Origin: Candidatus Hermodarchaeota archaeon
GTDB lineage: Archaea > Asgardarchaeota > Hermodarchaeia > Hermodarchaeales > Hermodarchaeaceae
Assembly: GCA_016839805.1 (NCBI GenBank)
Contig: JAEOTO010000032.1
Coordinates: forward strand, 206,725-270,724
Length of the DNA stretch: 64,000 bases
Reading direction: 5' to 3'
Part shown: one piece after another, positions 1 through 64,000 of the stretch
How positions within the stretch are numbered: position 1 is the stretch's first letter
How the letters are laid out: each line of letters begins with the position of its first letter
Translations under genes and position numbers: made by a program
The notes under the pieces: generated by a model
Database searches by the model: none
Seen by the model: the letters and a program-made list of their open reading frames with translations, nothing else
Told to the model about the DNA's origin: nothing

Positions 1-785
1 AAATGTATATCGGAAATCAGTAACGCGCTAATGTCCTCTTTAGCACGATTATTACGGCGATTAGATGGGATGTCGGGTAGAAACAAATCCTTTGCAATGA
101 GCATTTCAGAGCTGATGATCGCACCTTCTATGCAAAGCACTTGGTCGAGTAAAACTAATTGTACTTTGGAAAAGAGATTCGGGTCCCGATTCTGCACTAT
201 GACAGTGACTCGTCCTGTTAGGTCGTCCAATTCTATAGCAATATTCCCACTCTTTGTCATAGTCTTTTTCGTGACTTGACCAACAATTTTGATTGTTCTA
301 TCTTTATCATTCGTTGTGTTCTTCTTTGATTTCATTGCATCTTGGATGTCAATTATTCCCTTTCCATCTACTCGTTGGCTTAAGATGTCACGTAATCGGT
401 AATATCGATCCTGAAAATTTGAAAGAAAGTCATCAATAGTGCCCTTGCCACGTAATTCGGGTGTAGGATCTTTGAGAATCTTGATTTCCGATTTTATGCC
501 TTCTGCCGGCTGTCTTTTTTTTGTTGGCTGTGTTATTGGTTTCGTTGGTTTAGCGTCTTTTTCTTTGGTTATCTCAGGCGGTTCAATCCGAGGTAATTGA
601 AAATGTGTGGGTTTGAGAACAGGAGTTTCTAAAGGGTGAATTTTGTTTGTTGATAGAAAGGTATCCACAATCTGGTTTGGATTTGGTTCTTTTTGCAACA
701 TATCTAAGGTTTCTGGGCTAATTTGGAATCCGGCTTTGATTAATTTCGCAACAGCTGTTTGTACGTTGGTTTCTTCTGTTGACAC
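1..785 (-). CDS. polB: DNA polymerase D small subunit DP1 (N-terminal part; runs off window edge)
   Basis: Not in the ORF track. Manual translation from GTG 785: MSTEETNVQTAVAKLIKAGFQISPE...GKGTIDDFLSNFQDRYYRL...IVGQV...ELDDLTG (OB fold)...LISDIH (first phosphoesterase motif). Confidence 0.9.
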   Translation of the reverse strand, partial: MSTEETNVQTAVAKLIKAGFQISPETLDMLQKEPNPNQIVDTFLSTNKIHPLETPVLKPTHFQLPRIEPPEITKEKDAKPTKPITQPTKKRQPAEGIKSEIKILKDPTPELRGKGTIDDFLSNFQDRYYRLRDILSQRVDGKGIIDIQDAMKSKKNTTNDKDRTIKIVGQVTKKTMTKSGNIAIELDDLTGRVTVIVQNRDPNLFSKVQLVLLDQVLCIEGAIISSEMLIAKDLFLPDIPSNRRNNRAKEDISALLISDIH

Positions 786-886
786 GCCTTATCGCCAATA
801 CATCAATGGGCAGTTATCTTTTTTGTAGAGTTCGGTTAGGATGATATCATAAGGAACCTTAACGAATATTATCAAGAACTCGATTT

Positions 887-1855
887 ATGGTGGTATCCAT
901 GGAGGCAAGGAAGTTACAGCAAGTTGGGGCGACTTTTCTTCTCTCAGTTCCCAAACACTGGGTCGAAGAACAAGGCCTGAAAAAAGGTTCGATGATTATT
1001 GTACATGAACGCGTGGATGGAATGCTGATAATTGATCCTGGTCTAGTTGAAGAACCATTGAAATTACGAAGTGTAATCACTAATCCGTCGAATTTGGGGC
1101 GTAATATTTTAGCAGGGTATCTTGCGGGGAATGATGTTATTGAGGTTAATCTTGGGAATGAGATGACTCCGGTACTAAAACGTGAAATCAAGCGTATGTC
1201 TCAGTTTTTGGTTGGAGTTGAGATTATGGAAGAGGATGCGTCTACAATGACACTCCAATGTCTAATTCCACGAAGTATTGACTCTCGAACTTATTTGCGA
1301 CGTACTTATGGTATCGCTGCAAAGATGCATGAAGACGCAATACGTGCTTTTATTCGGAATGACCAAGAATTGGCACAAGATGTGATTAACCGAGATCGCG
1401 AAGTGGATCGATTATATTTCCTTGTTGTTCGTCAGCTCCGGAAAGCTATTGCATCACCCACTGGTGACCTTATGCTTTCCCCACTTAATCTCCTCGATTA
1501 TCGGCTTGTTGCCAAGGAAGTAGAAGCTATTGCAGATGGTTGTGCAAGTATCGCCGAACAAGTGATTACAGAAGGTTATGTGGTTCCTCCTCGTCCATTT
1601 GCACGTGTTCTAACGGAAATCAGTCAACAAGTCCTCCTCGCACATCGAGAGGCTATTACAGCGGTTATTAAACAAGATAATAACCGGGCACGGCGTGTTA
1701 TTGCCCTTCAAGAAAAAATTTCAAGGCTTGTTGTTGAAATAACTGAGGTATTAGCAAAACAGGACACATCGGTATTACCCGTCTTTGATCGGGTAATCCA
1801 TAATCTTGAAAGAATCTTTGAATCTAGCATTGATATTGCGGACCTTGTAATATGA
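887..1855 (+). CDS. PhoU-family phosphate uptake regulator with N-terminal AbrB domain
   Basis: RKLQQVGATFLLSVPKHW AbrB-like N-terminus; PhoU repeat DREVDRLYFLVVRQL...VEAIAD; ends IDIADLV. Confidence 0.88.
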   Translation: MVVSMEARKLQQVGATFLLSVPKHWVEEQGLKKGSMIIVHERVDGMLIIDPGLVEEPLKLRSVITNPSNLGRNILAGYLAGNDVIEVNLGNEMTPVLKREIKRMSQFLVGVEIMEEDASTMTLQCLIPRSIDSRTYLRRTYGIAAKMHEDAIRAFIRNDQELAQDVINRDREVDRLYFLVVRQLRKAIASPTGDLMLSPLNLLDYRLVAKEVEAIADGCASIAEQVITEGYVVPPRPFARVLTEISQQVLLAHREAITAVIKQDNNRARRVIALQEKISRLVVEITEVLAKQDTSVLPVFDRVIHNLERIFESSIDIADLVI

Positions 1856-1867
1856 ATAAATATGGAG

Positions 1868-1964
1868 TGGCGCGGAGTAGGGGATTTGAACCCCTGCGAC
1901 CAGATGGTCACTGGATAACCCGATTTATCTCGAGTCCAGCGCGTTACCGCTCCGCCAACTCCGC
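1868..1964 (-). tRNA. tRNA-Ser(CGA) with 12-nt canonical intron (1917-1928)
   Basis: GCGGAGT/ACTCCGC acceptor, G73, encoded CCA, long variable arm; CTGGA-CT-CGA-G[intron]A-TCCAG. Confidence 0.93.
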
Positions 1965-2080
1965 TAGAATTTTGAATATGACGGTACTCGCCAATAAACG
2001 TTTTTTCTCCTCTTTATCTTGTTTCACCCAAACACTTTATTTCCTGGGACGAGTCCCACAACTCAAATAGGTGAATCTCT

Positions 2081-2929
2081 TTGGTCCAATCAAAAGACGT
2101 AACAGCTATACAAAGGAAGTATAAAATCATTGGGCGCCAAGACATAATAACTCAATGTCTTGCTTCGGATCAGGCAGATAAACATCTTCTTATCGAAGGA
2201 CCAGTTGGTGTTGGCAAAACCACGATTGCTTCAGCTATAGCTGATTTCTTAGGGCGCTCTTTTTTCCGTGTTGATGGGGATGAACGTTATACTTCAGCAA
2301 AGCTGGTTGGTTGGTTTGATCCCCCCGTTGTGTTGCAACAAGGCTATACACGCGACACTTTCGTTCCGGGTCCATTAATTGAAACTATGGAAACTGGTGG
2401 GGTACTTTTTATTAATGAAATCAATCGGATGCCTGAAGCAACGCAAAATACATTACTCCCTGTCATGGATGAAGGGCGCTTACATGTACCCAAATTAGGA
2501 ACAATCCTTGCAAAAAATGGTTTCCGCATTATTGCTACACAAAATCCTGAAGCCAGTGTGGGTGTTACACCTCTTGGTGAGGCGCTTCGTGATCGCTATG
2601 TCTGGTTGTACTTGGACTATCATTCTGAATCAGAAGAGCAAGAAATTGTGAAAATAAATACTGGCGTTAAAGATGAAGAAATTCTCAATATTGCTGTAGC
2701 TATTACACGTGCGACACGTGATTATGTCGACATTTTACGAGGGGCCAGCGTTCGGGGTGCAATAGATACCGCTAGTTTATACAAACAACTTCCTGGGGAT
2801 GGTCATAAAATTTGGGAACAAGCAGCGGTGATGTCGCTGGTGCCAAAAATCGAATTGAATGATAATGCCCAAAAATCACCAGTTGAAGTGATATTAACCT
2901 TAGTAAAATCAATTTTAGCAAATTTTTGA
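2081..2929 (+). CDS. MoxR-family AAA+ ATPase
   Basis: Walker A GPVGVGKT, Walker B-like LFINEINR, IATQNP, ALRDR; SD GGTGA before TTG start. Confidence 0.9.
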   Translation: MVQSKDVTAIQRKYKIIGRQDIITQCLASDQADKHLLIEGPVGVGKTTIASAIADFLGRSFFRVDGDERYTSAKLVGWFDPPVVLQQGYTRDTFVPGPLIETMETGGVLFINEINRMPEATQNTLLPVMDEGRLHVPKLGTILAKNGFRIIATQNPEASVGVTPLGEALRDRYVWLYLDYHSESEEQEIVKINTGVKDEEILNIAVAITRATRDYVDILRGASVRGAIDTASLYKQLPGDGHKIWEQAAVMSLVPKIELNDNAQKSPVEVILTLVKSILANF

Positions 2930-3999
2930 TCACGGAGGAGGCTGTGCCCTCCGATGACGTGCCTATTGTACTGTCGGGGACCATTTCAGATGAGAAACTA
3001 TTTGAATCGGAAATCCGTGCTAGTGGGCGTGATTTTCAGTACTATCTTCGGCTGGGACGGACATTTGACTATCCTGCTGCTAAACAAATGGCTGAACTAG
3101 CCATCGAATTCGGTAACGTATCCGCGTTGCAAGCCTTGGCTCAACTCCAACCTATTGCCACTAGTGAAGCGATTTCCAGTCAAAATGGCGTTCACTTGAT
3201 TGCGCGTTCAGCCCGAGAAGGTAATGTCGCTGCGCCCTTACTTTTTTTCCAACTCCGACATCAAATTCGAGGTAAATATCGAGAAACTTTCCGAAAACTT
3301 GCCCGTGCTACCATTATCCATTCAGCGCTCCGGATTAGCGGTCGTGGTTTACGACCTGAAACAATTCAAAATGTTCCTTTCCATCCAGGTCTCAATGAAT
3401 TCGATCTGGATGCTACACTAGAAGAAACCCTTCTAAAACCTGAATACGTTAGTTATACCGACATTGTCGGCATCGAGCGTGTAGCTCGAAGAAAAATCGG
3501 TACCATCATTCTCGATACTTCAGGATCCATGGCAGGTCTCAAATTGCTTACTGCCGCAACAGCAGCTGCGGTTGCTGCTTACCATCTTCGGCACGATAAA
3601 TACGCGCTCATCGCTTTCAATACTGTCGCAAATACTGTCAAATCAATGGATCAACATACCACCATTGATTCTATCGTTGACACAATCCTCGATACCGAAC
3701 CCGCTGGTTATACAAATATTGCTGACGCTCTCAAAACGGCTTATACCCAATATGAGCGCTCTCACCGGTATGAATCCTGGGCTATTCTCATTACTGACGG
3801 TATCGCCAACCGTGGTGGGTCACCAGAACCCTTTGCTCGTAAATATCAAAACCTCCATGTTCTTCAGACACCTGGGACTCATCCCCAAGGTGAAGAAACC
3901 TGTCAACGCATCGCACTACTCGGTCGTGGACGTCACATTAAGGTAAACTCCTACACCGAAGTGCCACGTGCCCTAATACGACTCTTACGACATACATAA
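2926..3999 (+). CDS. VWA-domain protein, partner of the MoxR ATPase
   Basis: MIDAS DTSGS, YTNI, LITDG; 4-nt overlap with the MoxR gene. Confidence 0.9.
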   Translation: MITEEAVPSDDVPIVLSGTISDEKLFESEIRASGRDFQYYLRLGRTFDYPAAKQMAELAIEFGNVSALQALAQLQPIATSEAISSQNGVHLIARSAREGNVAAPLLFFQLRHQIRGKYRETFRKLARATIIHSALRISGRGLRPETIQNVPFHPGLNEFDLDATLEETLLKPEYVSYTDIVGIERVARRKIGTIILDTSGSMAGLKLLTAATAAAVAAYHLRHDKYALIAFNTVANTVKSMDQHTTIDSIVDTILDTEPAGYTNIADALKTAYTQYERSHRYESWAILITDGIANRGGSPEPFARKYQNLHVLQTPGTHPQGEETCQRIALLGRGRHIKVNSYTEVPRALIRLLRHT

Positions 4000-4013
4000 C
4001 AAGAGAAAGTTGG

Positions 4014-4073
4014 TTAATAGGGGAAAGGACAAACGCCTAATGGACCAATTTCTTCTCCAGGAAGAGGATACAC
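4014..4073 (-). CDS. Putative 19-aa micropeptide MYPLPGEEIGPLGVCPFPY
   Basis: SD GGTGA (4083-4079) 5 nt before GTG; shares MYP start and PFPY-stop end with the micro-ORF at 4331; T-rich tract after the stop. Confidence 0.6.
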   Translation of the reverse strand: MYPLPGEEIGPLGVCPFPY

Positions 4074-4330
4074 ATAATTCACCAAAAGTTGGTGTGTAAT
4101 TTCATACTTAAACACCAAAACATTTCGTACTATAGTATCGAAACAAAACCAAACTCATTTACTCAATTTTACAAACGAATCTAAACAAACTTCGTAAGGC
4201 CAAATTACTTGCAAAAACTCTCTCAAAATCTCGTAAAAATAGTCCAACTCTTTTCGTGTAATTTTCTTTGTTTATATAGAATTTTAGAACGGCTCCTATA
4301 GTAATAACAACTATGGAGGCATCTAACAAA

Positions 4331-4363
4331 ATGTACCCCCCGCAACATCCCTTCCCTTATTAA
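4331..4363 (+). CDS. Putative 10-aa micropeptide MYPPQHPFPY
   Basis: TATA box TTTATATA 4271-4278, SD GGAGG 4315-4319; leader homologous to that of the micro-ORF at 6318; stop overlaps the stop of the 585-aa gene (TTAA 4360-4363). Confidence 0.65.
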   Translation: MYPPQHPFPY

Positions 4364-6117
4364 AAACTATTTTTCCTCCTTTTTTTTGACTTAATTTTTG
4401 GTAGTGTATTCTCTGTCCATACCCATTTTTTTGCATCAAAATCATAGTACTTTGGTTGAATTGGTGATTCAAAACCTGTCATTGCCTGCCAAGTAGGTTT
4501 CACTTGAAATGCTACATTGATTTCCTGGTTTGAAAAGATTTTTTGTAATGTTGATAGAACATCAACAGCATTATGATTCGGGACATAAAGGAAAACATAA
4601 CCATTACCATTTTCAAGAATTACTCCACTAATATTAGGAAGTATATGAAGCGATTGAAGTACTTGTATAGTTATTTCTCGTGGTTCGAAAATGTAAATTT
4701 GGATTACTGTGTCCAAGCCCACGTGGTAAAGAATCAATCCTTGTAGTTTGCTTACGTTGTTTTTTTCTAATTTCTTTATTTGTCTCCTAAATTTCATATG
4801 AGCTGAATCTGCAAGACCTGCGTAACGGGCTTCAAGTGATGGTTGTGCTGCTACTCGATCTGTGCTGAGAATAATTCTGTGATCTCGTCTAAAATATATG
4901 AAATCCTCAGGATTCAATTGAACAGGGAATTTCTGAGTGCTCTGTAATAAGTTGTAGGAAAATTCCAGTGAATACGTTTTTGGTATTTCTTCAACTGGTA
5001 TCTCTTCTGATAAAATTGTACGAGATTTTTCGAGAATAACCGAAAAGTCTTGGGGCCATCCAATTTCGGGTATATATGAACTAAGATTCCAGTTGTTAAT
5101 AATCTCAGAGCTTCGTACGTTCATTAATATTGAGATCTTCTCTTGAACCACGAGGTCTTCTAACCAATCGTTAAAGGTCATTCTTTGGTTGTTTGGGATA
5201 AGTACTCTACAATGAAGTAGGTTATCCTGAATGAGGTTAATTAACCAGGTGTAACAAATTTCAGAAAAGAAAGATGAAATCTGCTGGCATTTCTTTTGGC
5301 TTGGTATCTGTAGAATTACCTCATGGGGAGTTAATCCGATTAATGGTAAGTTGATAAAGTGATATAAGCGAAGTAGATGTCTTTGAGCAAGTTTATTCAA
5401 CGCTTGACTAAGAGCAGAAGGGGTCATTTGAAGTTGTTTAGCAAGTTTGCTTTGATGGAGGGTAGTTATGTGTTTCAGCGTCAAAAGGATACGTAGCTCA
5501 CTACTCGTAAGAGGGGTATGGGTCTCAAGCATCCACCGTTCAAGGGCGGCAGTATAGGTTGATGTGGCGAGGGGAGTGCCGGTGCTTGTGGGACGAATAG
5601 TGTTAAGCCAGTGGAGGGCGCGGTGGAGAAAGCTGCCGGCAACAACTTGATCGAAGAGGGGGAAGCCTAAGGGCGCGTCGTATATGTAGTGCTGGTAGTG
5701 TTGGGGTGGGGACACCTGCTTCCAGATCTTGGTAAACGCCTTATATTCAGATTCGGTATAGTTGCCGTAACGGAGACCAGCGTAGAGGCCAAGGTCAGCC
5801 GCTTCGGGGATGTGACGTAGGTGAGGTAGAAGAAGGCTTAGGAGGGCTTCCCGCCAAAGCACCCAATCTAAGACATGGGAGTCAGCATCTTTGAGGTCCC
5901 GGGCGAGGGCAACGTACCAACCGCCGCGTAGTTGGTTCGCAAGTTGTGTTTCAAGAGCGCCAAAGCGTGGGCGATCATAGATTAACGGGTTGTCACCCCA
6001 TACGAGGTAAAGAATACGGTCTTGCTTCCGGAATAAGGAATCCATAATGAGCTCGGTGGCTAATTGATCCTGTTTACGATGGAACCTTTGCATCAGCTCA
6101 CGCGACCTCGATGACAA
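4360..6117 (-). CDS. Large HTH / tandem Lrp-AsnC-like protein (paralog 1)
   Basis: Central wHTH (ELRILLTL...QSKLAKQLQMTPSALSQALNKL), Lrp-type linkers INLPLIGL and YHVGLD, C-terminal YDFxxxxWxW; colinear with 6474-8204 (PRFGA, VLWREA, ADLGLY, GFPxFD, LERWM). Confidence 0.7.
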   Translation of the reverse strand: MSSRSRELMQRFHRKQDQLATELIMDSLFRKQDRILYLVWGDNPLIYDRPRFGALETQLANQLRGGWYVALARDLKDADSHVLDWVLWREALLSLLLPHLRHIPEAADLGLYAGLRYGNYTESEYKAFTKIWKQVSPPQHYQHYIYDAPLGFPLFDQVVAGSFLHRALHWLNTIRPTSTGTPLATSTYTAALERWMLETHTPLTSSELRILLTLKHITTLHQSKLAKQLQMTPSALSQALNKLAQRHLLRLYHFINLPLIGLTPHEVILQIPSQKKCQQISSFFSEICYTWLINLIQDNLLHCRVLIPNNQRMTFNDWLEDLVVQEKISILMNVRSSEIINNWNLSSYIPEIGWPQDFSVILEKSRTILSEEIPVEEIPKTYSLEFSYNLLQSTQKFPVQLNPEDFIYFRRDHRIILSTDRVAAQPSLEARYAGLADSAHMKFRRQIKKLEKNNVSKLQGLILYHVGLDTVIQIYIFEPREITIQVLQSLHILPNISGVILENGNGYVFLYVPNHNAVDVLSTLQKIFSNQEINVAFQVKPTWQAMTGFESPIQPKYYDFDAKKWVWTENTLPKIKSKKRRKNSF

Positions 6118-6211
6118 TATTTAGCCATCCAACCACACGATGACTATACAAGGGATTCAGGTTAATTTTACCTTCCGATTATCCTTGAAGTATCAATAAA
6201 TAAAAGAAAGG

Positions 6212-6234
6212 AAGGAAACCATCGAGGTTTCCTT
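6212..6234 (-). terminator. Hairpin plus T-rich tract downstream of the MWPP micro-ORF
   Basis: Perfect 9-bp stem AAGGAAACC/GGTTTCCTT followed on the minus strand by CCTTTCTTTTATTT. Confidence 0.5.
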
Positions 6235-6279
6235 TTAGTAAGTACTAAGTAGGAATCGATGTATGTCCCTTTTTATTTC

Positions 6280-6318
6280 CTAAATATCATGAGGGTCAGG
6301 ACGACGAGGGGGCCACAT
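6280..6318 (-). CDS. Putative 12-aa micropeptide MWPPRRPDPHDI
   Basis: TATA-like TTTAAA 6375-6370, SD GGAGG 6333-6329, leader GGAGGCATCAAAACA-ATG nearly identical to that of the 4331 micro-ORF, terminator-like hairpin downstream. Confidence 0.62.
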   Translation of the reverse strand: MWPPRRPDPHDI

Positions 6319-6473
6319 TGTTTTGATGCCTCCGAGGGTTATCTACTCTTCATTTCATGTAAGTTTCCCTTTAAAGACCGAAAATTATTTGCAAAAAGTA
6401 GGATGGATTTTTTTTCTAAATGGACTTTTTGTGTAATAATCTGGTTATTGGTTGTTACATTCATGAATAATTA

Positions 6474-8204
6474 TCAGGTGCGAGGTAGTGGCAAGGTATC
6501 TTTTGTCCATATCCACATGTTTTTTCCAAAGTCGTAGTTAACAGAATCTATAGTATATGGTCCCGTCCATCCATAAGCTTCCCACGCAGGTCTAATTGCT
6601 GTAACGGCCGGAATTTCAAGGGCAGTGAGTAATTCGTTTAAGGAGATTTGTAGATATACAGCGGACTCAGAAGGTACAAGAAGTGTAGCAACACCAGCTC
6701 CATCATCGAATATTCTTCCTGCAACGTGTGGAAACAGTTGACACGCAGTGAAGATTAGGCGAGTTTCCTCTATTGATGATTCAAGGTATAGATAGAGAGC
6801 AGTATTTAAGCCAATATTTAACAACCCAAGTCCGAGTGGTGGGCTAATTACTTCATTTTTTTCAAGATATTTGACACGTCGACGATAAGCCATGTGTTCA
6901 GATTCTTTATATCCAGCCTGCCTCAACTCATGGGACTCAAAAAACTTCATGTGCTCAGTAGCGAGATAAGCATCAGATGCTCTTTGCATGAAAAAGAAAT
7001 CTTGTTGTTTAATCTCGATGCTTTTTTTCGAATGAGAGGAAGCCAGCTTGTAAAAGTTAATGGGTGGTAAATGTGGAATCCATTCTTCTGATATTAATCT
7101 CGAAAAATTGTCAAATATTGATTCGATTTCAAGGGACCAGCCATCCTTTTGGGGGTCGTACAGATTAAAGTTTCGAGCGTGCATTCTTTCTGAAATCATT
7201 CGTAGTTCCGGTGAGCTAAGACCATAACTTGAAGACACTTGTTTAAGCCATTGGCGGAATCGTGTCATTCGTTCTGTTGGAATTAAGAATGAAGCTAAAA
7301 GCTGATTATTGAATTCTTGAATTGCAAGTGCATAACGAATTCTAGAGATTATTTGCGTCAGGGAATTTTTAATTCTCATATTCGAAGTAGAAAATTTGAC
7401 TGTGATTGGTTGAAGACCAAGTATCGGATAATTTTCGAAGATAACAAACCGTAAAAGGTGTTTTTCTGCAAGTCTTTTAATTACTTGACTTATTGTTGGC
7501 TGGCGGATGTTGAGTTTATCAGCTAATTCGATCTGTGAACAGGTAAGACAATTGTTAATGCCCTTTAGGATTTTAAGTTCTATTGGTCGTAAAATTCTGT
7601 GATAGTTGAACATCCAGCGTTCGAGATTCTCAGCATAAGTCTGTGTGGTCATCTTCGTTGATAGTTGAAAGAATGGTTTGAACCATAGTTTGGTCTTCTG
7701 GAGAAAGGTACCATCTACAAGTTTATCGAAAAACGGAAACCCTGCTGTGGGAAAATAGCGGTAAAAGGTATATTCTATAGGTGGTGATGTAATTTCCCAG
7801 ATTTGGAGAAACCAGTGTCGCTGCTTCTTGGTTCTGAGTGCATAGCGGGAGTAGCAATATAGACCGAGATCAGAGGCTTCTTTTACAGAGCGTACTATTT
7901 TGGGTATGTGGAGTAGATAGGCTTCACGCCATAATACCGCATTAAGAAGATTCCTACGTTCAGTAAGCAATTCTTCCGATAATTCCAAAGTTAATTGATT
8001 GTTGGTGCTTGTTTCGTTAGCACCGAAGCGTGGTCCGGTGAGTTCGATTGGGTTTTGGATCCAGCGAATAGTAGTATACGTGTCGAGGGATTCGGTACCA
8101 ATAATCTGTTGTAATTGTCGTGCGATTTCATTAAAACGATGCAAAGCTTCTGTCTTTCGTTGCTTAAGGATTTCATCTGAAATTTTAGAAGGATTTGTAT
8201 TCAT
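6474..8204 (-). CDS. Large HTH / tandem Lrp-AsnC-like protein (paralog 2)
   Basis: HTH SQIELADKLNIRQPTISQVIKRL, linkers NYPILGL and LNIGLN, C-terminal YDFGKNMWIW. Confidence 0.7.
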   Translation of the reverse strand: MNTNPSKISDEILKQRKTEALHRFNEIARQLQQIIGTESLDTYTTIRWIQNPIELTGPRFGANETSTNNQLTLELSEELLTERRNLLNAVLWREAYLLHIPKIVRSVKEASDLGLYCYSRYALRTKKQRHWFLQIWEITSPPIEYTFYRYFPTAGFPFFDKLVDGTFLQKTKLWFKPFFQLSTKMTTQTYAENLERWMFNYHRILRPIELKILKGINNCLTCSQIELADKLNIRQPTISQVIKRLAEKHLLRFVIFENYPILGLQPITVKFSTSNMRIKNSLTQIISRIRYALAIQEFNNQLLASFLIPTERMTRFRQWLKQVSSSYGLSSPELRMISERMHARNFNLYDPQKDGWSLEIESIFDNFSRLISEEWIPHLPPINFYKLASSHSKKSIEIKQQDFFFMQRASDAYLATEHMKFFESHELRQAGYKESEHMAYRRRVKYLEKNEVISPPLGLGLLNIGLNTALYLYLESSIEETRLIFTACQLFPHVAGRIFDDGAGVATLLVPSESAVYLQISLNELLTALEIPAVTAIRPAWEAYGWTGPYTIDSVNYDFGKNMWIWTKDTLPLPRT

Positions 8205-8325
8205 TGTGAGAGTTCCCGTGGTTTTCCCTAGACTAGTCTATTCATGAATATGACATCTTAATAGTCTTAGGAAGAATAAGTGATTGAAGGTGTGGAGTTT
8301 TTCTATTCTATAGTCTTGAGATGAA

Positions 8326-8507
8326 TGGCGCGACTGCTTGGTCGTAGTCCGGGTGGCTGAGCGGTGTACAATCTGTGGGGTGGTTGGATGCCTCGCAACA
8401 ATAATCGATTGCACATCTCCCCTCGTTGGATCCGACTGCCGATTGAGGGTCCGGAATCGTGCCGGGGGTACAATACGGTAGTCGGAGCACGGCCACTACG
8501 TTAGCCA
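8326..8507 (+). ncRNA. Unidentified structured RNA (~180 nt)
   Basis: GC-rich intergenic island with nested stems, e.g. TCCGACTGCCG/CGGTAGTCGGA, CGTAGT/ACTACG, TGTGGGGT/GCCTCGCA; G-U pairs favour the + strand; T-run follows. Confidence 0.55.
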
Positions 8508-8549
8508 ATTTTTATCAGAAATTGCTAACAGTTCAAATAGCAGAAGAAG

Positions 8550-8669
8550 TGGTAGCGGGGGGTTGATTTGAACAACCGATCTCGGGGTTTCCCAAGGGGA
8601 TTTATGAGCCCCGCGGGATATCAGGTCTCGGTGAGGAACACCAAGATATCCTGGCTACCCCACCCCGCT
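8550..8669 (-). tRNA. Initiator tRNA-Met(CAT) with two introns (20a/21: 8620-8647; 37/38: 8589-8602)
   Basis: A1:T72 pair, G-rich anticodon stem CGGGG/CCCCG, CAT anticodon; 120 nt minus 28 and 14 gives a 78-nt mature tRNA; BHB central helix CAGG/CCTG. Confidence 0.92.
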
Positions 8670-8777
8670 TCCGAAGATAATGGGAATCGTTAGAGAAGAG
8701 CCGGCGTTATTGATTTAAGCTTTGTGCCTTGAAGAAGATAAGCAACCGGTTCGCTTTGAGTGATGGAGAAGAAGTAG

Positions 8778-8854
8778 TGGTGGGTCGGACGGGCTTCGAA
8801 CCCGCGACCTCTCGGTTATCAGCCGAGTGCCCTACCAAGCTAGGCCACCGACCC
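8778..8854 (-). tRNA. tRNA-Ile(GAT)
   Basis: Complete cloverleaf GGGTCGG...CTCGG-CTGATAA-CCGAG...CCGACCCACCA; no intron. Confidence 0.96.
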
Positions 8855-8925
8855 ACTCGTTGTTCGGGATTGCGCGTAGGGTTTTTCGTTTATATGGGTT
8901 TTGCCGATGCAGTGATGGGGTGAGT

Positions 8926-9000
8926 TGGTGGAGTGGCCGGGATTTGAACCCGGGGCCTCGTGTGTGCGAGACACGCGATCTACCGCTGATCTACCACCCC
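8926..9000 (-). tRNA. tRNA-Ala(CGC)
   Basis: Cloverleaf with G3:U70, anticodon loop CTCGCAC, encoded CCA. Confidence 0.96.
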
Positions 9001-9013
9001 ACTGGGTTCGGGG

Positions 9014-11428
9014 TTATTTTGGTGGAAGTATTTGTGTGTTACCCTTTGTGGTGAATTCTAGGATCTCGATGTTGTGCATCTGTTTCAAGTCATTAGCATA
9101 GGGTTGTAGGTCTTTGGTCGTGGTGACTCGGGGTATTACCTCACGAAAGCTCATTTTGTGGTCTTTTTTATATTTCCATACATCTGCGTTGAACTGAGTT
9201 AATGTGTCAGTGGGATGGTCTTGGTCGATGATAGCAATAGGTTCGGGAAATAATTGTTTATGAATCGAACTGTCAGGGCTGTAGAGTGTGCGATGGATTT
9301 TATCGGTGATGTATGGGCAGATGGGAGCAAGGAGTTTGAGAATACTATGGAGCACGGAATGGAGAGTATGCCAAGCAGCGTTACGCTCAGCGGTATCTTC
9401 TTCACTGTAGGCACGACCCTTAACTAGTTCAAGGTAGTGACTAGCAAAAATGTCCCAAGTGAAGGTTCGGAGTTCACGGGCGGGGATATGGAAATCGAGT
9501 TTGTCATAACCCTTGCGACTTTTTTTTATGAGGTTGTTGAGTTCAGTTAGAATCCAGTTATCGGTAGGTTGAAGGTCATCCTTGTCTGCGTTGATATAGG
9601 GGAAACCGGAGATAAAACGGGAAATGTTCCAGAGTTTAGTGAGGAATCGGTGAGCGCCAGCTAATCGACCTTCACTATATCGGAAGTCAGAGCCAAGAGA
9701 GGCTTCGAGCGCGCCCCATAGTCGTAAGGCATCAGCTCCAAACTGGTTAATGATAGGGTTAGGATCGATGGTGTTACCACGAGATTTACTCATGGCTTCA
9801 CCCTTTTCATCGAGTCCGTGACCACTAATCCAGATGTATTTGAAAGCGGGAGCTTTGAAAAGTTGATAGATTCGGAGAATGGAATAGTAGAGCCAAGTTC
9901 GAACTATATCCTTGCCTTGTGGGCGAATGCTCGCTGGGAAGGCATGTTCGAAAAATTCATTATCTTTGGAATAAAAGATTGTAATAAGGGCGCTTATGGA
10001 TGAATCCATCCAAGTGTCCATGGTGCGGGTTTCGCCTTCGAATCCTTCGGTAGCTCCACATTTGGGACATTTTTTGGTTGGTGGTGGTGTTTTCCATGGT
10101 TGATAATAAACACCTGGTGGTGGAACGATGGTTTCATTGCATTGAGTGCAATACCAGAGCGGAATTTCCGTTCCATAAAAACGGCGTCGACTAATGGGCC
10201 AGTCATGGGTGACACTATTAATCCAATCAATGAGTATTTGTTTGTGTTTTGGTGGGAAGAATTCCATCTGGTCAGTAACAGTTAGGAGATCATCAATGTA
10301 TGGAATTTGCTTCAAATAATATTCAGGCATAGCCACAAATTCAATGGGATTTCTGCTTCGCCAACACGTAGGGGTTCGATGGATGGTGGTATCTTGTTTG
10401 ATAACAAGATCCTTTTTACTTAGGTCTTTGAGGATTGCGCTTCTTGCCTTGTTGACGGTCATTCCCTTATATGGGCCCGTTACTTCCGTCAGTTTTCCGT
10501 CGGGACCAAGTGCGTTAATAGGTTTAAGTTGCAGGTCTCGAAAGAGGCGCACGTCAGTATAATCACCATAACTGCACACCATGACGACTCCGCTACCAAA
10601 TTCGATGCGCGCCTCATGGTGAGGGATAATTGGTACATTCTTTTCGTATAGCGGTGTAACTGCTGTTTTGTTGTGGAGGTGTTTGTACCGTTCATCTTCT
10701 GGGTTAACAAGCACAGCTGCACATGCAGACAACAGTTCCGGTCGTGTTGTAGCAATCGGTAATTCTTCATTCGTATCCTTTACAGAGAATTTTATTGTCG
10801 AGAGGGTTGTTTCGATGTCCTTGTATTCGACCTCGGCATCAGCAATGGTGGTTCCACATTCAGGACACCAATTGTTTGGTCGGTCATCGATGAAAATTTG
10901 GTTTTTGTTGAAGAGTTCTATGAAGGTGCTTTGTGTAACGGCTCGATATTCAGGGCTATCGGTTCGATACATCTCATCATGTTTGAAGGAGTTACAACTC
11001 AATCCTAGACGCTGTGCCTGAGCCACGACTAATTCTTCATTTTGATCCAAGAATTTTGCACACATTTCTAGAAACTTTTGTCGCGGTATATCATGCATAC
11101 TAATATTGTAGGCTATTTCGACTTGAACTTCAATAGGTAATCCGTTTCGGTCTAATCCCATAGGAAAGATGACTTCATTTCCTTCCATGCGTTTTGTACG
11201 GGCAATCATATCAATTTGAGCATAGTGAATTGCACCTCCAACATGGAAGGGACCACTCAGATAAGGGGGTGGTGTGTCAACAGAGAAGATGGGGTTTTTA
11301 GTATCTCTTTCAAAAGTGTATAGCTGCTCCTTAGTCCATAACTGAAGGATTTCCTCCTCGATTTTTGGCTTCCAACGCTTTTCTTTTAGCAGTATCTTTT
11401 GCCCCATCATTTCTAGCCTCTGCACCAT
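9014..11428 (-). CDS. valS: Valine--tRNA ligase
   Basis: DTPPPY, HVGG (HIGH-like), ATTRPEL, DWPISRRR, DTWMDS, AMSKS. Confidence 0.95.
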   Translation of the reverse strand: MVQRLEMMGQKILLKEKRWKPKIEEEILQLWTKEQLYTFERDTKNPIFSVDTPPPYLSGPFHVGGAIHYAQIDMIARTKRMEGNEVIFPMGLDRNGLPIEVQVEIAYNISMHDIPRQKFLEMCAKFLDQNEELVVAQAQRLGLSCNSFKHDEMYRTDSPEYRAVTQSTFIELFNKNQIFIDDRPNNWCPECGTTIADAEVEYKDIETTLSTIKFSVKDTNEELPIATTRPELLSACAAVLVNPEDERYKHLHNKTAVTPLYEKNVPIIPHHEARIEFGSGVVMVCSYGDYTDVRLFRDLQLKPINALGPDGKLTEVTGPYKGMTVNKARSAILKDLSKKDLVIKQDTTIHRTPTCWRSRNPIEFVAMPEYYLKQIPYIDDLLTVTDQMEFFPPKHKQILIDWINSVTHDWPISRRRFYGTEIPLWYCTQCNETIVPPPGVYYQPWKTPPPTKKCPKCGATEGFEGETRTMDTWMDSSISALITIFYSKDNEFFEHAFPASIRPQGKDIVRTWLYYSILRIYQLFKAPAFKYIWISGHGLDEKGEAMSKSRGNTIDPNPIINQFGADALRLWGALEASLGSDFRYSEGRLAGAHRFLTKLWNISRFISGFPYINADKDDLQPTDNWILTELNNLIKKSRKGYDKLDFHIPARELRTFTWDIFASHYLELVKGRAYSEEDTAERNAAWHTLHSVLHSILKLLAPICPYITDKIHRTLYSPDSSIHKQLFPEPIAIIDQDHPTDTLTQFNADVWKYKKDHKMSFREVIPRVTTTKDLQPYANDLKQMHNIEILEFTTKGNTQILPPK

Positions 11429-11543
11429 TCTTTAACTGAGTTACATGAAAGGAGCCATATTTGGCACTTGTTGTATTTTTCTTTTTAACTAGGAGACGGC
11501 ATTCTTTCGTATATTAAAAAGGCTTTCTCCAAGAATTTCTGAC

Positions 11544-12803
11544 CTAAGCCTGTTCAGCCCATCGTAAAATCGCTGCAAAACCTCGAAATGCACCTAGTAA
11601 TTGTTTTCCTTCCTCAGTCTCAGGCGAGATGATTTCCAGCGTGGACCCAGTTTCTTGTGCTAGTTCGTTAAACTCTTCAATGATGTCTTGGGCTTTTTCA
11701 ATTCCAAGGGACTGGTTATGACAGTTAGGACATTGTTGTTCTGCTAATTGATCTTCAAATTCGGAAATGGAATCAGGCTCTAAAGTTTTCTCGGAGCTGT
11801 AACCACAAGAACTACAAGTAATGGTAGCACGTTCATAATCAATACCTTCAGAAACTAATATTGTGTCAACAGCTCCTCGATCAAGAGCTTCTCGGACTTG
11901 TTTTTCTCCATATGTAGCACGACCTGTATCACGGGCGAGTTCACTGAGAAACCGTTGGACCAGGCGCTTTTCTTTAACAAGTCGTTGGTTTCGTAGAATT
12001 TCCTCAGATTTCTCTACCAGAGCCCTAATGCCTTCTTCTCCCGCATATGCTGTATCGAGAACAGCCAAGATTTTGTCTTTGAGGGGGCTAGTGAGATAAC
12101 CTTTCTCAGCAAAGACTGCCTTGGTAAATCCCGGTCCTCCGATAATTATTCCACTCAAATCGGAAATTTCCTCGAACAGTTCTCGAGTCAATTCGCTTGA
12201 TTTAGTGAGAAATTCGTGAGCTGCTTGTTCGATTAGCCGTTCAAATCGTCTCTGACTCTGACCTCCTGCTCGGTGTTTACCCATAATTCCCGATTTAAGC
12301 GTTTTAACAATCTTTAAATTAGTTCCTCTGAGGAGAGCCCATGCTGATTGACTACGATCGATTGAAATTAGCCCATAACTGCTTTTAGGGCTTAACATAT
12401 CACGGAGGGGATCAAGCCAGAACTCAGAGGCACATTGGTAGATATACACATTGACCGGTTCTGGTGGTTCAATGAGGTAAATTTCCATTTTTTCGCTACC
12501 TGGTGCCCCTTTCGGGATTGCGCCAGCAAATACTGCAAGTCCATTTGGAGGTGGTTTAGGAATGATTTTTAATCGCTGGATGACGGTTTGGATGGCGTCC
12601 ATTACATTTTTTCGTGTCGATTTCGACTTGATGTTTGTTGCGGTCCCGTATTCAGTGCGTAGTGTTCCAATGACGTCACTTATTTGCCGGTCTGAAGGAA
12701 TATAGAGAGTGATTAATTCCGTGTGTAGTCCTTTTTTTCGTGCTAAAGTGTCCACTACCTTCTTGAGTTTGAACCGCTGATACGATTCACTAGTAGTAGA
12801 CAT
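11544..12803 (-). CDS. prf1: Peptide chain release factor aRF1
   Basis: NIKS, YxC and GGQS motifs; CxxC...CxxC insertion in domain 3. Confidence 0.97.
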   Translation of the reverse strand: MSTTSESYQRFKLKKVVDTLARKKGLHTELITLYIPSDRQISDVIGTLRTEYGTATNIKSKSTRKNVMDAIQTVIQRLKIIPKPPPNGLAVFAGAIPKGAPGSEKMEIYLIEPPEPVNVYIYQCASEFWLDPLRDMLSPKSSYGLISIDRSQSAWALLRGTNLKIVKTLKSGIMGKHRAGGQSQRRFERLIEQAAHEFLTKSSELTRELFEEISDLSGIIIGGPGFTKAVFAEKGYLTSPLKDKILAVLDTAYAGEEGIRALVEKSEEILRNQRLVKEKRLVQRFLSELARDTGRATYGEKQVREALDRGAVDTILVSEGIDYERATITCSSCGYSSEKTLEPDSISEFEDQLAEQQCPNCHNQSLGIEKAQDIIEEFNELAQETGSTLEIISPETEEGKQLLGAFRGFAAILRWAEQA

Positions 12804-12910
12804 AGTGTACAACCCTTTTTATCGCGTAAAACGATATGAATACGCCATTGACTGCGAGCAGCAACACATTAAAGGTAATCATAAACTTTTCGAACTAAAG
12901 AGGCATCTCT

Positions 12911-13600
12911 ATGAAGCTTGTTCTCAAAATTGGTGGGTCACTCCTTTTTGGCAAAAACCAAGAATTCAATATAGATCGATTTAAAAAATTTGCAGAAGTT
13001 ATTCGGAAATTGAAAAATCAAAATCACGATCTAGTCTTGGTGGTTGGCGGAGGGATATTGGCAAAATCTTTGGTTGAACTGGGAAAAGTGTTAGAAGCCG
13101 AACATGATGACCTGGATCGCCTGGGAATTGCAGCCACATGGGTTTGTGCACAACTTATGATTGCTGCTTTAAGTGACATAGCTTATCCTATCCCGATTAT
13201 GACAGAGCAGCAGCTGACACGTCTCAAGGGAACTGAAAAAATCCTTGTTTTAGGAGGGTTGCTTCCTGGGCAATCAACCAATGCTGTTGCCGCTTGTGCG
13301 GCAGAACTAACTAATTCAAGAATTCTGATCAATGCCACAGACGTAGAAGGTGTCTATAATGGTGACCCCAAGAGGTCCACGAAAGTAAAACTTCTTCCGG
13401 AATTGACAATCGAGCAATTACGCGTAATCGTTAGCTCGTTAGAAAGTGAACCAGGAACATATCCGCTTTTTGATAAACGTGCTTTGGATGTCGCTAAACG
13501 GGCTCATATTGAGGTTTGGTTTGTTAATGGATCAAATCCTGAGAACATACTCTTAGCAATAGAAAAGAGAAAAATCGGTACACGGGTTGTGCCGTCGTGA
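12911..13600 (+). CDS. pyrH: UMP kinase
   Basis: KIGGS, VVGGG, PGQSTNAVAA, TDVEGVY, IGTRV. Confidence 0.93.
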   Translation: MKLVLKIGGSLLFGKNQEFNIDRFKKFAEVIRKLKNQNHDLVLVVGGGILAKSLVELGKVLEAEHDDLDRLGIAATWVCAQLMIAALSDIAYPIPIMTEQQLTRLKGTEKILVLGGLLPGQSTNAVAACAAELTNSRILINATDVEGVYNGDPKRSTKVKLLPELTIEQLRVIVSSLESEPGTYPLFDKRALDVAKRAHIEVWFVNGSNPENILLAIEKRKIGTRVVPS

Positions 13601-13699
13601 ATTTCATCAAGGGAGATATCTTTCGAGGAACACTTTTTTCCTCACAGCTCCTTGTATTGGTAATAGCTTTCTTTCTAGCGGTGAGGTTGGCTTCATCCA

Positions 13700-13987
13700 A
13701 TGGGTCGATTAAAAGAGCTCTTCGGTGATACTCCACAGATAAGACTATTAGAAGTGCTAATTGAACAAAAGGATACGACAATGCATCTTTCAATGTTAGC
13801 CCGGCGGGCTCAAGTATCTGTCTCCTCAGTGGAGCGGTGTCTTCTGCCTTTGATTAAAGTAGGTATCGTTTCTGATATTCGGTTCTTTCGACGACGAAGA
13901 ATTTTGCATTTAAACCCGAAACATCCCATCGCGAAATTACTCGTGTCCTTTAAAGAAGAACTTGATAATGACTGGGGTTCTAGGTAA
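13700..13987 (+). CDS. Small winged-helix DNA-binding protein
   Basis: GDTPQIRLLEVL...LARRAQVSVSSV...LIKVGIV pattern. Confidence 0.75.
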   Translation: MGRLKELFGDTPQIRLLEVLIEQKDTTMHLSMLARRAQVSVSSVERCLLPLIKVGIVSDIRFFRRRRILHLNPKHPIAKLLVSFKEELDNDWGSR

Positions 13988-13996
13988 CACGCCTTT

Positions 13997-15142
13997 CTAA
14001 TTCTTTGAACTGGCTAGCGCTTTTAATCGGGAAAGCATCCTTTTCGGGTGAATAACTTCTGCCCAGCGCTTTCTCTTTCCAATCTCAACATGTACTAAAG
14101 TGTCTGATTTCCTAAAGGCACGTTGGACATAACCCAAACCAACGCCTTTTTTAATTAATGGTGAGATTGAGCCACTTGTGACCTCCCCGATCATTTCGCC
14201 TTTTGAAGAAATTGGGTTTCCTGTTCGGGGGATACCTTTTCCTAGCATAATGAGCCCAATGCGTAATTGTTGAGGCTTTTCTTGTTTTTCGGTTACTAGT
14301 GCTTCTCTTCCAAGAAACGTTTTTTTCTTTAAATGGACGATAAAACCAATACGGGCTTGGTATGGTGAAGTCTGTTCATTAATGTCGTTACCATAAAGAA
14401 CCATCCCCGCTTCTAAGCGTAATGTGTCACGGGCTGCTAATCCAACAGGGACAAGTCCCTCTTCTTGTCCTTTATCCAGAATTCTGTTCCATAGATTAAC
14501 CGCCTTTTCCTTTTCATCGAGACTCACATTTAGTTGGGCAATTTCAAACCCATCTTCACCGGTATATCCACTACGTGTAGCAATGACTTCATGCCCGTCT
14601 AGCTTTATCTGAATAGAACTAAAACGTGGCACAGATGACAAGTCAGTCGTAGTCAGTTTTTGCAGGATCATAACTGCGGCTGGCCCCTGGAGAGCAAACA
14701 TCGGAGTAATGTCAGAGATATTAGCGACTTTTACTTTAAACCCGTCTGCATGTTTATTCATCCATGCAAAGTCTTTCTTGCGATTAGCACCATTTACTAC
14801 AACATAATATTCATTTTCGGCGAGACGAAATAGGAAAAGGTCATCTACGATTCCTCCCTTCATTGTACAAAAAGTGCTATACGTTCCTTCCCCTGTTTCT
14901 AGTCGCTGAATTCGAGTAGGCAAGAGATACTCTAGATATTGAGTTGCTTCGGGACCTGTAATCATAGCTCTACCCATATGGGTAACATCGAAAATTCCCG
15001 CGGCTGTCCGTGTAGCAAGATGTTCGGGAACGGCTGCCTTGTACCACAAAGGCATATGAAAACCAGCGAACTCAACCATTTTTGCGCCATGTGCTACATG
15101 CCAATCGTGCAAATGGGTTGTTAATAACTGTGAGCTCGTCAT
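13997..15142 (-). CDS. gcvT: Glycine cleavage system T protein
   Basis: FAGFHMP, FDVTHMG, ALQGP, SGYTGEDGFE, ARDTLRLEAG. Confidence 0.96.
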   Translation of the reverse strand: MTSSQLLTTHLHDWHVAHGAKMVEFAGFHMPLWYKAAVPEHLATRTAAGIFDVTHMGRAMITGPEATQYLEYLLPTRIQRLETGEGTYSTFCTMKGGIVDDLFLFRLAENEYYVVVNGANRKKDFAWMNKHADGFKVKVANISDITPMFALQGPAAVMILQKLTTTDLSSVPRFSSIQIKLDGHEVIATRSGYTGEDGFEIAQLNVSLDEKEKAVNLWNRILDKGQEEGLVPVGLAARDTLRLEAGMVLYGNDINEQTSPYQARIGFIVHLKKKTFLGREALVTEKQEKPQQLRIGLIMLGKGIPRTGNPISSKGEMIGEVTSGSISPLIKKGVGLGYVQRAFRKSDTLVHVEIGKRKRWAEVIHPKRMLSRLKALASSKN

Positions 15143-15211
15143 AATGCTGACCTCTTTGAAACGGTCGAGTTCTTATTTAAGCAAGTGGCATTAAGTTTTC
15201 GGTGACTACAA

Positions 15212-16048
15212 ATGGGTCCCTTCCAAGCACAACTTGGTCCTGTAACAGTTGGTGATCATGAAGACGTTGCAGTCATGGGTATTATAAATCTGGATCCTTA
15301 CTCCTTTTATCAACCATCTTATTTTGCCTCTTCGAAAGAGGCTCTTTCCGCAGCTAAAATGATGATCGAGGAAGGCGCTGATATCATTGACGTTGGAGGT
15401 GTATCCACAGCACCTGGGTCTCCAGAAGTATCCGTTGACACCGAAAAGCGTCGTGTTGCCACGATTATCCAACAGATAGCACAAAATTGGGATATCCCAA
15501 TTTCTATTGACACCCAACGGACTCAAGTCGTTCAAACTGCAATAAGGTATGGAGCCACTATTGTTAACGATGTATCTGGCTTGAAATATGACCCTGATAT
15601 GGCAAAGACGATTCAGGATAGTGGTGTAAGCTGTGTGTTAATGGCGGCAGGAAATCGACCTGGAGATCGGGCCACACTTCCTGAGATCATCTCGGCATTA
15701 GAGGATAGTCTTCAAATAGCTTTGTCTGCAGGAATTCCTTCTAACCACATCGTCGTGGATCCAGGGATTGGATTTGGCAAACCTTTCAAATGCGATCTTG
15801 AAATACTCCGAAATCTTCGGCGGTTTCGTGTTCTCGAACAACCAATTCTGCTTGGCGTATCAAGAAAGCATTTCATCGGTGAAGTGCTTGGTTACTCTTC
15901 GCCGCATGATCGGCTCTATGGGACTCTTGCTGCTTTGACAATAGCGCTCCAGGAAGGAGTGCACGTTATTCGGACCCATGATATCCTTGCAGCACAAGAC
16001 TGTGTAAAGATGGTTAATGCCCTTCTGTCAAACAAAGAGGGTGAATGA
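15212..16048 (+). CDS. folP: Dihydropteroate synthase
   Basis: MGIIN, DVGGVSTAPG, ISIDT, NDVSG, DPGIGFGK, GVSRK, RTHD. Confidence 0.94.
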   Translation: MGPFQAQLGPVTVGDHEDVAVMGIINLDPYSFYQPSYFASSKEALSAAKMMIEEGADIIDVGGVSTAPGSPEVSVDTEKRRVATIIQQIAQNWDIPISIDTQRTQVVQTAIRYGATIVNDVSGLKYDPDMAKTIQDSGVSCVLMAAGNRPGDRATLPEIISALEDSLQIALSAGIPSNHIVVDPGIGFGKPFKCDLEILRNLRRFRVLEQPILLGVSRKHFIGEVLGYSSPHDRLYGTLAALTIALQEGVHVIRTHDILAAQDCVKMVNALLSNKEGE

Positions 16049-16051
16049 AAT

Positions 16052-16831
16052 ATGGAGCTCTATGGACTTTCAACACCAATTATACAACCAGGTGATAATT
16101 TAGTTCGGATTGTCTTAACGGCTATGGACCAACAGGGATTAGTACCGAACACACATGATATCTTCGTAATAGCCGAAACGGTAGTTGCCACAAGCCAAAA
16201 TCGAATTCGCGAATTAACAAAAGTAACAGTTACCCCACATGCTCTGGAACTTTCAGAGCAATATGGGCTAGATGCATCCCTTGCCCAACTAATTCTAGAC
16301 GAGGCTGATGAAATACTTGGTGGAGTCCCCCATGTGCTATTAACAATTAAAGATAACACCTTAATGGCAAATGCTGGAATCGATCGCTCAAATGCACCAC
16401 CAGGTCATGTCGTCCTTCTACCCATTCAACCTACTGATGAAGCCTGGCGAATAAAAACCGAATTAGAAAACCAAACCGGTCACGAGCTAGGAATAATTAT
16501 TGCTGACAGCCGAACTCAACCACTCAGACTAGGAACGGTTGGGCTAGCTGTGGCAATCGCTGGGATTGAACCAGTCAAAGATTTTCGAGGGCATCCCGAT
16601 TTGTATGGCACACCACTACGAATAACTCGCTCAGCAATAGCTGACAATCTTGCCTCGGCGGCTCAACTATTATTCGGTGAAGCCAATGAACAAGTACCCC
16701 TTGTGTTAATTCGAGGAGCACCCGTAACTTTTACAAAAAAACGGATACAACCAGAATCAATGACCATCGATCGACAAGATTGCTTGTACATGACGATATT
16801 CAAAGATTATAGTGATTCAATTAGAATCTGA
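16052..16831 (+). CDS. cofE: CofE-family (F420-0:L-glutamate ligase-like) glutamyl ligase
   Basis: IQPGDNL, ANAGIDRSN, IADSRTQPLRLG, DNLASAA, GEANE. Confidence 0.88.
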   Translation: MELYGLSTPIIQPGDNLVRIVLTAMDQQGLVPNTHDIFVIAETVVATSQNRIRELTKVTVTPHALELSEQYGLDASLAQLILDEADEILGGVPHVLLTIKDNTLMANAGIDRSNAPPGHVVLLPIQPTDEAWRIKTELENQTGHELGIIIADSRTQPLRLGTVGLAVAIAGIEPVKDFRGHPDLYGTPLRITRSAIADNLASAAQLLFGEANEQVPLVLIRGAPVTFTKKRIQPESMTIDRQDCLYMTIFKDYSDSIRI

Positions 16832-16858
16832 GCATTTGAAAAGGCGGAGAACGGCTCA

Positions 16859-16917
16859 GTACTCAAGATCCTTATCATCCCTAATAGCACGCTACAGGTC
16901 GTAAGGGTCAGGTCTTC
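16859..16917 (-). repeat. Degenerate inverted copy of the TnpB element right end
   Basis: Minus-strand TAAGGATCTTGAGTAC (16874-16859) versus TAAGGATCTGAGTAC (18988-19002); weaker match GAAGA...CCTG(G)TAGCG further upstream. Confidence 0.45.
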
Positions 16918-16978
16918 ACAGCCAATCTCCAATAAGAATCATATTTTCCTTCCTTTTATGCATTCGCAAAAGAAAATA

Positions 16979-17083
16979 TGGTGCGGCTTCCGGGATTTTC
17001 GGTGACTTTACAAAGCAGTCAAGCATTCGAACCCGGGTCTCAGGCGTGGGAGGCCTGGGTCATAACCACTAGACAAAAGCCGC
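16979..17083 (-). tRNA. tRNA-Gly(CCC) with 30-nt T-loop intron (59/60; 16996-17025)
   Basis: GCGGCTT/AAGCCGC acceptor, CAGGC-CTCCCAC-GCCTG; BHB helix TTCG/CGAA; 105-30 = 75 nt. Confidence 0.93.
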
Positions 17084-17217
17084 ATGGTTCTAATGTGAAG
17101 AAGTACCAAGTAAACCTAAAATCATTTTGGTAGATTAATCCTTAGATAACCTATTTTACACCTAAAATGGAAAAAAATCTATGAATAGTGTCACGTCCTC
17201 ACAAGAAGGAATCTATC

Positions 17218-17430
17218 ATGTCTTCCAAAGTTGAAGAGATTGCTATCATCGCCATCATCATTGGTATTGTTTTGATTATCGCAGTTACTCTAGCTTGGGT
17301 CTTTTTACCTCCACCTACCAATTACACCATAGGAGGAGGGATTTTTGTGGCAGGTGTAATAGTGTTAATTGGTGGGGTTGTAATAGTTACAACGGCCAGG
17401 ACCTGTAGAACGAAAGACCTTATAGAATAA
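17218..17430 (+). CDS. Small two-TM membrane protein
   Basis: Two hydrophobic stretches; AAGGA upstream of ATG. Confidence 0.55.
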   Translation: MSSKVEEIAIIAIIIGIVLIIAVTLAWVFLPPPTNYTIGGGIFVAGVIVLIGGVVIVTTARTCRTKDLIE

Positions 17431-17631
17431 TGTGGAACGAAGCTTGGACAAGTGGCACAAGTTCTTAACAAATTCGTTCCTGAAGTCACGCTTCTCAAAT
17501 CCGTCAAGAGCCACCTCTATGCAAATGCAATTATTGTTGTTCATAGATGGAAAATTTTCCGTGGTGTTTTTTGTACTGATTGAAGAGATAATTGACGTAG
17601 GTCATCTGTTATTTTGGAGTATAGTTAAAGA

Positions 17632-18990
17632 ATGCAGATTACGGTGTGCGGTAGAATATTTCCTTCAAAAGAAGAAGCTGGAAAACTGGATCTCCTAATG
17701 AAACACCAATCAACTTGTATGCGATCAGCTTACAAACGTATTTGTGAAGGAAAAACCAAATCTGAAATAGACCGATTTCTGAAAAATTTGTATCCTGAAT
17801 TGAACTCCCGTTATCGTAGAGATGGCTATTTCAGAGCGCTGGTCAACTATGAAGTAGCAGTGAAATTAGAAAAAATCGGTCTACTTAATTCTATTGAGAA
17901 GGTAATATTCGGTGGTCGAAAAAACTTCCAGCGAAGAGAGCAAGGAAAACTTACATCTGAGGAATGGAAACGGCTAAGGAATAATCAACTTTTTTCAAGG
18001 GGCGACAAATCCAAAAAAGGGAATCTTAACCTGCGATTTTTAGAATTAAATGGGCAATTGTTTCTTCGTGTGAATACAGGTAATCGTACCTGGGTTAACA
18101 TACCCGCTTACCTCCCCAAACATGTAGAAGAAATCGTCAACAGTGTAGTACCTTACGGAGTAAGGATCATAAGGAAAAATGCTTCGTATGAATTACGCGT
18201 TAACCGAAGACAAGATTTCGATAATAAATTTAATTTTGAATTAGGGGCGGTGGGTGTTGATTTCAATCATAATACGGTTGATTTAGCAGTTACCAATAAA
18301 CAAGGACAACTGAAGAAGCAACGAACAATAAATTGCCAATCATTAACTTGTGCTCGTAAAGGAAAACGGGATTGGCTAATTGGGAACCTGGTCAAACATA
18401 TTGTCTATTATGCCAAGTATTGGAAACGGGGACTAGTTATTGAGAATCTGCATAAAGTGACTCAAGGTCAATCAAATCACCATGTGTTCACCTATCGAAA
18501 ATTCTCTGAAGCTATTAAACGACGTGCCAAAAAAGAAGGTGTACAGATTCGAATAATAAATCCTGCATATACCTCTATTATAGGACGATGGAAATACGCC
18601 CCCTATTATCATCTCACGGTCCATCAATCCGCCGCTTTAGTAATTGCGCGGCGGGGACAGGGCTTTTCCGAACATCTCCGAAAGCTCAAGTCTTTAGTCC
18701 TCGAACCAATGGAAGGAGGAGAGGCTAGAGAGCATTCACCCCGTCGTCGGGTACATGCATGGCGTTTTTGGAAAAAGTTGGGAAGCCTACCCTCCCATAA
18801 CGGGATGAACACCCGGCACTCCAACCAACCCTGTAAGATCAATAGGATGGAAAGTTGGAGAACAAGGAGTTCACACGAAAATAATCTGGATACAGACGAC
18901 ATATCCAGAGGGAAGATCGTCATCCCTGGTAGCGGTCCATCACAAAGTGATGTGAATAGGATCCTACATTCCTCAGAAATAGAATCGTAA
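17632..18990 (+). mobile_element. tnpB: Solo TnpB-like RNA-guided nuclease (IS200/IS605/IS607 family), no adjacent TnpA
   Basis: RuvC-I GVDFN, RuvC-II VIENL, NPAYTS, RuvC-III-like HQSAALVIARRG; no zinc finger. Confidence 0.88.
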
Positions 18991-19006
18991 GGATCTGAGT
19001 ACCAGG
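18810..19006 (+). ncRNA. Predicted omegaRNA scaffold / element right end
   Basis: Dense stems over the tnpB 3' end: CTCCAAC/GTTGGAG, TCTGGATA/TATCCAGA, CATCAC/GTGATG, GGATCCT/AGGATCT, long-range CCTGGTA(18925)/TACCAGG(19000). The 5' boundary is approximate. Confidence 0.6.
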
Positions 19007-19036
19007 CCTAAATCCTGACCACTAGACCACGGTCGC
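19003..19036 (-). pseudogene. Orphan 5' half of a tRNA-Gly (probably GCC), truncated at the anticodon
   Basis: GCGACCG-TG-GTCT-AGTGGTCA-GGAT-T-TAGGC-CT-G resembles the 5' half of the nearby Gly(CCC) gene; no matching 3' half seen. Confidence 0.75.
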
Positions 19037-19106
19037 GATAAATTGTGTGAAACTGGAAGAAAGACCCTATAATAATTTCCGATACTAAGTTCTCTATGGT
19101 AAGAAG

Positions 19107-20540
19107 TCAGTTGTCTTCTGTTGCAGGTGGAGAATACCGGTATTGCTGTTGGGTTTTTGCCTTTTCAATAGTTTCAGGGTCAATCCGTTTGAGTTCACGT
19201 TCAGGAAATGTTGAAAGCATTTCCCAACCCAAATCAAGGGTTTGTTCAATAGTGCGTTCTTCGAATTCACCCTGATTTAGGAATTGTGTTTCAAACATTT
19301 CTATGAAGTTCAAATACACCCGATCCCGGTCTGAGAGGGCCCCTTCACCTACAACTGCCACAAGGTCTCGGAGGTCTGAACCTTCGCTAGCAGCATAGTA
19401 TAATTGAGCTTGAACCTCATTATGATCTGCACGAGTATGCCCTTCCCCAATTCCTTCCTTCATTAATCGACTAAGACTCGGTGCAGGGTCAATTGGAGGG
19501 TAGATTCCTTTATTGTGAAGGGAACGACTTGTAATAAGCTGTCCTTCAGTGATATAACCGGTGAGATCAGCTACTGGATGCGTAATATCGTCACCGGGCA
19601 TTGTTAGAATGGGCATTTGTGTGATAGTACCTTTTCGTCCAATGATACGGCCTGCTCGTTCGTAGATAGATGAAAGGTCTGTATAGAGATATCCTGGATA
19701 CCCTCTACGACCAGGTACCTCCTCTCGGGCCGCTGATATCTCACGTAGGGCGTTTGCATAGTTGAGCATGTCTGTTAGTATAACGAGAACATGCATACCC
19801 TGTTCAAAGGCTAGATACTCAGCAATTGTGAGGGCAGTTCGTGGTGTAATAATTCGTTCAATCGGAGGATCATCTGCAAGATTTAACACAAGCACACTTG
19901 TGGCTAACGCGCCCGTCTCTTCTAAAGTCTTCATGTAAAATTGCGCAGTTTCAGCTGTAATTCCGATTGCGCAAAGTATTACGGCAAACTGTTCCTCTTT
20001 ACCCGGAATTTTTGCCTGGCGTGTGATTTGGGCTGCAACCCGATCATGTGGCAAACCGGAACCACTGAAAATTGGGAGTTTCTGACCACGAACGAGCGTG
20101 TTAAGTCCATCAATGACGCTGAGGCCTGTTTGAATAAATTCTCGTGGATATTGTCTTGCATCGGGGTTCATTGGTGCTCCATTGAGATCCAATTCGTCAT
20201 CAGGGACAATCGGTGGTCCCTTGTCAATAGGGATTCCAGAGCCTGTGAGAACTCGTCCGAGTAGATCAATGGTAACCGAAGTTCTCATCGTTTCACCAGT
20301 AAGACGTACTCGAGTTGCCTTCGTGTCAAGTCCACGAGTTCCTTCAAAAACTTGAACTATTGCACGCCCTCTCATAGCCTCTAATACAGTACCTCGACGC
20401 AGAGTTCCATCTGGTGCAGTTACTTCGACAAGCTCATTGTACGCAACATCTCCTACCTTATCCAGAATTAGCAGGGGACCTGAGACAGTGGTCACAGTCT
20501 GATACGTCGGCTTCAAGGCAGAGGTTTGTTTGTCAGTCAT
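19107..20540 (-). CDS. atpB: A/V-type ATP synthase subunit B
   Basis: [38 protein letters not shown]. Confidence 0.97.
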
Positions 20541-20684
20541 TATTAGCAGCCTCAAATTTTGAGTTTATGTGTTCGAAAATATGACGGGCTTCGGTCACTA
20601 GGCTTGTGCAACTTTTAAGCCTTACTTTAAGACGAGAAAAAACTTTGGAATTTGGTCACTCCTGAAATAAACTAAATTTAAAGA

Positions 20685-21677
20685 TCACGTTTTCAGAAGT
20701 AATGCAGTTTTAGCAATTCCACTATTATAGGCCAACATTTCTTCCATTCGATCAAGAATTATCTGTGTAATGACTGAATCTTCCATAACATCAACGATGG
20801 TTTCGGTTTGTCGCTTCCATTGTCGTAGGAGGGGAATTTCATCAAGTACTTGGCGAACAGTTTCTTGGTTGCGTTGAAGAAAGGCGGAAATTGCCTTTTT
20901 AAAATTATCACAAACCTTTGCTAAAGCTGCAACAGCAATTTTGGCTTGATCGTCCGGTGGTTGGCGACGGGTTAACGCCTCAGCAATATGCTGAGTATTC
21001 TCGTGAATGTTACTTAATTGAAGTACAAAATATGCAGTATCAAAAACATCCGCGGTTTCTAATTTCAAGCCTGGCGGGCGAATGCTCATAGCTTTTCTTA
21101 ATGCACGTTGAGCTCGAAGATAATTCCCGCGTTGGCGCCAACTGTCCTCGATTAATTCATTTGCCATCTGTTCCGTTAAATCGGGACCGGCTCGTAACCC
21201 AGAGATGAGTTTTTCAATTAATTCAATTGTGGTTCGGCTACTCATCTTAACAAATTCCATGATGTCGTGTCCGCGAATGGCACTTACTCCTTTGATAACG
21301 ATTCTCCTGTCGGTGGTTTCTAATATTTCGTATCCAGGAAGCTGATTTACAATCTTATTCAAAATCTTTCGAACGGGTTCGTTCAATCGGCGGCTACTCT
21401 CGATAGTTAGTTGATCATAGCCTACGATGTAATATGTTTCTAGAATTGTTGTAAGCGTGGTTTCGTCCTGTTCTAGGAGACGGATTGTGGCCATTTTTTC
21501 AGAAGGTGTTTCAGAAATTTGTAAGGGAGTGATTCGTAGAGATCCTTCAGTTGCTTCTTGAATGCGAAGTTGTGAGTCAGGTTCAATGGCATATTTCTTA
21601 ATCCAGCGACGAGGTAAGCTCACTACCAGGGTTTTACTTCTCCCCCATTGGATAGCTTTTCGGGTTTCATCGATCAT
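20685..21677 (-). CDS. PhoU/AbrB-family regulator (divergent)
   Basis: ETRKAIQWGRSKTLVVSLPRRW AbrB-like N-terminus, YIVGYD, helical PhoU-like C-terminal part. Confidence 0.8.
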   Translation of the reverse strand: MIDETRKAIQWGRSKTLVVSLPRRWIKKYAIEPDSQLRIQEATEGSLRITPLQISETPSEKMATIRLLEQDETTLTTILETYYIVGYDQLTIESSRRLNEPVRKILNKIVNQLPGYEILETTDRRIVIKGVSAIRGHDIMEFVKMSSRTTIELIEKLISGLRAGPDLTEQMANELIEDSWRQRGNYLRAQRALRKAMSIRPPGLKLETADVFDTAYFVLQLSNIHENTQHIAEALTRRQPPDDQAKIAVAALAKVCDNFKKAISAFLQRNQETVRQVLDEIPLLRQWKRQTETIVDVMEDSVITQIILDRMEEMLAYNSGIAKTALLLKT

Positions 21678-21745
21678 TGGAATACGCCTTTTCCCTGACG
21701 GGGAGGCTAGTTATCAAGTATATTGACCTGATATTGATTATGTAA

Positions 21746-24700
21746 CTAATTCGCTTCAATGGAAATAAATTCGTTGTTAATCTCACTTTCGAGGTCTTGG
21801 AAGTATTTCAGCATTACATCAAGATTCTCATGAGGTTGAACTTTCATACGTGCAATTTTTCCTACTACGGGGAGTGCTATAATCCGACGGAGTGCAGTTC
21901 CCTCATCAATTGCTTGCCGCATACGGTTCCAGAATTCCATGATAATCTTTAGCATCCAATAGCTTTTGGTCTCAGGGCAATAGGTATCAATGGGATGGAG
22001 TGCTGATTGCATTAGGTAGTCTTCCTTAACCATACGTGCTGCCTCTAAAATCGCACGTTCACGTTCAGGTAAAGCATCTGGACCGACTAGTTGGACGATT
22101 TCACGGAGTTCTTTGTCATGTTGAAGAATTGATAGCGCTTCTTCAGTAATTTCGGGCCAATCATTTCCCATCTTGCCTTGGTACCATGTTGCTAATTCGT
22201 CTTTGTATAATGAATAGCTTTGTAGATAGTTAATAGCTGGGAAGAATCGCCTTGAAGCCATATCCTTATCAAGTGCCCAAAAGACCTTCGTTATCCTTAA
22301 TGTTGACTGAGTAACTGGTTCAGAAAAGTCGCCACCTGCTGGTGAGACGGCTCCTGTGACTGTTACACTCCCTATTCGCGTTTCTGAGCCAAGTGTTTCC
22401 ACACGGCCTGCGCGTTCATAGAATTCAGCTAATCGGCTTCCAAGATACGCTGGGTATCCCTCTTCACCTGGCATTTCCTCTAATCGACCAGAGATTTCAC
22501 GTAGTGCTTCAGCCCAGCGGGACGTGCTATCCGCCATCAGAGCAACGTCATATCCTTGGTCTCTGAAATACTCTGCTATGGTAATTCCAGTGTATATTGA
22601 AGCTTCTCTAGCCGCAACTGGCATATTACTTGTATTAGCAACAAGAATTGTTCTTTCCATTAGCGATTTTCCACTTTTGGGGTCCTTAAGCTTAGGAAAG
22701 TCCTCAAGGACTTCTGTCATTTCATTTCCTCTCTCTCCACAGCCAACATAGACAATGATATCAGCATCAGCCCATTTCGCTAATTGATGAAGAGTTACAG
22801 TATTATGAAGTGTAACGGGTAGAACACCACCAACGAAATTATGAGTTTTTTCCACCGTGATGTCATAAACTGGAACGTTTGTTTCAGTAATTTCTATTTT
22901 CTTAATTCGGTCAAAGTAGACTTGCTCGAGGATGTTCAAAATACTTTGTAGTTGTTCTCTTGTTTCTTGAGAGACTTGGGTATTGTTCGCATCTATTATC
23001 TCAAAGATAAGTCGTAATGTGTCGTTAGATGGTGTTTCGTCTAATCTTGTATAATTATCTAAGCGTAAACCACTCATTTTTCTGAAAACATCGTGACCTT
23101 GAGGAGTTTTTCCTTCTGTTTTGAGAGAAAGTAATAGTTGTTGGTTAACAGGAACGACATCTAAGCCAACGAAGTGTGTAATTTCTTGTGATGCATATTC
23201 ATATAACCGTTGAATTTTGATGTAGGGATATACTCCATTATCCTGCATGCATTTTGAAATACGTTCGGCAAATTTCCCATCAATTTCAATTACATACGAG
23301 TCATTCTTCTGTCTAGCCCGGTAAATCAGTCCAAGTCGTGTTAAGAGGTACCCTAAATCGCTATGAAGTTGATGGCTTGCCGTACTTAGTTGAAGGGAAT
23401 ATTTCGAGAAATGTCCATCACCAGCAATATATCCAGTAAGAAAGTGAATGAAGTAATCTTCTGGTGCAATTCGAATACATGAAGGAACACGAACGGTGTG
23501 GGATTTATCATCTCTTGGAAGATCAAGGGAGATTAGGAATTTCTTGAGGCTGGTATTTCGAAGATAGGCATATGGAGTTCTATCAGATGAATCTTGATCG
23601 ATTTTTGGTTCTAGACCAAACACAATTAAGGATAATTCTTTGAAACGATACAAAATTTTTGGAGAAGAATTGTATAAGTAAATCCCTTGATATTTTCCTT
23701 TGAAATGTCCATCAGCCACAAATAATCCAAGCCATTCTGAAAGTTCCTTAGTAAGCTTGGTTGGAATGCGAAAGGGTTCTGACCCTCTTTCTGCTTTAAC
23801 GAGAGCAACAGGTATTCGAGGTTTACCTACGAATTTCACTAATTTATCAAGAAATCTGAGCGTGGGTTTATTTTTTCCACTCTTATAACCAATGAGGACA
23901 TCATAAGAAACTTCTAATTTCTTTGACAGAACTTTTAGTGTCATCTGTTTTTGGAGACTCTGAATCAACTCTTGCATCATTTGAATAGCTTGTGGGTCGA
24001 CTACACGCAAAGAGAGATCTATTTCATAAGAGTCAAATTGGGGGATTTGACCGGGTATGTTTAGTTTTCTTGGTACGACGAGGTGATCACCTACATTTAA
24101 TTGCTGAGCTTCAACTTCTTCGATTATTTCACCATTAAATCGGAAGAGCTTGTGAACTGGTGTAACCTCTACAGTTCGTCCAGAACGAGTAGTAATCTTC
24201 ACAATCGCAGGAGTTGTTCCTCTGTATATGTGAGTTGCTTTAGCGGGAATGTATCTTGCTCCATCAAATGATAGGATTCGAAGAGGAGTTTTCAGACTAA
24301 TAAGTGTCTCATCTTCTGAATCTTGTTCAATAAATTCCCCTTGTTGTAAGAATTTCTTGTATAAGACTTGAATTGGTGTGGTGTCGCCATTCGAAAGTAA
24401 AACAGGAGTATCACCTGTCACACATTTTCCGGTGCCAAACCCTCCAGGAATGGCTCCAGTTCCACCTTTTGCAACTGGGAAGAAGGTATCAATGACACGT
24501 TGGCCTGTGTATAAGGGTACTTCGGTGCTAATTTTTGTTTTATAGGGTCGACCAATACGTACGGGCCATCGTTGGGTTAGTTTAATGTCACTTTTACCCG
24601 AAGGGGTTTGAATCTGTGCGATGACGTCCTTGATAGTGTAATCACCGCCATTGACTATCTGCGTTACTTTGCCCTCAATCCCAGGCGGTACAAGGATGCG

Positions 24701-25144
24701 GTGAAGAAATACGCTCGTTTCTTGTACCGTTCCTATTACATCACCAGCCGCGACTGTTGCACCCTTTGTGACAATGGGCTTAAATGTCCATGGTTTATCC
24801 TCTGGGAGCGGTGGTGCAGTAACTCCTCGTGTAATGAAGTCTCCGATCTGGTTTTTGATACTGGGGAGTGGTCGTTGAATTCCATCAAAAATAGAGCCAA
24901 CTAAGCCTGGACCAAGTTCAACGTCAAGAGAAGTTCCAGTAGCAACAACCGGTTCTCCCGGTTTTAATCCAGATGTTTCTTCATAAACTTGAATATAGGC
25001 TCGATCACCTACAACTCGATTGACTTCACCAATTAATTCCTCTGTCCCAACTTTACAGACCTCAAACATAGTAACTCCAAAAAGTCCATCAGCTTCGATG
25101 AGTGGACCCGCAATTCGTTGTATATTTCCTGTTCGTGTAGACAT
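21746..25144 (-). CDS. atpA: A/V-type ATP synthase subunit A, intein-containing
   Basis: [15 protein letters not shown]|[23 protein letters not shown]. Confidence 0.97.
22802..24424 (-). mobile_element. Intein (541 aa) with LAGLIDADG homing endonuclease in the AtpA P-loop
   Basis: K240|CVTGDT...TPVH...WLGLFVADG...[10 protein letters not shown]...VYDITV...HNF...LHN|T. Confidence 0.95.
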
Positions 25145-25231
25145 AATCAACCGCCTTTTTTGAAACTCTGCTAACAAGTGTCACTATCAGCTATACTCAA
25201 TTGACAAAAAGTTTATGGTAATTATCCAGTT

Positions 25232-25555
25232 TCAAAATCCTTCTAGTTCTACTCCAATTGCACGTTTGACTAGGCGTCGAAGTGGGCTTTCTTTCTTTGC
25301 AAGGCGACCACTTTTTTCAGGAATTTCCACAATTACTGGATATGGACGCTGAGAAATCTCCTCAATATTCTCTCGGATATCTTCTGCCAACGGTTCAGTG
25401 ATGATTATTATCGAAACATCAGAATCACGCGAAAAATCGAGTAAAGCTCTCCGAGTTGATGCAGGATCAGTTGGAATATCTGATTTGAGAATACCTGCTA
25501 ACCTAAATCCCACAACAGTATCGATGTCACCAATTATGGCAATTTTATCAGTCAT
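25232..25555 (-). CDS. atpF: A/V-type ATP synthase subunit F
   Basis: KIAIIGDIDTVVGFRLAG, PVIVEIP, VKRAIGV; start reassigned to ATG 25555. Confidence 0.95.
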   Translation of the reverse strand: MTDKIAIIGDIDTVVGFRLAGILKSDIPTDPASTRRALLDFSRDSDVSIIIITEPLAEDIRENIEEISQRPYPVIVEIPEKSGRLAKKESPLRRLVKRAIGVELEGF

Positions 25556-26345
25556 TTTGATTCGTCTCTTTTTTTTCGTTGAGAGGAGATTTTTGCAGAG
25601 TGTGCAATCGACGTAACATCGCTTCAATTGATTCCATTCGAGATATCGCCAAGGGAACCCGTTCTCTGTTTGCGAGCTCGATTGCAAGATAATCGATTTG
25701 TTCTACACCATGTAATACAAAAAGACTTGGTTTTATTTCCCCCTTCACTGCAACTAGGGGCGATCTACCTGTTGATACATGGACAAGAATAAGAGCTCGG
25801 TCAGTCGTTGCTTCAAAAAGTTTGAGAAATCCAACGCTAGACAATACGTCAAGTGCTTTTGTAGTGTTTACCACCAAGTATCCGAGAATTTCTCGGTCGA
25901 GAAGCTCTTCACCAGCCACAACCTGACCCCGGATACATTCAATGAAATCTTGTACTTTTACACTTTGGCTGAACTCTCTAATATCAATAATAATGTTCGT
26001 GGGTATCTCAACTCCCATTAAACGTTGAAAGGCATTGACTATTTGCCCTCCATTTTGTTCATCTAACATAATGATGGCTTCTACAAAGCGTTTAATGGTT
26101 TTAGCACCCGGCGATTGGCGACGCCCGCTCTCATAATCACTGATAACCGAAGGAGACACACTTCGTTCTCGCCCCTCCGAATCTGTATAGACTAGTGACT
26201 CAGCCAATTGAATTTGTGGAATGTGAAACATTTCACGCCATTTACGCATAACACGACCTGGGTTTTCCGATAATGAAATCTCGCCTGCAATACGTCGAGC
26301 AAGACGCTGTCTAATTTGTGCCGCCACAGGCATAGCTACACGCAC
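25548..26345 (-). CDS. Archaeal HTH transcriptional regulator (COG1709-like)
   Basis: IAGEISLSENPG..MRKWRE, SPSVISDYESGRR, VSTGRSP. Confidence 0.85.
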   Translation of the reverse strand: MRVAMPVAAQIRQRLARRIAGEISLSENPGRVMRKWREMFHIPQIQLAESLVYTDSEGRERSVSPSVISDYESGRRQSPGAKTIKRFVEAIIMLDEQNGGQIVNAFQRLMGVEIPTNIIIDIREFSQSVKVQDFIECIRGQVVAGEELLDREILGYLVVNTTKALDVLSSVGFLKLFEATTDRALILVHVSTGRSPLVAVKGEIKPSLFVLHGVEQIDYLAIELANRERVPLAISRMESIEAMLRRLHTLQKSPLNEKKETNQND

Positions 26346-26451
26346 TCAACCATACTTTAAGTGCTTTACGCAATTTAACGAAATATACTAGATTTCTAAC
26401 AAAATTGACGAATTTTTATGAGAAAAAAAACGCTTTCAGGTAGAGGAAAAA

Positions 26452-26652
26452 TGGTGGGCCGACGGGGATTTTCCCAAGATGGCAATTACCATCTAGCTTT
26501 GAACCCCGGATCTCACGGATTGTCGCTATGGGTTTGGACTGACCGCATAGTCCCGAACCGCGAATCTTCGGCGGTTAGAAGGAACTGGTCCTTTCACTTA
26601 TACCATGCTAGTCCGAAAAAGTGAATTTTTCGGTTATCTAGACCATCGACCC
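26452..26652 (-). tRNA. tRNA-Pro(CGG) with four introns (26606-26635, 26567-26599, 26520-26551, 26469-26497)
   Basis: Removing 30+33+32+29 nt at BHB-type junctions yields a 77-nt cloverleaf: GGGTCGATGGTCTAGATTGGTATGATTCGCGGTTCGGGTCCGTGAGATCCGGGGTTCAAATCCCCGTCGGCCCACCA. Confidence 0.85.
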
Positions 26653-26680
26653 ATTGCTGCAGTCTACCGTCAAATACTGA

Positions 26681-27520
26681 TTAAAATTTTTCTTCCTTGG
26701 TTTTTCTCCTCGATTGAAGGTCTTCGAGTCTTCCCAATGGCGTGTGATCAAGCAGAAAGATTTCCGAATTATTCATTGAAAGGTGTCGAAACAAGGGGAT
26801 TCCCAGATGATTTTCTGTTACCTCACTATTAAGGACGTGACCTCTAAGCAGATCAAGGAAAGCTGGTAAAATTAGTACCCTCATATTAAGCAACTGATCA
26901 ACGTTTGCCCTCCTTGAGTCAATAGTTGCTTTTCCCAACCATTTTTTCATTGCATCAATTATAGTTGGTTTCCATTTTGCCTTAACCCAAACCCGGTGAG
27001 TAGTAATCCGGTTTTTTAGAGATGAAATGGCAATAACTGGATGAATATGGGCCATTAGAAGACTACTACAATCGAGGATGTCTTGTGTGGGTTGGGCATG
27101 ACCGTGAATAAGAAATACTTGCTGGGAATCAAAGCTGAGTTTGAAACCGGAGGCTGGGATAATCTGGGTGTCATCGGGAACGACCAATTCTATGTCGGCA
27201 TCATGATTTCCCCGCACAATGGTTAATGATGCCTTTTGTTTAATTTGGTTTAACAATACAGCAACCTTATGGAACTCTTGCGGTGAAAAATCACGAATTG
27301 AGTGTTTTAAATCGCCTAAAATAATCACTTCACTAGGCTTGACATTGGCAACCAATTGTTCAAAACGTTGAATAATCCGTTCTGCAAGGTTTATTGAATA
27401 TTGATCTTTCTTAAAGAGAGTGCGCTCGTAACCGATGTGTAAATCTGCGACGACAAGGATACGACGCGATTTTTCTTGAAGTAATAGTGCGGGTTCGTTT
27501 TTTATTAGTTTCAAATGCAT
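26681..27520 (-). CDS. Calcineurin-like metallophosphoesterase
   Basis: ADLHIG, GDLKH, RGNHD, HGH, HIHP. Confidence 0.9.
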   Translation of the reverse strand: MHLKLIKNEPALLLQEKSRRILVVADLHIGYERTLFKKDQYSINLAERIIQRFEQLVANVKPSEVIILGDLKHSIRDFSPQEFHKVAVLLNQIKQKASLTIVRGNHDADIELVVPDDTQIIPASGFKLSFDSQQVFLIHGHAQPTQDILDCSSLLMAHIHPVIAISSLKNRITTHRVWVKAKWKPTIIDAMKKWLGKATIDSRRANVDQLLNMRVLILPAFLDLLRGHVLNSEVTENHLGIPLFRHLSMNNSEIFLLDHTPLGRLEDLQSRRKTKEEKF

Positions 27521-27583
27521 AATATCTCTAAAGTATTCACTTGATAGGTATTTTTTTCTTTGTGATATGAAACAGGTGTAGCA

Positions 27584-28018
27584 ATGAAAGACGAAATCAA
27601 CGTTGTGATTCAAACAATTCGAAAAAAACAAGGCATTTCAGGCTCAGAACTTGTTGTACTTGCACAGTTTTTTGGAGATCGGTTTTGGAAGGCTCTTCAG
27701 GCCGTAGTTAATGATTTAGTGAAAAAATACACCTTTGAACCAAGCGGAAGAGATGCATGGATTGTCGTTGGTAAGGCACGGGACTACCGCGTTTTATCTG
27801 AGGTTTATTGTGATTGCGACGATTTTTACATCAACGTAATTGTGAAACGCAGCGCTGATCTTTGTTACCATATTCTAGCAAAAATCCTCGCCGAGGCCCT
27901 TGGGGTGTTTTCTGAAATTTGTGTGGATGATATGATGTATGATACGCTCCGCGATGAATGGGAGGCAATTCCTGAACCTCAATCAACTAGAAAAGGCAAG
28001 AAGCGGAGCATTGAGTAA
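27584..28018 (+). CDS. SWIM zinc-finger protein
   Basis: YCDCDDF...CYHI. Confidence 0.8.
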   Translation: MKDEINVVIQTIRKKQGISGSELVVLAQFFGDRFWKALQAVVNDLVKKYTFEPSGRDAWIVVGKARDYRVLSEVYCDCDDFYINVIVKRSADLCYHILAKILAEALGVFSEICVDDMMYDTLRDEWEAIPEPQSTRKGKKRSIE

Positions 28019-28061
28019 AAGTTTTAAACCTGCTAAGGGATTTGGCAGAACGGTTCTCCCC

Positions 28062-28169
28062 ATGAATCTAATATACCAGATTTACTATCTTGTGGCTCTC
28101 GGATTAGCAATTATTAGTGGATTTCTTATCTTAGCGTATCATCTCCTTAGTGGTCGCGAGGAACGATAA
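28062..28169 (+). CDS. Putative 35-aa single-TM protein
   Basis: TATA-like TTTTAAA ~35 nt upstream of ATG; hydrophobic helix with a charged tail. Confidence 0.4.
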   Translation: MNLIYQIYYLVALGLAIISGFLILAYHLLSGREER

Positions 28170-28187
28170 TTCAGTGATATCATTCTT

Positions 28188-31004
28188 CTATTGGGATTTT
28201 GGTTCAGCCCACCATTCGCGGGTTCGGATAAACTGCTTTTCATTTTCTAATATGAGACGGAAAAACTCACTCTCTGAACGATCATGACTCCCAGCCAAAA
28301 CTCGTTTAACAACCGTCGGTCCAATACCTCGACCTGCCATCGCAATTAACGCAGGTTTCCCATAAGCCAACACTACGTTAGCATTCTCGCGACCTTTGCG
28401 GAGTGTTTTTCGTTCTTCTGGCGATAATTTTTCACCTGCCCTGTGACGACGAATTGCACGTTCTAAAAGATCATCAGTTGGAAACACTCCTGCAACTAAC
28501 CTTGACTCACATTTCCTACATTGGGGATGTTCTCCTAGGTGTTTTATAGTACGTACACTTGCCCATTGACCACAATGTAAACAGACCAGTTTGACTTTTC
28601 GATTAATCAAACGCTTTTTAGTTTGCTCAAGGATATAGGCCTCAGGAACTTCGGGCTCGAGAAACTCCCCAAAACGTGCAAGAATCTGACGAGCAAAGGG
28701 AGATGGTCGTTTCCGGAATAATCGTTGCAAAACAACTTCGCCGTTCTGGATTGCCTTCAGGAGATCCTGGGTTTCTTTCAGAGACAGCTTATCTATGTAA
28801 AATTCACGAAGCGCCTCTTCAATGATTGGAGTTCCAGTAAAATATTGTATCATTCTCAGTAATTGAGTACTTCGAAGATTAGCCTCTCGGGAAATGACTC
28901 CAAATCTTAATGCGATGTGTACAAACCGTCTAGCAAAGTATGGAGACCGTAATAAAATGAGCTCCAACAAATCATCCATATGGGTAGGTTCAAGCGATTG
29001 GAGGCCCTCACAAATAGCTTCACCAACTTCATATCCTCCTCCACGTTCAAACCGGAAAAGAATACGGTACTGGTCAGCATGAAAAACGACTTCGACGCCT
29101 AATTGTGAAGTTAGGAGACCGGCAAGGACTCGTCCAAGAGTTTGATTAATGCGTGTACCGTAGCAAGAATGAATTACTACAAGTTCATGCCCAATCTCGA
29201 TGTAGATTCTTTGGTTATCTGGGATAAAATCCTCTTCAAGTTGTTTTGTGATAGTTTTTATTAAAACTTCACGTGCTTGAACATCATAATCGATCTTAAA
29301 ATCGATGGATTTCGGGTGATCTAGATTGTCAGCGATGGTATTCCAAAGATCTGCAACTCCTTTGGCCACGTTTTTCGATACTGGAATTAGTTCTCCACTC
29401 CATCGCGGAATTCGACCTTTTGTATGATTGATAGCTGTAACATAGACTTTCTCGTCATCTTGTTTGACAACCTCCCATGGACGCCCGCGTAGAACCAGAA
29501 TATTTCCTCTTTGTCCATATTCTTCGGCAAAACCGGAATCGAGTCGACCAATAGGTCTGCTAGTAGCCATGTTAACAACACGATGAAACGGGATGTCTGG
29601 AATGACTGAGAGATTTTCGAAATAATATGCATAAGACTTACGTCTCGGTCTGAGTATGAACTCATCTCTTGCTAATAACCCCTCTTTTTGAAGGAAATAT
29701 ATGACCTCTGTTATTGTATCTTGTTCAAGTTCGTTATAGGGCGTTGCTTGTTTTATAATCTCAATTGCGCGTTGGTATGGGAGGGTTTTGTATTCAATAG
29801 CCAAACCAACCAGTTGGTGAGCAAGAATATCAAGGGCAAGATTATGGATAGGAGGTGTTTCAAGCCGACCTTTCAGGGCTTGTTGTGCAACCACTAGACT
29901 CTCACAAATATCATCAAACCGCGTAGTTAACATAACCCCCTTCGACTCTCGGTCTAACTGATGCCCAGACCGTCCAACGCGTTGAAGTAATCTAATAACT
30001 TGACGGGGGGATCCAAATTGAATTACCAAATCAACAGTGCCAATATCGAGACCTAATTCCAAGGATGAAGTACAGACTAAGTAGGGAATGATGCCCTCTT
30101 TAAAGTGGGTTTCGGCTTCAATACGGGCTTCGCGAGAGAGAGAACCGTGGTGAACTCCAAATTCATTCCCATGAAGTTTTGCCAATCTAAGGGCTAATGC
30201 TTCAGCTGTTTGTCTTTCATTACAAAATATAAGCGTGGACCTGTGTTCAGTAACAAGCTCCCATATCCGTTTCGCAGGTCCATCGAGTGGAGATTCATCC
30301 GAATCCCCATATGAAAAGGGAACATATTCAATGTGAAAACGAAAATCTTTGGGTGCAGGGGATTTAATAATTCTGACCTGTTCTCCCCCACTCATAAAAG
30401 CTCTAATTTCGTCGGGGTTTCCGATAGTTGCAGACAGACCAACTCGTTGAAACGCTTTACCTGTTAATGCTCGGAGCCTTTCTAATGCTACCATTAGCTG
30501 AACTCCGCGTTTGCTGGTAGCTAGTTCGTGAATTTCGTCGATGATAACACACTGAATATGTTTCAAGTGCTCTCGAATACGTTTTCCTGCTAAAAGGGCT
30601 TGAATTGTCTCAGGAGTTGTGATGAATAGTTGAGGAGGTTTAAGTGTTTGTCGTCGTCGTACTGAAGGTGAAGTGTCACCGTGACGGACTTCGACGCTAA
30701 TCTGAAGTTGCTTTGCAATCAGAACTAATCTTCTCAAAATATCCCGATTTAAAGCACGTAATGGTGTAATCCAAAGAATTTGTACGCCTTTCTTGTTGTT
30801 AGGTTTTGTGAGAAGACGGTGGATTAGGGGGAGAAAAGCCGATTCGGTTTTTCCATGACCAGTCGGAGCAATGAGTAGGACGGATTCCCCGCGAAGTATG
30901 TGGGGAATACTACGTACCTGTATAGGTGTAGGGTTCTGAAATCCCAGTCTTATGATTTCCTTGTAAAGCTGAGGATTCAACTTTTTAAATACGTCCTCGA
31001 CCAC
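28188..31004 (-). CDS. lhr: Lhr-family SF2 helicase
   Basis: APTGHGKT, TPLRALNRD, DEIH, LSAT, HHGSLS, LELGLDIG, QRVGRSGH; C-terminal CxxC pairs. Confidence 0.93.
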   Translation of the reverse strand: MVEDVFKKLNPQLYKEIIRLGFQNPTPIQVRSIPHILRGESVLLIAPTGHGKTESAFLPLIHRLLTKPNNKKGVQILWITPLRALNRDILRRLVLIAKQLQISVEVRHGDTSPSVRRRQTLKPPQLFITTPETIQALLAGKRIREHLKHIQCVIIDEIHELATSKRGVQLMVALERLRALTGKAFQRVGLSATIGNPDEIRAFMSGGEQVRIIKSPAPKDFRFHIEYVPFSYGDSDESPLDGPAKRIWELVTEHRSTLIFCNERQTAEALALRLAKLHGNEFGVHHGSLSREARIEAETHFKEGIIPYLVCTSSLELGLDIGTVDLVIQFGSPRQVIRLLQRVGRSGHQLDRESKGVMLTTRFDDICESLVVAQQALKGRLETPPIHNLALDILAHQLVGLAIEYKTLPYQRAIEIIKQATPYNELEQDTITEVIYFLQKEGLLARDEFILRPRRKSYAYYFENLSVIPDIPFHRVVNMATSRPIGRLDSGFAEEYGQRGNILVLRGRPWEVVKQDDEKVYVTAINHTKGRIPRWSGELIPVSKNVAKGVADLWNTIADNLDHPKSIDFKIDYDVQAREVLIKTITKQLEEDFIPDNQRIYIEIGHELVVIHSCYGTRINQTLGRVLAGLLTSQLGVEVVFHADQYRILFRFERGGGYEVGEAICEGLQSLEPTHMDDLLELILLRSPYFARRFVHIALRFGVISREANLRSTQLLRMIQYFTGTPIIEEALREFYIDKLSLKETQDLLKAIQNGEVVLQRLFRKRPSPFARQILARFGEFLEPEVPEAYILEQTKKRLINRKVKLVCLHCGQWASVRTIKHLGEHPQCRKCESRLVAGVFPTDDLLERAIRRHRAGEKLSPEERKTLRKGRENANVVLAYGKPALIAMAGRGIGPTVVKRVLAGSHDRSESEFFRLILENEKQFIRTREWWAEPKSQ

Positions 31005-31106
31005 ATTTCGCGCCTCTGAGATAGCGAGTTCAAAGAGAGGTTTTTAAACATTGGTAGTAAAAACCAGTGGTATCGAACAATCTATTATCGGAGGTTGTTT
31101 TCCCAC

Positions 31107-32849
31107 ATGTCACTTAAGCTTGCCGAAATTGTGGATTTAATTGTGAGCAAATCCGGAAAATCCAAGGATGAGGTCCTTAAGCTCATTGAAGCTAAAAAGA
31201 AAGAACTGAACGGTTACGTCACTGACGAAGGAGCCGCATCACTTGTAGCTCGAGAGTTAGACCTCGATCTCTTTGAAAGACAACAAACACCAGAGCTCAA
31301 ATTAACCGTCCGTGACCTTGTTGCGGGAATGACAGGTGTTTCATTAAATCTGAAAGTACTTCGAATTTATCCTGTTAGAACGTTTCAACGTAAACAAGGA
31401 GGCGAAGGAAAAGTTGCTAGCATACTAGGCAGTGACTCAACAGGATCCATTAGAGTGACATTCTGGAATAAACACACCCAACCTATTGAGGATCAAGAAT
31501 TTGACGAAGAGGATATTCTTCGAGTTATCAATGGAAGGGTGAGAACCGGGCTGCGTAATCAATTAGAAATCCATCTAGGAGGAGGAAGTCGAATAATGAT
31601 CAATCCTCCTGACGTTGATTCAAAAGATTTTCCTAACGCTGTCATCACCTTTTCTAAAATAAATACACTTGCTGAGGGAATGAATGATGTTCACGCTGAA
31701 GTAAAAGTGGTTGCCAAATATCGTGTTACCACTTTCAGCCGTGGTGATTCAGATGGAACAGTAGCGAGCTTAGCTATCCGCGATGACACTGGTCAAACTA
31801 GATTAGTATTATGGGATGAACAAAGTGAATGGTTCAATAAACTTTCATTAAACGATAGCATTCGAATCGAAAGTGGCTATGTTCGATTGGACCGAAATAA
31901 TGAACCTGAACTGCATTTAGGTCGTCGTGGCCGAATTCAGATGATTAGTTCCGCATCTGATCTATCTTCCTCGGTGAAGCCATCGCAGTTGCAGACTCTT
32001 AAGGATCTTAATCCTGGTGATTTCGCGAGTGCTATTGGTGTAGCTGTATTAGAGAACCAAGGTCTAAGCACATTTACTCGGCGTGATGGCAAAGAAGGAA
32101 AACGGCTGGTTTTCACATTTGCCGATAAAACTGGAAAAGTGCGGGCTGTTGCCTGGGGGCAAGCTGCTGAACGCCTTGCTGATGTCGAGGTAGGATCAAC
32201 ACTTCTACTAGAAGGTGCTAGTTGCCGTTCTGGGCTTCGGCAAGAATTAGAAATCCACATTAATGAATCAACACAGGTTATTCGAAATCCACCGAAATTA
32301 AAGATTTCAAGTCCTTCGGATACTCTCCTTATGAGCAGCAAATCCGATGCCCCGCATCAAATTATTGCGAATGTGATTGAAGGTAATTATGTCACAGTGA
32401 AAGGAACTATTGTGCAGGTAATCCACCAAAAATCCGTTTATGATTCTTGTCCCCGTTGCTTCAAAAAGGTATCAATTAGTAATTCAACAATATCCTGTCC
32501 TAAGTGTGGTGAAATCTCCCAATCGGAACCACGGTTAATCGCAAAAATTGTCATAGATGACGGAACAGAAAACATTCGTGCAAGTCTCATTGGAACATCA
32601 GCAGAGAAACTATTTGGCATAAGTGGGAAAGAAGCAAAAATCCTCATCGAAAAATCTGGTAACGAAGATGAACCGGTTCGACACGTAGAAGATATCTTGC
32701 TTGGAAAAGAAGTCAATTTATCTGGTCGAATTAGTCTAAATAACTTCTCAAACCAGTTAGAACTCTCGGTCAATGAAGTCTCGGAGGTTAATGCTCTTGA
32801 GACAATTAAACAGCTGATGGATATCCACGAACGAAAAGCCCAAAGGTAA
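31107..32849 (+). CDS. rpa: Replication protein A (multiple OB folds plus Zn finger)
   Basis: Three repeats of DxTGxxRxxxW plus a C-terminal OB fold with CPRC..CPKC and DDGT. Confidence 0.9.
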   Translation: MSLKLAEIVDLIVSKSGKSKDEVLKLIEAKKKELNGYVTDEGAASLVARELDLDLFERQQTPELKLTVRDLVAGMTGVSLNLKVLRIYPVRTFQRKQGGEGKVASILGSDSTGSIRVTFWNKHTQPIEDQEFDEEDILRVINGRVRTGLRNQLEIHLGGGSRIMINPPDVDSKDFPNAVITFSKINTLAEGMNDVHAEVKVVAKYRVTTFSRGDSDGTVASLAIRDDTGQTRLVLWDEQSEWFNKLSLNDSIRIESGYVRLDRNNEPELHLGRRGRIQMISSASDLSSSVKPSQLQTLKDLNPGDFASAIGVAVLENQGLSTFTRRDGKEGKRLVFTFADKTGKVRAVAWGQAAERLADVEVGSTLLLEGASCRSGLRQELEIHINESTQVIRNPPKLKISSPSDTLLMSSKSDAPHQIIANVIEGNYVTVKGTIVQVIHQKSVYDSCPRCFKKVSISNSTISCPKCGEISQSEPRLIAKIVIDDGTENIRASLIGTSAEKLFGISGKEAKILIEKSGNEDEPVRHVEDILLGKEVNLSGRISLNNFSNQLELSVNEVSEVNALETIKQLMDIHERKAQR

Positions 32850-32912
32850 TGGCGTTTTAATATTTCAAGATGCTATATAGAACATCAAACTTATGCAATG
32901 AAGGGTATTCAA

Positions 32913-33191
32913 ATGGGTCGGCGACGTAGAAAAACAACTCCCAAGCGTCCTGTTCGAACAATTCCATCAATTTTCAATTGTCCGAGATGTGGACGAAATG
33001 CAGTTCGTGTGGAACTAAACCGGAATATTGGGCAGGGAACAGTTCATTGTGGAAACTGTGATGTACAAGCCACAATTACTATTACACCTCTAACAGAACC
33101 CGTTGATGCATATGGTGAATTTGTAGATATTTGTGCAACCCAACCTGTAACCTCATCAAAGACACCAAATTCACGAGTTTCTCAGGAATAG
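32913..33191 (+). CDS. elf1: Transcription elongation factor Elf1
   Basis: MGRRRRK, FNCPRC, CGNC, EPVDAYGEFVD. Confidence 0.9.
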   Translation: MGRRRRKTTPKRPVRTIPSIFNCPRCGRNAVRVELNRNIGQGTVHCGNCDVQATITITPLTEPVDAYGEFVDICATQPVTSSKTPNSRVSQE

Positions 33192-33256
33192 TAAGGTTTT
33201 TCATTTTTACCCAACTACGTATCCAAATCTGAAATGGCTCTCAATTGCTGGTTTAC

Positions 33257-33946
33257 ATGATAGTCTGTTGCATCATTCCTGCTTATCAAGAATCGCGTGC
33301 GGTAGATCAGGTAGTAACAATTTCTCAGAAGTATTGTGACCTGGTGGTGGTAGTTGACGATGGCAGTACTGATGGTACAGGACAAATTGCCCAAGATGCG
33401 GGTGCCACAGTACTCCGGCATCACCAAAATCGAGGGAAAGGTGCAGCTCTAAGGACTGGATTTGCCTTTGCAATAAAACACCAATATGATGTGATAATCA
33501 CCTTGGATGGGGATTTGCAGCATAATCCTCATTCCATTCCCCGGTTTCTTACACACCTTAAACAAGGATTCGATATCGTTGTGGGCTCGCGATATTCAAC
33601 TCGATCTGAAAAAATGCCGTTTGTACGGAAATTAAGTAATCTCATCACTACACAAGCTCTTAGGGTGTTCTTCAAAATACCCGTGACAGATTCCCAATCA
33701 GGCTATCGCGCTTTTAGAAGAACAGTGTTAGAAAGAATCTCTGTACGTGATGATGGATTTGCAGCAGAAACGGAGATCCTCATCGACGCTCAACGAGCTG
33801 GGTTTGTAATTTCTGAGGTTCCCATTGCAACAAATTATGGGGATGAGGAATCGAAAATAAAGGCTCGCCGTGATATTGCACAATGGCTTTTAACGCTTGC
33901 ACGAAACCTGGTTTACCGTCCACGTTTTTTCAGCCACAGCACATAG
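33257..33946 (+). CDS. GT2 glycosyltransferase (Dol-P-Man synthase-like)
   Basis: IPAYQE, VDDGSTD, GKGAA, DGDLQH, DSQSGYR. Confidence 0.9.
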   Translation: MIVCCIIPAYQESRAVDQVVTISQKYCDLVVVVDDGSTDGTGQIAQDAGATVLRHHQNRGKGAALRTGFAFAIKHQYDVIITLDGDLQHNPHSIPRFLTHLKQGFDIVVGSRYSTRSEKMPFVRKLSNLITTQALRVFFKIPVTDSQSGYRAFRRTVLERISVRDDGFAAETEILIDAQRAGFVISEVPIATNYGDEESKIKARRDIAQWLLTLARNLVYRPRFFSHST

Positions 33947-34890
33947 ACAAACACTACAATCCCAGCAACTAACACTAATACTACAAAGAAAATCATAATC
34001 GACGTAGGATCTTGGAGTAAGGGAAAGGACATCCATCTAAAAATATTAGACCACAATAAGGAATTATCCATTGATTGGAACCAACTTTGATTTGTTGCAG
34101 CACAAATAGTGTCAGCAAACATTGTAGTTGATGTACATAACACAATTCGTGAATTTCCGTTTTCAAAGGCTGCTAACCATCCTGGTTGGTTACTGATGTG
34201 TTGTCCATTTATCGCCACGGCTTCTGAGGTCTCAGCTCCTGTGGAGACAAGAAGAGGGGAGATATCGGTGGTAAGAGAACCTGCCGCAATTATGATGGAT
34301 TTAAGCCCCGCTGCAAGGAGGTCACGATAGAAAGTCGTATTAAAGTCTGAACCGTTTATCTGGATGTTATAAGGGATACCAATAGCGTTCATAGGATCGA
34401 TTATCCCATCTCCTTGTGTATTATTACCCTCTAAGAATGTGGTAAATTGGATTCTATCTTCAGGCAGCCTTTGTAAAATCGCGTTCAATGCTATTGGATT
34501 TCCTAGCTGCCTTCCATCAACTTGATAGTCACTTAGCAGGAACAAAGAACCGCCCCGAGTTACGTAATTCGAGATGACTTCCTGCTCTGATGATGAATAG
34601 TTTTTGCCTGGATTAGGAATGACCAAAATATGAGAACGAGATAGATTTTCTGCTGTTAATCTTCCTTCTTCCAAAATTCTTACAAAATATTCTGGATACT
34701 CTTGGAGTTGATCAATGGCTTGTGAAAAGTTTCGATTTATAGGGCTAAACAATTGGTCGTGGCTAAAATCAATCACAATCGTGATTTGCCCTTCTTCTCC
34801 TGAAGTCCTTGCACCTACTTGAGGTAGCACAAATATCAGTAGAATAACCACAAGTCCGACAATAATCTGTTGGCGGGAGGTATGGGCCAT
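33913..34890 (-). CDS. Membrane-anchored exported protein with GIFT/DUF4350-like domain
   Basis: Signal peptide, IDFSH, LVIPNP, GGSLFL, C-terminal TM helix followed by KKRGR. Confidence 0.7.
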   Translation of the reverse strand: MAHTSRQQIIVGLVVILLIFVLPQVGARTSGEEGQITIVIDFSHDQLFSPINRNFSQAIDQLQEYPEYFVRILEEGRLTAENLSRSHILVIPNPGKNYSSSEQEVISNYVTRGGSLFLLSDYQVDGRQLGNPIALNAILQRLPEDRIQFTTFLEGNNTQGDGIIDPMNAIGIPYNIQINGSDFNTTFYRDLLAAGLKSIIIAAGSLTTDISPLLVSTGAETSEAVAINGQHISNQPGWLAAFENGNSRIVLCTSTTMFADTICAATNQSWFQSMDNSLLWSNIFRWMSFPLLQDPTSIMIFFVVLVLVAGIVVFVYVLWLKKRGR

Positions 34891-35043
34891 TTAGCAAATT
34901 CACCTGCGTCTGATAGGCAGATGTGACAGGTGTTACACTTTAAAGCCTTTTCCTAATCGGAGTTACTAGAAATGAATTAAAAAATGAATATTAGGTGCTG
35001 TCGTCAAAACGCATAAGAGTCACCATCATCCCCTGGTTAGACA

Positions 35044-35745
35044 ATGGCAACTCCTGTCGTCACTACTGAAGTTCAACGGAAGCTCTTTCATTCACTAATG
35101 GTTTTAGTTGTTTTAATCAACTGGTTAGGAGTGCAATTTCTTGGACCTTTACGCGGTCCCCTATTATCCATTGGGTTTACAGGCATCTGCTTAGTATTCT
35201 TTCTTGGCTTTGACATTGCACGTATCCGAGTCTATGGCTACTTCCCCTTTCGACATATTACTGACCGTGTCATGCGACCCAAAGAACGTACACGTCTTGG
35301 TGCAAGTGTATACTTTGCAGTTGGTACTATGTTCGCTTTTCTGTCACTTTATTTCATTAGTAATCTTCTTTTAATGTGGTTTAACTTGCACCTTAACTGG
35401 ATGCTTTCAGGATGGCTAGCTGCTGGTGCTGTTCTCGTTGCAGCCATTGGTGATGGAGCTGCCGCAATAATCGGCATGAGATTTGGACGCCATCGCATTA
35501 AAGGAAACCGCACCGTTGAAGGAACAATTGGTGGGTTTATCTTTGGATTTCTGGGGTTCATTCCCTTATGTTATTTTATCGGTGTTCCTTTGATTTACGG
35601 ATTTATTGGTGCAATTGTTTTAGTGATTGTAGATTTTATTGCCTCACCAATCAATGACAATTTATTAAACCCAATCGTTATTGCGTTTACCCTAGCAATT
35701 TTTGAAATTACTATTCTCATTTTCTTTAGTATGGGGGTTGGTTAA
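35044..35745 (+). CDS. Dolichol/phytol kinase-like (CTP transferase family) membrane protein
   Basis: RKLFH, GDGAAAIIG..FG, RTVEG, DNL. Confidence 0.85.
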   Translation: MATPVVTTEVQRKLFHSLMVLVVLINWLGVQFLGPLRGPLLSIGFTGICLVFFLGFDIARIRVYGYFPFRHITDRVMRPKERTRLGASVYFAVGTMFAFLSLYFISNLLLMWFNLHLNWMLSGWLAAGAVLVAAIGDGAAAIIGMRFGRHRIKGNRTVEGTIGGFIFGFLGFIPLCYFIGVPLIYGFIGAIVLVIVDFIASPINDNLLNPIVIAFTLAIFEITILIFFSMGVG

Positions 35746-38700
35746 TGCGGTATCAAGAATCCTACATCACAGCTATCAAAGATGAAGTTCAACGGCTCGA
35801 TCAGACCGCAAAAAAGGCGCGTGGTAAAGGTCTAGATCCAACTCCGAATGTTGAGATGCATCCAGCTGATGATGTTGCTGGGCGCGTGGAAGGATTAGTG
35901 GGACCTCCTGGTGTTGGGGAACGAATAAGACAATTAAGTGAAACTGAACCTGCTCAAAGCGTGGCATTTGAAATAGCCCGAGAGATCATACATGGCGCAC
36001 GTACTGAGGGATTGGACATTGAAGCCGCTGCAGAACAAGCCATTCGTACAGCCTTGGCAATTTTGACCGAAGGAATTACTGCGGGACCCATCGAGGGAAT
36101 TGCTACTGTAAAAGTCAAGACCAATACGGATGGAAGTCGATATTTAGCCGTCTATTTTGCAGGACCTATCCGTGCTGCAGGTGGGACAGAGGCAGCACAA
36201 ACTGTAATCGTTGCTGATGCAGTTCGACAAGAACTGGATTTAGATCGGTATAAACCTTCAATTGAGCATGTTGAAAGATATGTTGAAGAAGTCGATTTGT
36301 ATAATCGGCAATCTCATCTTCAATACCCCTCAAAGCCGGAAGAGGTAAGGGTGGCAGCACGTAATATTCCCGTTGAAGTCACAGGTGAACCCACAGCTGA
36401 AGTAGAAGTCACCGGCTATCGAGATCTTCCCGGTGTAGAAACCAATCGACTTCGAGGGGGAGCAATCCTTGTTCTAAATGACAGTATCCTTGGAAAAACT
36501 CATAAATTAGCCAACCTCGTCGTGCAGCATTCTTTGTCAGGCTGGGATTGGCTGGAAAACTTAGCGCCTAGCGAAACAGACGAGAATTTTATTGAACACC
36601 GGATTCAGCCGGAAGAAAAATACCTTGAAGATATGCCTGCTGGACGTCCAGCGTTAGCTTACCCATCACGGAAAGGTGGGTTCCGGATAAGATATGGTCG
36701 ATCGCGAAACACTGGACTAGCAGCCCTCGGAGTTCACCCAGCTACAATGGTGCTCCTAGACAATTACATCGCTTGTGGAACTCAATTGAAAATTGAACGG
36801 CCGGGGAAGGGCTGTATTGCAATGCCCGTTGACTCCATTCATGGCCCCATCGTGAAATTACATAATGGCAGTATTATTCGAGTAGATAAGGTTGATGAAG
36901 CGAACCAAATCCGTGATTATATTGCTAAAATTCTGTTCTTAGGCGACCTCCTAATTGGATTTGGAGAATTTCGTGAGAATAACCATCTACTCATTCCTGC
37001 CGGTTATTGTCCTGAATGGTGGGCTCAAGAAGTTCTAAGTGGTTTTCTCTCAGCATCTTCGGCGCAGCGTGATGAACTATTCCAAAGCGTTGATAAACAA
37101 ACCTTCTCCCTAATACTTAACGAACCTTTTCAAAACTTTCCGGATCCATGGCAAGCTTTAGCGATATCCACCATTATTGGTGCTCCTTTACATCCACGAT
37201 ATCTATATTTCTGGGAAGACCTTTCTGCTACACAGCTACAGACATTACAAAAATGGACTCTTCAACTTACTGTGAAACATAATAAGTCGCGGGTTATAGA
37301 GCTCCATGGTCCATTAGACACAGAGATAGAGCAAATTATCGATACTCTATGCATTCCTTGCGAAATTAAAGAGAATAAGATAGCCTTCAAGGAAGCTGCT
37401 CCTATTCTTCATGCACTCTTCTTGGGTGAAACTCGATGCAAATTCACATCTTCACTAGATGACACAATTGATATCATGAGCTATTTGCAAGCTAACTGGG
37501 TAATCCCCATTCATCCTAAAGGTACGTTTTATATTGGCGCTCGAATTGGACGTCCAGAAAAAGCAAAACGCCGAAAAATGGACCCACCACCTCATGGTAT
37601 TTTTCCAGTGGGAAATGCCGGAGGAGCTACGAGGGATATACGAAAGGCTGAGAAAAAGAGTTCGATTACAGTTGAAACCAATATCCGCCTCTGTCCTAGG
37701 TGCAGAGAAAATACCTTTCTTCGAATATGCCCCGAGTGTGAAATCGAAACCGAATCCATTCGTTGGTGCCCTACTTGTAAGCGACAAACTAAAGCCCAAA
37801 CTTGTGGAGAATGCGGAAATTCAACCAATACGTATGGTCAAATCGAACTACACCTAAAGAAGTATATGGATCGAGCGCGGAAATGCTTTGGTGAAAGACT
37901 TCCTGGACGAGTAAAAGGCGTGAAGGGGTTAATGAGTAAACACAAGACCCCAGAACCTCTAGAAAAAGCTATACTCCGAGCACGTCACGATCTTTTCGTC
38001 TATAAAGACGGCACAATCCGGTTTGACATGACAGATGCCCCTTTAACCCATTTCAAGCCATGTGAGCTTAACGTCTCATCGGAAAAACTTCGTGAACTAG
38101 GGTATGCATTCGATAGACAAGGAAACACTCTAAACACCAAAGAACAAATCCTCGAACTCAAAACACAGGATATCATTATTCCCTATGACTGTGCAAAACA
38201 CCTCTACCGCGTATCCAAGTTTATCGACGACCTCCTCGTCCAGGTTTATCATCTCGATCCCTACTATGAACTCAAAGCTCCTGAGGATCTTCTTGGACAC
38301 TTAGTCGTGGGTCTCGCACCCCACACCTCCGCAGGCGTTATCGGAAGAATCATCGGATTCACCCCACTCCGAGTATGCTACGCACACCCCTTCTGGCACG
38401 CAGCGAAACGACGCAACTGTATTGACGGAAGTGAAGAGATTCTGATTTGGGATGCAGAAAAAACCAGACTTCTCAGACGCCCTCTTGGGAGCACAGTTGA
38501 AGAACTCATTAATCAAGAAGTAAAACAAAGAATTGTTGATGATTTCGGAACCATTGCAATTGATAATCCCTATCATAATTGGTTTGCTCTGAGCTTTGAT
38601 CCGGAAAAATTACATCCAATACTACAGCCAATTAAACATTGGATTAAAGGGCAAAGTACGAACTGGGTTGAAATCACAACGCAATCTGGCAGAAGTATCA

Positions 38701-40811
38701 AACTGACACCAGATCATGGCATCTACAAATGGAATAACACCACGAAAGCCCTTGAAAAAGTCAAAGCACTCAATTTGAAAAAAGGCGATCATATTCCTGT
38801 CATATGTTCAAATCATATACCTTCGGATTATTCCATATCCTCATTTAACGTCCTTCAAGAGCTGGTTATTAACCTCCCCCATACAAAAAAATTCCAAAAG
38901 TTTAAACATGCCACACGACTTCGTGAAGCGTCCAAATGGATGAAGTCTAAACTTAACCAGTTTGGTCTGAGTCTTCTACAAAATAAGACTAAGGTGAATT
39001 TGCAACCGAAACCAGGTCAATGGAAAATTTCTAACACTTTACGAAAATATTTCCAATCCAAACTTCCAAGACGACCCTACAAACAAATTTTCAACTACAA
39101 TTGGTTCAACTCTATTCCATTATCCCACTTGGAGATCCTTGAAAAAGAAGGCGTGTTCAAATGGGAAGAAATTCCAAACACGTCCAAAATTGGAATGGCA
39201 CGTGATGCAAAGACAATTTCTCCTTATATCCCATTTACAGATGAATTTTGTCGTCTTTTAGGATACTATGTCACTGAAGGTTACATAAGGGATGAACCTA
39301 GCTGCTACCAAACCAACTTTAGTGTTCCCAATCAGGAGATTCGTAATCATCTTAGAACACTAATTAAAAACATTCTTGGCTCGAAACCTTACTACAAGCA
39401 AGATAATCATCAACTAGTTCATTCAAATCGTATTCATGCGTATTTGTTGGCCTACGCATGGGAAATGGGCAAAAAAGCACTAGATAAACGAATACCAAAT
39501 TTCATTTTCAATGCCAAGAAACAACACCAACTTCATTTTATATCAGCCCTCATCGATGCGGACGGATCAATAATTCCCCAAGCATGCCGAACTACCCTCT
39601 ATACGGGTAATAAAAAACTAGCAGAAGATTATTGTCTCCTTTTCTCGTCCTTAGGAATTTTTGCCCGAATTAGTCCTGTAAAAGGTGGACGCTTTGGTCA
39701 AAAAGTGTTAGAAAGATACGATGAACTTGGGATCCCACCGAAGGAAACAACGGGTCTTTACCACGTCAATATTCCCGGATGGGAGAACATACCACTATTA
39801 CCAAATCTATTATTGGTTCATAGGAAAAAATCTGAAAGTGTCCAGAAAATAATCAGAGAGGGGTACCCCAAGTCGCAAAGGATTTCAAGAATTAGTGACT
39901 CGATGATAGCTGATCAAATTAAAAATATTGAATATTCCCATGAAACTAATCCTTCATACTGTCTTGAAGTTCAAACGGTGAACGAAGAAGTTCCTGCTTA
40001 TCATAACATCGCTCAAAACACAATGTTATGCGTTGCTCAATGTGATGGTGATGAGGATAGTGTGTTGTTGGCTCTTGATCCGATGATTAATTTTTCGCGG
40101 GAGTATCTTCCAACGTCGCGGGGTGGGACGATGGATACTCCGTTGGTGCTCAGTGTGTCGATCACTCCGAAGGAAATTGATGCTGAAGCACATAACATTG
40201 ATGGAAATGGGATTTATCCGCTTGAGTTTTATGAGCGGACGATGCAATTCGCAGATCCCAAGGATGTCGAAGATATCTTTGATTTAGTAGCTCATCGGGT
40301 GGTTGATCATCGAATTAGTCCTACAGCAGAGTCCTATGGCCTGCAGTTTTCACATCCTACAGGTGATGTAAATTATGGTCCACGGATTACTACCTATACG
40401 AAATTGAATACAATGCAAGAAAAGGTTGAGCGCCAATTCGCTATTGGAAGGCGAATTGCAGCAGTGGACGTCCAAGACATGGCTAGGAGACTTTTGGACT
40501 CCCATTTCCTTCCTGATATTTTTGGAAACATTCGGGCTTTCTCCACTCAGCAATTTCGGTGTACAAGTTGTAATGAAAAATATCGGCGTATACCATTATC
40601 TGGTAAATGTTCAGTGTGTTCAGGAAAATTGGTATTAACTGTCACTAAAGCTGGAATTATCAAATATTTGGATTTAGCAACCAAAATCGCTCAAGAATAT
40701 AATCTACCTCAATATTACCAACAACGATTAGAGATGGCAGCCAGAATCGTCGATTCGCTCTTTCCTCCTGAAGAAGATAAACAACAAACCACTCTAAAGC
40801 GGTTTTCATGA
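35745..40811 (+). CDS. polC: DNA polymerase D large subunit DP2, intein-containing
   Basis: AGPIRAAGGT, RYGRSRNTG, KDGTIRFD, HAAKRRN|CDGDED, C-terminal Zn finger. Confidence 0.97.
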   Translation: MRYQESYITAIKDEVQRLDQTAKKARGKGLDPTPNVEMHPADDVAGRVEGLVGPPGVGERIRQLSETEPAQSVAFEIAREIIHGARTEGLDIEAAAEQAIRTALAILTEGITAGPIEGIATVKVKTNTDGSRYLAVYFAGPIRAAGGTEAAQTVIVADAVRQELDLDRYKPSIEHVERYVEEVDLYNRQSHLQYPSKPEEVRVAARNIPVEVTGEPTAEVEVTGYRDLPGVETNRLRGGAILVLNDSILGKTHKLANLVVQHSLSGWDWLENLAPSETDENFIEHRIQPEEKYLEDMPAGRPALAYPSRKGGFRIRYGRSRNTGLAALGVHPATMVLLDNYIACGTQLKIERPGKGCIAMPVDSIHGPIVKLHNGSIIRVDKVDEANQIRDYIAKILFLGDLLIGFGEFRENNHLLIPAGYCPEWWAQEVLSGFLSASSAQRDELFQSVDKQTFSLILNEPFQNFPDPWQALAISTIIGAPLHPRYLYFWEDLSATQLQTLQKWTLQLTVKHNKSRVIELHGPLDTEIEQIIDTLCIPCEIKENKIAFKEAAPILHALFLGETRCKFTSSLDDTIDIMSYLQANWVIPIHPKGTFYIGARIGRPEKAKRRKMDPPPHGIFPVGNAGGATRDIRKAEKKSSITVETNIRLCPRCRENTFLRICPECEIETESIRWCPTCKRQTKAQTCGECGNSTNTYGQIELHLKKYMDRARKCFGERLPGRVKGVKGLMSKHKTPEPLEKAILRARHDLFVYKDGTIRFDMTDAPLTHFKPCELNVSSEKLRELGYAFDRQGNTLNTKEQILELKTQDIIIPYDCAKHLYRVSKFIDDLLVQVYHLDPYYELKAPEDLLGHLVVGLAPHTSAGVIGRIIGFTPLRVCYAHPFWHAAKRRNCIDGSEEILIWDAEKTRLLRRPLGSTVEELINQEVKQRIVDDFGTIAIDNPYHNWFALSFDPEKLHPILQPIKHWIKGQSTNWVEITTQSGRSIKLTPDHGIYKWNNTTKALEKVKALNLKKGDHIPVICSNHIPSDYSISSFNVLQELVINLPHTKKFQKFKHATRLREASKWMKSKLNQFGLSLLQNKTKVNLQPKPGQWKISNTLRKYFQSKLPRRPYKQIFNYNWFNSIPLSHLEILEKEGVFKWEEIPNTSKIGMARDAKTISPYIPFTDEFCRLLGYYVTEGYIRDEPSCYQTNFSVPNQEIRNHLRTLIKNILGSKPYYKQDNHQLVHSNRIHAYLLAYAWEMGKKALDKRIPNFIFNAKKQHQLHFISALIDADGSIIPQACRTTLYTGNKKLAEDYCLLFSSLGIFARISPVKGGRFGQKVLERYDELGIPPKETTGLYHVNIPGWENIPLLPNLLLVHRKKSESVQKIIREGYPKSQRISRISDSMIADQIKNIEYSHETNPSYCLEVQTVNEEVPAYHNIAQNTMLCVAQCDGDEDSVLLALDPMINFSREYLPTSRGGTMDTPLVLSVSITPKEIDAEAHNIDGNGIYPLEFYERTMQFADPKDVEDIFDLVAHRVVDHRISPTAESYGLQFSHPTGDVNYGPRITTYTKLNTMQEKVERQFAIGRRIAAVDVQDMARRLLDSHFLPDIFGNIRAFSTQQFRCTSCNEKYRRIPLSGKCSVCSGKLVLTVTKAGIIKYLDLATKIAQEYNLPQYYQQRLEMAARIVDSLFPPEEDKQQTTLKRFS
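38418..40040 (+). mobile_element. Intein (541 aa) with LAGLIDADG endonuclease in the DP2 catalytic motif
   Basis: N|CIDGSE...LTPDH...LLGYYVTEG...ISALIDADG...YCLEV...VAQ|C. Confidence 0.93.
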
Positions 40812-40829
40812 AGTTACTCAGATTACATG

Positions 40830-41675
40830 CTATGGTGGTTTTTGTAAAAGAATTTTCATTAAATTCTTGTCACGAATGATACCAACTAGTTCACCTTGTG
40901 CAGTGGTGACTGGGAGTTGATCAATATCGTGTCGGCGCATGATTTTGGTGACCTCACCAATAGTGGCCTGCTCGTATGTGGTGATGATTCCGCTTATCAT
41001 CACTTCTGTTACAGGTTTATCTGGAAGTTGTAATTCATTTGTTGTAATATAGAGCACAGTTGTGGCGTCCCAAGACCAATCCGTTCCTTCGCTTGCTGCG
41101 GACGATGTCGATCTGCGTTCACGTACAATTTCACTTAGGTTTATTATATCGCTTACAGAGATGATTCCCACAAGGTCACCTTTCTCTGAGATAACAGGCA
41201 AAACATCAGTAGCAGCTAACCGCATTATCGTGTACGCGGCTTTCAGAGGTGTATTTTCCCAAACAGCTGTTACTTGTCGCTCAACAAAAGGTGTGATTGG
41301 CTCATCGACATATTGCACGCTTATGACCTTTCGGATTATCTGATGGACCGTAATCATACCTTTCAGGCGACGTTTTGAATCAACTACCGCTAGCCGTCGA
41401 ATTCCTTGGTCCAGAAGAATTCGAACTGCTTCTTCAACGTCGTTTGTCTGAGAGATTACAGGTGGGTTTCTATCCATTAAGAGTGCTAATTGATCCTCAT
41501 CGGCTTTTCGCATCAAGTCAAGACGTGATACCATTCCTGCCAGCTCCTGGGTATCCTTTTTCACTAAAGGAATAGCCGTTTTTCCATGATCTGACATAAT
41601 CTGGAGTACAGTGTCACGAGTACCAGGAACTGACGCCTGAGCAAATTCCGTCTTCATCACTTCTTTAACTTTCAT
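40830..41675 (-). CDS. CBS-domain protein (four CBS repeats)
   Basis: Repeated LPV/LVGII motifs. Confidence 0.9.
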   Translation of the reverse strand: MKVKEVMKTEFAQASVPGTRDTVLQIMSDHGKTAIPLVKKDTQELAGMVSRLDLMRKADEDQLALLMDRNPPVISQTNDVEEAVRILLDQGIRRLAVVDSKRRLKGMITVHQIIRKVISVQYVDEPITPFVERQVTAVWENTPLKAAYTIMRLAATDVLPVISEKGDLVGIISVSDIINLSEIVRERRSTSSAASEGTDWSWDATTVLYITTNELQLPDKPVTEVMISGIITTYEQATIGEVTKIMRRHDIDQLPVTTAQGELVGIIRDKNLMKILLQKPP

Positions 41676-41777
41676 AATAACGCATCCCGAGGAGCAATAT
41701 CACTGACAAAACAGCATGATATTGAAAACCTTAAGTTATTGGACACAGACCGTTAAAAAGGGTTGCTAATCGGATTT

Positions 41778-43109
41778 TCATCGCATTTTGATATAATCAT
41801 AGGCATCGCGTGCTGTATCAAATGCGTAAAAGACCTTTTGAAACTCTTTACGAAACTGAGCAACATCTTTAGCAACCTTGTTTGTAGCTTCTTGGTTAAA
41901 GACAATTCTACGCATGAATTCTGCTATTTGTGTCATCTCCGGTTCTTTCATACCAAGGCGAGTAATTTCGCTAGTACCCAATCGTATTCCGCCTGGGCGG
42001 ATATAATCTCGACCAAACCGTTTGTCCCATGGAAGTAGATTTCGGTTTATGATAATATTTGCGTCTTCTAATTTTTCTTCTACAGCACGCCCGTTTCGAA
42101 GGGGCGTATCTGCCACTTCAATTAATAGAACGTGTGATTTGGTAAATCCCTTATGTTCTGCAAGAACCTTGAATCCTTCTTCGGTTAAGGCTTGTCCAAG
42201 GGCTTGAGCGTTCTTAATGATTTGTTGACTATACTCTTTTCCAAATGCCAGCATTTCAGCCATCACAACAGCTTTCGCGGCAACGTGGTGTAGATGATGG
42301 TTACTGTGAAGTGCTGGAAAGACGCCTCGTTTAATACGATCAGCAAATTGTTCATGCGCAACAATACATCCTCCTTGGGGACCTGGAAGGGTTTTATGCG
42401 TGCTGAATGTGAGACTATCTGCCCCTTCACGAAGAGGATCTTGGAAATTATCAGAAGCAACTAATCCTGCGACGTGCGCTGCATCATAGTTTACATAAGA
42501 ACCATTTTCCTTGGCAACCTGTGAAATCTCATCTATTGGTTGAGGAAACGGAAACACTGAGGCTCCAAACATAAAGAGGTCAATATGCTTGCCCTTTTGC
42601 TTTAACCGTTCGATTTTTCTTATCGTCGCATCAACATCAATGTTCAACTCGTATTCATCATACTTGAAATACTGAACTTTAAGGCCTCGTACACGGCCTG
42701 CTGTGCCCCATAAACGATGACGAGCTGATGAAATGTGACCACCAGTTGGAATCGATAAACACATCATTCGATCGCCTGGTTCAGTAAACGCTGTGAGGAT
42801 ACTCAGATTTGCTAGTACTCCACTAATTGGGCGAACATCAGCAAATTCCGCTCGGAAGAGCTCTTTCGTAAGTTCGTTGCCTAAAATCTCAACCTCATCA
42901 ATGTATTTCGTCCCAGCGTATACGCGTTCGCCAGGCCAGCCCTCCGCATAGCGGTCGCTGAAATCTACTTGCATTGCTTCCCGAACTGCAGGAGAGTGAA
43001 CATTCTCAGAGGCAATTAAATTGATAGTTTCTCGCATCCAGGAATGGTGCTTTTCTAGGAGTGAGAATATCTTATCATAAGCTGAACGGGGGTCATCTGG
43101 AGTCATCAT
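41778..43109 (-). CDS. glyA: Serine hydroxymethyltransferase
   Basis: LIASEN, YAEG, GGHIS, DAAH, STHKTLPGPQGG, GIRLGT. Confidence 0.96.
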   Translation of the reverse strand: MMTPDDPRSAYDKIFSLLEKHHSWMRETINLIASENVHSPAVREAMQVDFSDRYAEGWPGERVYAGTKYIDEVEILGNELTKELFRAEFADVRPISGVLANLSILTAFTEPGDRMMCLSIPTGGHISSARHRLWGTAGRVRGLKVQYFKYDEYELNIDVDATIRKIERLKQKGKHIDLFMFGASVFPFPQPIDEISQVAKENGSYVNYDAAHVAGLVASDNFQDPLREGADSLTFSTHKTLPGPQGGCIVAHEQFADRIKRGVFPALHSNHHLHHVAAKAVVMAEMLAFGKEYSQQIIKNAQALGQALTEEGFKVLAEHKGFTKSHVLLIEVADTPLRNGRAVEEKLEDANIIINRNLLPWDKRFGRDYIRPGGIRLGTSEITRLGMKEPEMTQIAEFMRRIVFNQEATNKVAKDVAQFRKEFQKVFYAFDTARDAYDYIKMR

Positions 43110-43215
43110 AATCTACTCTTGCATTTTTCAACTAGCCAGAGATAATTGTTAATTCAAGAAACCTTAAAAACGGATAGGATTTAAGAATCTCACACAATTA
43201 CTATGCCGGGATTGC

Positions 43216-43413
43216 ATGCCAAAATCAAAAAAGAAACGACAATCTGAAGGTCCAATGCCTGCTGCCGGAGCAGGACTTATCCGGTTCTTTGCTGATTCTA
43301 GTGAAGGCATAAAAGTGGGTCCAATTACGGTTCTCATACTTTCAATTTCGCTAATGGTTATTGTACTATTAGCCCAACTTGGAGTATTAGCTTTCTTCTT
43401 CCCAACTTTCTAG
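43216..43413 (+). CDS. secG: Preprotein translocase subunit Sec61beta
   Basis: AGAGLIRFF...IKVGP followed by a TM helix. Confidence 0.9.
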   Translation: MPKSKKKRQSEGPMPAAGAGLIRFFADSSEGIKVGPITVLILSISLMVIVLLAQLGVLAFFFPTF

Positions 43414-43508
43414 CCTTATGATACAGTGTTTCTAGCAGGCTTAATTAGGGAAAATGCTTATTCCTGCTGATAGTAGATTCTCCTTAAAATGTAGCATGGG
43501 ACCTAAGA

Positions 43509-44552
43509 ATGTGGCAGTCCTCCTCTGATTTCAAGCTGGTTAGTTCACGAAACCTAGTTATTAGCGCAGGTAAGCAACGATTTCTATTTGATCCAACTGT
43601 AGTTAAGAGTCATTGGCGATCACAAAATACGATTGCATGCATTTCCCATGCCCATACAGATCATATCGCTGCATTTGAAAGCTCGCTTCAGAAAATCGTG
43701 ACTCCTCCAACTTTGGATATATACAGAGCTCTTGGAGGTAAGCCCAGCAAATTTCACCCTATTGTACCAGGTGAAGAATTTTCATTAACAGATGGGGGAT
43801 CAATACAGGTTCACCCAGCTGGTCATATGCTCGGTGCAGCACAATTTGTTCTCGAAAAAAATGGGGCAAGACTTGTTTACACTGGTGATTTTAATCTCAC
43901 TTCCTCCCTAACTGTTAATGGTGCGAATCCTATACGATGTGATGTTCTATTAATGGAAGCAACTTATGGACGACCTGATGCTGTATTCCCACCCCGCGAA
44001 CGTGTATACGCTGAAATCGCCGAGTGGACCAGTCATGAATTAACCAAGGGAAAAATTCCAGCATTTCAGGTCTATGCTCGGGGAAAAGCTCAGGAGATTA
44101 TTCAGATAGTAAATACGTATCTTACAACACCAGTAGTTGTAGATTCGACAATTGCTAAGGTCAGTGAGATATATCGAAAATATGATATTCCCCTCGAATT
44201 CATCAATGAACGCTCTGAGGAAGGACGAGAAGTAATGCGTCAGGGCGGATATGTATACATTTCATCAAAGAGTTTACGTTCACCAAAATCGATTTTCAGG
44301 CACCAGTATGTTCGAGCCGCAGCAACAGGATGGGCGCAACTATACCAATTGAAAAAAGTAGACAGGGCATTTCCCCTATCAGCACACGCAGATTTTCAAC
44401 AACTAGTTCAATATGTACAAGCTGCTAAACCACGTGCAGTGTATCTTACTTGTGGGGACACCGTTACTTTTGGCGCAGTGCTTGAGAAATTAAATGTGAA
44501 GCAAATTGTACCTCAACGCCGTCGACAATTAGAGCTTTTGGATTTTGTTTAA
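43509..44552 (+). CDS. MBL-fold beta-CASP nuclease
   Basis: SHAHTDH, AGHMLG, YTGD, EATYG, LSAHAD. Confidence 0.9.
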   Translation: MWQSSSDFKLVSSRNLVISAGKQRFLFDPTVVKSHWRSQNTIACISHAHTDHIAAFESSLQKIVTPPTLDIYRALGGKPSKFHPIVPGEEFSLTDGGSIQVHPAGHMLGAAQFVLEKNGARLVYTGDFNLTSSLTVNGANPIRCDVLLMEATYGRPDAVFPPRERVYAEIAEWTSHELTKGKIPAFQVYARGKAQEIIQIVNTYLTTPVVVDSTIAKVSEIYRKYDIPLEFINERSEEGREVMRQGGYVYISSKSLRSPKSIFRHQYVRAAATGWAQLYQLKKVDRAFPLSAHADFQQLVQYVQAAKPRAVYLTCGDTVTFGAVLEKLNVKQIVPQRRRQLELLDFV

Positions 44553-44624
44553 GATTTAGAGAAGCTATCGAATTCGCGCACAGTGATGAATCAAATTTTT
44601 TTAATGGATTTAACAGAGTGATGA

Positions 44625-45887
44625 TTACATTGATATTCCAGAAACATAGGGGGCACCCCCTAGGACGGCTTGAGCGGCTTTCCCTACGCGTTGGCGAAAA
44701 GGCGCAGTCGTATAAACACGAATAATATCGAGATAGCCCTTTAATGAGGAAATCACTCGAGATAACTCCACTATATCGACTGCCACTTTCTTTTTCCCGA
44801 TATATGCAAAACCAGGGATTTTCATTGGATCTAATTGAGTGGAATGACGATAAGGTACCGAAGGAAGAATCGGTGAATCCAGATGCACCTTATCAACATT
44901 AACCTTCGCCTTAGCTGCAATCTCTTCTTCTATCTGTCTTCGGACACTTTCCTTATCTAACAAATCGATGGTTGGATGATCCTGGACAAGAGATTCAACA
45001 GTATACGCGCATTTGAGTAATTCTCGTCGCTCAAGGCGCTCGATAATTGGTCGTGAAGCCTTACATTGTTTTAATCCGGTCCAAGTTGTATAGTCATCCA
45101 TATTTAGATAATCATCCGGGTTCTTAAACGCTGATAAGCCCAACTCTTCATCTGCAATCTTCAGAGCGTCAGCTAACATGCGTTGTACTCCGCGGCATAC
45201 CCGATGATAATAGATGCTACGAAAACTCAAAACTCTTGCAATTAAAAACGCCTCAAGGGTTGTAATTGCCGTGATATTTACAGCTAAATTCCCCTGAAAT
45301 GGCTCAATAGTATAAATTAACCGAAAAATGTCAACACTGCCGTATTCAGCTCCAGTATGGAAGGAGTCACGTACAATATAATCTAACTTATCAGCATCCA
45401 CCGAACTGCGAATAACTTGGTTGAGAAACGTTCTAGTTTTCTTTTGCAATTTTCCAACAACAAGTTGGCTCAAATCACCAGTATTGAATCCCGCGTCTTT
45501 CAAAATATCAGCTAGCTCTGTAGATTGGACTAGCCAAGTGGTTATATCCTCATGGTTCCGTCCCTGCTTTACTAAAATTTCTTCGAAAATGTGACTAAAG
45601 GGACCATGACCAATATCATGCAACAATCCAGCTAATCGTAATGATTGTATTTCATTTTCATCATTAGTGATATTCTCCGCCATCAATCCTGCTAGATGCA
45701 TTGCTCCTACGCTGTGTTCAAATCGTGTATGATTAGCACCAGGGTAGACAAATTCCGCTCCAGCTAATTGCCGTAAACGACGTAACCGTTGTACAACTTT
45801 GGTATCGATAATACGCTTTTCCAGTGGAGTGATTGCTACATAACCATACAAGGGGTCTTTGATGAACCCCCACCTTTCACGAACCAA
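44625..45887 (-). CDS. HD-domain phosphohydrolase (SAMHD1/dNTPase-like)
   Basis: QRLRRLRQL, HTRFEHS, LHDIGHGPFSH, DADKLDY. Confidence 0.92.
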   Translation of the reverse strand: MVRERWGFIKDPLYGYVAITPLEKRIIDTKVVQRLRRLRQLAGAEFVYPGANHTRFEHSVGAMHLAGLMAENITNDENEIQSLRLAGLLHDIGHGPFSHIFEEILVKQGRNHEDITTWLVQSTELADILKDAGFNTGDLSQLVVGKLQKKTRTFLNQVIRSSVDADKLDYIVRDSFHTGAEYGSVDIFRLIYTIEPFQGNLAVNITAITTLEAFLIARVLSFRSIYYHRVCRGVQRMLADALKIADEELGLSAFKNPDDYLNMDDYTTWTGLKQCKASRPIIERLERRELLKCAYTVESLVQDHPTIDLLDKESVRRQIEEEIAAKAKVNVDKVHLDSPILPSVPYRHSTQLDPMKIPGFAYIGKKKVAVDIVELSRVISSLKGYLDIIRVYTTAPFRQRVGKAAQAVLGGAPYVSGISM

Positions 45888-45961
45888 ATAATAAACCTCC
45901 TTAACTATTGAACACTGTTCTACAATTACAGATAACTTTACTGCTCAAATTACATTTGAAA

Positions 45962-46336
45962 TCACTCTAAATTCATCGCAAGAGTCTCTTCGCTATCTAA
46001 TTTCAACACAACTTGTCGTACAACCGATAACACAGACGACACTTTACTCGCATTTTTTTGTGATAAAAAGAAATTCACAACAACAATTCCCCCCAACTTT
46101 TGAGCCGCAACATCTGCAATCGCCCGCACCTCGGCTTGATATCGCGTTCCTACCATACACGAGGTCGCCGTTGGCGACAACTCTCCGAACGGTGTCGGAA
46201 CCCCAATCGCAATAGTTCCAAACCGGTGTTCTCCATCAGTTATCAACATCAACGTCCCATTTGCCAAACGACTCACAGCAATACTAATTCGAAGATCATC
46301 AACCTCTACAGACTCTTCTACAAACTCCGGAGTCAT
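45962..46336 (-). CDS. Hypothetical protein, possibly proteasome assembly chaperone 4-like
   Basis: NGTLMLITD...FGTIAIGVP...RAIADVAAQK pattern; family assignment tentative. Confidence 0.5.
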   Translation of the reverse strand: MTPEFVEESVEVDDLRISIAVSRLANGTLMLITDGEHRFGTIAIGVPTPFGELSPTATSCMVGTRYQAEVRAIADVAAQKLGGIVVVNFFLSQKNASKVSSVLSVVRQVVLKLDSEETLAMNLE

Positions 46337-46414
46337 TCTACCACCAACCTTTCATACCCTTATTTCCAACGGCTTCAAAAAGGATGCTATATCAAGGAAA
46401 CCAAGAACGGTAAT

Positions 46415-47323
46415 TTAACAACCAACTCGCTTTTTCAGAATCTCCCATTCACGGTTAATACCACGCTCAAACTCCTTCACACGTTCAGGATCTTTAATGA
46501 GCGTCCGAAATCGACCCTGCGGCTTCAAATAATCCATCAACGGCTTCCGCTTTATTTTACCCTCTGCAATTCGCTTACTAAGACCCAAAAACCGCCACTC
46601 ATCTCCCTCCTTCTCCCACATGATCCATACACCAGTTTCAACCGCTAGTTTACCAAATTTAACACTGTCCCAGGTCGCACACCGCCAACCTGTCGGGCAC
46701 ATCGCATGTACTTCAATGAAACGTGTTCCAACAACATCCTTGGCTTTGGAATAGGTTTCAAAAACCAATCGAGGATATGCAGCCGAAATTGACGCCGTAT
46801 ACGGAATCCCGTGTTCCGCCATAATTCTAGCCATTGGTTTACGGTGCTCTTGTTTTCCGATAATTGGTGTAGTTGTGCTAAACGCACCATAGGGAGTAGC
46901 GCCAGAACGTTGTTGACCAGTATTGCCATAGCTCTCATTGTTGTAACAAGTGTAGATGAAGTTAGTCTGTCGTTCGGCAGCACCGCTGAGGGCTTGGATA
47001 CCGATATCATAGGTTCCCCCGTCACCAGCCCAAGCCATAACGTTGATATCTTTGTCTTTGCCCATAAACTTGAGACCAGCAGCAATACCTGAGGCAGCTG
47101 CTCCGGCTGTTTCAAAGGCGGTGTTTAGAACGGGTAAATGGAGAGCATTTTTGGGGAATAGTCCTTGGATGACGGACATGCAACAAGCGGGAACTGTAAG
47201 AATAGTGTTACCGCCGAGTGCTTTTAGAGCATGGCGAATTGCAATGGTTGCACCACAGCCTGCACAGGCAGCATGACCAAGTTCAATGTATTCATCCCGT
47301 GGTAATTCTTTGATGGTTACCAT
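46415..47323 (-). CDS. porB: Pyruvate/2-oxoacid:ferredoxin oxidoreductase beta subunit
   Basis: GHAACAGCG, GDGGTYDIG, NNESYGNTG, CPTGW. Confidence 0.93.
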   Translation of the reverse strand: MVTIKELPRDEYIELGHAACAGCGATIAIRHALKALGGNTILTVPACCMSVIQGLFPKNALHLPVLNTAFETAGAAASGIAAGLKFMGKDKDINVMAWAGDGGTYDIGIQALSGAAERQTNFIYTCYNNESYGNTGQQRSGATPYGAFSTTTPIIGKQEHRKPMARIMAEHGIPYTASISAAYPRLVFETYSKAKDVVGTRFIEVHAMCPTGWRCATWDSVKFGKLAVETGVWIMWEKEGDEWRFLGLSKRIAEGKIKRKPLMDYLKPQGRFRTLIKDPERVKEFERGINREWEILKKRVGC

Positions 47324-47329
47324 TGTTGT

Positions 47330-48508
47330 TCACCTTTTTAGTCCATAGAAAATATCGGGTTTTACTTCACCTTTATCGGCGGCGTCAAAACCGAGGTGTA
47401 TCAATTTCTTAATGTCAGTGTAGCGAACGTCTCGACCACCAAGTCCAGCAATGACGCCTTGAACAGGGATAGTTTGACCGCCTCGGTAGAGGGCAGAACG
47501 GATTTCTGTGACCGCACCACCCAGGTGTCCATAAGAAAGACTTCGGTCAACAACAACAAAGGCTTTAGCTTTGTTTGCAAGGGCTTGAATTTGTTCCGCA
47601 GGAAATGGGCGGAACACACGGAGTCGAGCGGATCCTGCTCGAATTCCTTCATTTCGAAGTTCTTCGACAGCAAGTTGGGCTTCTTCACCCATGGTTCCCA
47701 TAGCAATGAAAATGACTTCAGCATCGTCACATTGGTACGTGTCGATGAAACCGCCATGAAATCGACCAAAGTGTTTCTTGAAGTCGGCTTCAACTTTGGG
47801 GATCATTTTTCGTGCGGCTTCAAAGCCTTCATGAACAGCGTAGCTTAGTTCATAGTAATATTCAGGTCCAGCAATATTTCCCGTTGCCATAGGGTCTTTT
47901 GGATCGAGCTTCCAATGCTCTGCTTGATAGGATGGGAGAAAATCGGTAATTTCTTCATGATCGTAGACTTCAATGGAAGTGAAAGTGTGACTAAGGATAT
48001 ACGCATCCAAAGCCACCATTCCTGGAAGCAAAACTTTGGGGGCTTCGCATAAACGAAATAGCATGAGAACAGTGTCGTAGACTTCTTGGTTATTAGAAGC
48101 GTAGAATTGAATCCATCCTGTATCACGTTGGGCCATAGAATCTGAATGGTCAACCCAGATATTCCAGGGTGGTCCTAAGGATCGATTAACTACTGGCATT
48201 ACTACAGGCAATCGTGCACGACCTGCCCAGTGAAGCATTTCATGCATTAAAGCCAAGCCATGGGACGAGGTTGCTGTGAAGGTACGGAGCCCTAAAGCTG
48301 AAGCTCCAATACATGCAGCCATGGCGCTATGTTCGGATTCAACACGCACATATTCAGATTTTAAGTCACCATTTTCCACAAATTCAGCGATTTTCTCTAC
48401 GATAGTAGTTTGCGGTGTAATCGGATAAGCCGCGATTACCGCTGGAATCGCTGTTCGTGCTGCCCAAGAGGCGGAATGGTTGCCTGTTACTGATACGATT
48501 TTAGACAT
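47330..48508 (-). CDS. porA: Pyruvate/2-oxoacid:ferredoxin oxidoreductase alpha subunit
   Basis: AYPITPQT, VESEHSA, GLGGRD. Confidence 0.93.
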   Translation of the reverse strand: MSKIVSVTGNHSASWAARTAIPAVIAAYPITPQTTIVEKIAEFVENGDLKSEYVRVESEHSAMAACIGASALGLRTFTATSSHGLALMHEMLHWAGRARLPVVMPVVNRSLGPPWNIWVDHSDSMAQRDTGWIQFYASNNQEVYDTVLMLFRLCEAPKVLLPGMVALDAYILSHTFTSIEVYDHEEITDFLPSYQAEHWKLDPKDPMATGNIAGPEYYYELSYAVHEGFEAARKMIPKVEADFKKHFGRFHGGFIDTYQCDDAEVIFIAMGTMGEEAQLAVEELRNEGIRAGSARLRVFRPFPAEQIQALANKAKAFVVVDRSLSYGHLGGAVTEIRSALYRGGQTIPVQGVIAGLGGRDVRYTDIKKLIHLGFDAADKGEVKPDIFYGLKR

Positions 48509-48522
48509 TTTTCTTACCCGGT

Positions 48523-48828
48523 TTATTTCTCCACGGCTGCTTCTGCTTCAGTTTCACGCACACGACTGATTGCCTTGACTGGGCAGTTTGTTTCACAAAT
48601 CATACAACCTTTGCAGTATTCGAGATTGAAGACTGGCTTATTGTTTTCGTCCATAGTAATCGCAGTATCAGGACAATACATCCAACAGATTTGGCAACCA
48701 GTACATTTTTCCTTGTCCACAACTGGGCGAAATATGCGCCAATCACCTGTCAGGCCCATCGCGCCTGCTTCAGGATAGGTAATACAGGTAAACCGTCGGT
48801 TTGGTGGATTTCGTTTAAGTGGCGTCAT
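48523..48828 (-). CDS. porD: Pyruvate/2-oxoacid:ferredoxin oxidoreductase delta subunit
   Basis: TGDWR and two CxxCxxCxxxCP clusters. Confidence 0.93.
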   Translation of the reverse strand: MTPLKRNPPNRRFTCITYPEAGAMGLTGDWRIFRPVVDKEKCTGCQICWMYCPDTAITMDENNKPVFNLEYCKGCMICETNCPVKAISRVRETEAEAAVEK

Positions 48829-48830
48829 AA

Positions 48831-49403
48831 TTAATACCCTATTTGAAGTTCATTGTATGCGCGTTGAGCGGCTTCAACATTAGTTTCAATAACTTTCTCT
48901 GGAAGTTCTGCTAGACCTTTACGAATGGCCTTCTTCACACTTTCAATTGTAACAATGCTTGTGGCTCGAGCCACAGCCCCCAACATAATTGTGTTAACAA
49001 CAGCAATACCCGCAACTAAAATCCCCACATCGAGTGCAATTGTTGTTGCATCAACTGTAGAAATTTTTGGCTTTACTTTAAGCTTAATTTCTTGTGGGGC
49101 TTGAGGGGTGTTAATAACGACAAAGGTATCTTCGTTCATCCCTTCTTGAACACTAGGAATGTCGAGGAGTGTTTCATCCAGAATAACTATAGTTTCTGGG
49201 TCGTAGATGTAACTATGGATGCGGATGGTTTCGTCAGCAACGCGTGTGAAGGCCATCACTGGGGCACCACGTCTTTCAGCCCCGTAATGGGCAAAGGCTT
49301 GAAAGTGTTTGTTTTCTAGCCGGGTGGCATCACCTAGAATTTTTGCCCCGGTCACCGCACCTTGGCCACCACGACCATGAAAACGAATCTCAAACAAATT
49401 CAT
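48831..49403 (-). CDS. porG: Pyruvate/2-oxoacid:ferredoxin oxidoreductase gamma subunit
   Basis: HGRGGQG, YGAERRGAP, NTIMLGA. Confidence 0.93.
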   Translation of the reverse strand: MNLFEIRFHGRGGQGAVTGAKILGDATRLENKHFQAFAHYGAERRGAPVMAFTRVADETIRIHSYIYDPETIVILDETLLDIPSVQEGMNEDTFVVINTPQAPQEIKLKVKPKISTVDATTIALDVGILVAGIAVVNTIMLGAVARATSIVTIESVKKAIRKGLAELPEKVIETNVEAAQRAYNELQIGY

Positions 49404-49474
49404 AATTGAATCCGCCCAAATTAGATATCGTTACAGAATCACAATCATCTAAAAAGGATTATGAACCGTTAATT

Positions 49475-51358
49475 TCAGATGGGAAGCGGGAGAACGAAGA
49501 GAAGTAAGATGAGGGAAATGATGAACGCAACTGCATAGATGATAATTCCCCACCTTTTTGCAACGCTTGCTGAAACGGGAATAAGGCTCGTTAGCTTATC
49601 AGCAGTTCCTTGACCCATTACTACAAGGGGTTCAGTGGTTCCCTGGTAAAGTGCCACATTTCCTGGCTCAAGTTTTGTGGTCGCTTCTCTTACAAGTTCG
49701 ATAATTTGGCTTGTCAGGTCCTCGTGAGATATTAGTTCTCCTATGGGACTATACCCATTAGAGGCAGAAATTGCAGCGGTTTGGTGGGTATCTGAAGTCA
49801 TGATTTCTGCAGCGTCCACATGTTGTGGAACAAGAGCGTTAACAATTTTTTCTCGGAATCCCACTACCATGTTATTTCCATCGAGGAGGACATAAGCCAT
49901 CTTCTGACCTGCCACTTCAATAATCGAAACAGTAATCCCTTCTGAACCCATTCCTTCGCCTTCCGTATACCCCGTTTCTGTTCTTTGCGCAACTCCTATC
50001 TCAGGTTTACCCCGTGCAGTTTTTAATGCCTCACGAACAGCAGTTTTTGCAGCGGCAATCATATCAGGAATTAACTCAGATCCTTCATATACTGATTCTT
50101 TGAGCTCACTCATACAATTATGCGTATCAATGATAATACACCGTTTTATGAGGCTCTTCAATTCCGAAGTAATTTGCTCCGCTACAGCTAAGCTAATGTC
50201 ATCCATTTCGATGGGAGAACGAGTAAACAGGAGAACCGCAGTATCTCCAAAAACTTGACAACCAACATGTATTGTTCCCGAAGTTGTTCGACAAAATTGA
50301 CTCACATCCGAAATGGGCGTCGTCTGTTCATAAGCGGTCTGAACCATATTCATGAATCGTTCGACCTCGTTCTTTGAGACGAGGTTCAAATCATGAGTGG
50401 AGGCACTGTGTGGCGAACAGGCAATTGAATTCAATGTTGTTCGTCCCCATTCACCAATTCGGGTAGGTAGTGCGCTGCTACCTGTGTTTTTAAAAGGACC
50501 CGGGTGTGCTCCCGGAATGACCGTTACCAATAATGGATCTTTGGTGTTAGTACTAAATTTCATAACCGATAACGGTAGGATTTTCTCCTGCCCTATCTGG
50601 GTAAGGCTTTCTTCCATAAGATCTGCTCTGTCTTCCATCCAAACTTCAAGGAACCCCCTGAACATCTGAATTCCATCAACACTGAAGGCTTTTTTCAATG
50701 GGTGTCCGACTGCAGTAAGCAAAATCCCTGAGCCACTAATAAATGTCAAAGTACAGAGGAAATAAATTATAAGGAAAATCCATTGTGTCGGAACAGGTTC
50801 TGTTAAAACGTACATCACCATTGCAGTTGTGGGAAAGACAAGTGTGAGAAAGACTCCGCCTGTAACGCCAACACGACTTGTGCTTAACACGATAAGGAGC
50901 AAAATCGCTGATGTAAACGCAGCCGCTAGGATCAGATTTCGAAGGTAGAATGTTGTCGCAATCCCTCCACCTGCTAGAGGACCATAATGAAGCTTGAAAA
51001 TAATCTCAATTGTCCATCCAATAAGTGTTGAAAGAAACCAGATAAGTAAGAGAACAATGACCGCTGTTGTTACGACTCCAAGGAGTCGATGCCAATTCAA
51101 AATAGTTCCCTTGCGTGTACCAAGACGGAAAGCAAGCAAAGTTAACAGCGCTGCAGGTATTGTGATTATCAACCCACGGATTGCCCCTCTCAGAAACACC
51201 ATGCCAGTAAATGGACTGCCACCAAGGTATCGGAGAAGCTCTGTTAGGCCACCAACAAGAAGTGATGCCCCGAATATTATTATAATTTGCGTACGATTCC
51301 TCGGCAAACTAAAGAGCCGTTTGTAAAGCGAAATCGTGCTCTGGACATCCTCGCTCAT
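49475..51358 (-). CDS. DUF2070-family membrane protein
   Basis: N-terminal TM helices, HPGPF, HSASTHD, DTHN, DGNNM, TSDTH. Confidence 0.85.
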   Translation of the reverse strand: MSEDVQSTISLYKRLFSLPRNRTQIIIIFGASLLVGGLTELLRYLGGSPFTGMVFLRGAIRGLIITIPAALLTLLAFRLGTRKGTILNWHRLLGVVTTAVIVLLLIWFLSTLIGWTIEIIFKLHYGPLAGGGIATTFYLRNLILAAAFTSAILLLIVLSTSRVGVTGGVFLTLVFPTTAMVMYVLTEPVPTQWIFLIIYFLCTLTFISGSGILLTAVGHPLKKAFSVDGIQMFRGFLEVWMEDRADLMEESLTQIGQEKILPLSVMKFSTNTKDPLLVTVIPGAHPGPFKNTGSSALPTRIGEWGRTTLNSIACSPHSASTHDLNLVSKNEVERFMNMVQTAYEQTTPISDVSQFCRTTSGTIHVGCQVFGDTAVLLFTRSPIEMDDISLAVAEQITSELKSLIKRCIIIDTHNCMSELKESVYEGSELIPDMIAAAKTAVREALKTARGKPEIGVAQRTETGYTEGEGMGSEGITVSIIEVAGQKMAYVLLDGNNMVVGFREKIVNALVPQHVDAAEIMTSDTHQTAAISASNGYSPIGELISHEDLTSQIIELVREATTKLEPGNVALYQGTTEPLVVMGQGTADKLTSLIPVSASVAKRWGIIIYAVAFIISLILLLFVLPLPI

Positions 51359-51463
51359 GGTATATCGCTCATCAGGAATTCTAAAGGGAAGTTACCCATC
51401 CTAAGTAGTTCTTGAAAAGTTTTTCTTGTAATTTACAGGTAAAAACGATTTGAATCGGCTACT

Positions 51464-53395
51464 TTAATATGCGTATAATGAAGGACATTTACCACGAAGG
51501 CAGTCTTCGCATTGTATACAATTTTCTTCAATAATCCGCCCTTGACCCGTATCTATTGATATCGCGCCATTTGCACATAGAGACTGGCATGTGCCACAGG
51601 CAGTACAAAGCAAACCTCGGAGTACTGTTCGAGCAAATTTAACAGCATCTTTCTTCATAACGGGACCTGATAAGGAAAAATGACCACTTTCGAAGAGATA
51701 GGCTTTGATTTGTTCATCTTTCTTTGTGATTGAAAGTTCAATCATATTCCGTTCTAAATCTAATATTACTTTGCCCAATGCTGGAAGAAAGGCAACGGCT
51801 CGATTCAAATCTATAGGTTCATTGAATTCTCCTCTAATCAAATTCTCCTCATATTGGTCTTTGGACCCTAATACAAATGAGAGGGTTTCTCCTGTACGAT
51901 TTGGATCTATTGAGGGCAACTCAATCTCCATGTTCTGCGCTAACTCTCGGATTTTAAGTGGATGAGTTTTCCAACGCCAGAATCCATGAGTCAAATATTT
52001 CTCGCTCATCCCATATTTTTTAGCAACTTTTTCAGCATTAGATTGCCAACGTTGCCATTCTAAAGGACAATGATCAGCAATGACCATTAACTCGCTCATA
52101 GTTGAGGCGGGGCAAAACATGCATCCAAGTCTTTCAAACCCTTTTTCGTATAACGGGTTATAACTTACAGGTTCTTGGAAAATGTAAAGCCAAATCATCA
52201 TTGCAGTCCAATTGTGAATTGGACTAGCTCCAATTTGTTTTGGAACCCACGGATTTTTCCAAATTCGTCTGCTAGCTGAACGCCGATGAGATTCATAACG
52301 TCGTTGACCAATGAAACTTAAACATCCATCAGGAAAATGTTCCTCAATGAGTTGGCTTGTGGGTCCAAGTTTAAGGGTTTTACAGCAGACTCGATAATCT
52401 CGGGCTACAAAACCATACAAATCAAGCACTCGGAAAAATTGGTCCTTACCAACATTCTTCACTAATAACTGATTTTCTAAATCAAAATGTGCTACTGTTG
52501 AATATACATTTTCAACGGTTTCAGGAAATTCAATACCTGTATCGATAAACATGACATGAAATGATTGATTTGGGAGGGCCTTTTGCACTAATACAAGAAC
52601 AGCTAAGCTGTCTTTACCACCAGAAAATGCTACAACTTTTTGAAAACGATATTCATGGGCAGTTTTTTGAATGAAAGTAATTGCTTCCTTTTCTAAGCGT
52701 TCAAGAAGCTCTGAGTTAGCTTCTAATACGTCTTTCCAAATTTGACTTCCAGGAAGAATATGTGCTGGATGAGGTTCACCTTTATAGCGTTTTCTGATGA
52801 CCATCCCTCGCCCTTGTCGTTGCATATCTCTGCCAGTCATCGCAGCAATTCCAACAAGAATGGCTTCTCCTTGTTCAGTAACACCAATTACATAATCTCC
52901 AGAACTGATCGAAGAATCGGCAGTTTTAACGCCTGGTCGAAGAAGATTCGCCCCCCCAACAATGAATTTAACAGCGGAATCCTCGATGACGACTTGCTTA
53001 TTCTTGGTCAGCTGAACAAGTCGGCGAGCCCCTTCTAATTTGGGAACGAATTCCCAAGAAAGGGTTTCAATCCGAAAGCGATGAAGCCCGATAATCTGAC
53101 CGTCCACAATAACTTCTTCACAACAATCTATATCAGGAATAGCATTAAGAAGTATGATTTTGTCAGCAGGGACAAGTTGTTCAGCTACTTTTCGGTCATA
53201 TTGTTTCGAGATTGAATCAATGATCTGCTTGCGATCAGTTTCAAAGGCTGGTCTGGCATCGCCAGGTGGAGCTACGTTAACCGGTCTGGTTTGTCCCCCA
53301 CAACGCCCACATCGCACCCTTTTAGCTAATGGAACATTACACTGATCACACCACGCTAGTAATAGTGGTCCCAGATATGGCTTCTTTTTCTTCAC
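51464..53395 (-). CDS. PAPS-reductase-like PP-loop protein with PUA and 4Fe-4S domains
   Basis: WCxxCNVP, PPGDARPA, FSGGKDS, CC..K, RLGCMFCP, C-terminal ferredoxin motifs. Confidence 0.88.
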   Translation of the reverse strand: MKKKKPYLGPLLLAWCDQCNVPLAKRVRCGRCGGQTRPVNVAPPGDARPAFETDRKQIIDSISKQYDRKVAEQLVPADKIILLNAIPDIDCCEEVIVDGQIIGLHRFRIETLSWEFVPKLEGARRLVQLTKNKQVVIEDSAVKFIVGGANLLRPGVKTADSSISSGDYVIGVTEQGEAILVGIAAMTGRDMQRQGRGMVIRKRYKGEPHPAHILPGSQIWKDVLEANSELLERLEKEAITFIQKTAHEYRFQKVVAFSGGKDSLAVLVLVQKALPNQSFHVMFIDTGIEFPETVENVYSTVAHFDLENQLLVKNVGKDQFFRVLDLYGFVARDYRVCCKTLKLGPTSQLIEEHFPDGCLSFIGQRRYESHRRSASRRIWKNPWVPKQIGASPIHNWTAMMIWLYIFQEPVSYNPLYEKGFERLGCMFCPASTMSELMVIADHCPLEWQRWQSNAEKVAKKYGMSEKYLTHGFWRWKTHPLKIRELAQNMEIELPSIDPNRTGETLSFVLGSKDQYEENLIRGEFNEPIDLNRAVAFLPALGKVILDLERNMIELSITKKDEQIKAYLFESGHFSLSGPVMKKDAVKFARTVLRGLLCTACGTCQSLCANGAISIDTGQGRIIEENCIQCEDCLRGKCPSLYAY

Positions 53396-53470
53396 AGTAA
53401 TCGAACCCTGCCGGTCAAACGGTTCTAAAAAGTAAGATAAAATCTCTTGTTTTTCTATAATAAACTGGTT

Positions 53471-53779
53471 CTAGCGAATAATGAGCCCTTGAACCTCTTT
53501 CCACGTTTCTTCTCGTAAGCGTTGCACATCTGCAATGGAAATCTCCTCGGCTTCTTTCACGGTATTAGACAATTGAATGACGTTCCCAACAGCAGAAATA
53601 TTTGTGACATCAACAGGAAGCTCCACACCCAAGCCCTTGACCTGCAACTCCACCTTGCCTGGAGGAAGTGTTACTCGAAGACTCCGGACAATGCCGATAC
53701 GCCGTGCACTCCCATCAATAACTTCCTTTCCCACAATATGACCAGGCATCTGTAATTCGTAAACTTCAGCCTCAGCCAT
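53471..53779 (-). CDS. PRC-barrel domain protein
   Basis: IVGKEVIDGSARRIGIV...ISAVGNVIQL. Confidence 0.75.
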   Translation of the reverse strand: MAEAEVYELQMPGHIVGKEVIDGSARRIGIVRSLRVTLPPGKVELQVKGLGVELPVDVTNISAVGNVIQLSNTVKEAEEISIADVQRLREETWKEVQGLIIR

Positions 53780-53919
53780 GGATGGAACACCTGATTTCGA
53801 CATAACTTTCACACTCCATATTCCATAAGACGTGGAATATAGTGTAATATAAATGCGGGTAATAAAAGGATTTCAGGTAAAATCCTAGTTTAACTAAACA
53901 AAATTGTGCTGCGATTAGT

Positions 53920-56211
53920 ATGTCCGGGACGGAATTTGTCCAACATCCGCTCATCAAACCGAATTCTATCACAAAGAGATTGTATCAAGAAACAATCATT
54001 GGTACCGCAATCAAATGGAATACGCTAGTAGTGCTTCCGACTGGGGTCGGAAAAACTGTTATCGCAATTTTAGCCGCTGCATACCAGCTTCAAAGATTTC
54101 CTAATTCAAGATGTGTTGTTCTTGCCCCGACTAAACCTCTTGTTCTCCAACATCTGAAAACCTTTCAGGATTTTATGACCTTACCAATGGATAAAATGGA
54201 AATAATTACCGGCGAAGTTACTCCTCATAAACGTTTGAAGCTCTGGGATACACTCCAGCTCGCTTTTATGACTCCCCAGGTTCTTCAAAATGATGTATTG
54301 GCAGGACGCTATCGATTGGAGGATGTATCATTATTAGTTGTAGATGAAGCGCATCGCGCTATTGGTGATTACGCCTATGTCTTTATTGCCGGACAATATT
54401 TGAAACAATCGAGATTTCCTTTGTTGTTAGCATTAACGGCGTCACCAGGCTCTGAAATTCAAAAAATACGAGAAATTGTAACCAACCTGGGCATCACGAA
54501 CATTGAATTAAGAACACGAGATAGCCCAGATGTTGCGCCTTATCTCCCACCACTTGAATTCGAATGGCAAGAAGTCAAACTGCCTGAAAGATTCAAGCAA
54601 ATTGGGGATGCAATTAGACGCGCCATTAAAACCCGCCTAGTCCCAATCAAAGAAGCCGGGTTCATTAACACCAGTGATATTCGAAGGGTATCCGTTCGTC
54701 AGATTTTACAGCTTCAGCGTGATATTCAACAACGTATAGCTGTAGAAACATCGCCACCAAGTCACCTATTCCAATTAGTATCTCATTGCGCTGCATTATT
54801 ACGACTTTATCACAGTGTGGAATTATTAGAAACTCAGGGTGTAACTGCGCTTCATCGCTACATAGAAGGAATTCAAAAAGAAGCGCAGCGTGGAAAAACT
54901 TCGAAAGCAATTCGAGGACTTGCACAGGATCCCCACTTATTAGAGGCTCAGCAAATTCTTAGGGAATTAATCTCTGATCACGTCGAACATTCCAAGCTAC
55001 CAGTCTTAGTCAACATCGTCAAGAACCAACTGAAAAACAACCCCAGTTCTCGAATTATGGTCTTCACACGGTATCGTGACACAGCAAAACTCCTTGAAAC
55101 AACCCTTTCAACTTCAACGAGTTCGCGACCAATACGATTTATAGGACAGGCCAGTCGAGGAGACGATCGAGGGTTAACACAAAAAGAACAAGGTCAGATT
55201 CTCCAATTGTTCCGAGAAGGGACCTACAACGTTTTGGTTGCAACTAGCGTTGGCGAGGAAGGCCTTGACATTCAAGAATGTGACTTGGTACTTTTTTATG
55301 AAGCAGTTCCTAGTGCTGTACGGTTAATCCAACGGCGTGGACGCACAGGTCGTACTCAACCCGGTCGTGTAATTGTACTTGTTGCTTTAGGTACACGTGA
55401 TCAAGGATATTACTGGGCGGCTATTCACCGTGAGGCAAAGATGAAAGAGCTCTTAAAGGAGATGAATGTGATGTCGCGCGAAATTGAACGAGAACGAAAA
55501 CAATCCACGTTGAAAGAGTTTATGAAATCCCAGGCAAGTGATGAATCATCTCAAGATAAAGATCTTATCACCATTGTTGTGGATAATCGGGAACTTCGTT
55601 CGGCGATTACGAAGGCTTTGAAGGAACTGGACGTAAAGCTTGAAGTAGAGGCTCTTGAAGTCGGCGACTATCTCCTCTCGGATCGCGTTGCTGTCGAAGC
55701 AAAAACATCAGACGATTTCGCGCAATCAATAATTGACCGACGTCTGTTTACCCAATTGGGGCATCTTAAAGAAAGTTTCCCAGTTCCTCTTCTTCTAATT
55801 ACAGGTTCAAGTTTGTATGGATCCAGCGCCATTAACCCGGCTGCAATACGTGGTGCACTATCATCCGCAATTATTGACTTCAATGTACCAGTTGTAAACG
55901 TCCGTAATCCAAAGGAGGCCGCTGCACTTCTCTTTGCGATCGCACGGCAAGAACAAAGTACACGAAAACACACCCTGAGCATCCGTGGAAAAAAACCAGT
56001 TCTAACTATGGCTACACTCCAGGAATATATTGTAGCTAGCCTTCCTGGAGTAAACACGACCCTAGCAAAACGTCTCTTAACCCATTTTGGAAGTATTGCT
56101 ACGCTTGTCAACGCCAGTCCTAAACAACTTTCCGAAGTCCATGGCATAGGAAATACAAAAGCTCAGAGTATTCGGGAAGCTTTTGATACCAAATATGAAC
56201 CTGAAAACTAG
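53920..56211 (+). CDS. hef: Hef helicase/ERCC4 nuclease (FANCM-like)
   Basis: PTGVGKT, DEAH, TASPG, QRRGRTGR, VDNRE, VGDY, C-terminal HhH. Confidence 0.93.
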   Translation: MSGTEFVQHPLIKPNSITKRLYQETIIGTAIKWNTLVVLPTGVGKTVIAILAAAYQLQRFPNSRCVVLAPTKPLVLQHLKTFQDFMTLPMDKMEIITGEVTPHKRLKLWDTLQLAFMTPQVLQNDVLAGRYRLEDVSLLVVDEAHRAIGDYAYVFIAGQYLKQSRFPLLLALTASPGSEIQKIREIVTNLGITNIELRTRDSPDVAPYLPPLEFEWQEVKLPERFKQIGDAIRRAIKTRLVPIKEAGFINTSDIRRVSVRQILQLQRDIQQRIAVETSPPSHLFQLVSHCAALLRLYHSVELLETQGVTALHRYIEGIQKEAQRGKTSKAIRGLAQDPHLLEAQQILRELISDHVEHSKLPVLVNIVKNQLKNNPSSRIMVFTRYRDTAKLLETTLSTSTSSRPIRFIGQASRGDDRGLTQKEQGQILQLFREGTYNVLVATSVGEEGLDIQECDLVLFYEAVPSAVRLIQRRGRTGRTQPGRVIVLVALGTRDQGYYWAAIHREAKMKELLKEMNVMSREIERERKQSTLKEFMKSQASDESSQDKDLITIVVDNRELRSAITKALKELDVKLEVEALEVGDYLLSDRVAVEAKTSDDFAQSIIDRRLFTQLGHLKESFPVPLLLITGSSLYGSSAINPAAIRGALSSAIIDFNVPVVNVRNPKEAAALLFAIARQEQSTRKHTLSIRGKKPVLTMATLQEYIVASLPGVNTTLAKRLLTHFGSIATLVNASPKQLSEVHGIGNTKAQSIREAFDTKYEPEN

Positions 56212-56561
56212 CTTTGTAATGCTCGAATTCCGCGCAAAATCTCTACTAAATCCTTCACAACTGCCGCAAAAGTGCGTATTTCCTCTGGATGTGGCTTTTT
56301 GGGCAAAGATCTAGTATACTCTTCTAAGATGATAAGCACCTTAGTTGCAAGTTGGTTAAGGATGTCACCACTCGCTCCTTCTTGAATCGTCGAAGGAGTA
56401 GTTTGTTGCTCGATAACTTGCTTGTCACACTTAGCACAATACATCGTCCCGTCTTTTAGTCGTAAAAGTGGAGTATTGCATTTTGGACAGGCTGTAATTA
56501 GAAGAGCAGCTCCTTTTCTCAGCAATTGTCCCATACGTTTTGTTACGTTTTCATCTGACAT
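56208..56561 (-). CDS. UPF0148 / SSSCA1-family Zn-ribbon protein
   Basis: MGQLLRKGA, CPKCNTPL, YCAKC. Confidence 0.88.
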   Translation of the reverse strand: MSDENVTKRMGQLLRKGAALLITACPKCNTPLLRLKDGTMYCAKCDKQVIEQQTTPSTIQEGASGDILNQLATKVLIILEEYTRSLPKKPHPEEIRTFAAVVKDLVEILRGIRALQS

Positions 56562-56649
56562 ATAATCTAATTATCAGTGAAAAAAGCTTTTAAGTAATCT
56601 TGATACCTCCAAAACTCAATCCCAAAAGCATACGCCGGGGGGAATAGAT

Positions 56650-56940
56650 TTGGCTGATCCGAATAAATCAGAAGAAGTATCAGATGAAACTATGCAAAAA
56701 ATCGATCAGACTACGCTGATCTTATCTCAGATTGGTGAAGATAGTACTGTCCCACGGAATATTCGGCGAGCAGCCAATGAAGCAATTGACCTGCTTCATA
56801 GTGAATTGGGGTCCGCAGCTGTGCGTGCATCCAATGCAATTTCTCGGCTTGGGGATGCTACCCTTGATCCGAATTGTCCTAGTCATGCGCGAACAGGTAT
56901 TTGGAATGCGGTGTCTATTCTTGAAACGATTAACGATTAG
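56650..56940 (+). CDS. UPF0147 family protein
   Basis: DSTVPRNIRRAA, DPNCPSHART.IW..VS.LE. Confidence 0.9.
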   Translation: MADPNKSEEVSDETMQKIDQTTLILSQIGEDSTVPRNIRRAANEAIDLLHSELGSAAVRASNAISRLGDATLDPNCPSHARTGIWNAVSILETIND

Positions 56941-56959
56941 GAACCAAGCCATAGCATGT

Positions 56960-57802
56960 TTAGCTGCTCTTTGTTTTTCCTATGAGTGCTAATAGATGTG
57001 TTGAAAATTCGGTGTCGCGGGCCGCAACGTATGCATATCGCGCATCATTTGTGCAGGGTCCGGTAATGGCTGATCCTTCTGGGTTGAGTAACGTTGCTCC
57101 TGCTTCTTTTAATATCAAAGCTGGTGCAGCTAAGTCGGTTCCGCGGAAAACTCCGCGGAGATCAACGAAACCATCAAGTGAGCCATCTGCCACATAACAC
57201 AATTCGAGGGCGTTGGCTCCGAAATGTCTCGTATATTGAATGCGTGAAGTGTTTGATTTTAGCTGATTACTCTTAACGTGTGTTTGAGGGAATTTATCAT
57301 CTACTCCGACCAAACTCGGTTTATCCGATGTAGAATCTGCGGGTTGAATCCGTTGTCGGTCCTTGAAGGCGCCCGTTCCATTAGTAGCATAGTAACAGGT
57401 TCCAGAAAACAAATCGAGTACTACTGCGGCTTCTATTGAAGTAAATAATAGTTCAGAAGCAAAAGCAATTGCAATACACGCAAATGAGATACCATGGCTT
57501 ACATTTGTACTCCCATCAATTGGATCCATAATGATAAAGCCCTCAGGTTTAGGGCCTATCCGTTGAAGACCAGCCTCTTCACTAACCAACGTAAATGCTG
57601 AAAATCTCTTAAGATACTCTACCATGGATTGCTCTGCTATAAGATCAAACTGCTTGGTTACGTCACCACCAGCTCCAGTTCCCACTGCATCCTGACAGCT
57701 ACTAGATTTTAGACACGTTAGAACATGAAGTCGAGCTAATGTTGCGGCATTCCGAAGGTGCCTGGTCCAGAAGCATTGGTTGGTTAATGTTGAATTTGAC
57801 AC
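56960..57802 (-). CDS. Inositol monophosphatase / FBPase family protein
   Basis: GAGGD, SEE, DPIDGSTN, GANALEL, DLAA. Confidence 0.9.
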   Translation of the reverse strand: MSNSTLTNQCFWTRHLRNAATLARLHVLTCLKSSSCQDAVGTGAGGDVTKQFDLIAEQSMVEYLKRFSAFTLVSEEAGLQRIGPKPEGFIIMDPIDGSTNVSHGISFACIAIAFASELLFTSIEAAVVLDLFSGTCYYATNGTGAFKDRQRIQPADSTSDKPSLVGVDDKFPQTHVKSNQLKSNTSRIQYTRHFGANALELCYVADGSLDGFVDLRGVFRGTDLAAPALILKEAGATLLNPEGSAITGPCTNDARYAYVAARDTEFSTHLLALIGKTKSS

Positions 57803-57877
57803 AATTACCCGAGTACTTCTTGTAAGAGAAAAAGTTTATCTCATATCCTGAAGTAGCTCTTCTATTCCGAAGCATTC

Positions 57878-58011
57878 GCAGGGGTGCCAGAGCTTGGTCA
57901 ATCCAGTGAACGGCTTATAGATAATTGCTATTCGTTCCATGGACCATAAGGGCTGGGTTCAGGCCCCAGTGGCGTAGGCCTGCGCGGGTTCGAATCCCGT
58001 CCCCTGCACCA
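57878..58011 (+). tRNA. tRNA-Leu(CAG) with ~46-nt D-arm intron (~57902-57947)
   Basis: GCAGGGG/CCCCTGC, CTGGG-TTCAGGC-CCCAG, long variable arm; 134-46 = 88 nt; junction uncertain by 1-2 nt. Confidence 0.9.
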
Positions 58012-58056
58012 ATCAATTTGTTAAATCTATTTATAATAAATCGAGTTAAAAAGAAG

Positions 58057-58193
58057 TGGCGGGCTCGGCGGGACTTGAACCCGCGACCCTCGGGTGTCTT
58101 TAGAAGACTGCTAGAAGCTCTTCTCTAAAAGCCCGATGCTCTGACCTTACCCACGCCGGAAACCCGGTACGTGTCTGGCTAAGCTACGAGCCC
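58057..58193 (-). tRNA. tRNA-Lys(TTT) with two introns (18/19: 58146-58174; 37/38: 58096-58125)
   Basis: GGGCTCG/CGAGCCC, G73, CTTTTA[intron]A; BHB helix CTTT/AAAG; 137-29-30 = 78 nt. Confidence 0.92.
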
Positions 58194-58301
58194 GTATAAT
58201 CTGTTGATTTTCTCGGTGTTCAGTCACCTGCACTTTGCTATAAACCTTTTTGAGTTAATATGTCTTGTAAATGAACTATAATGGTGTGCAGTGGAGTCTG
58301 A

Positions 58302-58589
58302 GTGTTAGTGTTGGTAGTTCGAATCACCAATGAGGGGTATCGACTGATTGACGATCCAAATTACAAGGAAATTATCCAAGAGCTTAATGAACGGTGGGAT
58401 CACATCTTTGAAGAAGCGCGATGGGGATCTATTGATAAAGCTATGGATATGTATTCACAATTATTCGAATGGCTTGATCAATTTGGTAAGAAAGTCTCAC
58501 GATACCCTTATCGGGCAGACGCAGTGTTACCCCCAAGAAACATTGAAGCAGATGAATTAAAGGCGCTTCTGGGTAGCGAACGACGTTGA
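58302..58589 (+). CDS. Hypothetical protein
   Basis: Fills an intergenic gap with protein-like composition; no recognised motif; start uncertain. Confidence 0.55.
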   Translation: MLVLVVRITNEGYRLIDDPNYKEIIQELNERWDHIFEEARWGSIDKAMDMYSQLFEWLDQFGKKVSRYPYRADAVLPPRNIEADELKALLGSERR

Positions 58590-58603
58590 CTTTTTTCTAG
58601 ATA

Positions 58604-58840
58604 TCAACTTTCTGCAGCAATGAGGGTTACAGTTTTGTCAACCTCAGGAAGCTGGCGAATTTTTGAGATGATTGTGTGTTTTAGTTGTCGGATATCTTTT
58701 ACAATGATTTTCGCAACAACATCAAAATTCCAAAGAACTTGATACGCTTCTTTTACTTCCTCTATACTCATGAGAGGTTCAAGCAGGTCATCCTTTTGCA
58801 CGCCTTTTTTGGCCACAATTAGTACGTACGCTTTTGGCAT
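58604..58840 (-). CDS. Stand-alone Lrp/AsnC ligand-binding (RAM) domain protein
   Basis: MPKAYVLI...VKEAY...DVVAKI...IRQLPEVDKTVTLI. Confidence 0.85.
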   Translation of the reverse strand: MPKAYVLIVAKKGVQKDDLLEPLMSIEEVKEAYQVLWNFDVVAKIIVKDIRQLKHTIISKIRQLPEVDKTVTLIAAES

Positions 58841-58943
58841 GGTGTTCGCCCCACATAAACCCATTAGTGCTATTATCACCCACCAGTCAAAAGCCTTATC
58901 GTACATTAATCCTTCATTAATTAATAAACAGGAAGGATATAAA

Positions 58944-60485
58944 ATGCCAGCTACGCGAGCTTTGTTAGCAGAAGAAATGGCTGCTATCGAATTGAATACA
59001 GAATTCTTAGGAGTTAGCCGATTACTTCAAATGGAAAACGCAGGTCGTGCCGTCGCCCATGAAATCCTTCGGCGTTTTAAACAATTACCAACTGTTGCAA
59101 TTTTTGCTGGCCTAGGTGGCAATGGAGGAGATGGATTCGTTACAGCTCGACATCTTGCTCCCAGTTGTCGAAAAGTTCACTTGATAATATTAGGGAATCC
59201 GTCTACCATTGAAAATACTCCCGCTGCAAAAAATTGGGAAATCATCCGAAAAATGCGCCATTCAATAGAGCTCTATATTGTTCAGGATACCTCAGAACTA
59301 CCAAAATTAACTACAACAGTGGTTGTTGACGCACTCCTTGGTACTGGTGTGAAAGGAAAACCACGGCCTCCTCTCATTAAAACCTTGCAAATAATGAATC
59401 AAATGGAAGGATTCAAGATTGCCATTGATGTGCCAACGGGAATCCATCCTAATACCGGTGAACCTACCACAAAAGATGCATTTCAACCCGATTTAACCAT
59501 AACTTTTCATCGTGCAAAGGTCGGATTAGTGAAAAACAAGAAAAATGTGGGAAAACTAGTAGTTGCTGATATTGGTATTCCACCAGAAGCTGAAATATAT
59601 GTGGGACCTGGCGACGTTATTCGAGCCACAAAACCTCGTCCCTTTTTTACGAAAAAAGGTGATTTTGGCCGCTTGCTTGTAATTGGGGGTAGTCCGAAGT
59701 TTATTGGCGCCCCTATTCTTGCCTCAATTGGTGCGCTTCGAAGCGGCGTGGATCTCGTATACTTAGCTGCCCCATCACATGTAATTGCAGCTGCCACCTG
59801 TCAATCCCCTGATATTATTCCTATTAATTTGGAAACAGAACAATTGGGTAACGATGATATTCCCCTTATTGAAGATACCCTTACCAATGTGCAAGCCGCT
59901 CTAATTGGTCCAGGGCTAGGGGATCACCATGAAACACTCGATACGATAGGAAAGATACTCTCTATTACAAACCGATTGAAAAAACCCTTAGTAATTGATG
60001 CAGACGCTCTAAAAACGGTGTCTCGGGTCATGAAGATTGGCCCGAACACCATTATCACTCCTCACGCAGGTGAGTTCAAACGCATCAGAGGGATTGAAGT
60101 AGCAAAACCCCTACTCAGACGAGCACAACAAGTACGAGATTTAGCAAAAACGCTCAAATGTGTAGTTTTACTAAAAGGTCCTGTTGACATCACTTCCACA
60201 TCCAAAGAGACGAGACTAAACTGGACAGGACACCCGGTCATGAGTGTAGGTGGTACAGGCGATGTACTCGCTGGTTTGGTTGCTGGATTCCGGGCTCAGG
60301 GAATAAGCTCATTTCTTAGCGCGTGCGTCGGAGCCTTTACTAATGGAGCTGCAGGACTTTTAGCCTATCAAGACAAGGGACCCGGCTTAATTGCGTTTGA
60401 CTTGGGGGATTACATTCCGAAAGTGTTAGCCAATCCAATGGCAAGTCCCATTGCCTATAGTCGTCGAATTCCCGTAGATGAATAA
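58944..60485 (+). CDS. nnr: Bifunctional NAD(P)HX epimerase/dehydratase
   Basis: MENAG, GNGGDG, DALLGTG, DVPTG, GPGLG, DADA, TPHAGEF, GGTGDVLAG. Confidence 0.94.
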   Translation: MPATRALLAEEMAAIELNTEFLGVSRLLQMENAGRAVAHEILRRFKQLPTVAIFAGLGGNGGDGFVTARHLAPSCRKVHLIILGNPSTIENTPAAKNWEIIRKMRHSIELYIVQDTSELPKLTTTVVVDALLGTGVKGKPRPPLIKTLQIMNQMEGFKIAIDVPTGIHPNTGEPTTKDAFQPDLTITFHRAKVGLVKNKKNVGKLVVADIGIPPEAEIYVGPGDVIRATKPRPFFTKKGDFGRLLVIGGSPKFIGAPILASIGALRSGVDLVYLAAPSHVIAAATCQSPDIIPINLETEQLGNDDIPLIEDTLTNVQAALIGPGLGDHHETLDTIGKILSITNRLKKPLVIDADALKTVSRVMKIGPNTIITPHAGEFKRIRGIEVAKPLLRRAQQVRDLAKTLKCVVLLKGPVDITSTSKETRLNWTGHPVMSVGGTGDVLAGLVAGFRAQGISSFLSACVGAFTNGAAGLLAYQDKGPGLIAFDLGDYIPKVLANPMASPIAYSRRIPVDE

Positions 60486-60496
60486 CTCAAAGACCC

Positions 60497-61030
60497 TCAC
60501 GCTTCTTCGGTAAAAACATCCGGCATATACGCACGCTGGCGTTTAACGATCTCGTAACTATTCGCTGCACTTTGATAATCAGAAAGAGGATCAGCGTTAA
60601 GATCAAAGAAATGAGGACCCCACTTAAAGAGCTTAAGAAGCGATTTTGCATCCGTCGGATATCCTAAAATAAATAAAGCGGCTGCGGCTGCTTCAGCCGT
60701 GCTCAGCTTTCCTACTTTTCCGTAATTAACCGGGTTCGCAGCTACTAAGTAAGGCAGGCACCGTGATTCTCCACGCAAACGGTTTTGGAACTTTTCAATG
60801 GCATCTTTCCAAGAACAGTCTAACACTAATATTCCCATTTTTTCTGCCTGAACTCGGTCACCCGGCGAAAATGCCCTTGATACAAAGGGATTCAAAATAA
60901 TCGGTCGACCCCGAATTTGCCGTGGACTACGAAATAATCGAACCAGTCCATGCCGTGCTAATTTCAAAGCACTGCATTTTTTCGGGTCACAACCCGGAAG
61001 CCTTAACACTAGAATTTGTGGTACTGTCAC
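60497..61030 (-). CDS. tsr3: 16S rRNA aminocarboxypropyltransferase Tsr3
   Basis: CDPKKCS, LDCSW, LPYLVAANPVNYG, FKWG; start moved to GTG 61030 because the longer ORF overlaps RNase P RNA. Confidence 0.92.
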   Translation of the reverse strand: MTVPQILVLRLPGCDPKKCSALKLARHGLVRLFRSPRQIRGRPIILNPFVSRAFSPGDRVQAEKMGILVLDCSWKDAIEKFQNRLRGESRCLPYLVAANPVNYGKVGKLSTAEAAAAALFILGYPTDAKSLLKLFKWGPHFFDLNADPLSDYQSAANSYEIVKRQRAYMPDVFTEEA

Positions 61031-61062
61031 TGTTCTCCACCAATAAGAGAAAAGGTGCGGTC

Positions 61063-61439
61063 CAGTGATAAGAATAGCCCATCTTCTGTTCAACCATGTG
61101 AGTTACCTTACATGGCTTGACGGCATCTAGCTAAGCACCCTACCCGACACCTCAGCAGGCGCCTCATCGGTGGCCTATTTGGGCTTGCTCCCACGGTGAT
61201 AGGCCGTTTCATCGGTTCCAACGCCGTCCTCAACAGGTTAACCAGTGTACTGTTACCAGCACACTGCTTAGATTAACCTTGGATTAATCCTCTACTGCAT
61301 CATCGTCATCTCAGCGATGGTCGTGTCGTTGCTGTTCCTAGAGCAGAATTCTCATTCTACGGCTCACGCCGTACCGTTGCCTGTAGGAGGATGGAGCTTC
61401 CTCAGACGCTGTGCGTCCGGCAGCCGTCCTTTATCACTG
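61063..61439 (-). ncRNA. rnpB: RNase P RNA
   Basis: P1 CAGTGATAA/TTATCACTG; CR-I GAGGAAGCTCCATC pairs with CR-V AACAGAAGATGGGCT; internal TGAAACGG and GAGCAAG motifs. Confidence 0.93.
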
Positions 61440-61573
61440 AACCACGATGTACAGTTTAACTGCGTATTATTTGACTGTTACGTGTCATGTTCAAATCACG
61501 CGATAAAATCATGGCAATAGAGCAAAATTCAATTTAGTGAACGCTATGAAATCACTTAATGAAGTGAACAGTT

Positions 61574-62230
61574 GTGCAGCAAAATAAGGAACAGATACGT
61601 GTATTGCAAATAGTTGCTATTCTAGAAGCTCATTACCCCCAAGAACCATTGATGCCCAAAGCCCATACTCCGCTAGAATACTTAGTCGCAACTATGCTTT
61701 CAGCGCAGTCAACGGATGTTCAAGTTAATCAGGTGACTATTCGGTTATTCAAGAAATATCGCACACCAGAAGATTACGCCTTCGCTGACCCACTAGAACT
61801 ACAACAAGATATTTTTCGCGTTGGATACTATCGGCAAAAAACAAAGCATCTTCAAGCCTCTTGTCGAATGTTAATCGAAGAGTTTAATGGTCAAGTTCCC
61901 AATTCAATGGAGGAATTGATCAGGTTACCCGGCGTGGGGCGAAAAACCGCAAATATTGTTCTTAACCGAGTATTTGGCATCGTTGAGGGTATCGCTGTAG
62001 ACACACATGTTTTTCGAATATCAAGACGACTTGGGCTCAGTGAAGAACGCAATCCTGAAAAAGTAGAGAGAGACTTGATGGAACTTTTACCCCGAAAACA
62101 ATGGGGTCGCGTTAATCGACTTTTCATTGCTCATGGTCGGAGTTTGTGTACTGCACGGAATCCACAATGTTTTATTTGTCCTTTGAATGCTCTCTGTCCA
62201 TACGCTGCTGAACAAACCCTTACAACCTAA
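61574..62230 (+). CDS. nth: Endonuclease III
   Basis: LSAQSTD, LPGVGRKTAN, VDTHV, CxxxxxxCxxCxxxxxC. Confidence 0.95.
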   Translation: MQQNKEQIRVLQIVAILEAHYPQEPLMPKAHTPLEYLVATMLSAQSTDVQVNQVTIRLFKKYRTPEDYAFADPLELQQDIFRVGYYRQKTKHLQASCRMLIEEFNGQVPNSMEELIRLPGVGRKTANIVLNRVFGIVEGIAVDTHVFRISRRLGLSEERNPEKVERDLMELLPRKQWGRVNRLFIAHGRSLCTARNPQCFICPLNALCPYAAEQTLTT

Positions 62231-62314
62231 GTTCAACTCTTTTCATTACCTCTCAGATCATGACGACAGCTTTAAAGGCGATATTCAGCAACTAGCGATT
62301 AGCGGGGTATCACT

Positions 62315-62875
62315 TTGACAACCGACACCCCAAATCAGTATCGTTTCAAAATCATTGTTTGCGGTGATTGGGCCGTTGGCAAAACCTCCCTTATCCGTCG
62401 GTTTGCTACTGACACCTTCACTCATGATTATTTAACAACAATTGCCGTGAACATTGTAAAAAAAGAATTATTTGTCGATGGCTTCAATATTGATTTACAG
62501 ATGTGGGACACTGGCGGTCAGGAACGATTCAGCCATCTACGCAAACGGTATTATCGGGGAGCAGAAGGCGTAATCTTCCTATTTGATATAACACGTCCAG
62601 ATTCGTATCGGAATATCGAGAAGCGGTGGATCCCTGAGGTTGATGAGGTTATCGAAGACTACATTCCTGCAGTATGGGCAACGAAAGCCGACCTTGTTGA
62701 TCAACGCGTGGTAAGTACCACTTCAGGCGATCGCTTGGCACGCCGGCTGAAGGCTTATTTCTTCGAAACTTCAGCGTTAACAGCGCAAAATGTAGAGAAG
62801 GCTTTTACTAGTTTATCACGGCTCATATTGAGTAAGGTATTGACCTCTTCGAAAAAAAGGAAAATAGTTTCATAG
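62315..62875 (+). CDS. Rab-like small GTPase (Ras superfamily)
   Basis: GDWAVGKTS, WDTGGQERF, YYRGA, TKAD, ETSA. Confidence 0.92.
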   Translation: MTTDTPNQYRFKIIVCGDWAVGKTSLIRRFATDTFTHDYLTTIAVNIVKKELFVDGFNIDLQMWDTGGQERFSHLRKRYYRGAEGVIFLFDITRPDSYRNIEKRWIPEVDEVIEDYIPAVWATKADLVDQRVVSTTSGDRLARRLKAYFFETSALTAQNVEKAFTSLSRLILSKVLTSSKKRKIVS

Positions 62876-62948
62876 TCTAGGTCCTTTTGAATGCTCGAGA
62901 AACACAGCTTAATAGCCGATAAGCGGCTATGCTTATTGCCGAGGTGAA

Positions 62949-63767
62949 CTGGCAACGCCAAAGAAGAAAATCCATCGAGACCAGAATAGGCTTAACGCAT
63001 TAGATGGAAAAACCTGGACGCGTTATTCCATTAGCATTTGGGATGTTAGTAAAACTTCTGAAGAATCTGGATTGCAGCATCCGGCTTTGTTCCCTCAAAA
63101 ACTTGTTCAGCGCTTATTAGAAATTTATACAAAACCCGGTGACACCATTCTCGATCCATTCATGGGTGCAGGAAGCACACTAGTTGCCGCCCAACAATTA
63201 AATCGATCTAGTATCGGCTTTGAAATTGTCCCACATTTTATCAAAACAGCTCAAAAACGGCTCGACAATATTCCAATGAAAATGGGTCAACTAGCCAAAC
63301 CCATTATCCATGCAGAGGATGCTCGAAACCTAGTACAGCTTGTAAATCCAAACTCGATAGATATGGTTGTGACTTCCCCCCCGTATTGGGATATTCATCG
63401 TCAACGACGTACCGCGGATAGAAAGGATTCCCGTCCCTACTCTTCTTCCTTCCAAGACATGGGAAACATCTCATCCTATACTGAGTTTCTCAATGCATTA
63501 GACACTGTAGCAAAGCAACTATTCACCGTAACCAAACCAGACCGATGGTGCGCTCTTATTGTAATGGACCTCCGCAAAAAGAAACACTTCTATCCATTTC
63601 ACATCGACTGTGTACAATTATGGAAAAGTAATGGCTTCGAATTGGAGGATATAATAATCTGGGATCGTCGTAGCGAGTATCATAATCTTCGACCCCTTGG
63701 TTACCCAACAGTATTTCGTGTCAATAAAGTGCATGAATACATCCTGCTCTTCCGCAAGCCTGCTTGA
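62949..63767 (+). CDS. Amino-(N4-C/N6-A) DNA methyltransferase
   Basis: HPALFP, DPFMGAGST, TSPPY, HEYIL; the frame is open 41 codons upstream of the track start (NRLNALDGKTWTRYSISIW); start codon uncertain. Confidence 0.85.
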   Translation: MATPKKKIHRDQNRLNALDGKTWTRYSISIWDVSKTSEESGLQHPALFPQKLVQRLLEIYTKPGDTILDPFMGAGSTLVAAQQLNRSSIGFEIVPHFIKTAQKRLDNIPMKMGQLAKPIIHAEDARNLVQLVNPNSIDMVVTSPPYWDIHRQRRTADRKDSRPYSSSFQDMGNISSYTEFLNALDTVAKQLFTVTKPDRWCALIVMDLRKKKHFYPFHIDCVQLWKSNGFELEDIIIWDRRSEYHNLRPLGYPTVFRVNKVHEYILLFRKPA

Positions 63768-63822
63768 TGAGTCACCAAACCTTAAGTATCTCAACTCATG
63801 AACTAGCAAGGAGGAACCGACC

Positions 63823-64000
63823 ATAACCACTACTGAATCGGAAGGCGATGTTGCCTGGGAAGGCGCATTAACTTGCCCTTGTGGACGCCCCTATATTTTA
63901 CTAAAAGTTGATGAAGTTCAAGTGTCAAAAAACCGTGAACTTCAGCCCCTAGCCGCATACGTGCGCTGCCCAATCCATCGAAGAGTTCGCCGCCTTTTCC
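63823..64000 (+). CDS. Partial Cys/His-motif (putative Zn-binding) protein running off the window
   Basis: SD GGAGG, then ATA-initiated open frame ...LTCPCGRP...VRCPIH. Confidence 0.55.
   Translation, partial: MTTTESEGDVAWEGALTCPCGRPYILLKVDEVQVSKNRELQPLAAYVRCPIHRRVRRLF

Follow-up and report, generated by a model that had tools for sequence, protein, structure and literature searches.

Short peptide genes adjoin the gene of a DNA-binding regulator in the RRNPP/Rgg-SHP cassettes of Bacillota (PlcR/PapR, Rgg/SHP, AimR/AimP), of which paralogous versions exist, and in group III of the Rgg/SHP systems the peptide gene is convergent to the regulator gene. On the protein side, regulators of the IrrE/PprI and ImmA type combine a zincin-like domain with an HTH and with a sensor domain for small ligands; as active proteases with HExxH (M78), they cut a repressor. 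For peptide-regulator cassettes, tandemly duplicated peptide units are named in the title of PMC11343458. A different kind of very short gene is CreT of CreTA (P. aeruginosa type I-F), which consists of a canonical Shine-Dalgarno (SD) sequence, a mini-ORF with consecutive proline codons, and a hairpin whose distance may vary, and which requires just ATG-x-Pro-Pro-stop (bioRxiv 10.64898/2026.06.02.729485).

Here, we analyse a locus in a stretch of 64,000 nucleotides (the window; all coordinates refer to it) from a Candidatus Hermodarchaeota archaeon that looks like an undescribed peptide-plus-regulator circuit. A literature search turned up no comparable described system, in agreement with a preliminary description of this DNA, which had stated that an archaeal counterpart was not known.

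Regulator genes A and B

Gene A (576 aa, 6474..8204, minus strand) and gene B (585 aa, 4360..6117, minus strand), the latter flanked by mini-genes, are paralogs with 33% identity (E 6e-81), as had been proposed. The locus is a class-wide conserved cassette of Hermodarchaeota-type Asgard archaea, with the A/B pair in 17/19 genomes of the class. Gene A is an old duplicate of B; the A clade has a support of 96/100, and solo homologues group on the B side of the tree. Congruent trees for A and B, together with the single-copy state of the cassette, indicate vertical descent. The genes 3' of B vary by lineage (VWA here; ValRS, PolD small subunit, or Cdc6 elsewhere), and a distant family member adjoins cas1-cas2. 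Gene B starts with TTG here and with GTG or ATG in relatives, in a conserved start column, and its 5' third is GC-rich (0.53 vs 0.35). A conserved AATCGGAAGGTAAAATTA motif (6163..6180, minus strand; IG1 alignment block) lies in the promoter/leader region of gene B and occurs as a single copy within the window.

The product of gene A comprises an N-terminal domain (N-domain, residues 1–~200) and two Lrp/AsnC-type wHTH+RAM modules. Pfam matched only MarR-type wHTH (residues 209–252 in A) and no AsnC. In the AF2 model of A (pLDDT 85.7), residues ~200–576 form two wHTH+RAM units, with NirDL (4ch7) as the best Foldseek match (E 1.3e-6, 364 columns) and further structural matches to the Lrp/AsnC FFRPs PH0061, ST1022, FL11, and others. 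The N-domain has no sequence match in Pfam or PDB. An exhaustive structural search with its model (pLDDT 90.8) returned zincin peptidases for nearly all of the top 50 matches, the best being M1 aminopeptidases (Z 9.3–10.0, 173–178 of 205 residues); atlas matches were SprT, YgjP, and M48, and Foldseek gave E > 0.1 for zincins. Assigned by fold alone, the N-domain of A and B is predicted to be a zinc-less gluzincin (M1-aminopeptidase-like) fold. The zinc site appears to be absent because an invariant W-R-E-A-x-L stands where HExxH would be, an equivalence drawn from topology, not superposition. Invariant residues map, as topological equivalents, to the edge strand (R59-F60), the active-site helix (W92-R93-E94), and the next helix (D112/G114/Y116), and many of them are aromatic. 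By fold, the two wHTH+RAM modules support the Lrp-like character that the preliminary description had proposed for the regulators, and its distinction from TPR/RRNPP proteins holds as well.

Mini-genes and their signals

The three micro-ORFs reported earlier were all found at their positions. Mu-up (MWPPRRPDPHDI; 6280..6318, minus strand, ATG...TAG, stop counted in) lies upstream of gene B, and mu-down (MYPPQHPFPY; 4331..4363, plus strand, ATG...TAA, stop counted in) is convergent to it, with a stop codon that overlaps the stop codon of the 585-aa gene. The third, ORF1 ((GTG)-YPLPGEEIGPLGVCPFPY; 4014..4073, minus strand), has an MYP beginning and a PFPY-stop end. The statements that all three begin with M-aromatic-P and that each has an SD apply in full to mu-up and mu-down (ATG, GGAGG), but ORF1 begins with GTG and has GGTGA only, in a frame that is open upstream as far as a TTG at 4118. 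Outside this genome, ORF1 was found in the nearest relative (L005) alone, where it starts with ATG; the 2 substitutions in the ORF are both synonymous, and the flanks are also 90–100% identical. It is probably a lineage-specific third mini-gene and a recent duplicate of mu-down.

A chance origin of the micro-ORF cluster is excluded. In a six-frame search of the 2.31-Mb genome, the motif M.?[YWF]PP.RP.P occurred once and a looser form twice, all within the locus; the two genome-wide occurrences of PFPY-stop are both inside it, and of the four SD-led M[YWF]P micro-ORFs that contain 4 or more Pro, three belong to it. Among 400 Asgard genomes, the SD+ORF DNA pattern matched in five, all of the same genus, and its reversed control gave 0 matches.

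The arrangement of signals suggests that each conserved mini-gene is autonomous, with its own TTGCA box, TATA box, and GGAGG. The GGAGG, within GGAGGCATC, is at a fixed spacing and kept in nearly all copies (6329..6333, minus strand, for mu-up, where the alignments show GGAGGCATC to be conserved; 4315..4319, plus strand, for mu-down); that of mu-up is invariant in an 8-sequence alignment and present in 14/15 rows of the IG1 alignment (GGAGA in L018). The mu-up TATA box CTTTAAAG (6369..6377, minus strand) forms a conserved column block ~55 nt upstream of the ATG, its position unchanged in distant loci, and mu-down has the TATA box GTTTATATA (4270..4278, plus strand). A palindromic TTTGCAAA box (6382..6397, unstranded; TTTTTGCAAATAATTT on the mini-gene strand) lies 12–16 nt 5' of the mu-up TATA box and includes a TTTTTGC that is nearly invariant in the IG1 alignment; a second TTGCAAAAA box (4202..4217, unstranded; repeat D4, 15/16 nt) is located between the divergent mu-down and ORF1. 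The TTGCA box keeps an equal distance from the TATA box in loci spanning 36–58% GC, and the TTTGCAAA box is a candidate regulator-binding site.

Mu-up is followed by a hairpin, GGAAACC-loop-GGTTTCC (6211..6236, minus strand), and a T-run (6196–6210), which are present in 12/14 loci listed, at energies from -9.8 to -13.1 kcal/mol; GGAACCC/GGGTTCC occurs among them as a compensatory variant. The hairpins of L033 and L034 differ from this type, and a hairpin/T-run is also found 3' of mu-down in L019, L028, and L044. The predicted role of the mu-up hairpin is to end or stabilise the mu-up transcript. With mu-up upstream of B on the same strand and the hairpin/T-run between them, the mini-genes could instead encode leader or arrest peptides that act in cis: ribosomes that pause while translating the Pro-rich ORF would sense Pro-tRNA, aIF5A, or polyamine status, mu-up setting hairpin read-through into B and mu-down antisense transcription into the B 3' end. 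Both [WY]PP and P[DE]P belong to the classical pause sites that depend on EF-P/eIF5A, and conservation at the peptide level is typical of arrest peptides. However, the distance between ORF stop and hairpin varies from ~5 to >100 nt, whole additional mini-genes or as much as 467 nt can lie in between, and a search for a conserved antiterminator or alternative fold found none; moreover, gene B has its own conserved promoter/leader block past the terminator, and no gene lies downstream of mu-down on its strand. A leader function thus seems distinctly improbable.

Relatives with mini-genes comprise ~20 loci with 36–58% GC. Mu-up is found in 14/15 related tandem loci, ~130–160 nt past the gene A stop, and in L033 and L044 it precedes genes that are solo or B-like. 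The convergent mu-down ends no more than ~50 nt from the gene B stop in all related loci with sequence there (14/14), and within ~110–125 nt of it in L028, L033, and L044. Both mini-genes are present in the added loci L032–L034, solo L033 included, and in the GC-rich L028 and L044, where other codons encode the same peptide core. The check on homologous loci that had been suggested thus revealed SD-led, Pro-rich mini-genes flanking the regulators, with conserved frames for mu-up and mu-down. The proposed placement of a micro-ORF at the 3' end of each large gene is correct positionally, but comparatively the mini-genes belong to gene B: rather than being interleaved one per paralog, two inward-facing mini-genes bracket B or its solo homologue, the first on the upstream side and the second, convergent, on the downstream side.

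Variation at conserved codons is 0, 0.02, and 0.33 at positions 1, 2, and 3 of mu-up and 0, 0, and 0.42 at those of mu-down. It is almost confined to third positions: mu-up and mu-down are conserved protein-coding mini-genes, with purifying selection on the amino-acid sequence of their peptides evident from this codon pattern. The ancestral peptide core is [WYF]-P-P-x-R-P-x-P. Within L019 there is a YPPSRPDGGPN x2 repeat, and only synonymous changes distinguish its two units; L008, L009, L011, and L015 have additional mini-genes in tandem, each led by an SD. Mu-down lacks Pro-Pro in many lineages (MYPARDPFPS, MYPQRDPFPS, MSYPRIRPLPGN) and is still kept residue by residue, so the entire peptide seems to matter, not merely two Pro codons. 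That the islands are non-coding, acting as protein-binding DNA, small RNA, or terminal inverted repeats of a B-carrying mobile element, is already disfavoured and highly improbable. The inversion of the two mini-gene cassettes around B and the lineage-dependent genes 3' of B would fit such an element, but third-position variation, a peptide kept across 36–58% GC, start codon, stop codon, and SD present throughout, the vertical descent indicated by the congruent trees of a single-copy cassette, and the lack of a long inverted repeat between the arms all argue against it.

Possible function of the peptides

As encoded, the mu-up and mu-down peptides have 10–13 aa and lack a signal or leader part as well as any hydrophobic stretch, and the mini-genes use common rather than rare codons. 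We tentatively favour, at somewhat less than even probability, that the dead-peptidase domain has the peptides as its ligands and that a feedback loop runs via the TTGCA box. Lacking a signal sequence, they would be made intracellularly, and their X-Pro bonds should shield them from aminopeptidases. Their receptor would be the peptidase domain, catalytically dead, of B and/or A, and binding would shift the double-Lrp part on the palindromic TTTGCAAA box just 5' of the mini-gene TATA boxes, the altered occupancy creating a peptide-regulator feedback loop with the peptide as a cell-cell signal or an internal timer/sensor. The predicted zinc-less aminopeptidase-like fold of the N-domain strengthens this interpretation. 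Two receptor paralogs usually occur with two peptide types, whereas solo L033 has a single type for both of its peptides. On the other hand, amino acids are the normal ligands of RAM domains in Lrp proteins, and A/B could therefore bind something else, and L019-type loci, with two regulators and a single mini-gene, also count against peptide ligands. The earlier suggestion of RiPP-like substrates was not upheld, as conserved modifying enzymes are lacking nearby and the neighbours vary between loci.

The main rival, which fits much of the same evidence and which we consider somewhat unlikely, is CreT-like proline stalling. Here, a strong SD would load a very short ORF with ribosomes, which would stall at Pro-Pro and P-[DE]-P, the hairpin would stabilise the RNA, and B (with A) would silence both flanking promoters via the TTGCA box; loss or inactivation of B would lead to growth arrest, making the cassette addictive or a stress/abortive switch. 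The canonical SD, the consecutive-Pro mini-ORF, and the 3' hairpin at variable distance match the three CreT parts exactly, which counts against a ligand role. Synonymous changes are tolerated in both systems, common codons are used as in the Pseudomonas toxin, and the distant family member beside cas1-cas2 also fits. Mini-genes facing inward from both sides of B, in a cassette kept in 17/19 genomes of the class, would suit an addiction module, again at the expense of the ligand interpretation. Stalling alone would not explain, however, why many mu-down copies without Pro-Pro are conserved residue by residue, nor why the 10–13 conserved residues (W/Y, R, D/E, and F among them) far exceed the 4-codon requirement of CreT; neither CRISPR nor a CreA-like guide is present at the locus, and the dead-peptidase domain is not accounted for. 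In addition, the box lies 5' of the TATA box, and for archaeal Lrp/Ptr2 regulators such an upstream site typically points to an activator rather than a repressor.

The peptides may also be real but target the ribosome, a protease, or a polyproline-binding protein (e.g. profilin), with A/B merely regulating transcription. This shares the translation and linkage evidence with the ligand hypothesis, the conserved TTGCA box suggests that the mini-genes are regulated, and there is so far no physical tie of a peptide to A or B. Such a target is nevertheless doubtful, as it leaves unexplained both the linkage to a peptidase-like, probably peptide-binding fold and the tendency of peptide types to track the number of receptor paralogs.

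Comparison with known systems

The locus resembles the RRNPP/Rgg-SHP cassettes in having a short peptide gene beside a DNA-binding regulator gene, paralogous versions, and tandemly duplicated peptide units. It differs in its archaeal host, in the two mini-genes around one regulator, in the peptides of 10–13 aa without signal/leader part or hydrophobic stretch, and in a receptor predicted to consist of a zinc-less gluzincin fold and two Lrp/AsnC modules instead of TPR; there is no homology. With CreT it shares the canonical SD, a very short ORF with consecutive Pro codons, a hairpin at a tolerant distance, common codons, and, as a prediction, transcriptional control by an adjacent DNA-binding system. 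In contrast to CreT, 10–13 residues are conserved, many mu-down copies have no Pro-Pro, and control would fall to a protein regulator instead of Cascade-CreA, with no CRISPR at the locus.

The two wHTH+RAM units of gene A recall the Lrp/AsnC feast/famine regulators and the double module of the siroheme decarboxylase NirDL/AhbAB, although here both modules are in one chain, behind an extra 200-aa peptidase-like domain. In the model, this N-domain superposes on the gluzincin catalytic domains of tricorn factor F3, LTA4 hydrolase, PSA, and ERAP1 (Z 8–10), on thermolysin (Z 7.1), and on a non-catalytic form, TAF2 of TFIID (Z 7.0–7.9). Unlike gluzincins, it appears to lack the zinc site, has no sequence-level similarity to them, and is fused to DNA-binding modules. 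A and B would follow the same domain logic as IrrE/PprI and ImmA, with the metal site gone and a peptide mini-gene as the partner.

Mini-genes flanking gene B and their conservation

The source genome is an Asgard MAG (87% complete, 2.31 Mb, GC 44%), and related genomes are labelled Hermodarchaeota or Promethearchaeota. The paralogous genes A (6474-8204, minus strand, 576 aa) and B (4360-6117, minus strand, 585 aa) share 33% identity (E 6e-81), and the three micro-ORFs placed around them in the preliminary description were found at exactly those coordinates on re-reading of the window. The upstream mini-gene of B, mu-up (6318-6280, minus strand), begins ATG-TGG-CCC-CCT and encodes MWPPRRPDPHDI, and the convergent mu-down (4331-4363, plus strand) encodes MYPPQHPFPY, its stop codon overlapping that of B. 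Both have an M start and a Shine-Dalgarno (SD) sequence, as had been claimed for all three, but ORF1 (4073-4014, minus strand; YPLPGEEIGPLGVCPFPY) starts with GTG rather than ATG and is preceded only by a weak GGTGA. ORF1 has the MYP... start and the ...PFPY-stop end in common with mu-down and was found in only two genomes, this one and its closest relative (L005), with the start codon kept (GTG here, ATG in L005) and two substitutions inside the ORF, both synonymous. As this genome and L005, the sole relative having ORF1, share 90-100% identity over the entire spacer, this conservation says little; most simply, ORF1, a candidate gene, would be a recent divergent duplicate of mu-down. Upstream of it (4100-4150, minus strand), the near-palindrome TTTCGATACTATAGTACGAAA and the next about 60 nt are 100% identical with L005, above the surrounding spacer.

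With the homologue alignment as search query, 16 loci were retrieved from species-representative genomes, 15 of which have the same A-then-B tandem with a spacer of 220-640 bp. The mini-genes recur in the flanks of these homologues, as the preliminary description had anticipated. On the gene strand, about 130-160 nt past the stop codon of A, mu-up is present as M[x][WY]PPxRP[DE]Px in 14 of the 15 tandem loci, and the convergent mu-down ends at most about 50 nt from the stop codon of B in all 14 loci reaching past B, with the sequence MYPxR[DH]PFPx in this genus. In codons with a conserved amino acid, mu-up has minor-allele fractions of 0, 0.02, and 0.33 at positions 1, 2, and 3, and mu-down has 0, 0, and 0.42; such variation, almost confined to third positions, is, as read from the alignments, the signature of selection on the peptide rather than on the DNA. 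It is extremely improbable that the conserved stretches are a non-coding element or transposon ends. A mobile element with terminal inverted repeats was rejected, as no long inverted repeat was found and the A tree is congruent with the B tree. Extra tandem mini-gene copies, each with its own SD, occur in four loci (L008, L009, L011, and L015), and in another (L019) a single ORF contains two YPPSRPDGGPN units that differ only synonymously.

Further loci were obtained by a profile search of 1.8 billion representatives and by exact-protein look-ups. Here, a solo gene, i.e. one B-like gene without a tandem A, has MTWPPRRPDPSL upstream and MTFPPSRPGPMPA convergent downstream (L033), a second solo gene (L028, 58% GC) is followed by MYPPRNPWPEPY, and two convergent paralogs (L044, 56% GC) are accompanied by three mini-genes (MYPPPRPEPVPG, MYPPPRPEPVPH, and MWPPIKPEPTPG). 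The ancestral peptide core, read from the pattern including these distant lineages, is [W/Y/F]-P-P-x-R-P-x-P. In the protein tree, A forms a separate clade (96/100), with the solo genes placed on the side of B. Thus, the earlier proposal of a micro-ORF at the 3' end of each large gene holds for position, with mu-up past the stop of A and mu-down near that of B, but the mini-genes belong to B or its solo equivalent and are not distributed as one per paralog.

The A/B pair is present in 17 of the 19 genomes of the GTDB class, which consists of one family, including 15/15 genomes of this genus. No mini-genes were found beside the distant family members p592 (own genome, L003), L026, L027, L042, and L043, indicating that the link is restricted to the A/B clade. 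The third paralog p592 (C21:13794-15572, minus strand) is 592 aa long, with an identity of about 22-27% to A and B and an LYRE...DLGL motif. The distant 548-aa member in L043 (P0077; zincin-like plus double-Lrp superfamily) directly adjoins cas2-cas1 and showed no neighbouring Pro-rich mini-gene.

The motifs are rare outside this setting. When the whole genome was translated in six frames, M.?[YWF]PP.RP.P had a single occurrence and a looser form had two, all of them at this locus, where both genomic occurrences of PFPY-stop and three of the four SD-led M[YWF]P micro-ORFs with at least 4 Pro are also located. Across 400 Asgard genomes, the SD plus ORF DNA pattern matched in five, all of this genus and each on a contig stretch also bearing the A/B pair, and its reversed control gave zero matches. 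A metagenome-wide scan for ATGTGGCCCCCNNNNCGNCCNGANCC was uninformative, as its five matches (all within long ORFs, on contigs of 64-70% GC without an A/B homologue) equal the chance expectation.

Transcription-unit layout and surroundings

The order of elements was read from the spacer alignment and from the distant loci and is the same in both. A TTGCA box (6382-6397 and 4202-4217; here TTTTTGCAAA, which includes the palindrome TTTGCAAA) is followed after 12-16 nt by a TATA box (CTTTAAA or GTTTATATA), about 45 nt later by GGAGG(CATC), and 6-9 nt past this by the start codon. At the 3' side of mu-up, a hairpin with a T-run (stem 7-10 bp, GGAAACC/GGTTTCC, with a compensatory GGAACCC/GGGTTCC form) is found in 12 of the 14 loci listed, and after it comes gene B's own conserved block (AATCGGAAGGTARAATTA ... 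TGGATGG), with TTG, GTG, or ATG as the start codon of B. In ribosome-dependent attenuators, a leader ORF upstream of the regulated gene has a set spacing to folds that alternate between terminator and antiterminator. The presence of a terminator hairpin would suit a cis-acting pause sensor or attenuator, but the distance from ORF to hairpin varies among loci, no conserved alternative pairing was found around the hairpin in the compared loci, and no gene lies downstream of mu-down. Owing to this variable geometry and the position of mu-down, we consider such a function very unlikely; judged by their layout, the mini-genes are small autonomous transcription units and not classical attenuators. 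The composite TTTTGC[AG]-N9-16-TATA has five sites in the genome vs. 0-9 in shuffled sequences, so that no regulon of this composite can be inferred; only the mu-up site has an SD and a start codon.

The same anatomy recalls CreT, the proline-codon small RNA toxin of CreTA modules, which is composed of an SD, a mini-ORF containing two Pro codons, and a hairpin and tolerates synonymous changes and spacer insertions (bioRxiv 10.64898/2026.06.02.729485). All three parts (SD, Pro-Pro mini-ORF, and stabilising hairpin) are present in mu-up and in ancestral-type mini-genes, and mini-genes bracketing B would suit an addiction module in which proline-stalling toxins are held down by the regulator. In that case, the CreT principle would also apply in archaea and with control by a protein. 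Against this stand the conservation of at least 10 positions, the many conserved mu-down copies without Pro-Pro, the TTGCA box upstream of the TATA box, and the lack of a CRISPR system at this locus, as judged by the flanking genes and by Rfam, which reported no CRISPR family in the window. We therefore regard CreT-like toxins as a somewhat unlikely explanation. A rare-codon (tRNA-sequestering) toxin was rejected, as CCC, CCT, CCA, CGT, and CGA are all common codons in this genome.

RiPP precursors consist of a leader and a core and are encoded beside their modifying enzymes. The idea that the peptides are RiPP substrates was not borne out: they have only 10-13 aa, and the neighbouring genes (MoxR/VWA, tRNAs, ValRS, PolD, or Cdc6) differ by lineage. 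In three loci (L032, L033, and L034), the cassette adjoins genes for the PolD small subunit and/or Cdc6/Orc1, the usual markers of replication origins in archaea, whereas MoxR-VWA and tRNAs/ValRS take their place in this window. Immediately upstream of gene A, a stretch of about 300 nt (8290-8600, about 52% GC) shows 70-90% nucleotide identity across at least 10 related loci, in which it keeps its relative position. This stretch folds well on the plus strand (z -2.9), Rfam gave no match to 8200-8800 at E <= 1, and it is a candidate structured RNA outside the Rfam families. Its most widely conserved part (about 8545-8600, minus strand; 88-97% identity even in distant loci) resembles the 3' half of a tRNA, with a T-arm (GGTTG-TTCAAAT-CAACC) and then an acceptor end with CCA. 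It was not called by ARAGORN or Rfam and may, from this resemblance, be an intron-containing or split tRNA. Elsewhere in the window, ARAGORN called a tRNA with anticodon CTA ('tRNA-Pyl'; 58057-58134, minus strand) that the Rfam tRNA model did not report at its gathering score; no PylS above the cut-off was found in the 87%-complete genome, and the call may reflect an error or an unusual tRNA. The RNA of archaeal RNase P (Rfam RF00373, 173 bits) is encoded at 61063-61439 (minus strand).

Predicted fold of the paired regulators

Pfam recognised only a MarR/HTH_24-type winged helix-turn-helix (wHTH) near residues 205-250 of A and B. In the AF2 model of A (pLDDT 85.7, pTM 0.84), Foldseek matched residues from about 200 to 576 to two fused Lrp/AsnC units. 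The best match, over 364 columns, was to the siroheme decarboxylase NirDL, which is a fused double module as well, and many structures of feast/famine regulators (FFRPs) came next (E 5e-4 to 1e-2, TM by target 0.5-0.58). The Lrp-like character suspected earlier is thereby upheld in the model, which predicts a wHTH followed by a RAM ligand domain (beta-alpha-beta-beta-alpha-beta) twice per chain. Compared to stand-alone Lrp/AsnC proteins (FFRPs) of about 150 aa with an AsnC profile match, A and B are far larger, with an additional N-domain and only MarR/HTH_24 in Pfam.

The N-domain was modelled alone with a pLDDT of 90.8. Sequence searches (Pfam at E up to 10 and a PDB profile search) gave only noise and Foldseek against the PDB gave E > 0.1, so that the exhaustive structural search alone was informative. 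Against all PDB representatives (VIA-align), the best match was 1z1w (Z 10.0, rmsd 3.9, 173 aa), and M1 aminopeptidases scored Z 9.3-10.0, with 173-178 of the 205 residues aligned. Zincin peptidases, including thermolysin, ACE, M3, M32, M48, and minigluzincins, make up nearly all of the best 50 structural matches, and the pseudo-peptidase TAF2 is also among them; atlas matches were SprT, YgjP, and M48. Thus, the N-domain is predicted to have the thermolysin-like catalytic-domain fold of gluzincins (M1/M4), but the HExxH...E motif, by which these enzymes bind zinc and catalyse, is absent from A and B. The helix at the place of HExxH has an invariant W92-R93-E94-A95-x-L97 instead, which makes this a zincin fold without a zinc site, and A and B have no conserved His pair in common. 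The invariant residues of the domain are largely aromatic and, by topology of the model, are inferred to lie on the strand and two helices forming the zincin substrate cleft. About 30 residues before the helix is an R-F-G-[AV]-x-E segment, whose spacing may resemble that of the GxMEN exopeptidase motif in M1 enzymes, where it holds the N-terminus of the substrate. The 5' third of gene B (5450-6117) shows a sharp GC step, with 53-55% in the N-domain part vs. 33-37% in the remainder; it is kept in most relatives (0.47-0.55 vs. 0.35-0.44) and absent from gene A.

A possible peptide-receptor circuit and its relation to known systems

Conserved, translated-looking mini-genes with a common promoter architecture are thus linked to a regulator combining a peptidase-like fold with DNA-binding modules. 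The favoured reading, put forward tentatively, is that the dead peptidase domain binds the peptides as ligands and that the TTGCA box of the mini-genes is the regulator's site of action. In such a circuit, a double-Lrp transcription factor would have recruited a catalytically dead, M1-aminopeptidase-like domain as its sensor for leaderless, protease-resistant decapeptides rich in Pro ([WYF]PPxRPxP), whose genes would in turn be under feedback from the receptor. The ligand reading is supported by mu-down sequences kept where Pro-Pro is lost, by internal and tandem repeats kept at the peptide level, and by the tendency of peptide types to match the number of receptor paralogs. It is also supported by the prolines at positions 3, 4, 7, and 9, which would protect the peptide from aminopeptidases. 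The residues before the aromatic one vary (M, MQ, MK, MT, MS, or MH), and we speculate that they could be trimmed to a common [WYF]-Pro N-terminus. That the peptides act on another target instead is unlikely.

Literature searches returned no described archaeal peptide-regulator pair, in agreement with the preliminary description, and no description of the protein family or the mini-genes. To our knowledge, neither a ribosomally made peptide signal nor a peptide-regulator pair has been described in Archaea. If true, the proposed circuit would represent the first case of ribosomal-peptide signalling or autoregulation reported from Archaea, within the Asgard lineage. Under either reading, ligand or toxin, the cassette is a core feature of the whole class, and its ten-codon genes escape gene callers. 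With two or three mini-genes, two regulators, and one operator-like box, the locus offers a small, bounded, and strongly conserved test case.

Such an archaeal peptide-receptor circuit, which we hold to be quite possible though short of probable, would be built from parts unrelated to any bacterial one. The bacterial RRNPP receptors have a TPR-repeat domain, whereas A and B have no Pfam TPR match and are modelled as a zincin-like domain followed by two wHTH plus RAM modules. Their peptides arise as secreted or exported pro-peptides and are re-imported; the peptides encoded here (10-13 aa) have no signal-like or hydrophobic segment but may still be exported. In CreTA modules, CreT, which arrests growth or translation when expressed, is repressed by a Cas effector with a CreA guide in a CRISPR-Cas locus, whereas the A/B cassette stands without flanking cas genes.

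Follow-up and report, generated by a model that had tools for sequence, protein, structure and literature searches.

In the RRNPP(A) systems of Bacillota and phages (Rap/Phr, Rgg/SHP, PlcR/PapR, PrgX, and AimR/AimP), a tiny gene encodes a propeptide with an export signal, from which a C-terminal peptide matures, and this gene adjoins that of an HTH-bearing cytoplasmic receptor built as a TPR array, to which the peptide binds after import (Opp). Lrp/AsnC regulators are characterized by a wHTH followed by a RAM domain (beta-alpha-beta-beta-alpha-beta), RAM domains being sensors of small ligands, and in NirDL/AhbAB the same fold has taken on an enzymatic role. In proteins of the IrrE/PprI and ImmA type, a zincin domain is followed by an HTH and then by a small sensor domain, an order of parts that resembles that of the large proteins described here. 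The locus studied belongs to a Hermodarchaeota archaeon, a member of the Asgard archaea, the lineage closest to eukaryotes; the source organisms are all uncultured and represented by MAGs. In the window (the whole 64,000-nt stretch of DNA that was analysed, to which all coordinates refer unless a contig is named), three micro-ORFs, named pepA, pepB, and pepC, lie beside two large genes whose products are predicted to join a zincin-like domain to two Lrp/AsnC modules.

The pepA micro-ORF (4331-4363, plus strand; ATG at 4331, TAA at 4361-4363) encodes MYPPQHPFPY, and pepB (6318-6280, minus strand; ATG at 6318-6316, TAG at 6282-6280) encodes the 12 residues MWPPRRPDPHDI. Both large genes are on the minus strand and encode a protein of 585 aa (4360-6117) and its 576-aa paralogue (6474-8204). 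As described in the earlier note, the two micro-ORFs are oppositely oriented relative to their large neighbours: pepA is convergent with the 585-aa gene, with overlapping stop codons, whereas pepB is co-directional with both large genes. The same note had proposed a promoter-leader cassette common to pepA and pepB, and such a cassette was indeed found at both, in the order upstream box, 14 nt, TATA box, 39-45 nt, Shine-Dalgarno (SD) sequence with a conserved extension (GGAGGCATC), ~10 nt, and ATG. The pepA TATA box TTTATATA (4271-4278, plus strand) precedes GGAGGCATC (4315-4323, plus strand) at a TATA-SD distance of 44 nt; for pepB, the TATA box TTTAAA (6375-6370, minus strand) and GGAGGCATC (6333-6325, minus strand) are 42 nt apart, and these coordinates agree with the two distances first reported. 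The upstream box of pepB, TTTTTGCA (6390-6397, minus strand; 14 nt from the TATA box), is a candidate regulator binding site. According to the promoter alignment, the corresponding box of pepA (4249-4256, plus strand) is degenerate, with TCTTTTCG instead of the consensus TTTTTGCA.

Both cassette ORFs are followed by a T-run or hairpin terminator. Two T-runs directly 3' of pepA (4370-4387, plus strand) form a candidate archaeal terminator, and the candidate terminator and 3' UTR element of pepB (6195-6232, minus strand) consists of the hairpin GGAAACC-N5-GGTTTCC (6232-6214), then a T-rich tract. The 585-aa gene has a separate promoter block downstream of the pepB terminator, AATCGGAAGGTARAATTA (6166-6179, minus strand), which is conserved upstream of its orthologues.

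The third micro-ORF, pepC (4014-4073, minus strand), starts with GTG behind an SD sequence GGTGA (4083-4079) and encodes M-YPLPGEEIGPLGVCPFPY (19 aa). Across the genus, the peptide takes the forms MYP[RKQA]PGDEPGPL, MYPIPGTEIGPLTARPIPF, and MYPLPGEEIGPLGVCPFPY, with the core Y-P-x-P-G-x-E-x-G-P; start codons differ (ATG, GTG, or TTG) and synonymous changes are numerous. Upstream of pepC, a near-palindromic box, TTTCG-N11-CGAAA (4123-4143), is a candidate for an operator or a promoter element; it differs from the pepA/pepB cassette, and its sequence gTTTCGATACTATAGTGCGAAA is conserved before pepC in nine loci. In the window, pepC runs towards the 3' end of a convergent vWA gene, and in the nine genus loci compared, the downstream flank of pepC corresponds to the conserved sequence that ends this vWA gene. 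Pfam matches identify the vWA gene here and at the loci of two relatives (L059 and L061), and its presence beside a pepC-like ORF was confirmed in a lineage of 56% GC. With a promoter, a strong SD sequence, an ORF, and a terminator, pepA, pepB, and pepC each look like a very short transcription unit of their own. The view that each peptide is an independent transcription unit is supported by the conserved promoter cassette, the strong SD, and the dedicated terminator, as well as by the separate promoter block of the 585-aa gene.

The pepA and pepB genes, together with their cassette, were found again in every related Hermodarchaeia locus examined, including those of 56-59% GC. Their products share the core M-[YW]-P-P-x-x-P-x-P, in which conservation extends to non-proline residues (position 1, aromatic; 4/5, R; 7, D/E or F) and variation is restricted to a few positions. 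When entropy was summed over the eight core codons (31 distinct sequences), codon positions 1, 2, and 3 gave 5.1, 7.0, and 11.8 bits, respectively; third positions thus hold most of the variation, and all four proline codons are in use. Judged by these sequence comparisons, the micro-ORFs are real coding genes under coding selection. It is the peptide product that appears to be functional: pepA and pepB ORFs stay within 10-14 codons, N-terminal extensions are variable (M, MQ, MH, MT, or MS), and one lineage exhibits an in-frame tandem doubling, MYPPSRPDGGPN-N-YPPSRPDGGPN. The [YW]PPxxPxP core is kept in lineages ranging from 39% to 59% GC, whose large proteins are only ~34% identical. Because this core is so deeply conserved, divergence "like a pherotype", as the earlier note had suggested, is unsupported.

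In a distant lineage of 33-35% GC, which contains homologues of the large proteins (E-values to ~1e-28), we observed a different Pro-rich micro-ORF, MVGP..WPSPWPEPPPP, with six synonymous and no non-synonymous changes over 11 codons. A second intergenic "MYP" ORF of this lineage (L048 and L020) looks like a hairpin pair with compensatory changes and was not counted as a peptide. A six-frame motif search and an M[YWF]PP scan of the genome returned nothing convincing beyond the locus, and an exact-pattern scan of viral contigs gave no match.

A search of the whole 2.31-Mb assembly for the leader motif followed by a start codon, as proposed with the initial observation, yielded three matches to GGAGGCATC-N5-8-ATG, two of which are pepA and pepB; the third (C22:145539, minus strand) heads an ORF of 47 codons whose product is not Pro-rich and was rejected as a family member. 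Short SD-led Pro-rich ORFs starting with M-x(0-2)-[YWF]-P numbered 12 in the 4.6 Mb of two-strand sequence, and 3 of these 12 are at this locus. Among 17 related loci, 31 peptide genes are preceded by the same cassette with fixed spacing. In 31 aligned promoters (low-GC loci), the upstream box occupies the positions 22-15 nt before the TATA start, and the 14-nt gap is fixed; deviations of the box are found in the pepA copies of this genome (G000), its closest relative (L002), and further relatives (L004 and L009). In loci of 46-59% GC, a TTGCA box with the same 14-nt spacing to TATA stands before most peptide genes. The pattern TTTTGCA-N12-16-TTTAWA matches just three times in the genome, and on this count we rejected the cassette as a general promoter type of the genome. 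Since the bare pentamer TTGCA shows no enrichment in the window (187 observed versus 172 expected), only the positioned box is meaningful.

On the 3' side, T-runs, with or without a preceding hairpin, follow most pepA copies. The pepB hairpin occurs once in the 2.3-Mb genome; 16 related loci, 56% GC ones among them, retain the sequence of its stem while the loop varies. The AATCGGAAGGTARAATTA block pattern has a single other, weaker match in the genome. Rfam covariance models, run on positions 1-12000 of the window (E ≤ 1), matched tRNAs only, and RNAalifold gave ~0 kcal/mol for the aligned pepA/pepB transcripts, i.e., no conserved RNA structure across the ORFs. A known RNA as the explanation of the micro-ORFs was rejected on these two results.

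Matches to the 585-aa protein were present in all 14 genomes of the same genus and in all 4 of the sister genus; the tandem pair of large genes was found in 14 of 14 and 1 of 4, respectively. SD-led [YWF]P micro-ORFs flank the large-gene pair in 16 out of 16 relatives' loci examined, and they were also observed beside the pair in 11 metagenome loci and in loci with wider flanks. Between lineages, the orientation of the micro-ORFs relative to the large gene changes, with the peptide sequence kept. The surrounding synteny is made up of housekeeping genes (ValRS, Cdc6, and the DNA polymerase small subunit), and the large-protein family is rare, with 56 clusters at 90% identity among 5.8 billion. 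A third paralogue of the large proteins is encoded elsewhere in the genome (C21:13794-15572, minus strand), and no Pro-rich micro-ORF was found near it. Given that pepA and pepB share cassette and motif, and that the large genes are paralogues (32% identity), co-duplication of a peptide gene with its partner large gene is plausible; the split between pepA and pepB and that between the large genes are both older than the genus.

The two large proteins share one predicted architecture, with a zincin-like fold lacking zinc ligands at residues 1-200 and two Lrp/AsnC (wHTH+RAM) modules at residues ~200-578. The N-domain was modelled with a pLDDT of 92. Its best fold match was the M1 aminopeptidase F3 (1z1w; Z 10.1, 170 out of 200 residues aligned, rmsd 4.2; VIA-align), and all but ~3 of the top 50 matches were named metallopeptidases, the rest being structural-genomics entries of unknown function. 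TAF2 was matched with Z 7.2-7.5, and neither IrrE/PprI nor ImmA was among the structural matches listed. Foldseek, run with the isolated domain, gave a best E-value of 0.35 (not significant); Pfam at E ≤ 10 returned two single-member, chance-level matches and nothing informative, and a comparison with PDB sequences returned no meaningful match. By structure comparison alone, the modelled N-domain is assigned to the zincins (MA clan), with a thermolysin-like catalytic-domain fold of the M1-aminopeptidase kind.

One helix of this domain carries an invariant [WYAF]-R-E-x-x-[LFY] motif without His, and R89-E90 is invariant in 24 sequences. The HExxH positions would thus read R-E-x-x-L, an equivalence deduced from the order of helices and not from residue-level superposition. 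A strand with FG-x-x-E may recall the GxMEN motif, which holds the N-terminus of the substrate, and many aromatic residues of the domain are invariant. The C-terminal part matched NirDL (4czc), a tandem Lrp/AsnC fold, with Z 15.7, and archaeal Lrp/AsnC proteins with Z 8-9; 2ia0, 2dbb, and 1ri7 were also among the fold matches. A MarR wHTH was detected by Pfam at residues ~203-250, and the order wHTH then RAM was seen in two modules per chain. No TPR matches were obtained. Since Lrp/AsnC folds can be enzymes, as in NirDL, DNA binding by the large proteins is uncertain; the conserved TTGCA box at the peptide promoters would be an indirect pointer to sequence-specific binding.

As the best explanation, to which we give a little less than an even chance, the peptides would serve as ligands for the neighbouring pseudo-peptidase regulators, which would act at the conserved TTGCA box. 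Three ribosomally made Pro-rich peptides of 10-19 residues would be used unprocessed or minimally trimmed. The N-domain may keep the peptide-binding cleft of an M1-like aminopeptidase minus the zinc ligands, and because these are gone (HExxH to R-E-x-x-L), it would bind a peptide without cleaving it. Occupancy would then be passed on to the two wHTH+RAM modules and alter their DNA binding; the most likely target would be the TTGCA-containing box 14 nt upstream of the peptide-gene TATA, where a bound regulator would exert feedback on peptide production. Peptide binding, the pairing of peptide and protein, and DNA binding at the box are inferred, and the peptides may act inside the cell or after export and re-import. 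The peptides have no signal sequence; therefore, a quorum-sensing role would require some route of export.

Several observations do not sit easily with peptides acting as ligands. The third paralogue has no adjoining peptide gene, the locus holds three peptide genes versus two large genes, and the pepA promoter box is degenerate in this genome. The deep conservation of the core also fits a target other than the neighbouring protein. Such a target might be the MoxR AAA+/vWA pair conserved next to the locus, an Asgard polyproline-binding protein, or the ribosome exit tunnel, as for proline-rich antimicrobial peptides; the peptides would then be real products, and the large proteins would control only the transcription of their genes. 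We consider this unlikely, even though pepC converges on the vWA 3' end with the same flank in nine genus loci, a vWA gene lies beside a pepC-like ORF in the 56% GC lineage, the core is conserved more deeply than is usual for cognate signal-receptor pairs, and the P-x-x-P periodicity would suit polyproline-II recognition. Because the surrounding synteny is that of housekeeping genes, the vWA neighbour may mirror conserved gene order only; moreover, the distant lineage keeps the large protein and a Pro-rich micro-ORF, with no vWA in two short contigs (4.4 and 3.9 kb; remaining ORFs unannotated).

The micro-ORFs could also be cis-acting arrest or leader peptides, in which translation of a PP-rich ORF, depending on aIF5A or proline supply, would matter rather than the released peptide, and would control termination, read-through, or mRNA fate of the neighbours. 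EF-P/eIF5A-dependent stalling motifs are established, and consecutive Pro codons right after the start are a classic stalling context; Pro at -2 from the stop is frequent, and pepB lies upstream of the co-directional 585-aa gene. This explanation nevertheless appears quite improbable, as pepA and pepC are convergent with their neighbours, so that no gene follows them on their own strand, and the pepB hairpin begins ~45 nt past the stop codon, too distant for ribosome occlusion, with a conserved promoter of the 585-aa gene itself after that hairpin. For none of pepA, pepB, and pepC was a regulated gene or a switchable structure found directly downstream on the same transcript. The changes of orientation among lineages with the peptide sequence kept, and the conservation of non-proline residues (aromatic 1, R 4/5, D/E or F 7), likewise argue against arrest. 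That the micro-ORFs are RiPP precursors, with the large proteins as scaffold or enzyme, is very improbable: very short, precursor-like genes do adjoin large conserved proteins, and the Lrp/AsnC fold serves as an enzyme in NirDL/AhbAB, but no conserved modifying enzyme, protease, or transporter was found at the locus, the 10-12 residues show no leader/core organisation, the peptidase-like domain has no metal ligands, and the large proteins keep MarR-type wHTH signatures.

Genes of 10-12 codons escape annotation, and the three described here, from an uncultured Asgard lineage, were found to be under coding selection by comparative evidence alone and are linked with a protein family that is rare and has no name. 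Should the peptides be ligands, their receptors would form a class unrelated to known peptide sensors, in which a peptidase fold turned binding module is combined with Lrp/AsnC modules, and the locus would be the first in Archaea to encode a regulatory or communication circuit based on peptides. A full-text literature search found no description of such a peptide and regulator system. The most far-reaching reading, which we judge somewhat less likely than not, is a first gene-encoded peptide signal and receptor system of Archaea, in which unprocessed, ribosomally made [YW]PPxxPxP deca- to dodecapeptides would be sensed by a pseudo-aminopeptidase-Lrp/AsnC protein; this would be a core, class-wide circuit of Hermodarchaeia, which may serve cell-cell communication.

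Compared with M1 aminopeptidases (tricorn-interacting factor F3, LTA4H, and APN) and their pseudo-enzyme relative TAF2, the N-domain shares the catalytic-domain fold, a conserved Glu where that of HExxH stands, and the FG-x-x-E strand recalling GxMEN. It differs in that R and L would take the place of the two His ligands, so that no HExxH is present, in that sequence similarity is undetectable, and in that the domain stands without flanking M1 domains, fused to predicted DNA-binding modules. IrrE/PprI and ImmA-type proteins cleave a partner repressor as active proteases, whereas the domain described here has no metal site and its suspected partner is a micropeptide. Residues ~200-578 resemble Lrp/AsnC regulators and NirDL/AhbAB in folding as two wHTH+RAM modules; unlike in Lrp/AsnC regulators, the two modules are fused in one chain behind an extra 200-residue zincin-like domain, with a gene-encoded peptide as the suspected ligand in place of a free amino acid, and NirDL is an enzyme, not a regulator. 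RRNPP(A) receptors are TPR arrays, in contrast to the zincin-like domain and two Lrp/AsnC modules found here, and the hydrophilic or Pro-rich products of 10-19 residues in total have neither a signal nor a pro-region, being too short to hold a signal sequence. Further contrasts are the Asgard host, a core, vertically inherited locus in place of an accessory one, and deep conservation of the peptide core instead of diversification. The likeness to RRNPP(A) systems lies in the arrangement: a tiny peptide gene, with its own promoter and operator-like box, adjoins the gene of an HTH-bearing protein, paralogous modules lie side by side, and peptide genes are tandemly duplicated, doubled propeptides being among the features described for RRNPPA systems (PMC11343458).

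In the sequence of 3600-7200, both micro-ORFs and both leaders matched the description of the earlier note exactly. The source is an archaeal MAG of 2.31 Mb (50 contigs, 43.8% GC). On the plus strand, pepA has a TATA box at 4271-4278, an SD with its extension, GGAGGCATC, at 4315-4323, and an ORF running from the ATG at 4331 to the TAA at 4361-4363, which encodes MYPPQHPFPY. On the minus strand, pepB has a TATA box at 6375-6370, the same GGAGGCATC at 6333-6325, and an ORF from the ATG at 6318 to the TAG at 6282-6280, encoding MWPPRRPDPHDI. TATA-to-SD spacing is 44 nt for pepA and 42 nt for pepB. The 585-aa gene (4360-6117, minus strand) is convergent with pepA, their stop codons overlapping, while pepB sits between the 576-aa gene (6474-8204, minus strand) and the 585-aa gene, on the same strand as both. 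The genome-wide search proposed in the earlier note, using GGAGGCATC-N5-8-ATG, returned only three sites, two of them being pepA and pepB; the remaining one precedes an unrelated 47-codon ORF.

SD-led micro-ORFs were observed at both equivalent positions in all of the relatives' loci fetched (16 out of 16). The pepA-type peptides of these relatives included MYP[PAQ]R[DP]PFP[SYC], MYPPRP..PVPS and MSYPR[IL]RP..., and the pepB-type peptides included M[WY]PP[RS][RH]P[DE]P[HFL].., MQWPP[VI]RP.P.P and MHYPPTRPNPF. The 8-codon core was represented by 31 distinct nucleotide sequences; summed over this core, entropy amounted to 5.1 bits at first, 7.0 bits at second and 11.8 bits at third codon positions, and proline was encoded by all four codons. 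Further peptides (MYPPRSPEPLPG, MWPPIKPEPTPG, MYPPPRPEPVPH, MYPPRCPYPPL and MYPPATPHPLPG) were found in 11 metagenome loci, which belong to lineages with a GC content of 56-59% and large proteins sharing only ~34% identity. Over both strands of the genome (4.6 Mb in all), the background amounted to 12 such ORFs, 3 of them within this locus. Neither a conserved RNA structure nor an Rfam family accounting for the conservation of the micro-ORFs was found. On this comparative evidence, their coding function can be regarded as established.

In the intergenic region downstream of pepB, the pepB cassette was duplicated in tandem, with two intact copies in two related loci (L006 and L008) and decayed remnants in three others (L007, L013 and L015). 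Moreover, the peptide MYPPSRPDGGPN-N-YPPSRPDGGPN of the sister genus (L016/L044) is doubled in frame. The duplicates, decayed copies and doubled peptide indicate a turnover of the peptide genes by birth-and-death.

The alignment of 31 promoters, anchored on the TATA box, yielded the consensus C.atTTTTTGCAt.t..TTTt.gg.c-TTTAaA. Counted from the start of the TATA box in these promoters, TTTTTGCA invariably occupies the upstream interval of 22-15 nt and GGAGG follows at a distance of 39-45 nt; the start codon comes 13-16 nt beyond the first G of GGAGG. The upstream box is perfect for pepB in this genome (6397-6390, minus strand) and degenerate for pepA (4249-4256, plus strand). The TTGCA-N14-TATA arrangement is retained in GC-rich lineages and is rare in the rest of the genome. 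As terminators, pepA is followed by two T-runs (4370-4387, plus strand) and pepB by a GGAAACC-N5-GGTTTCC hairpin with a T-rich tract (6232-6195, minus strand; hairpin at 6214-6232). Past this hairpin, the 585-aa gene has a promoter-like block of its own, AATCGGAAGGTARAATTA (6179-6166, minus strand), which differs from the peptide cassette and is also conserved upstream of orthologues. Since each peptide gene has its own cassette and terminator, and the 585-aa gene a separate promoter block, the view of the earlier note that each peptide is an independent unit was upheld. The hairpin sequence occurs only once in the whole 2.3-Mb genome. In 16 related loci, some of them with 56% GC, the stem sequence is kept and the loop varies. 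This conservation exceeds the need of a plain terminator, and the pepB 3' UTR may contain a protein-binding RNA hairpin.

A third proline-rich peptide gene, pepC (4073-4014, minus strand), is preceded by the SD GGTGA and starts with GTG; its product is M-YPLPGEEIGPLGVCPFPY. It is conserved within the genus, where its products are MYP[RKQA]PGDEPGPL and MYPIPGTEIGPLTARPIPF; the orthologues start with ATG, GTG or TTG and exhibit numerous synonymous changes, and the counterpart in a GC-rich lineage is MYPPYPGGPC. A near-palindromic element, TTTCGATACTATAGTGCGAAA, lies upstream of pepC (4143-4123) and was seen in nine loci. The 3' end of a vWA gene is convergent with pepC in the window; this flank was shared by the loci of the genus that were compared, and Pfam identified the vWA gene in two loci of relatives, one of them GC-rich. 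In most genomes, pepC is positioned upstream of the 576-aa gene. The block comprising the 576-aa gene, pepB, the 585-aa gene and pepA is inverted in the window's genome and its closest relative versus the rest of the genus (L032-L043 compared), and pepC therefore adjoins pepA. Elsewhere in the window, Rfam (E<=1) gave no match in 8326-8507 and a tRNA match at 1871-1964 (minus strand); the latter covers 94 nt, which exceeds standard tRNA length, and given this length the tRNA may contain an intron.

The 585-aa and 576-aa proteins are paralogues (32% identity), and the sole Pfam domain recognized in them was a MarR-type wHTH (roughly residues 203-250). In an AlphaFold model built from 17 sequences (pLDDT 81), residues 205-578 matched NirDL, a fused Lrp/AsnC pair (Foldseek E 2e-7, VIA-align Z 15.7), and single modules matched archaeal Lrp/AsnC regulators (Z 8-9). 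The N-domain, folded alone (pLDDT 92), best matched the catalytic domain of M1 aminopeptidase F3 (Z 10.1, 170 residues aligned, rmsd 4.2). The great majority of its top 50 matches were named metallopeptidases, among them thermolysin, DPP III, oligoendopeptidase F and the pseudo-enzyme TAF2, and the few others were structural-genomics entries of unknown function. Because Foldseek alone gave no significant match and sequence methods gave none, the zincin fold is considered probable, not certain. The helix corresponding to the zincin HExxH reads [WYAF]-R-E-x-x-[LFY] and lacks the zinc-binding His in all 24 aligned sequences, in which R89, E90, D108, F52 and W132 are invariant. Given the missing His, the modelled N-domain very probably represents a remnant that binds peptides but is catalytically inactive. 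Its invariant strand F52-G53-x-x-E56 resembles, by order and spacing rather than by residue-level superposition, GxMEN, the M1 motif that grips the free N-terminus of the substrate.

Tandem pairs of matches to these proteins were present in 14 out of 14 same-genus genomes, and at least one match in each of the four sister-genus genomes. A profile search of 1.84 billion representatives retrieved 465 clusters at E<=1e-3, with 21 reaching E<=1e-30. In a second search (5.8 billion), 56 clusters (90% identity) were retrieved; their annotations were hypothetical, MarR or Lrp, and all organism names given were those of Asgard archaea. Judged from these sequence searches, the family is rare. A distant branch of 33-35% GC comprises L048, which has a tandem pair of large genes, and L020, which represents a different family within the phylum and in which the homologue is followed by a second gene, a candidate partner. 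Both loci contain an SD-led, proline-rich micro-ORF near the large gene(s) (L048:360-425, L020:2916-2996), followed by a T-run and differing in orientation. Their sequences, MVGPDQPLPDWPSPWPEPPPP and MVGPGDGDPVPLWPSPWPEPPPPSSG, follow the pattern MVGP..WPSPWPEPPPP, and WPSPWPEPPPP shows six synonymous and no non-synonymous differences between the two loci. The pairing of this protein family with a proline-rich micropeptide is therefore older than the [YW]PP peptides. A third paralogue, conserved in the genus, lies on another contig of the genome (C21:13794-15572, minus strand); no proline-rich micro-ORF was found near it, and an SD-led ORF of ~110 codons follows on the same strand. Among the distant homologues, one large gene adjoins a CRISPR-like repeat array (L048, about 4100-4414; repeat approximately TTTCATACTATTTAGTTAAGCTAAAAC) and another adjoins cas2-cas1 (L049:1809-3049), an association that may be coincidental or functional.

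The most economical interpretation would make the peptides ligands of the pseudo-peptidase domain, with the Lrp/AsnC modules turning peptide occupancy into changed DNA binding. The obvious candidate for the binding site is the TTGCA box that directly precedes the BRE/TATA region of the peptide genes; in archaea, Lrp-type boxes such as the Ss-LrpB box have TTGCA as their half-site. That the released peptide would matter, and not the act of translation, is argued for by the constrained ORF length, the existence of the doubled peptide and the tolerance of N-terminal extensions before the aromatic-Pro start, as an extension preceding an X-Pro bond would withstand aminopeptidase trimming at that bond. 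The conservation of non-proline residues and the lack of a same-strand gene downstream of pepA and pepC argue likewise, and also speak against the micro-ORFs being cis-acting arrest peptides.

As further alternatives, the target of the peptides might lie elsewhere, for example in MoxR/vWA, in a polyproline-binding protein or in the ribosome, or the micro-ORFs might be RiPP precursors. The locus is a core one, syntenic with housekeeping genes, and conservation of the peptide core runs deep. An internal regulatory circuit suits this pattern no less well than strain-specific communication, so that the earlier comparison with a pherotype is not supported.

Since the literature search yielded no description of such a peptide-regulator system, we rate the combination of micropeptides and large proteins, whose function we infer, as new in kind. 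The closest functional analogue is found in the RRNPP peptide-receptor pairs, which are defined by a TPR receptor and an exported propeptide, both absent here. By fold, the N-domain would belong to the MA-clan zincin superfamily, without its defining metal site, and the C-terminal modules of the large proteins belong to the Lrp/AsnC superfamily.

What the first reader, a model, noticed from the sequence alone, without database searches (positions are those of the whole stretch)
26452..26652. tRNA-Pro(CGG) split by four introns, with a 6-nt exon
Seen: 201 nt parse into exons of 17, 6, 15, 22 and 17 nt and introns at 17/17a (30 nt), 22/23 (33 nt), 37/38 (32 nt) and 59/60 (29 nt). Each junction has a strict or relaxed bulge-helix-bulge, and the product is a clean 77-nt cloverleaf. 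Established: multi-intron archaeal tRNAs are best known from Thermoproteales, where the maximum I recall is three introns. Inference: four would be extreme, standard tRNA scanners probably miss this gene, and overlapping BHBs of introns 1 and 2 imply ordered splicing.
Basis: partly seen in the sequence, partly recalled or inferred. Interest (0 to 1): 0.85.

Follow-up and report, generated by a model that had tools for sequence, protein, structure and literature searches.

The report
Four-intron proline tRNA gene, Asgard archaeon
This is a real, conserved proline tRNA gene of an Asgard (Hermodarchaeum) archaeon cut into five pieces by four small tRNA-type introns, one piece being only six bases long; such crowded tRNA genes have been published for Asgard archaea since 2024, so it is a well-documented new example, not a new kind of thing.

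Summary
Observation confirmed; the claim that it is extreme is out of date.

The 77-nt product is called tRNA-Pro(CGG) by ARAGORN. ARAGORN and the Rfam tRNA model both miss the unspliced gene.

The decisive evidence is comparative. The genome belongs to the genus of Candidatus Hermodarchaeum yapensis.
- At the same syntenic locus, 11 other species keep all four introns and 3 lack intron 1.
- In the sister genus, orthologues carry one intron or none. The intron-free one scores 55.9 bits as a tRNA.
- Exons are nearly invariant. Intron helices covary in bulge-helix-bulge geometry: 20 pairs show double changes, and 92.7% of cells are paired against 39-51% in slid controls.

The genome encodes a crenarchaeal-type alpha+beta splicing endonuclease and RtcB.

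Four-intron tRNAs are already tabulated for Freyarchaeia and Atabeyarchaeia (2024), and a 2026 preprint reports up to five. This genome has a second four-intron gene, tRNA-Leu(CAA). This scan had already noted four- to six-intron Asgard tRNAs on other DNA.

Ordered splicing is not shown: the two D-loop motifs share one nucleotide.

The parts
26636..26652 (-). Exon 1 (17 nt): tRNA positions 1-17, i.e. acceptor 5' strand, U8, G9, D-stem 5' strand and the start of the D loop
   Evidence: Nearly invariant in 19 orthologues; U4/C4 varies opposite G69, so the pair is kept
26606..26635 (-). Intron 1 (30 nt) at 17/17a. Its 3' CUAG pairs with exon C12-G15 as the 4-bp central helix. Inner hairpin of 7 bp. 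No exon-exon outer helix (HBh' type)
   Evidence: central 4/4 in 12 of 12 species; 5 of 7 inner pairs have compensatory changes. Absent in L009, L010 and L014. Present alone in L018 of the sister genus
26600..26605 (-). Exon 2 (6 nt, UGGUAU): tRNA positions 17a-22, carrying the conserved G18 G19
   Evidence: Contiguous with exon 1 in the three species that lack intron 1 and in the sister genus
26567..26599 (-). Intron 2 (33 nt) at 22/23. Central helix is U17a-U20 with the intron's 3' end (4/4 including G-U). It has a short h' plus a conserved inner hairpin (GGA...UCC)
   Evidence: central 4/4 in 15 of 15; one-sided changes keep the pairs (UG/UA, GC/GU), and the h' pairs covary. Predicted de novo by RNAalifold
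26552..26566 (-). Exon 3 (15 nt): positions 23-37, i.e. D-stem 3' strand, anticodon-stem 5' strand and the loop up to G37, with anticodon CGG
   Evidence: invariant in all 19 orthologues
26520..26551 (-). Intron 3 (32 nt) at the canonical 37/38 site. hBHBh': the anticodon stem is the outer helix, central helix is 3/4 here, inner helix is 5 bp
   Evidence: A homologous intron is the only one present in L016/L017 of the sister genus
26498..26519 (-). Exon 4 (22 nt): positions 38-59, i.e. anticodon-stem 3' strand, variable loop, T-stem 5' strand and T loop up to A59
   Evidence: C49/G65 changes to U49/A65 in L010, a compensatory change across intron 4
26469..26497 (-). Intron 4 (29 nt) at 59/60. 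The T stem is the outer helix. The inner helix spans 8 positions (7 paired here, one U-U mismatch). Central helix is 3/4 (A57 unpaired), a relaxed BHB
   Evidence: 3/4 in 14 of 15 and 4/4 in L006; 6 of 8 inner pairs have compensatory changes. RNAalifold predicts h and h' but not the 3-bp centre
26452..26468 (-). Exon 5 (17 nt): positions 60-76, i.e. U60, T-stem 3' strand, acceptor 3' strand, A73 and the encoded CCA
   Evidence: 24 of 25 Infernal-detected tRNA genes of this genome also encode CCA
26679..26694 (-). Conserved A/T-rich promoter-like element (AAGAAAAATTTTAATC), centred about 32 nt upstream of position 1
   Evidence: the same block (AAGAAACATTTTAAG or a near variant) lies at the same distance in all genus orthologues, with a related block in the sister genus. 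That it is a BRE/TATA promoter is inferred
26447..26451 (-). Run of five T directly after CCA, a likely transcription stop
   Evidence: Read from the sequence; the function is inferred

Best explanation
This is the single tRNA-Pro(CGG) gene found in this Hermodarchaeum genome. It is transcribed as a precursor of about 201 nt, from a conserved A/T-rich promoter to a T-run.

[quoted passage not shown] Four exon bases just upstream of the 5' cut pair with four intron bases just upstream of the 3' cut. Each cut falls after the second base of a 3-nt bulge.

The genome's two-subunit splicing endonuclease cuts all eight sites. It has a catalytic alpha subunit with the crenarchaeal-type specificity loop and a beta subunit that has lost the catalytic His. 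RtcB then joins the five exons (17, 6, 15, 22 and 17 nt) into a 77-nt tRNA.

Shown here: the gene, its exon and intron boundaries, conservation, covariation of the intron helices, and the presence of the enzymes. Inferred: transcription, cleavage at these exact phosphates, and ligation.
For: - The spliced product is called tRNA-Pro(cgg) by ARAGORN.
- An intron-free orthologue scores 55.9 bits with Rfam tRNA and is 72/77 identical to the product. Single-intron orthologues splice to the identical 77 nt.
- Same synteny in all 19 loci.
- 12 species have four introns and 3 have three.
- BHB geometry holds junction by junction in every species.
- 92.7% of cells are paired against 39-51% when partners are slid. 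20 pairs have changes on both sides, and 0 of 500 shuffles reach that.
- RNAalifold, with no structure given, predicts the BHBs of introns 1-3 and both flanking helices of intron 4.
- The EndA alpha subunit (186 aa) is closest to the Aeropyrum pernix alpha subunit 3P1Z_B (E 1.7e-45). It has Tyr/His/Lys, and its K41 aligns to K44 of the specificity loop (role of K44 from PMC3488258).
- A second paralogue (198 aa) lacks the catalytic His.
- RtcB is present.
- No second Pro(CGG) gene or copy of its exons occurs in the assembly.
Against: - There are no RNA data, so neither the precursor nor the mature tRNA has been observed.
- Introns 3 and 4 have only 3 of 4 central pairs in this genome. Introns 1 and 2 lack an exon-exon outer helix. 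All four therefore depend on a broad-specificity enzyme whose range is untested.
- The exact D-loop cut sites have alternative registers by BHB rules alone. They are fixed here by comparison with intron-free relatives.
- The assembly is 87% complete, so an intron-free second copy cannot be strictly excluded.
Confidence: 0.93

Rival explanations
1. The two D-loop introns must be removed in a fixed order, intron 1 before intron 2, because their BHB motifs overlap.
For: U17a is both the third bulge base at the 3' cut of intron 1 and the first pair of intron 2's central helix. A 3-bp outer helix for intron 2 (U17-A24, A16-U25, G15-U26) exists only after intron 1 is gone (column h_spliced).
Against: - The overlap is one nucleotide.
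- RNAalifold draws both motifs together in the full precursor.
- In partition-function folds, intron 2's central helix is more probable with intron 1 present (median 0.57-0.78) than removed (0.29-0.38).
- The three species without intron 1 have only one outer pair and still keep intron 2.
- Nearest-neighbour folding says little about a protein-bound motif.
Confidence: 0.25
2. The gene has a different number of introns or different boundaries, for example five introns, or D-loop cuts shifted by 1-3 nt giving a 76-79-nt product.
For: The BHB-and-cloverleaf search returns 7 solutions. These include one with five introns and several with shifted D-loop registers.
Against:
- It is the only register with a perfect, invariant CUAG/CUAG central helix in 12 of 12 species.
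- Introns 3 and 4 are the same in all solutions.
Confidence: 0.04
3. It is a decaying tRNA pseudogene that has accumulated insertions, and Pro CCG codons are read by tRNA-Pro(UGG).
For: A UGG anticodon can in principle read CCG. Standard scanners see no gene here.
Against: - Exons are nearly invariant across 19 genomes while introns diverge to about 70% identity.
- Substitutions in stems are compensatory, both in exons (T stem in L010) and in intron helices.
- The promoter block is conserved.
- Insert lengths are held at 28-33 nt.
- It is the only Pro(CGG) gene found.
Confidence: 0.02
4. It is a chance parse: any 200-nt stretch with complementary ends can be cut into a cloverleaf.
For: My search found lax pseudo-solutions in 4 of about 1050 random acceptor-paired stretches of up to 260 nt, and in many stretches over 300 nt.
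Against: ARAGORN accepted none of the four pseudo-solutions from stretches of up to 260 nt that were tested. Here the product is accepted, matches an intron-free orthologue, and the parse is conserved with covariation in 11 other species.
Confidence: 0.01

Closest known systems
Multi-intron tRNA genes of Asgard archaea: Freyarchaeia and Atabeyarchaeia (Valentin-Alvarado et al. 2024, Nat Commun, PMC11291895, Supplementary Data 4), and Freyrarchaeaceae, Jordiarchaeaceae and Atabeyarchaeaceae in the 2026 preprint 10.64898/2026.10.13.758758
   Same: - Same phylum-level group.
- Short (about 12-50 nt) BHB-type introns at canonical and non-canonical sites, many in the D arm.
- Four introns per gene are tabulated, e.g. 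Freyarchaeia Arg(TCT) and Ile2(CAT), with exons of 7-9 nt by their coordinates. The preprint reports up to five.
- D-arm introns are missed by standard annotators.
- Two EndA paralogues are usual.
   Different: - A different class (Hermodarchaeia), not named in the preprint's main text.
- In those genomes Pro(CGG) has one intron; here it has four.
- The 6-nt exon is slightly shorter than the 7-9 nt seen in that table.
- Burden here is lower. My partial census gives roughly one intron per gene, against 2.0-2.4 in the focal families.
Multiple-intron tRNAs of Thermoproteales (Sugahara et al. 2007, 2008; reviewed in PMC4033280 and PMC4090602)
   Same: Non-canonical BHB/HBh' introns, including T-loop and D-arm positions. 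An alpha2beta2 endonuclease with the crenarchaea-specific loop. The genes are hidden from simple scanners.
   Different: The stated maximum there is three introns per gene (PMC4033280). It is a different phylum. Related intron sequences recur in different tRNAs there, whereas the four introns here resemble no other intron in the genome.
Ectopic and multiple tRNA introns of the red alga Cyanidioschyzon merolae (PMC3728597)
   Same: Several short introns at non-canonical positions in one nuclear tRNA gene.
   Different: Eukaryotic enzyme and context; some of those genes are permuted. This comparison rests on that paper's abstract only.

Membership tests
Archaeal protein-spliced (BHB) tRNA intron | [quoted passage not shown] | tested here: met
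   This genome: intron 1 has 4/4 Watson-Crick pairs, intron 2 has 4/4 (two G-U), intron 3 has 3/4, intron 4 has 3/4. Across species: 12/12, 15/15, 3-4 of 4, and 3/4 (4/4 in one). Introns 3 and 4 count as 'relaxed'.
Archaeal protein-spliced (BHB) tRNA intron | Two 3-nt bulges on opposite strands, with the cut after the second bulge base, giving exons that join into a valid tRNA | tested here: met
   Cuts placed by this rule give the 77-nt product. Intron 1 has one extra unpaired base beside the 5' bulge. Its 3' bulge shares U17a with intron 2's helix.
Archaeal protein-spliced (BHB) tRNA intron | At least one flanking helix (exon-exon h or intron h') of 2 or more pairs | tested here: met
   The h' helix has 7, 2-3 (plus an inner hairpin), 5 and 7-8 pairs for introns 1-4. 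The h helix is the anticodon stem for intron 3 and the T stem for intron 4. Compensatory changes occur in 5, 2, 5 and 6 h' pairs.
Archaeal protein-spliced (BHB) tRNA intron | The host encodes a splicing endonuclease able to cut relaxed, non-canonical motifs, plus an RNA ligase | tested here: met
   Alpha subunit: Y/H/K triad and a loop Lys aligned to A. pernix K44. Beta-like paralogue without the catalytic His. RtcB present. Actual substrate range not measured.
Archaeal protein-spliced (BHB) tRNA intron | Intron is actually excised in RNA | not testable with these tools
tRNA-Pro(CGG) | Cloverleaf with anticodon CGG, U33 and G37 | tested here: met
   (ARAGORN drawing); anticodon loop UU-CGG-GU.
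tRNA-Pro(CGG) | Scores as a tRNA with a covariance model | tested here: inconclusive
   The spliced sequence could not be given to the Rfam tool. The intron-free orthologue L019 (72/77 identical) scores 55.9 bits against a gathering score of 29.
tRNA-Pro(CGG) | Proline identity elements (G35, G36, A73, G1-C72, as I recall for archaeal ProRS) | tested here: met
   All are present in the product. The list of identity elements is from memory, not from a tool.
Record-holder for introns per tRNA gene | More introns than any reported tRNA gene | tested here: not met
   Four are tabulated in PMC11291895 Supplementary Data 4. The preprint reports up to five. A second four-intron gene is in this genome.

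The most novel reading that the evidence does not exclude
Introns 1 and 2 form a composite 'double BHB'. Intron 1 has no exon-exon outer helix. The helix that follows its 3' bulge is the central helix of intron 2, built from the 6-nt exon. The tiny exon would then be held in place only by the two introns, and the pair would be recognised together or in an obligate order by the endonuclease. I did not find this way of presenting a substrate described.

In addition, this locus offers a natural series of 0, 1, 3 and 4 introns at one syntenic gene within one family, which could show how such crowding builds up.
Probability: 0.2. Interest if true: 0.5.

Novelty: new member of a known kind. Interest (0 to 1): 0.3.

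Why it matters
It adds a well-supported case of extreme tRNA gene interruption in a further Asgard class, Hermodarchaeia. The papers I read did not single out that class.

The comparative series is unusually clean. At one syntenic locus, relatives carry no intron, one intron (two different ones), three or four. That makes the locus a good natural experiment for the open question of how and how fast these introns are gained and lost.

It also gives a ready test substrate for the range of Asgard splicing endonucleases: a 6-nt exon flanked by two motifs that share a base.

For annotation, about a third of this genome's tRNA genes, including all three proline tRNAs, are invisible or mis-called by ARAGORN and the Rfam model. 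One mis-call is a false 'tRNA-Pyl' in this window.

Tried and rejected
1. Thermodynamic test of splicing order. Central-helix pair probabilities are near zero for introns 3 and 4 even though these are clearly real. Nearest-neighbour folding therefore does not model the protein-bound motif, and the result says nothing reliable about order.

2. Search for copies of the four introns elsewhere in the genome. No pair scored above the shuffled maximum, so there is no evidence of recent copying. T-loop introns of other tRNAs share only the 3' CCGAAAA that the T loop imposes.

3. Alternative reading of intron 1 as an insertion at 7/8. MAFFT aligned the three-intron genes that way because the intron's 3' end resembles the exon TGGTCTAG. 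I rejected it because it fails in this genome and most others: the intron ends GGACTAG, which would break the D stem.

4. My first two genome-wide census runs timed out. The rewritten search worked but is incomplete. It needs an uninterrupted 5' acceptor strand plus U8, an encoded CCA, A14 and G18G19, and it missed the four-intron tRNA-Leu(CAA), which I then confirmed by hand. Its pseudo-solutions in four random stretches were rejected by ARAGORN.

5. ARAGORN's tRNA-Leu(caa) call at G000:C46:6986-7093 looks mis-spliced and is probably Val(CAC). I did not pursue it.

6. Sugahara et al. 2007 (PMC1852824) is not held, so I could not check what it says about stepwise splicing.

7. Structure prediction, complex prediction and the large protein searches were not used, because the question did not need them.

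Full report
**What is there**

The 201 bases at window 26452-26652 read as a gene on the minus strand. ARAGORN draws it as tRNA-Pro(CGG):
- a 7-bp acceptor stem with one G-U pair;
- a D arm of the usual proline type (G10-U25, U11-A24, C12-G23);
- a 5-bp anticodon stem and the loop UU-CGG-GU;
- a 5-bp T stem, a UUCAAAU loop, A73 and an encoded CCA.

The gene sits in a 336-nt gap between two minus-strand ORFs. ARAGORN, with or without its intron option, and the Rfam tRNA model (at the gathering score, at E<=10 on the 501-nt stretch, and in the whole-genome search) all fail to call the unspliced gene.

**Is the parse more than chance?**

I wrote a search that takes only two complementary acceptor strands, U8 and CCA. 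It then tries every combination of BHB-like introns that yields a generic cloverleaf.
- On this stretch it returns seven solutions, all needing at least four introns. Introns 3 and 4 are identical in all seven; only the D-loop cuts have other registers.
- The same search gives lax pseudo-solutions in 4 of about 1050 random stretches up to 260 nt, all rejected by ARAGORN. It does so in many stretches above 300 nt.

So a parse alone would not be proof.

**Comparative evidence**

A DNA search of 40 relatives found the locus in all 14 genomes of the same genus and all 4 of a sister genus, and in none of 22 more distant genomes of the phylum. Both flanking genes are syntenic in the genus, and the downstream one in all 19 loci.

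Intron content at this locus:

| Group | Genomes | Introns |
|---|---|---|
| Own genus, including this genome | 12 | all four |
| Own genus | 3 | three (no intron 1) |
| Sister genus | 2 | only the canonical 37/38 intron |
| Sister genus | 1 | only the 17/17a intron |
| Sister genus | 1 | none (77 nt) |

- The single-intron genes splice to exactly the 77 nt predicted here.
- The intron-free gene differs at 5 of 77 positions and scores 55.9 bits with the Rfam tRNA model.
- Exons are almost invariant, while introns diverge to about 70-78% identity.
- One species changes C49-G65 to U49-A65, a compensatory change across intron 4.
- A conserved A/T-rich block lies about 32 nt upstream in every orthologue, and a T-run follows CCA here.

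**The splicing motifs**

I used the published geometry. The central helix lies between exon bases a-5..a-2 and intron bases n-5..n-2. The bulges are 3 nt, and each cut falls after the second bulge base. Every junction fits in every species.

| Intron | Site | Central helix | Inner helix (h') | Outer helix (h) |
|---|---|---|---|---|
| 1 | 17/17a | CUAG/CUAG, 4/4 in 12 of 12 | 6-7 bp | none (HBh') |
| 2 | 22/23 | U17a-U20, 4/4 with G-U in 15 of 15 | 2-3 bp plus a conserved inner hairpin | none in the full precursor |
| 3 | 37/38 | 3-4 of 4 | 5-8 bp | anticodon stem |
| 4 | 59/60 | 3 of 4 (A57 unpaired); 4/4 in one species | 8 positions | T stem |

On the 19-sequence alignment, 92.7% of cells form a pair, against 39-51% when the 3' partners are slid by 1-3 columns. 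Twenty pairs carry changes on both sides, and 0 of 500 shuffles reach that number. The compensatory changes are concentrated in the intron helices. The structure string was derived from this gene, which favours it against the slid controls. However, RNAalifold on the 12 four-intron genes, with no structure supplied, predicts the complete motifs of introns 1-3 and both flanking helices of intron 4.

**The machinery**

The genome has two proteins carrying both EndA domains.
- One (186 aa) is closest to the catalytic alpha subunit of the Aeropyrum pernix heterotetramer (3P1Z_B, E 1.7e-45). It keeps Tyr, His and Lys. It has a matching insertion whose K41 aligns to K44, the residue shown to give that enzyme its broad specificity (PMC3488258).
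- The other (198 aa) has lost the catalytic His in the alignment to the M. jannaschii enzyme and also matches structural beta subunits.

This fits an (alpha-beta)2 enzyme. That is the architecture linked with non-canonical and multiple introns (PMC4090602) and common in Asgard archaea. RtcB is present. Cleavage and ligation themselves are inferred.

**The organism**

An exact-pattern scan of named genomes hit 11 records. Their genes are identical to the 11 other four-intron orthologues. They include Candidatus Hermodarchaeum yapensis Yap4.bin9.105 and other MAGs labelled Hermodarchaeota or Promethearchaeota. The window's genome (2.31 Mb, 50 contigs, 43.8% G+C, 87% complete) therefore belongs to that Asgard genus.

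**Context within the genome**

My census is incomplete. Combined with a hand check, it finds about 37 tRNA genes:
- 13 have no intron, about 13 have one and about 9 have two.
- Elongator tRNA-Met has three.
- Two genes have four: this one and tRNA-Leu(CAA) at G000:C46:45258-45445.

There is one Pro(CGG) gene and no other copy of its exons. Pro(UGG), Pro(GGG) and Val(UAC) each carry an intron at the same 17/17a site ending in CUAG plus two bases. Their sequences are not detectably related to intron 1 here.

**Gain and loss**

A tree of the neighbouring gene separates the two genera (100/100).
- One three-intron species falls at the base of the genus.
- The other two three-intron species are nested inside the four-intron species.
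- Intron 1 and intron 3 each have a similar counterpart in the sister genus.

The simplest reading is that introns 1 and 3 are older, introns 2 and 4 arose on the stem of the genus, and intron 1 was lost at least once within the genus. This rests on one gene tree and is tentative.

**Ordered splicing**

The two D-loop motifs overlap by one base. U17a is the third bulge base at intron 1's 3' cut and also the first pair of intron 2's central helix. An outer helix for intron 2 exists only once intron 1 is removed. Against an obligate order:
- both motifs are drawn together in the consensus fold;
- species without intron 1 manage with a single outer pair;
- pair-probability folds point, if anywhere, the other way.

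I treat order as open.

**Novelty**

- Supplementary Data 4 of Valentin-Alvarado et al. 2024 lists four-intron tRNA genes in Freyarchaeia and Atabeyarchaeia, with exons of 7-9 nt.
- A preprint of October 2026 reports a mean of 2.2 and up to five intervening sequences per gene in three Asgard families. It notes that D-arm introns are the ones annotators miss.
- Hermodarchaeia are not named in its main text.
- Earlier notes of this scan describe four- to six-intron tRNA genes in other Asgard genomes. I did not test those.

This is therefore a new, well-supported member of a known kind. Its modest extras are a 6-nt exon, two motifs that share a base, and a clean 0-to-4 series at one locus.

Noticed in passing
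window 58057-58193 (-): ARAGORN's 'tRNA-Pyl(cta)' at 58057-58134 is an artefact. The stretch is the 3' part of a two-intron tRNA-Lys(UUU) gene (137 nt; introns after mature positions 19 and 39).
   Followed up: partly
window 57878-58011 (+): A 134-nt stretch begins GCAGGGGU and ends CCCCUGCACCA. It is probably another interrupted tRNA-Leu. ARAGORN calls it Leu(aag) with one intron, and my search found no clean solution.
   Followed up: no
window 8550-8669 (-) and 16979-17083 (-): The first is a two-intron tRNA-Met(CAU)-type gene with acceptor AGCGGGG, possibly the initiator. The second is a tRNA-Gly(CCC) with a single T-loop intron. Neither reaches the Rfam gathering score: the Met gene is not found at all, and Gly(CCC) scores 24.8 bits, below the cut-off.
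   Followed up: partly
G000:C46:45258-45445 (+), outside the window: This is a second four-intron gene in the same genome: tRNA-Leu(CAA), with exons 8/25/7/31/17 and introns 22/30/21/27 nt at 8/9, about 30/31, 37/38 and 59/60. ARAGORN accepts the 88-nt product, and the central helices have 3-4 of 4 pairs.
   Followed up: yes
G000:C22:30117-30253, 55031-55163, 41712-41820 (+), outside the window: tRNA-Pro(UGG), tRNA-Pro(GGG) and tRNA-Val(UAC) all share the D arm GGUCUAG (AGUCUAG in Pro(UGG)). Each carries a 28-32-nt intron at 17/17a whose 3' end reads (G)G(A)CUAG plus two bases, so the palindrome CUAG supplies both strands of the central helix. The intron bodies are unrelated in sequence.
   Followed up: partly
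L008 (G014) and L004 (G007), gene positions about 8-17 and 38-47: In some species, the last 8-10 bases of intron 1 repeat the exon just upstream of the intron (UGGUCUAG..). The result looks like a direct repeat flanking the insert. In this genome the copy is degenerate (GGACUAG). It could be a trace of how the intron arrived, or only a by-product of the pairing constraints.
   Followed up: no
G000:C22:27283-27464 (-), outside the window: This elongator tRNA-Met(CAU) has three introns (32, 47 and 26 nt) and a 7-nt anticodon-loop exon. I did not examine that.
   Followed up: no
G000:C22:24271-24531 (+), outside the window: The beta-like EndA paralogue lies inside a cluster of interrupted tRNA genes: Asp(GUC), Tyr(GUA), Arg(CCU) and Met(CAU), at C22:23028-27464.
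   Followed up: no
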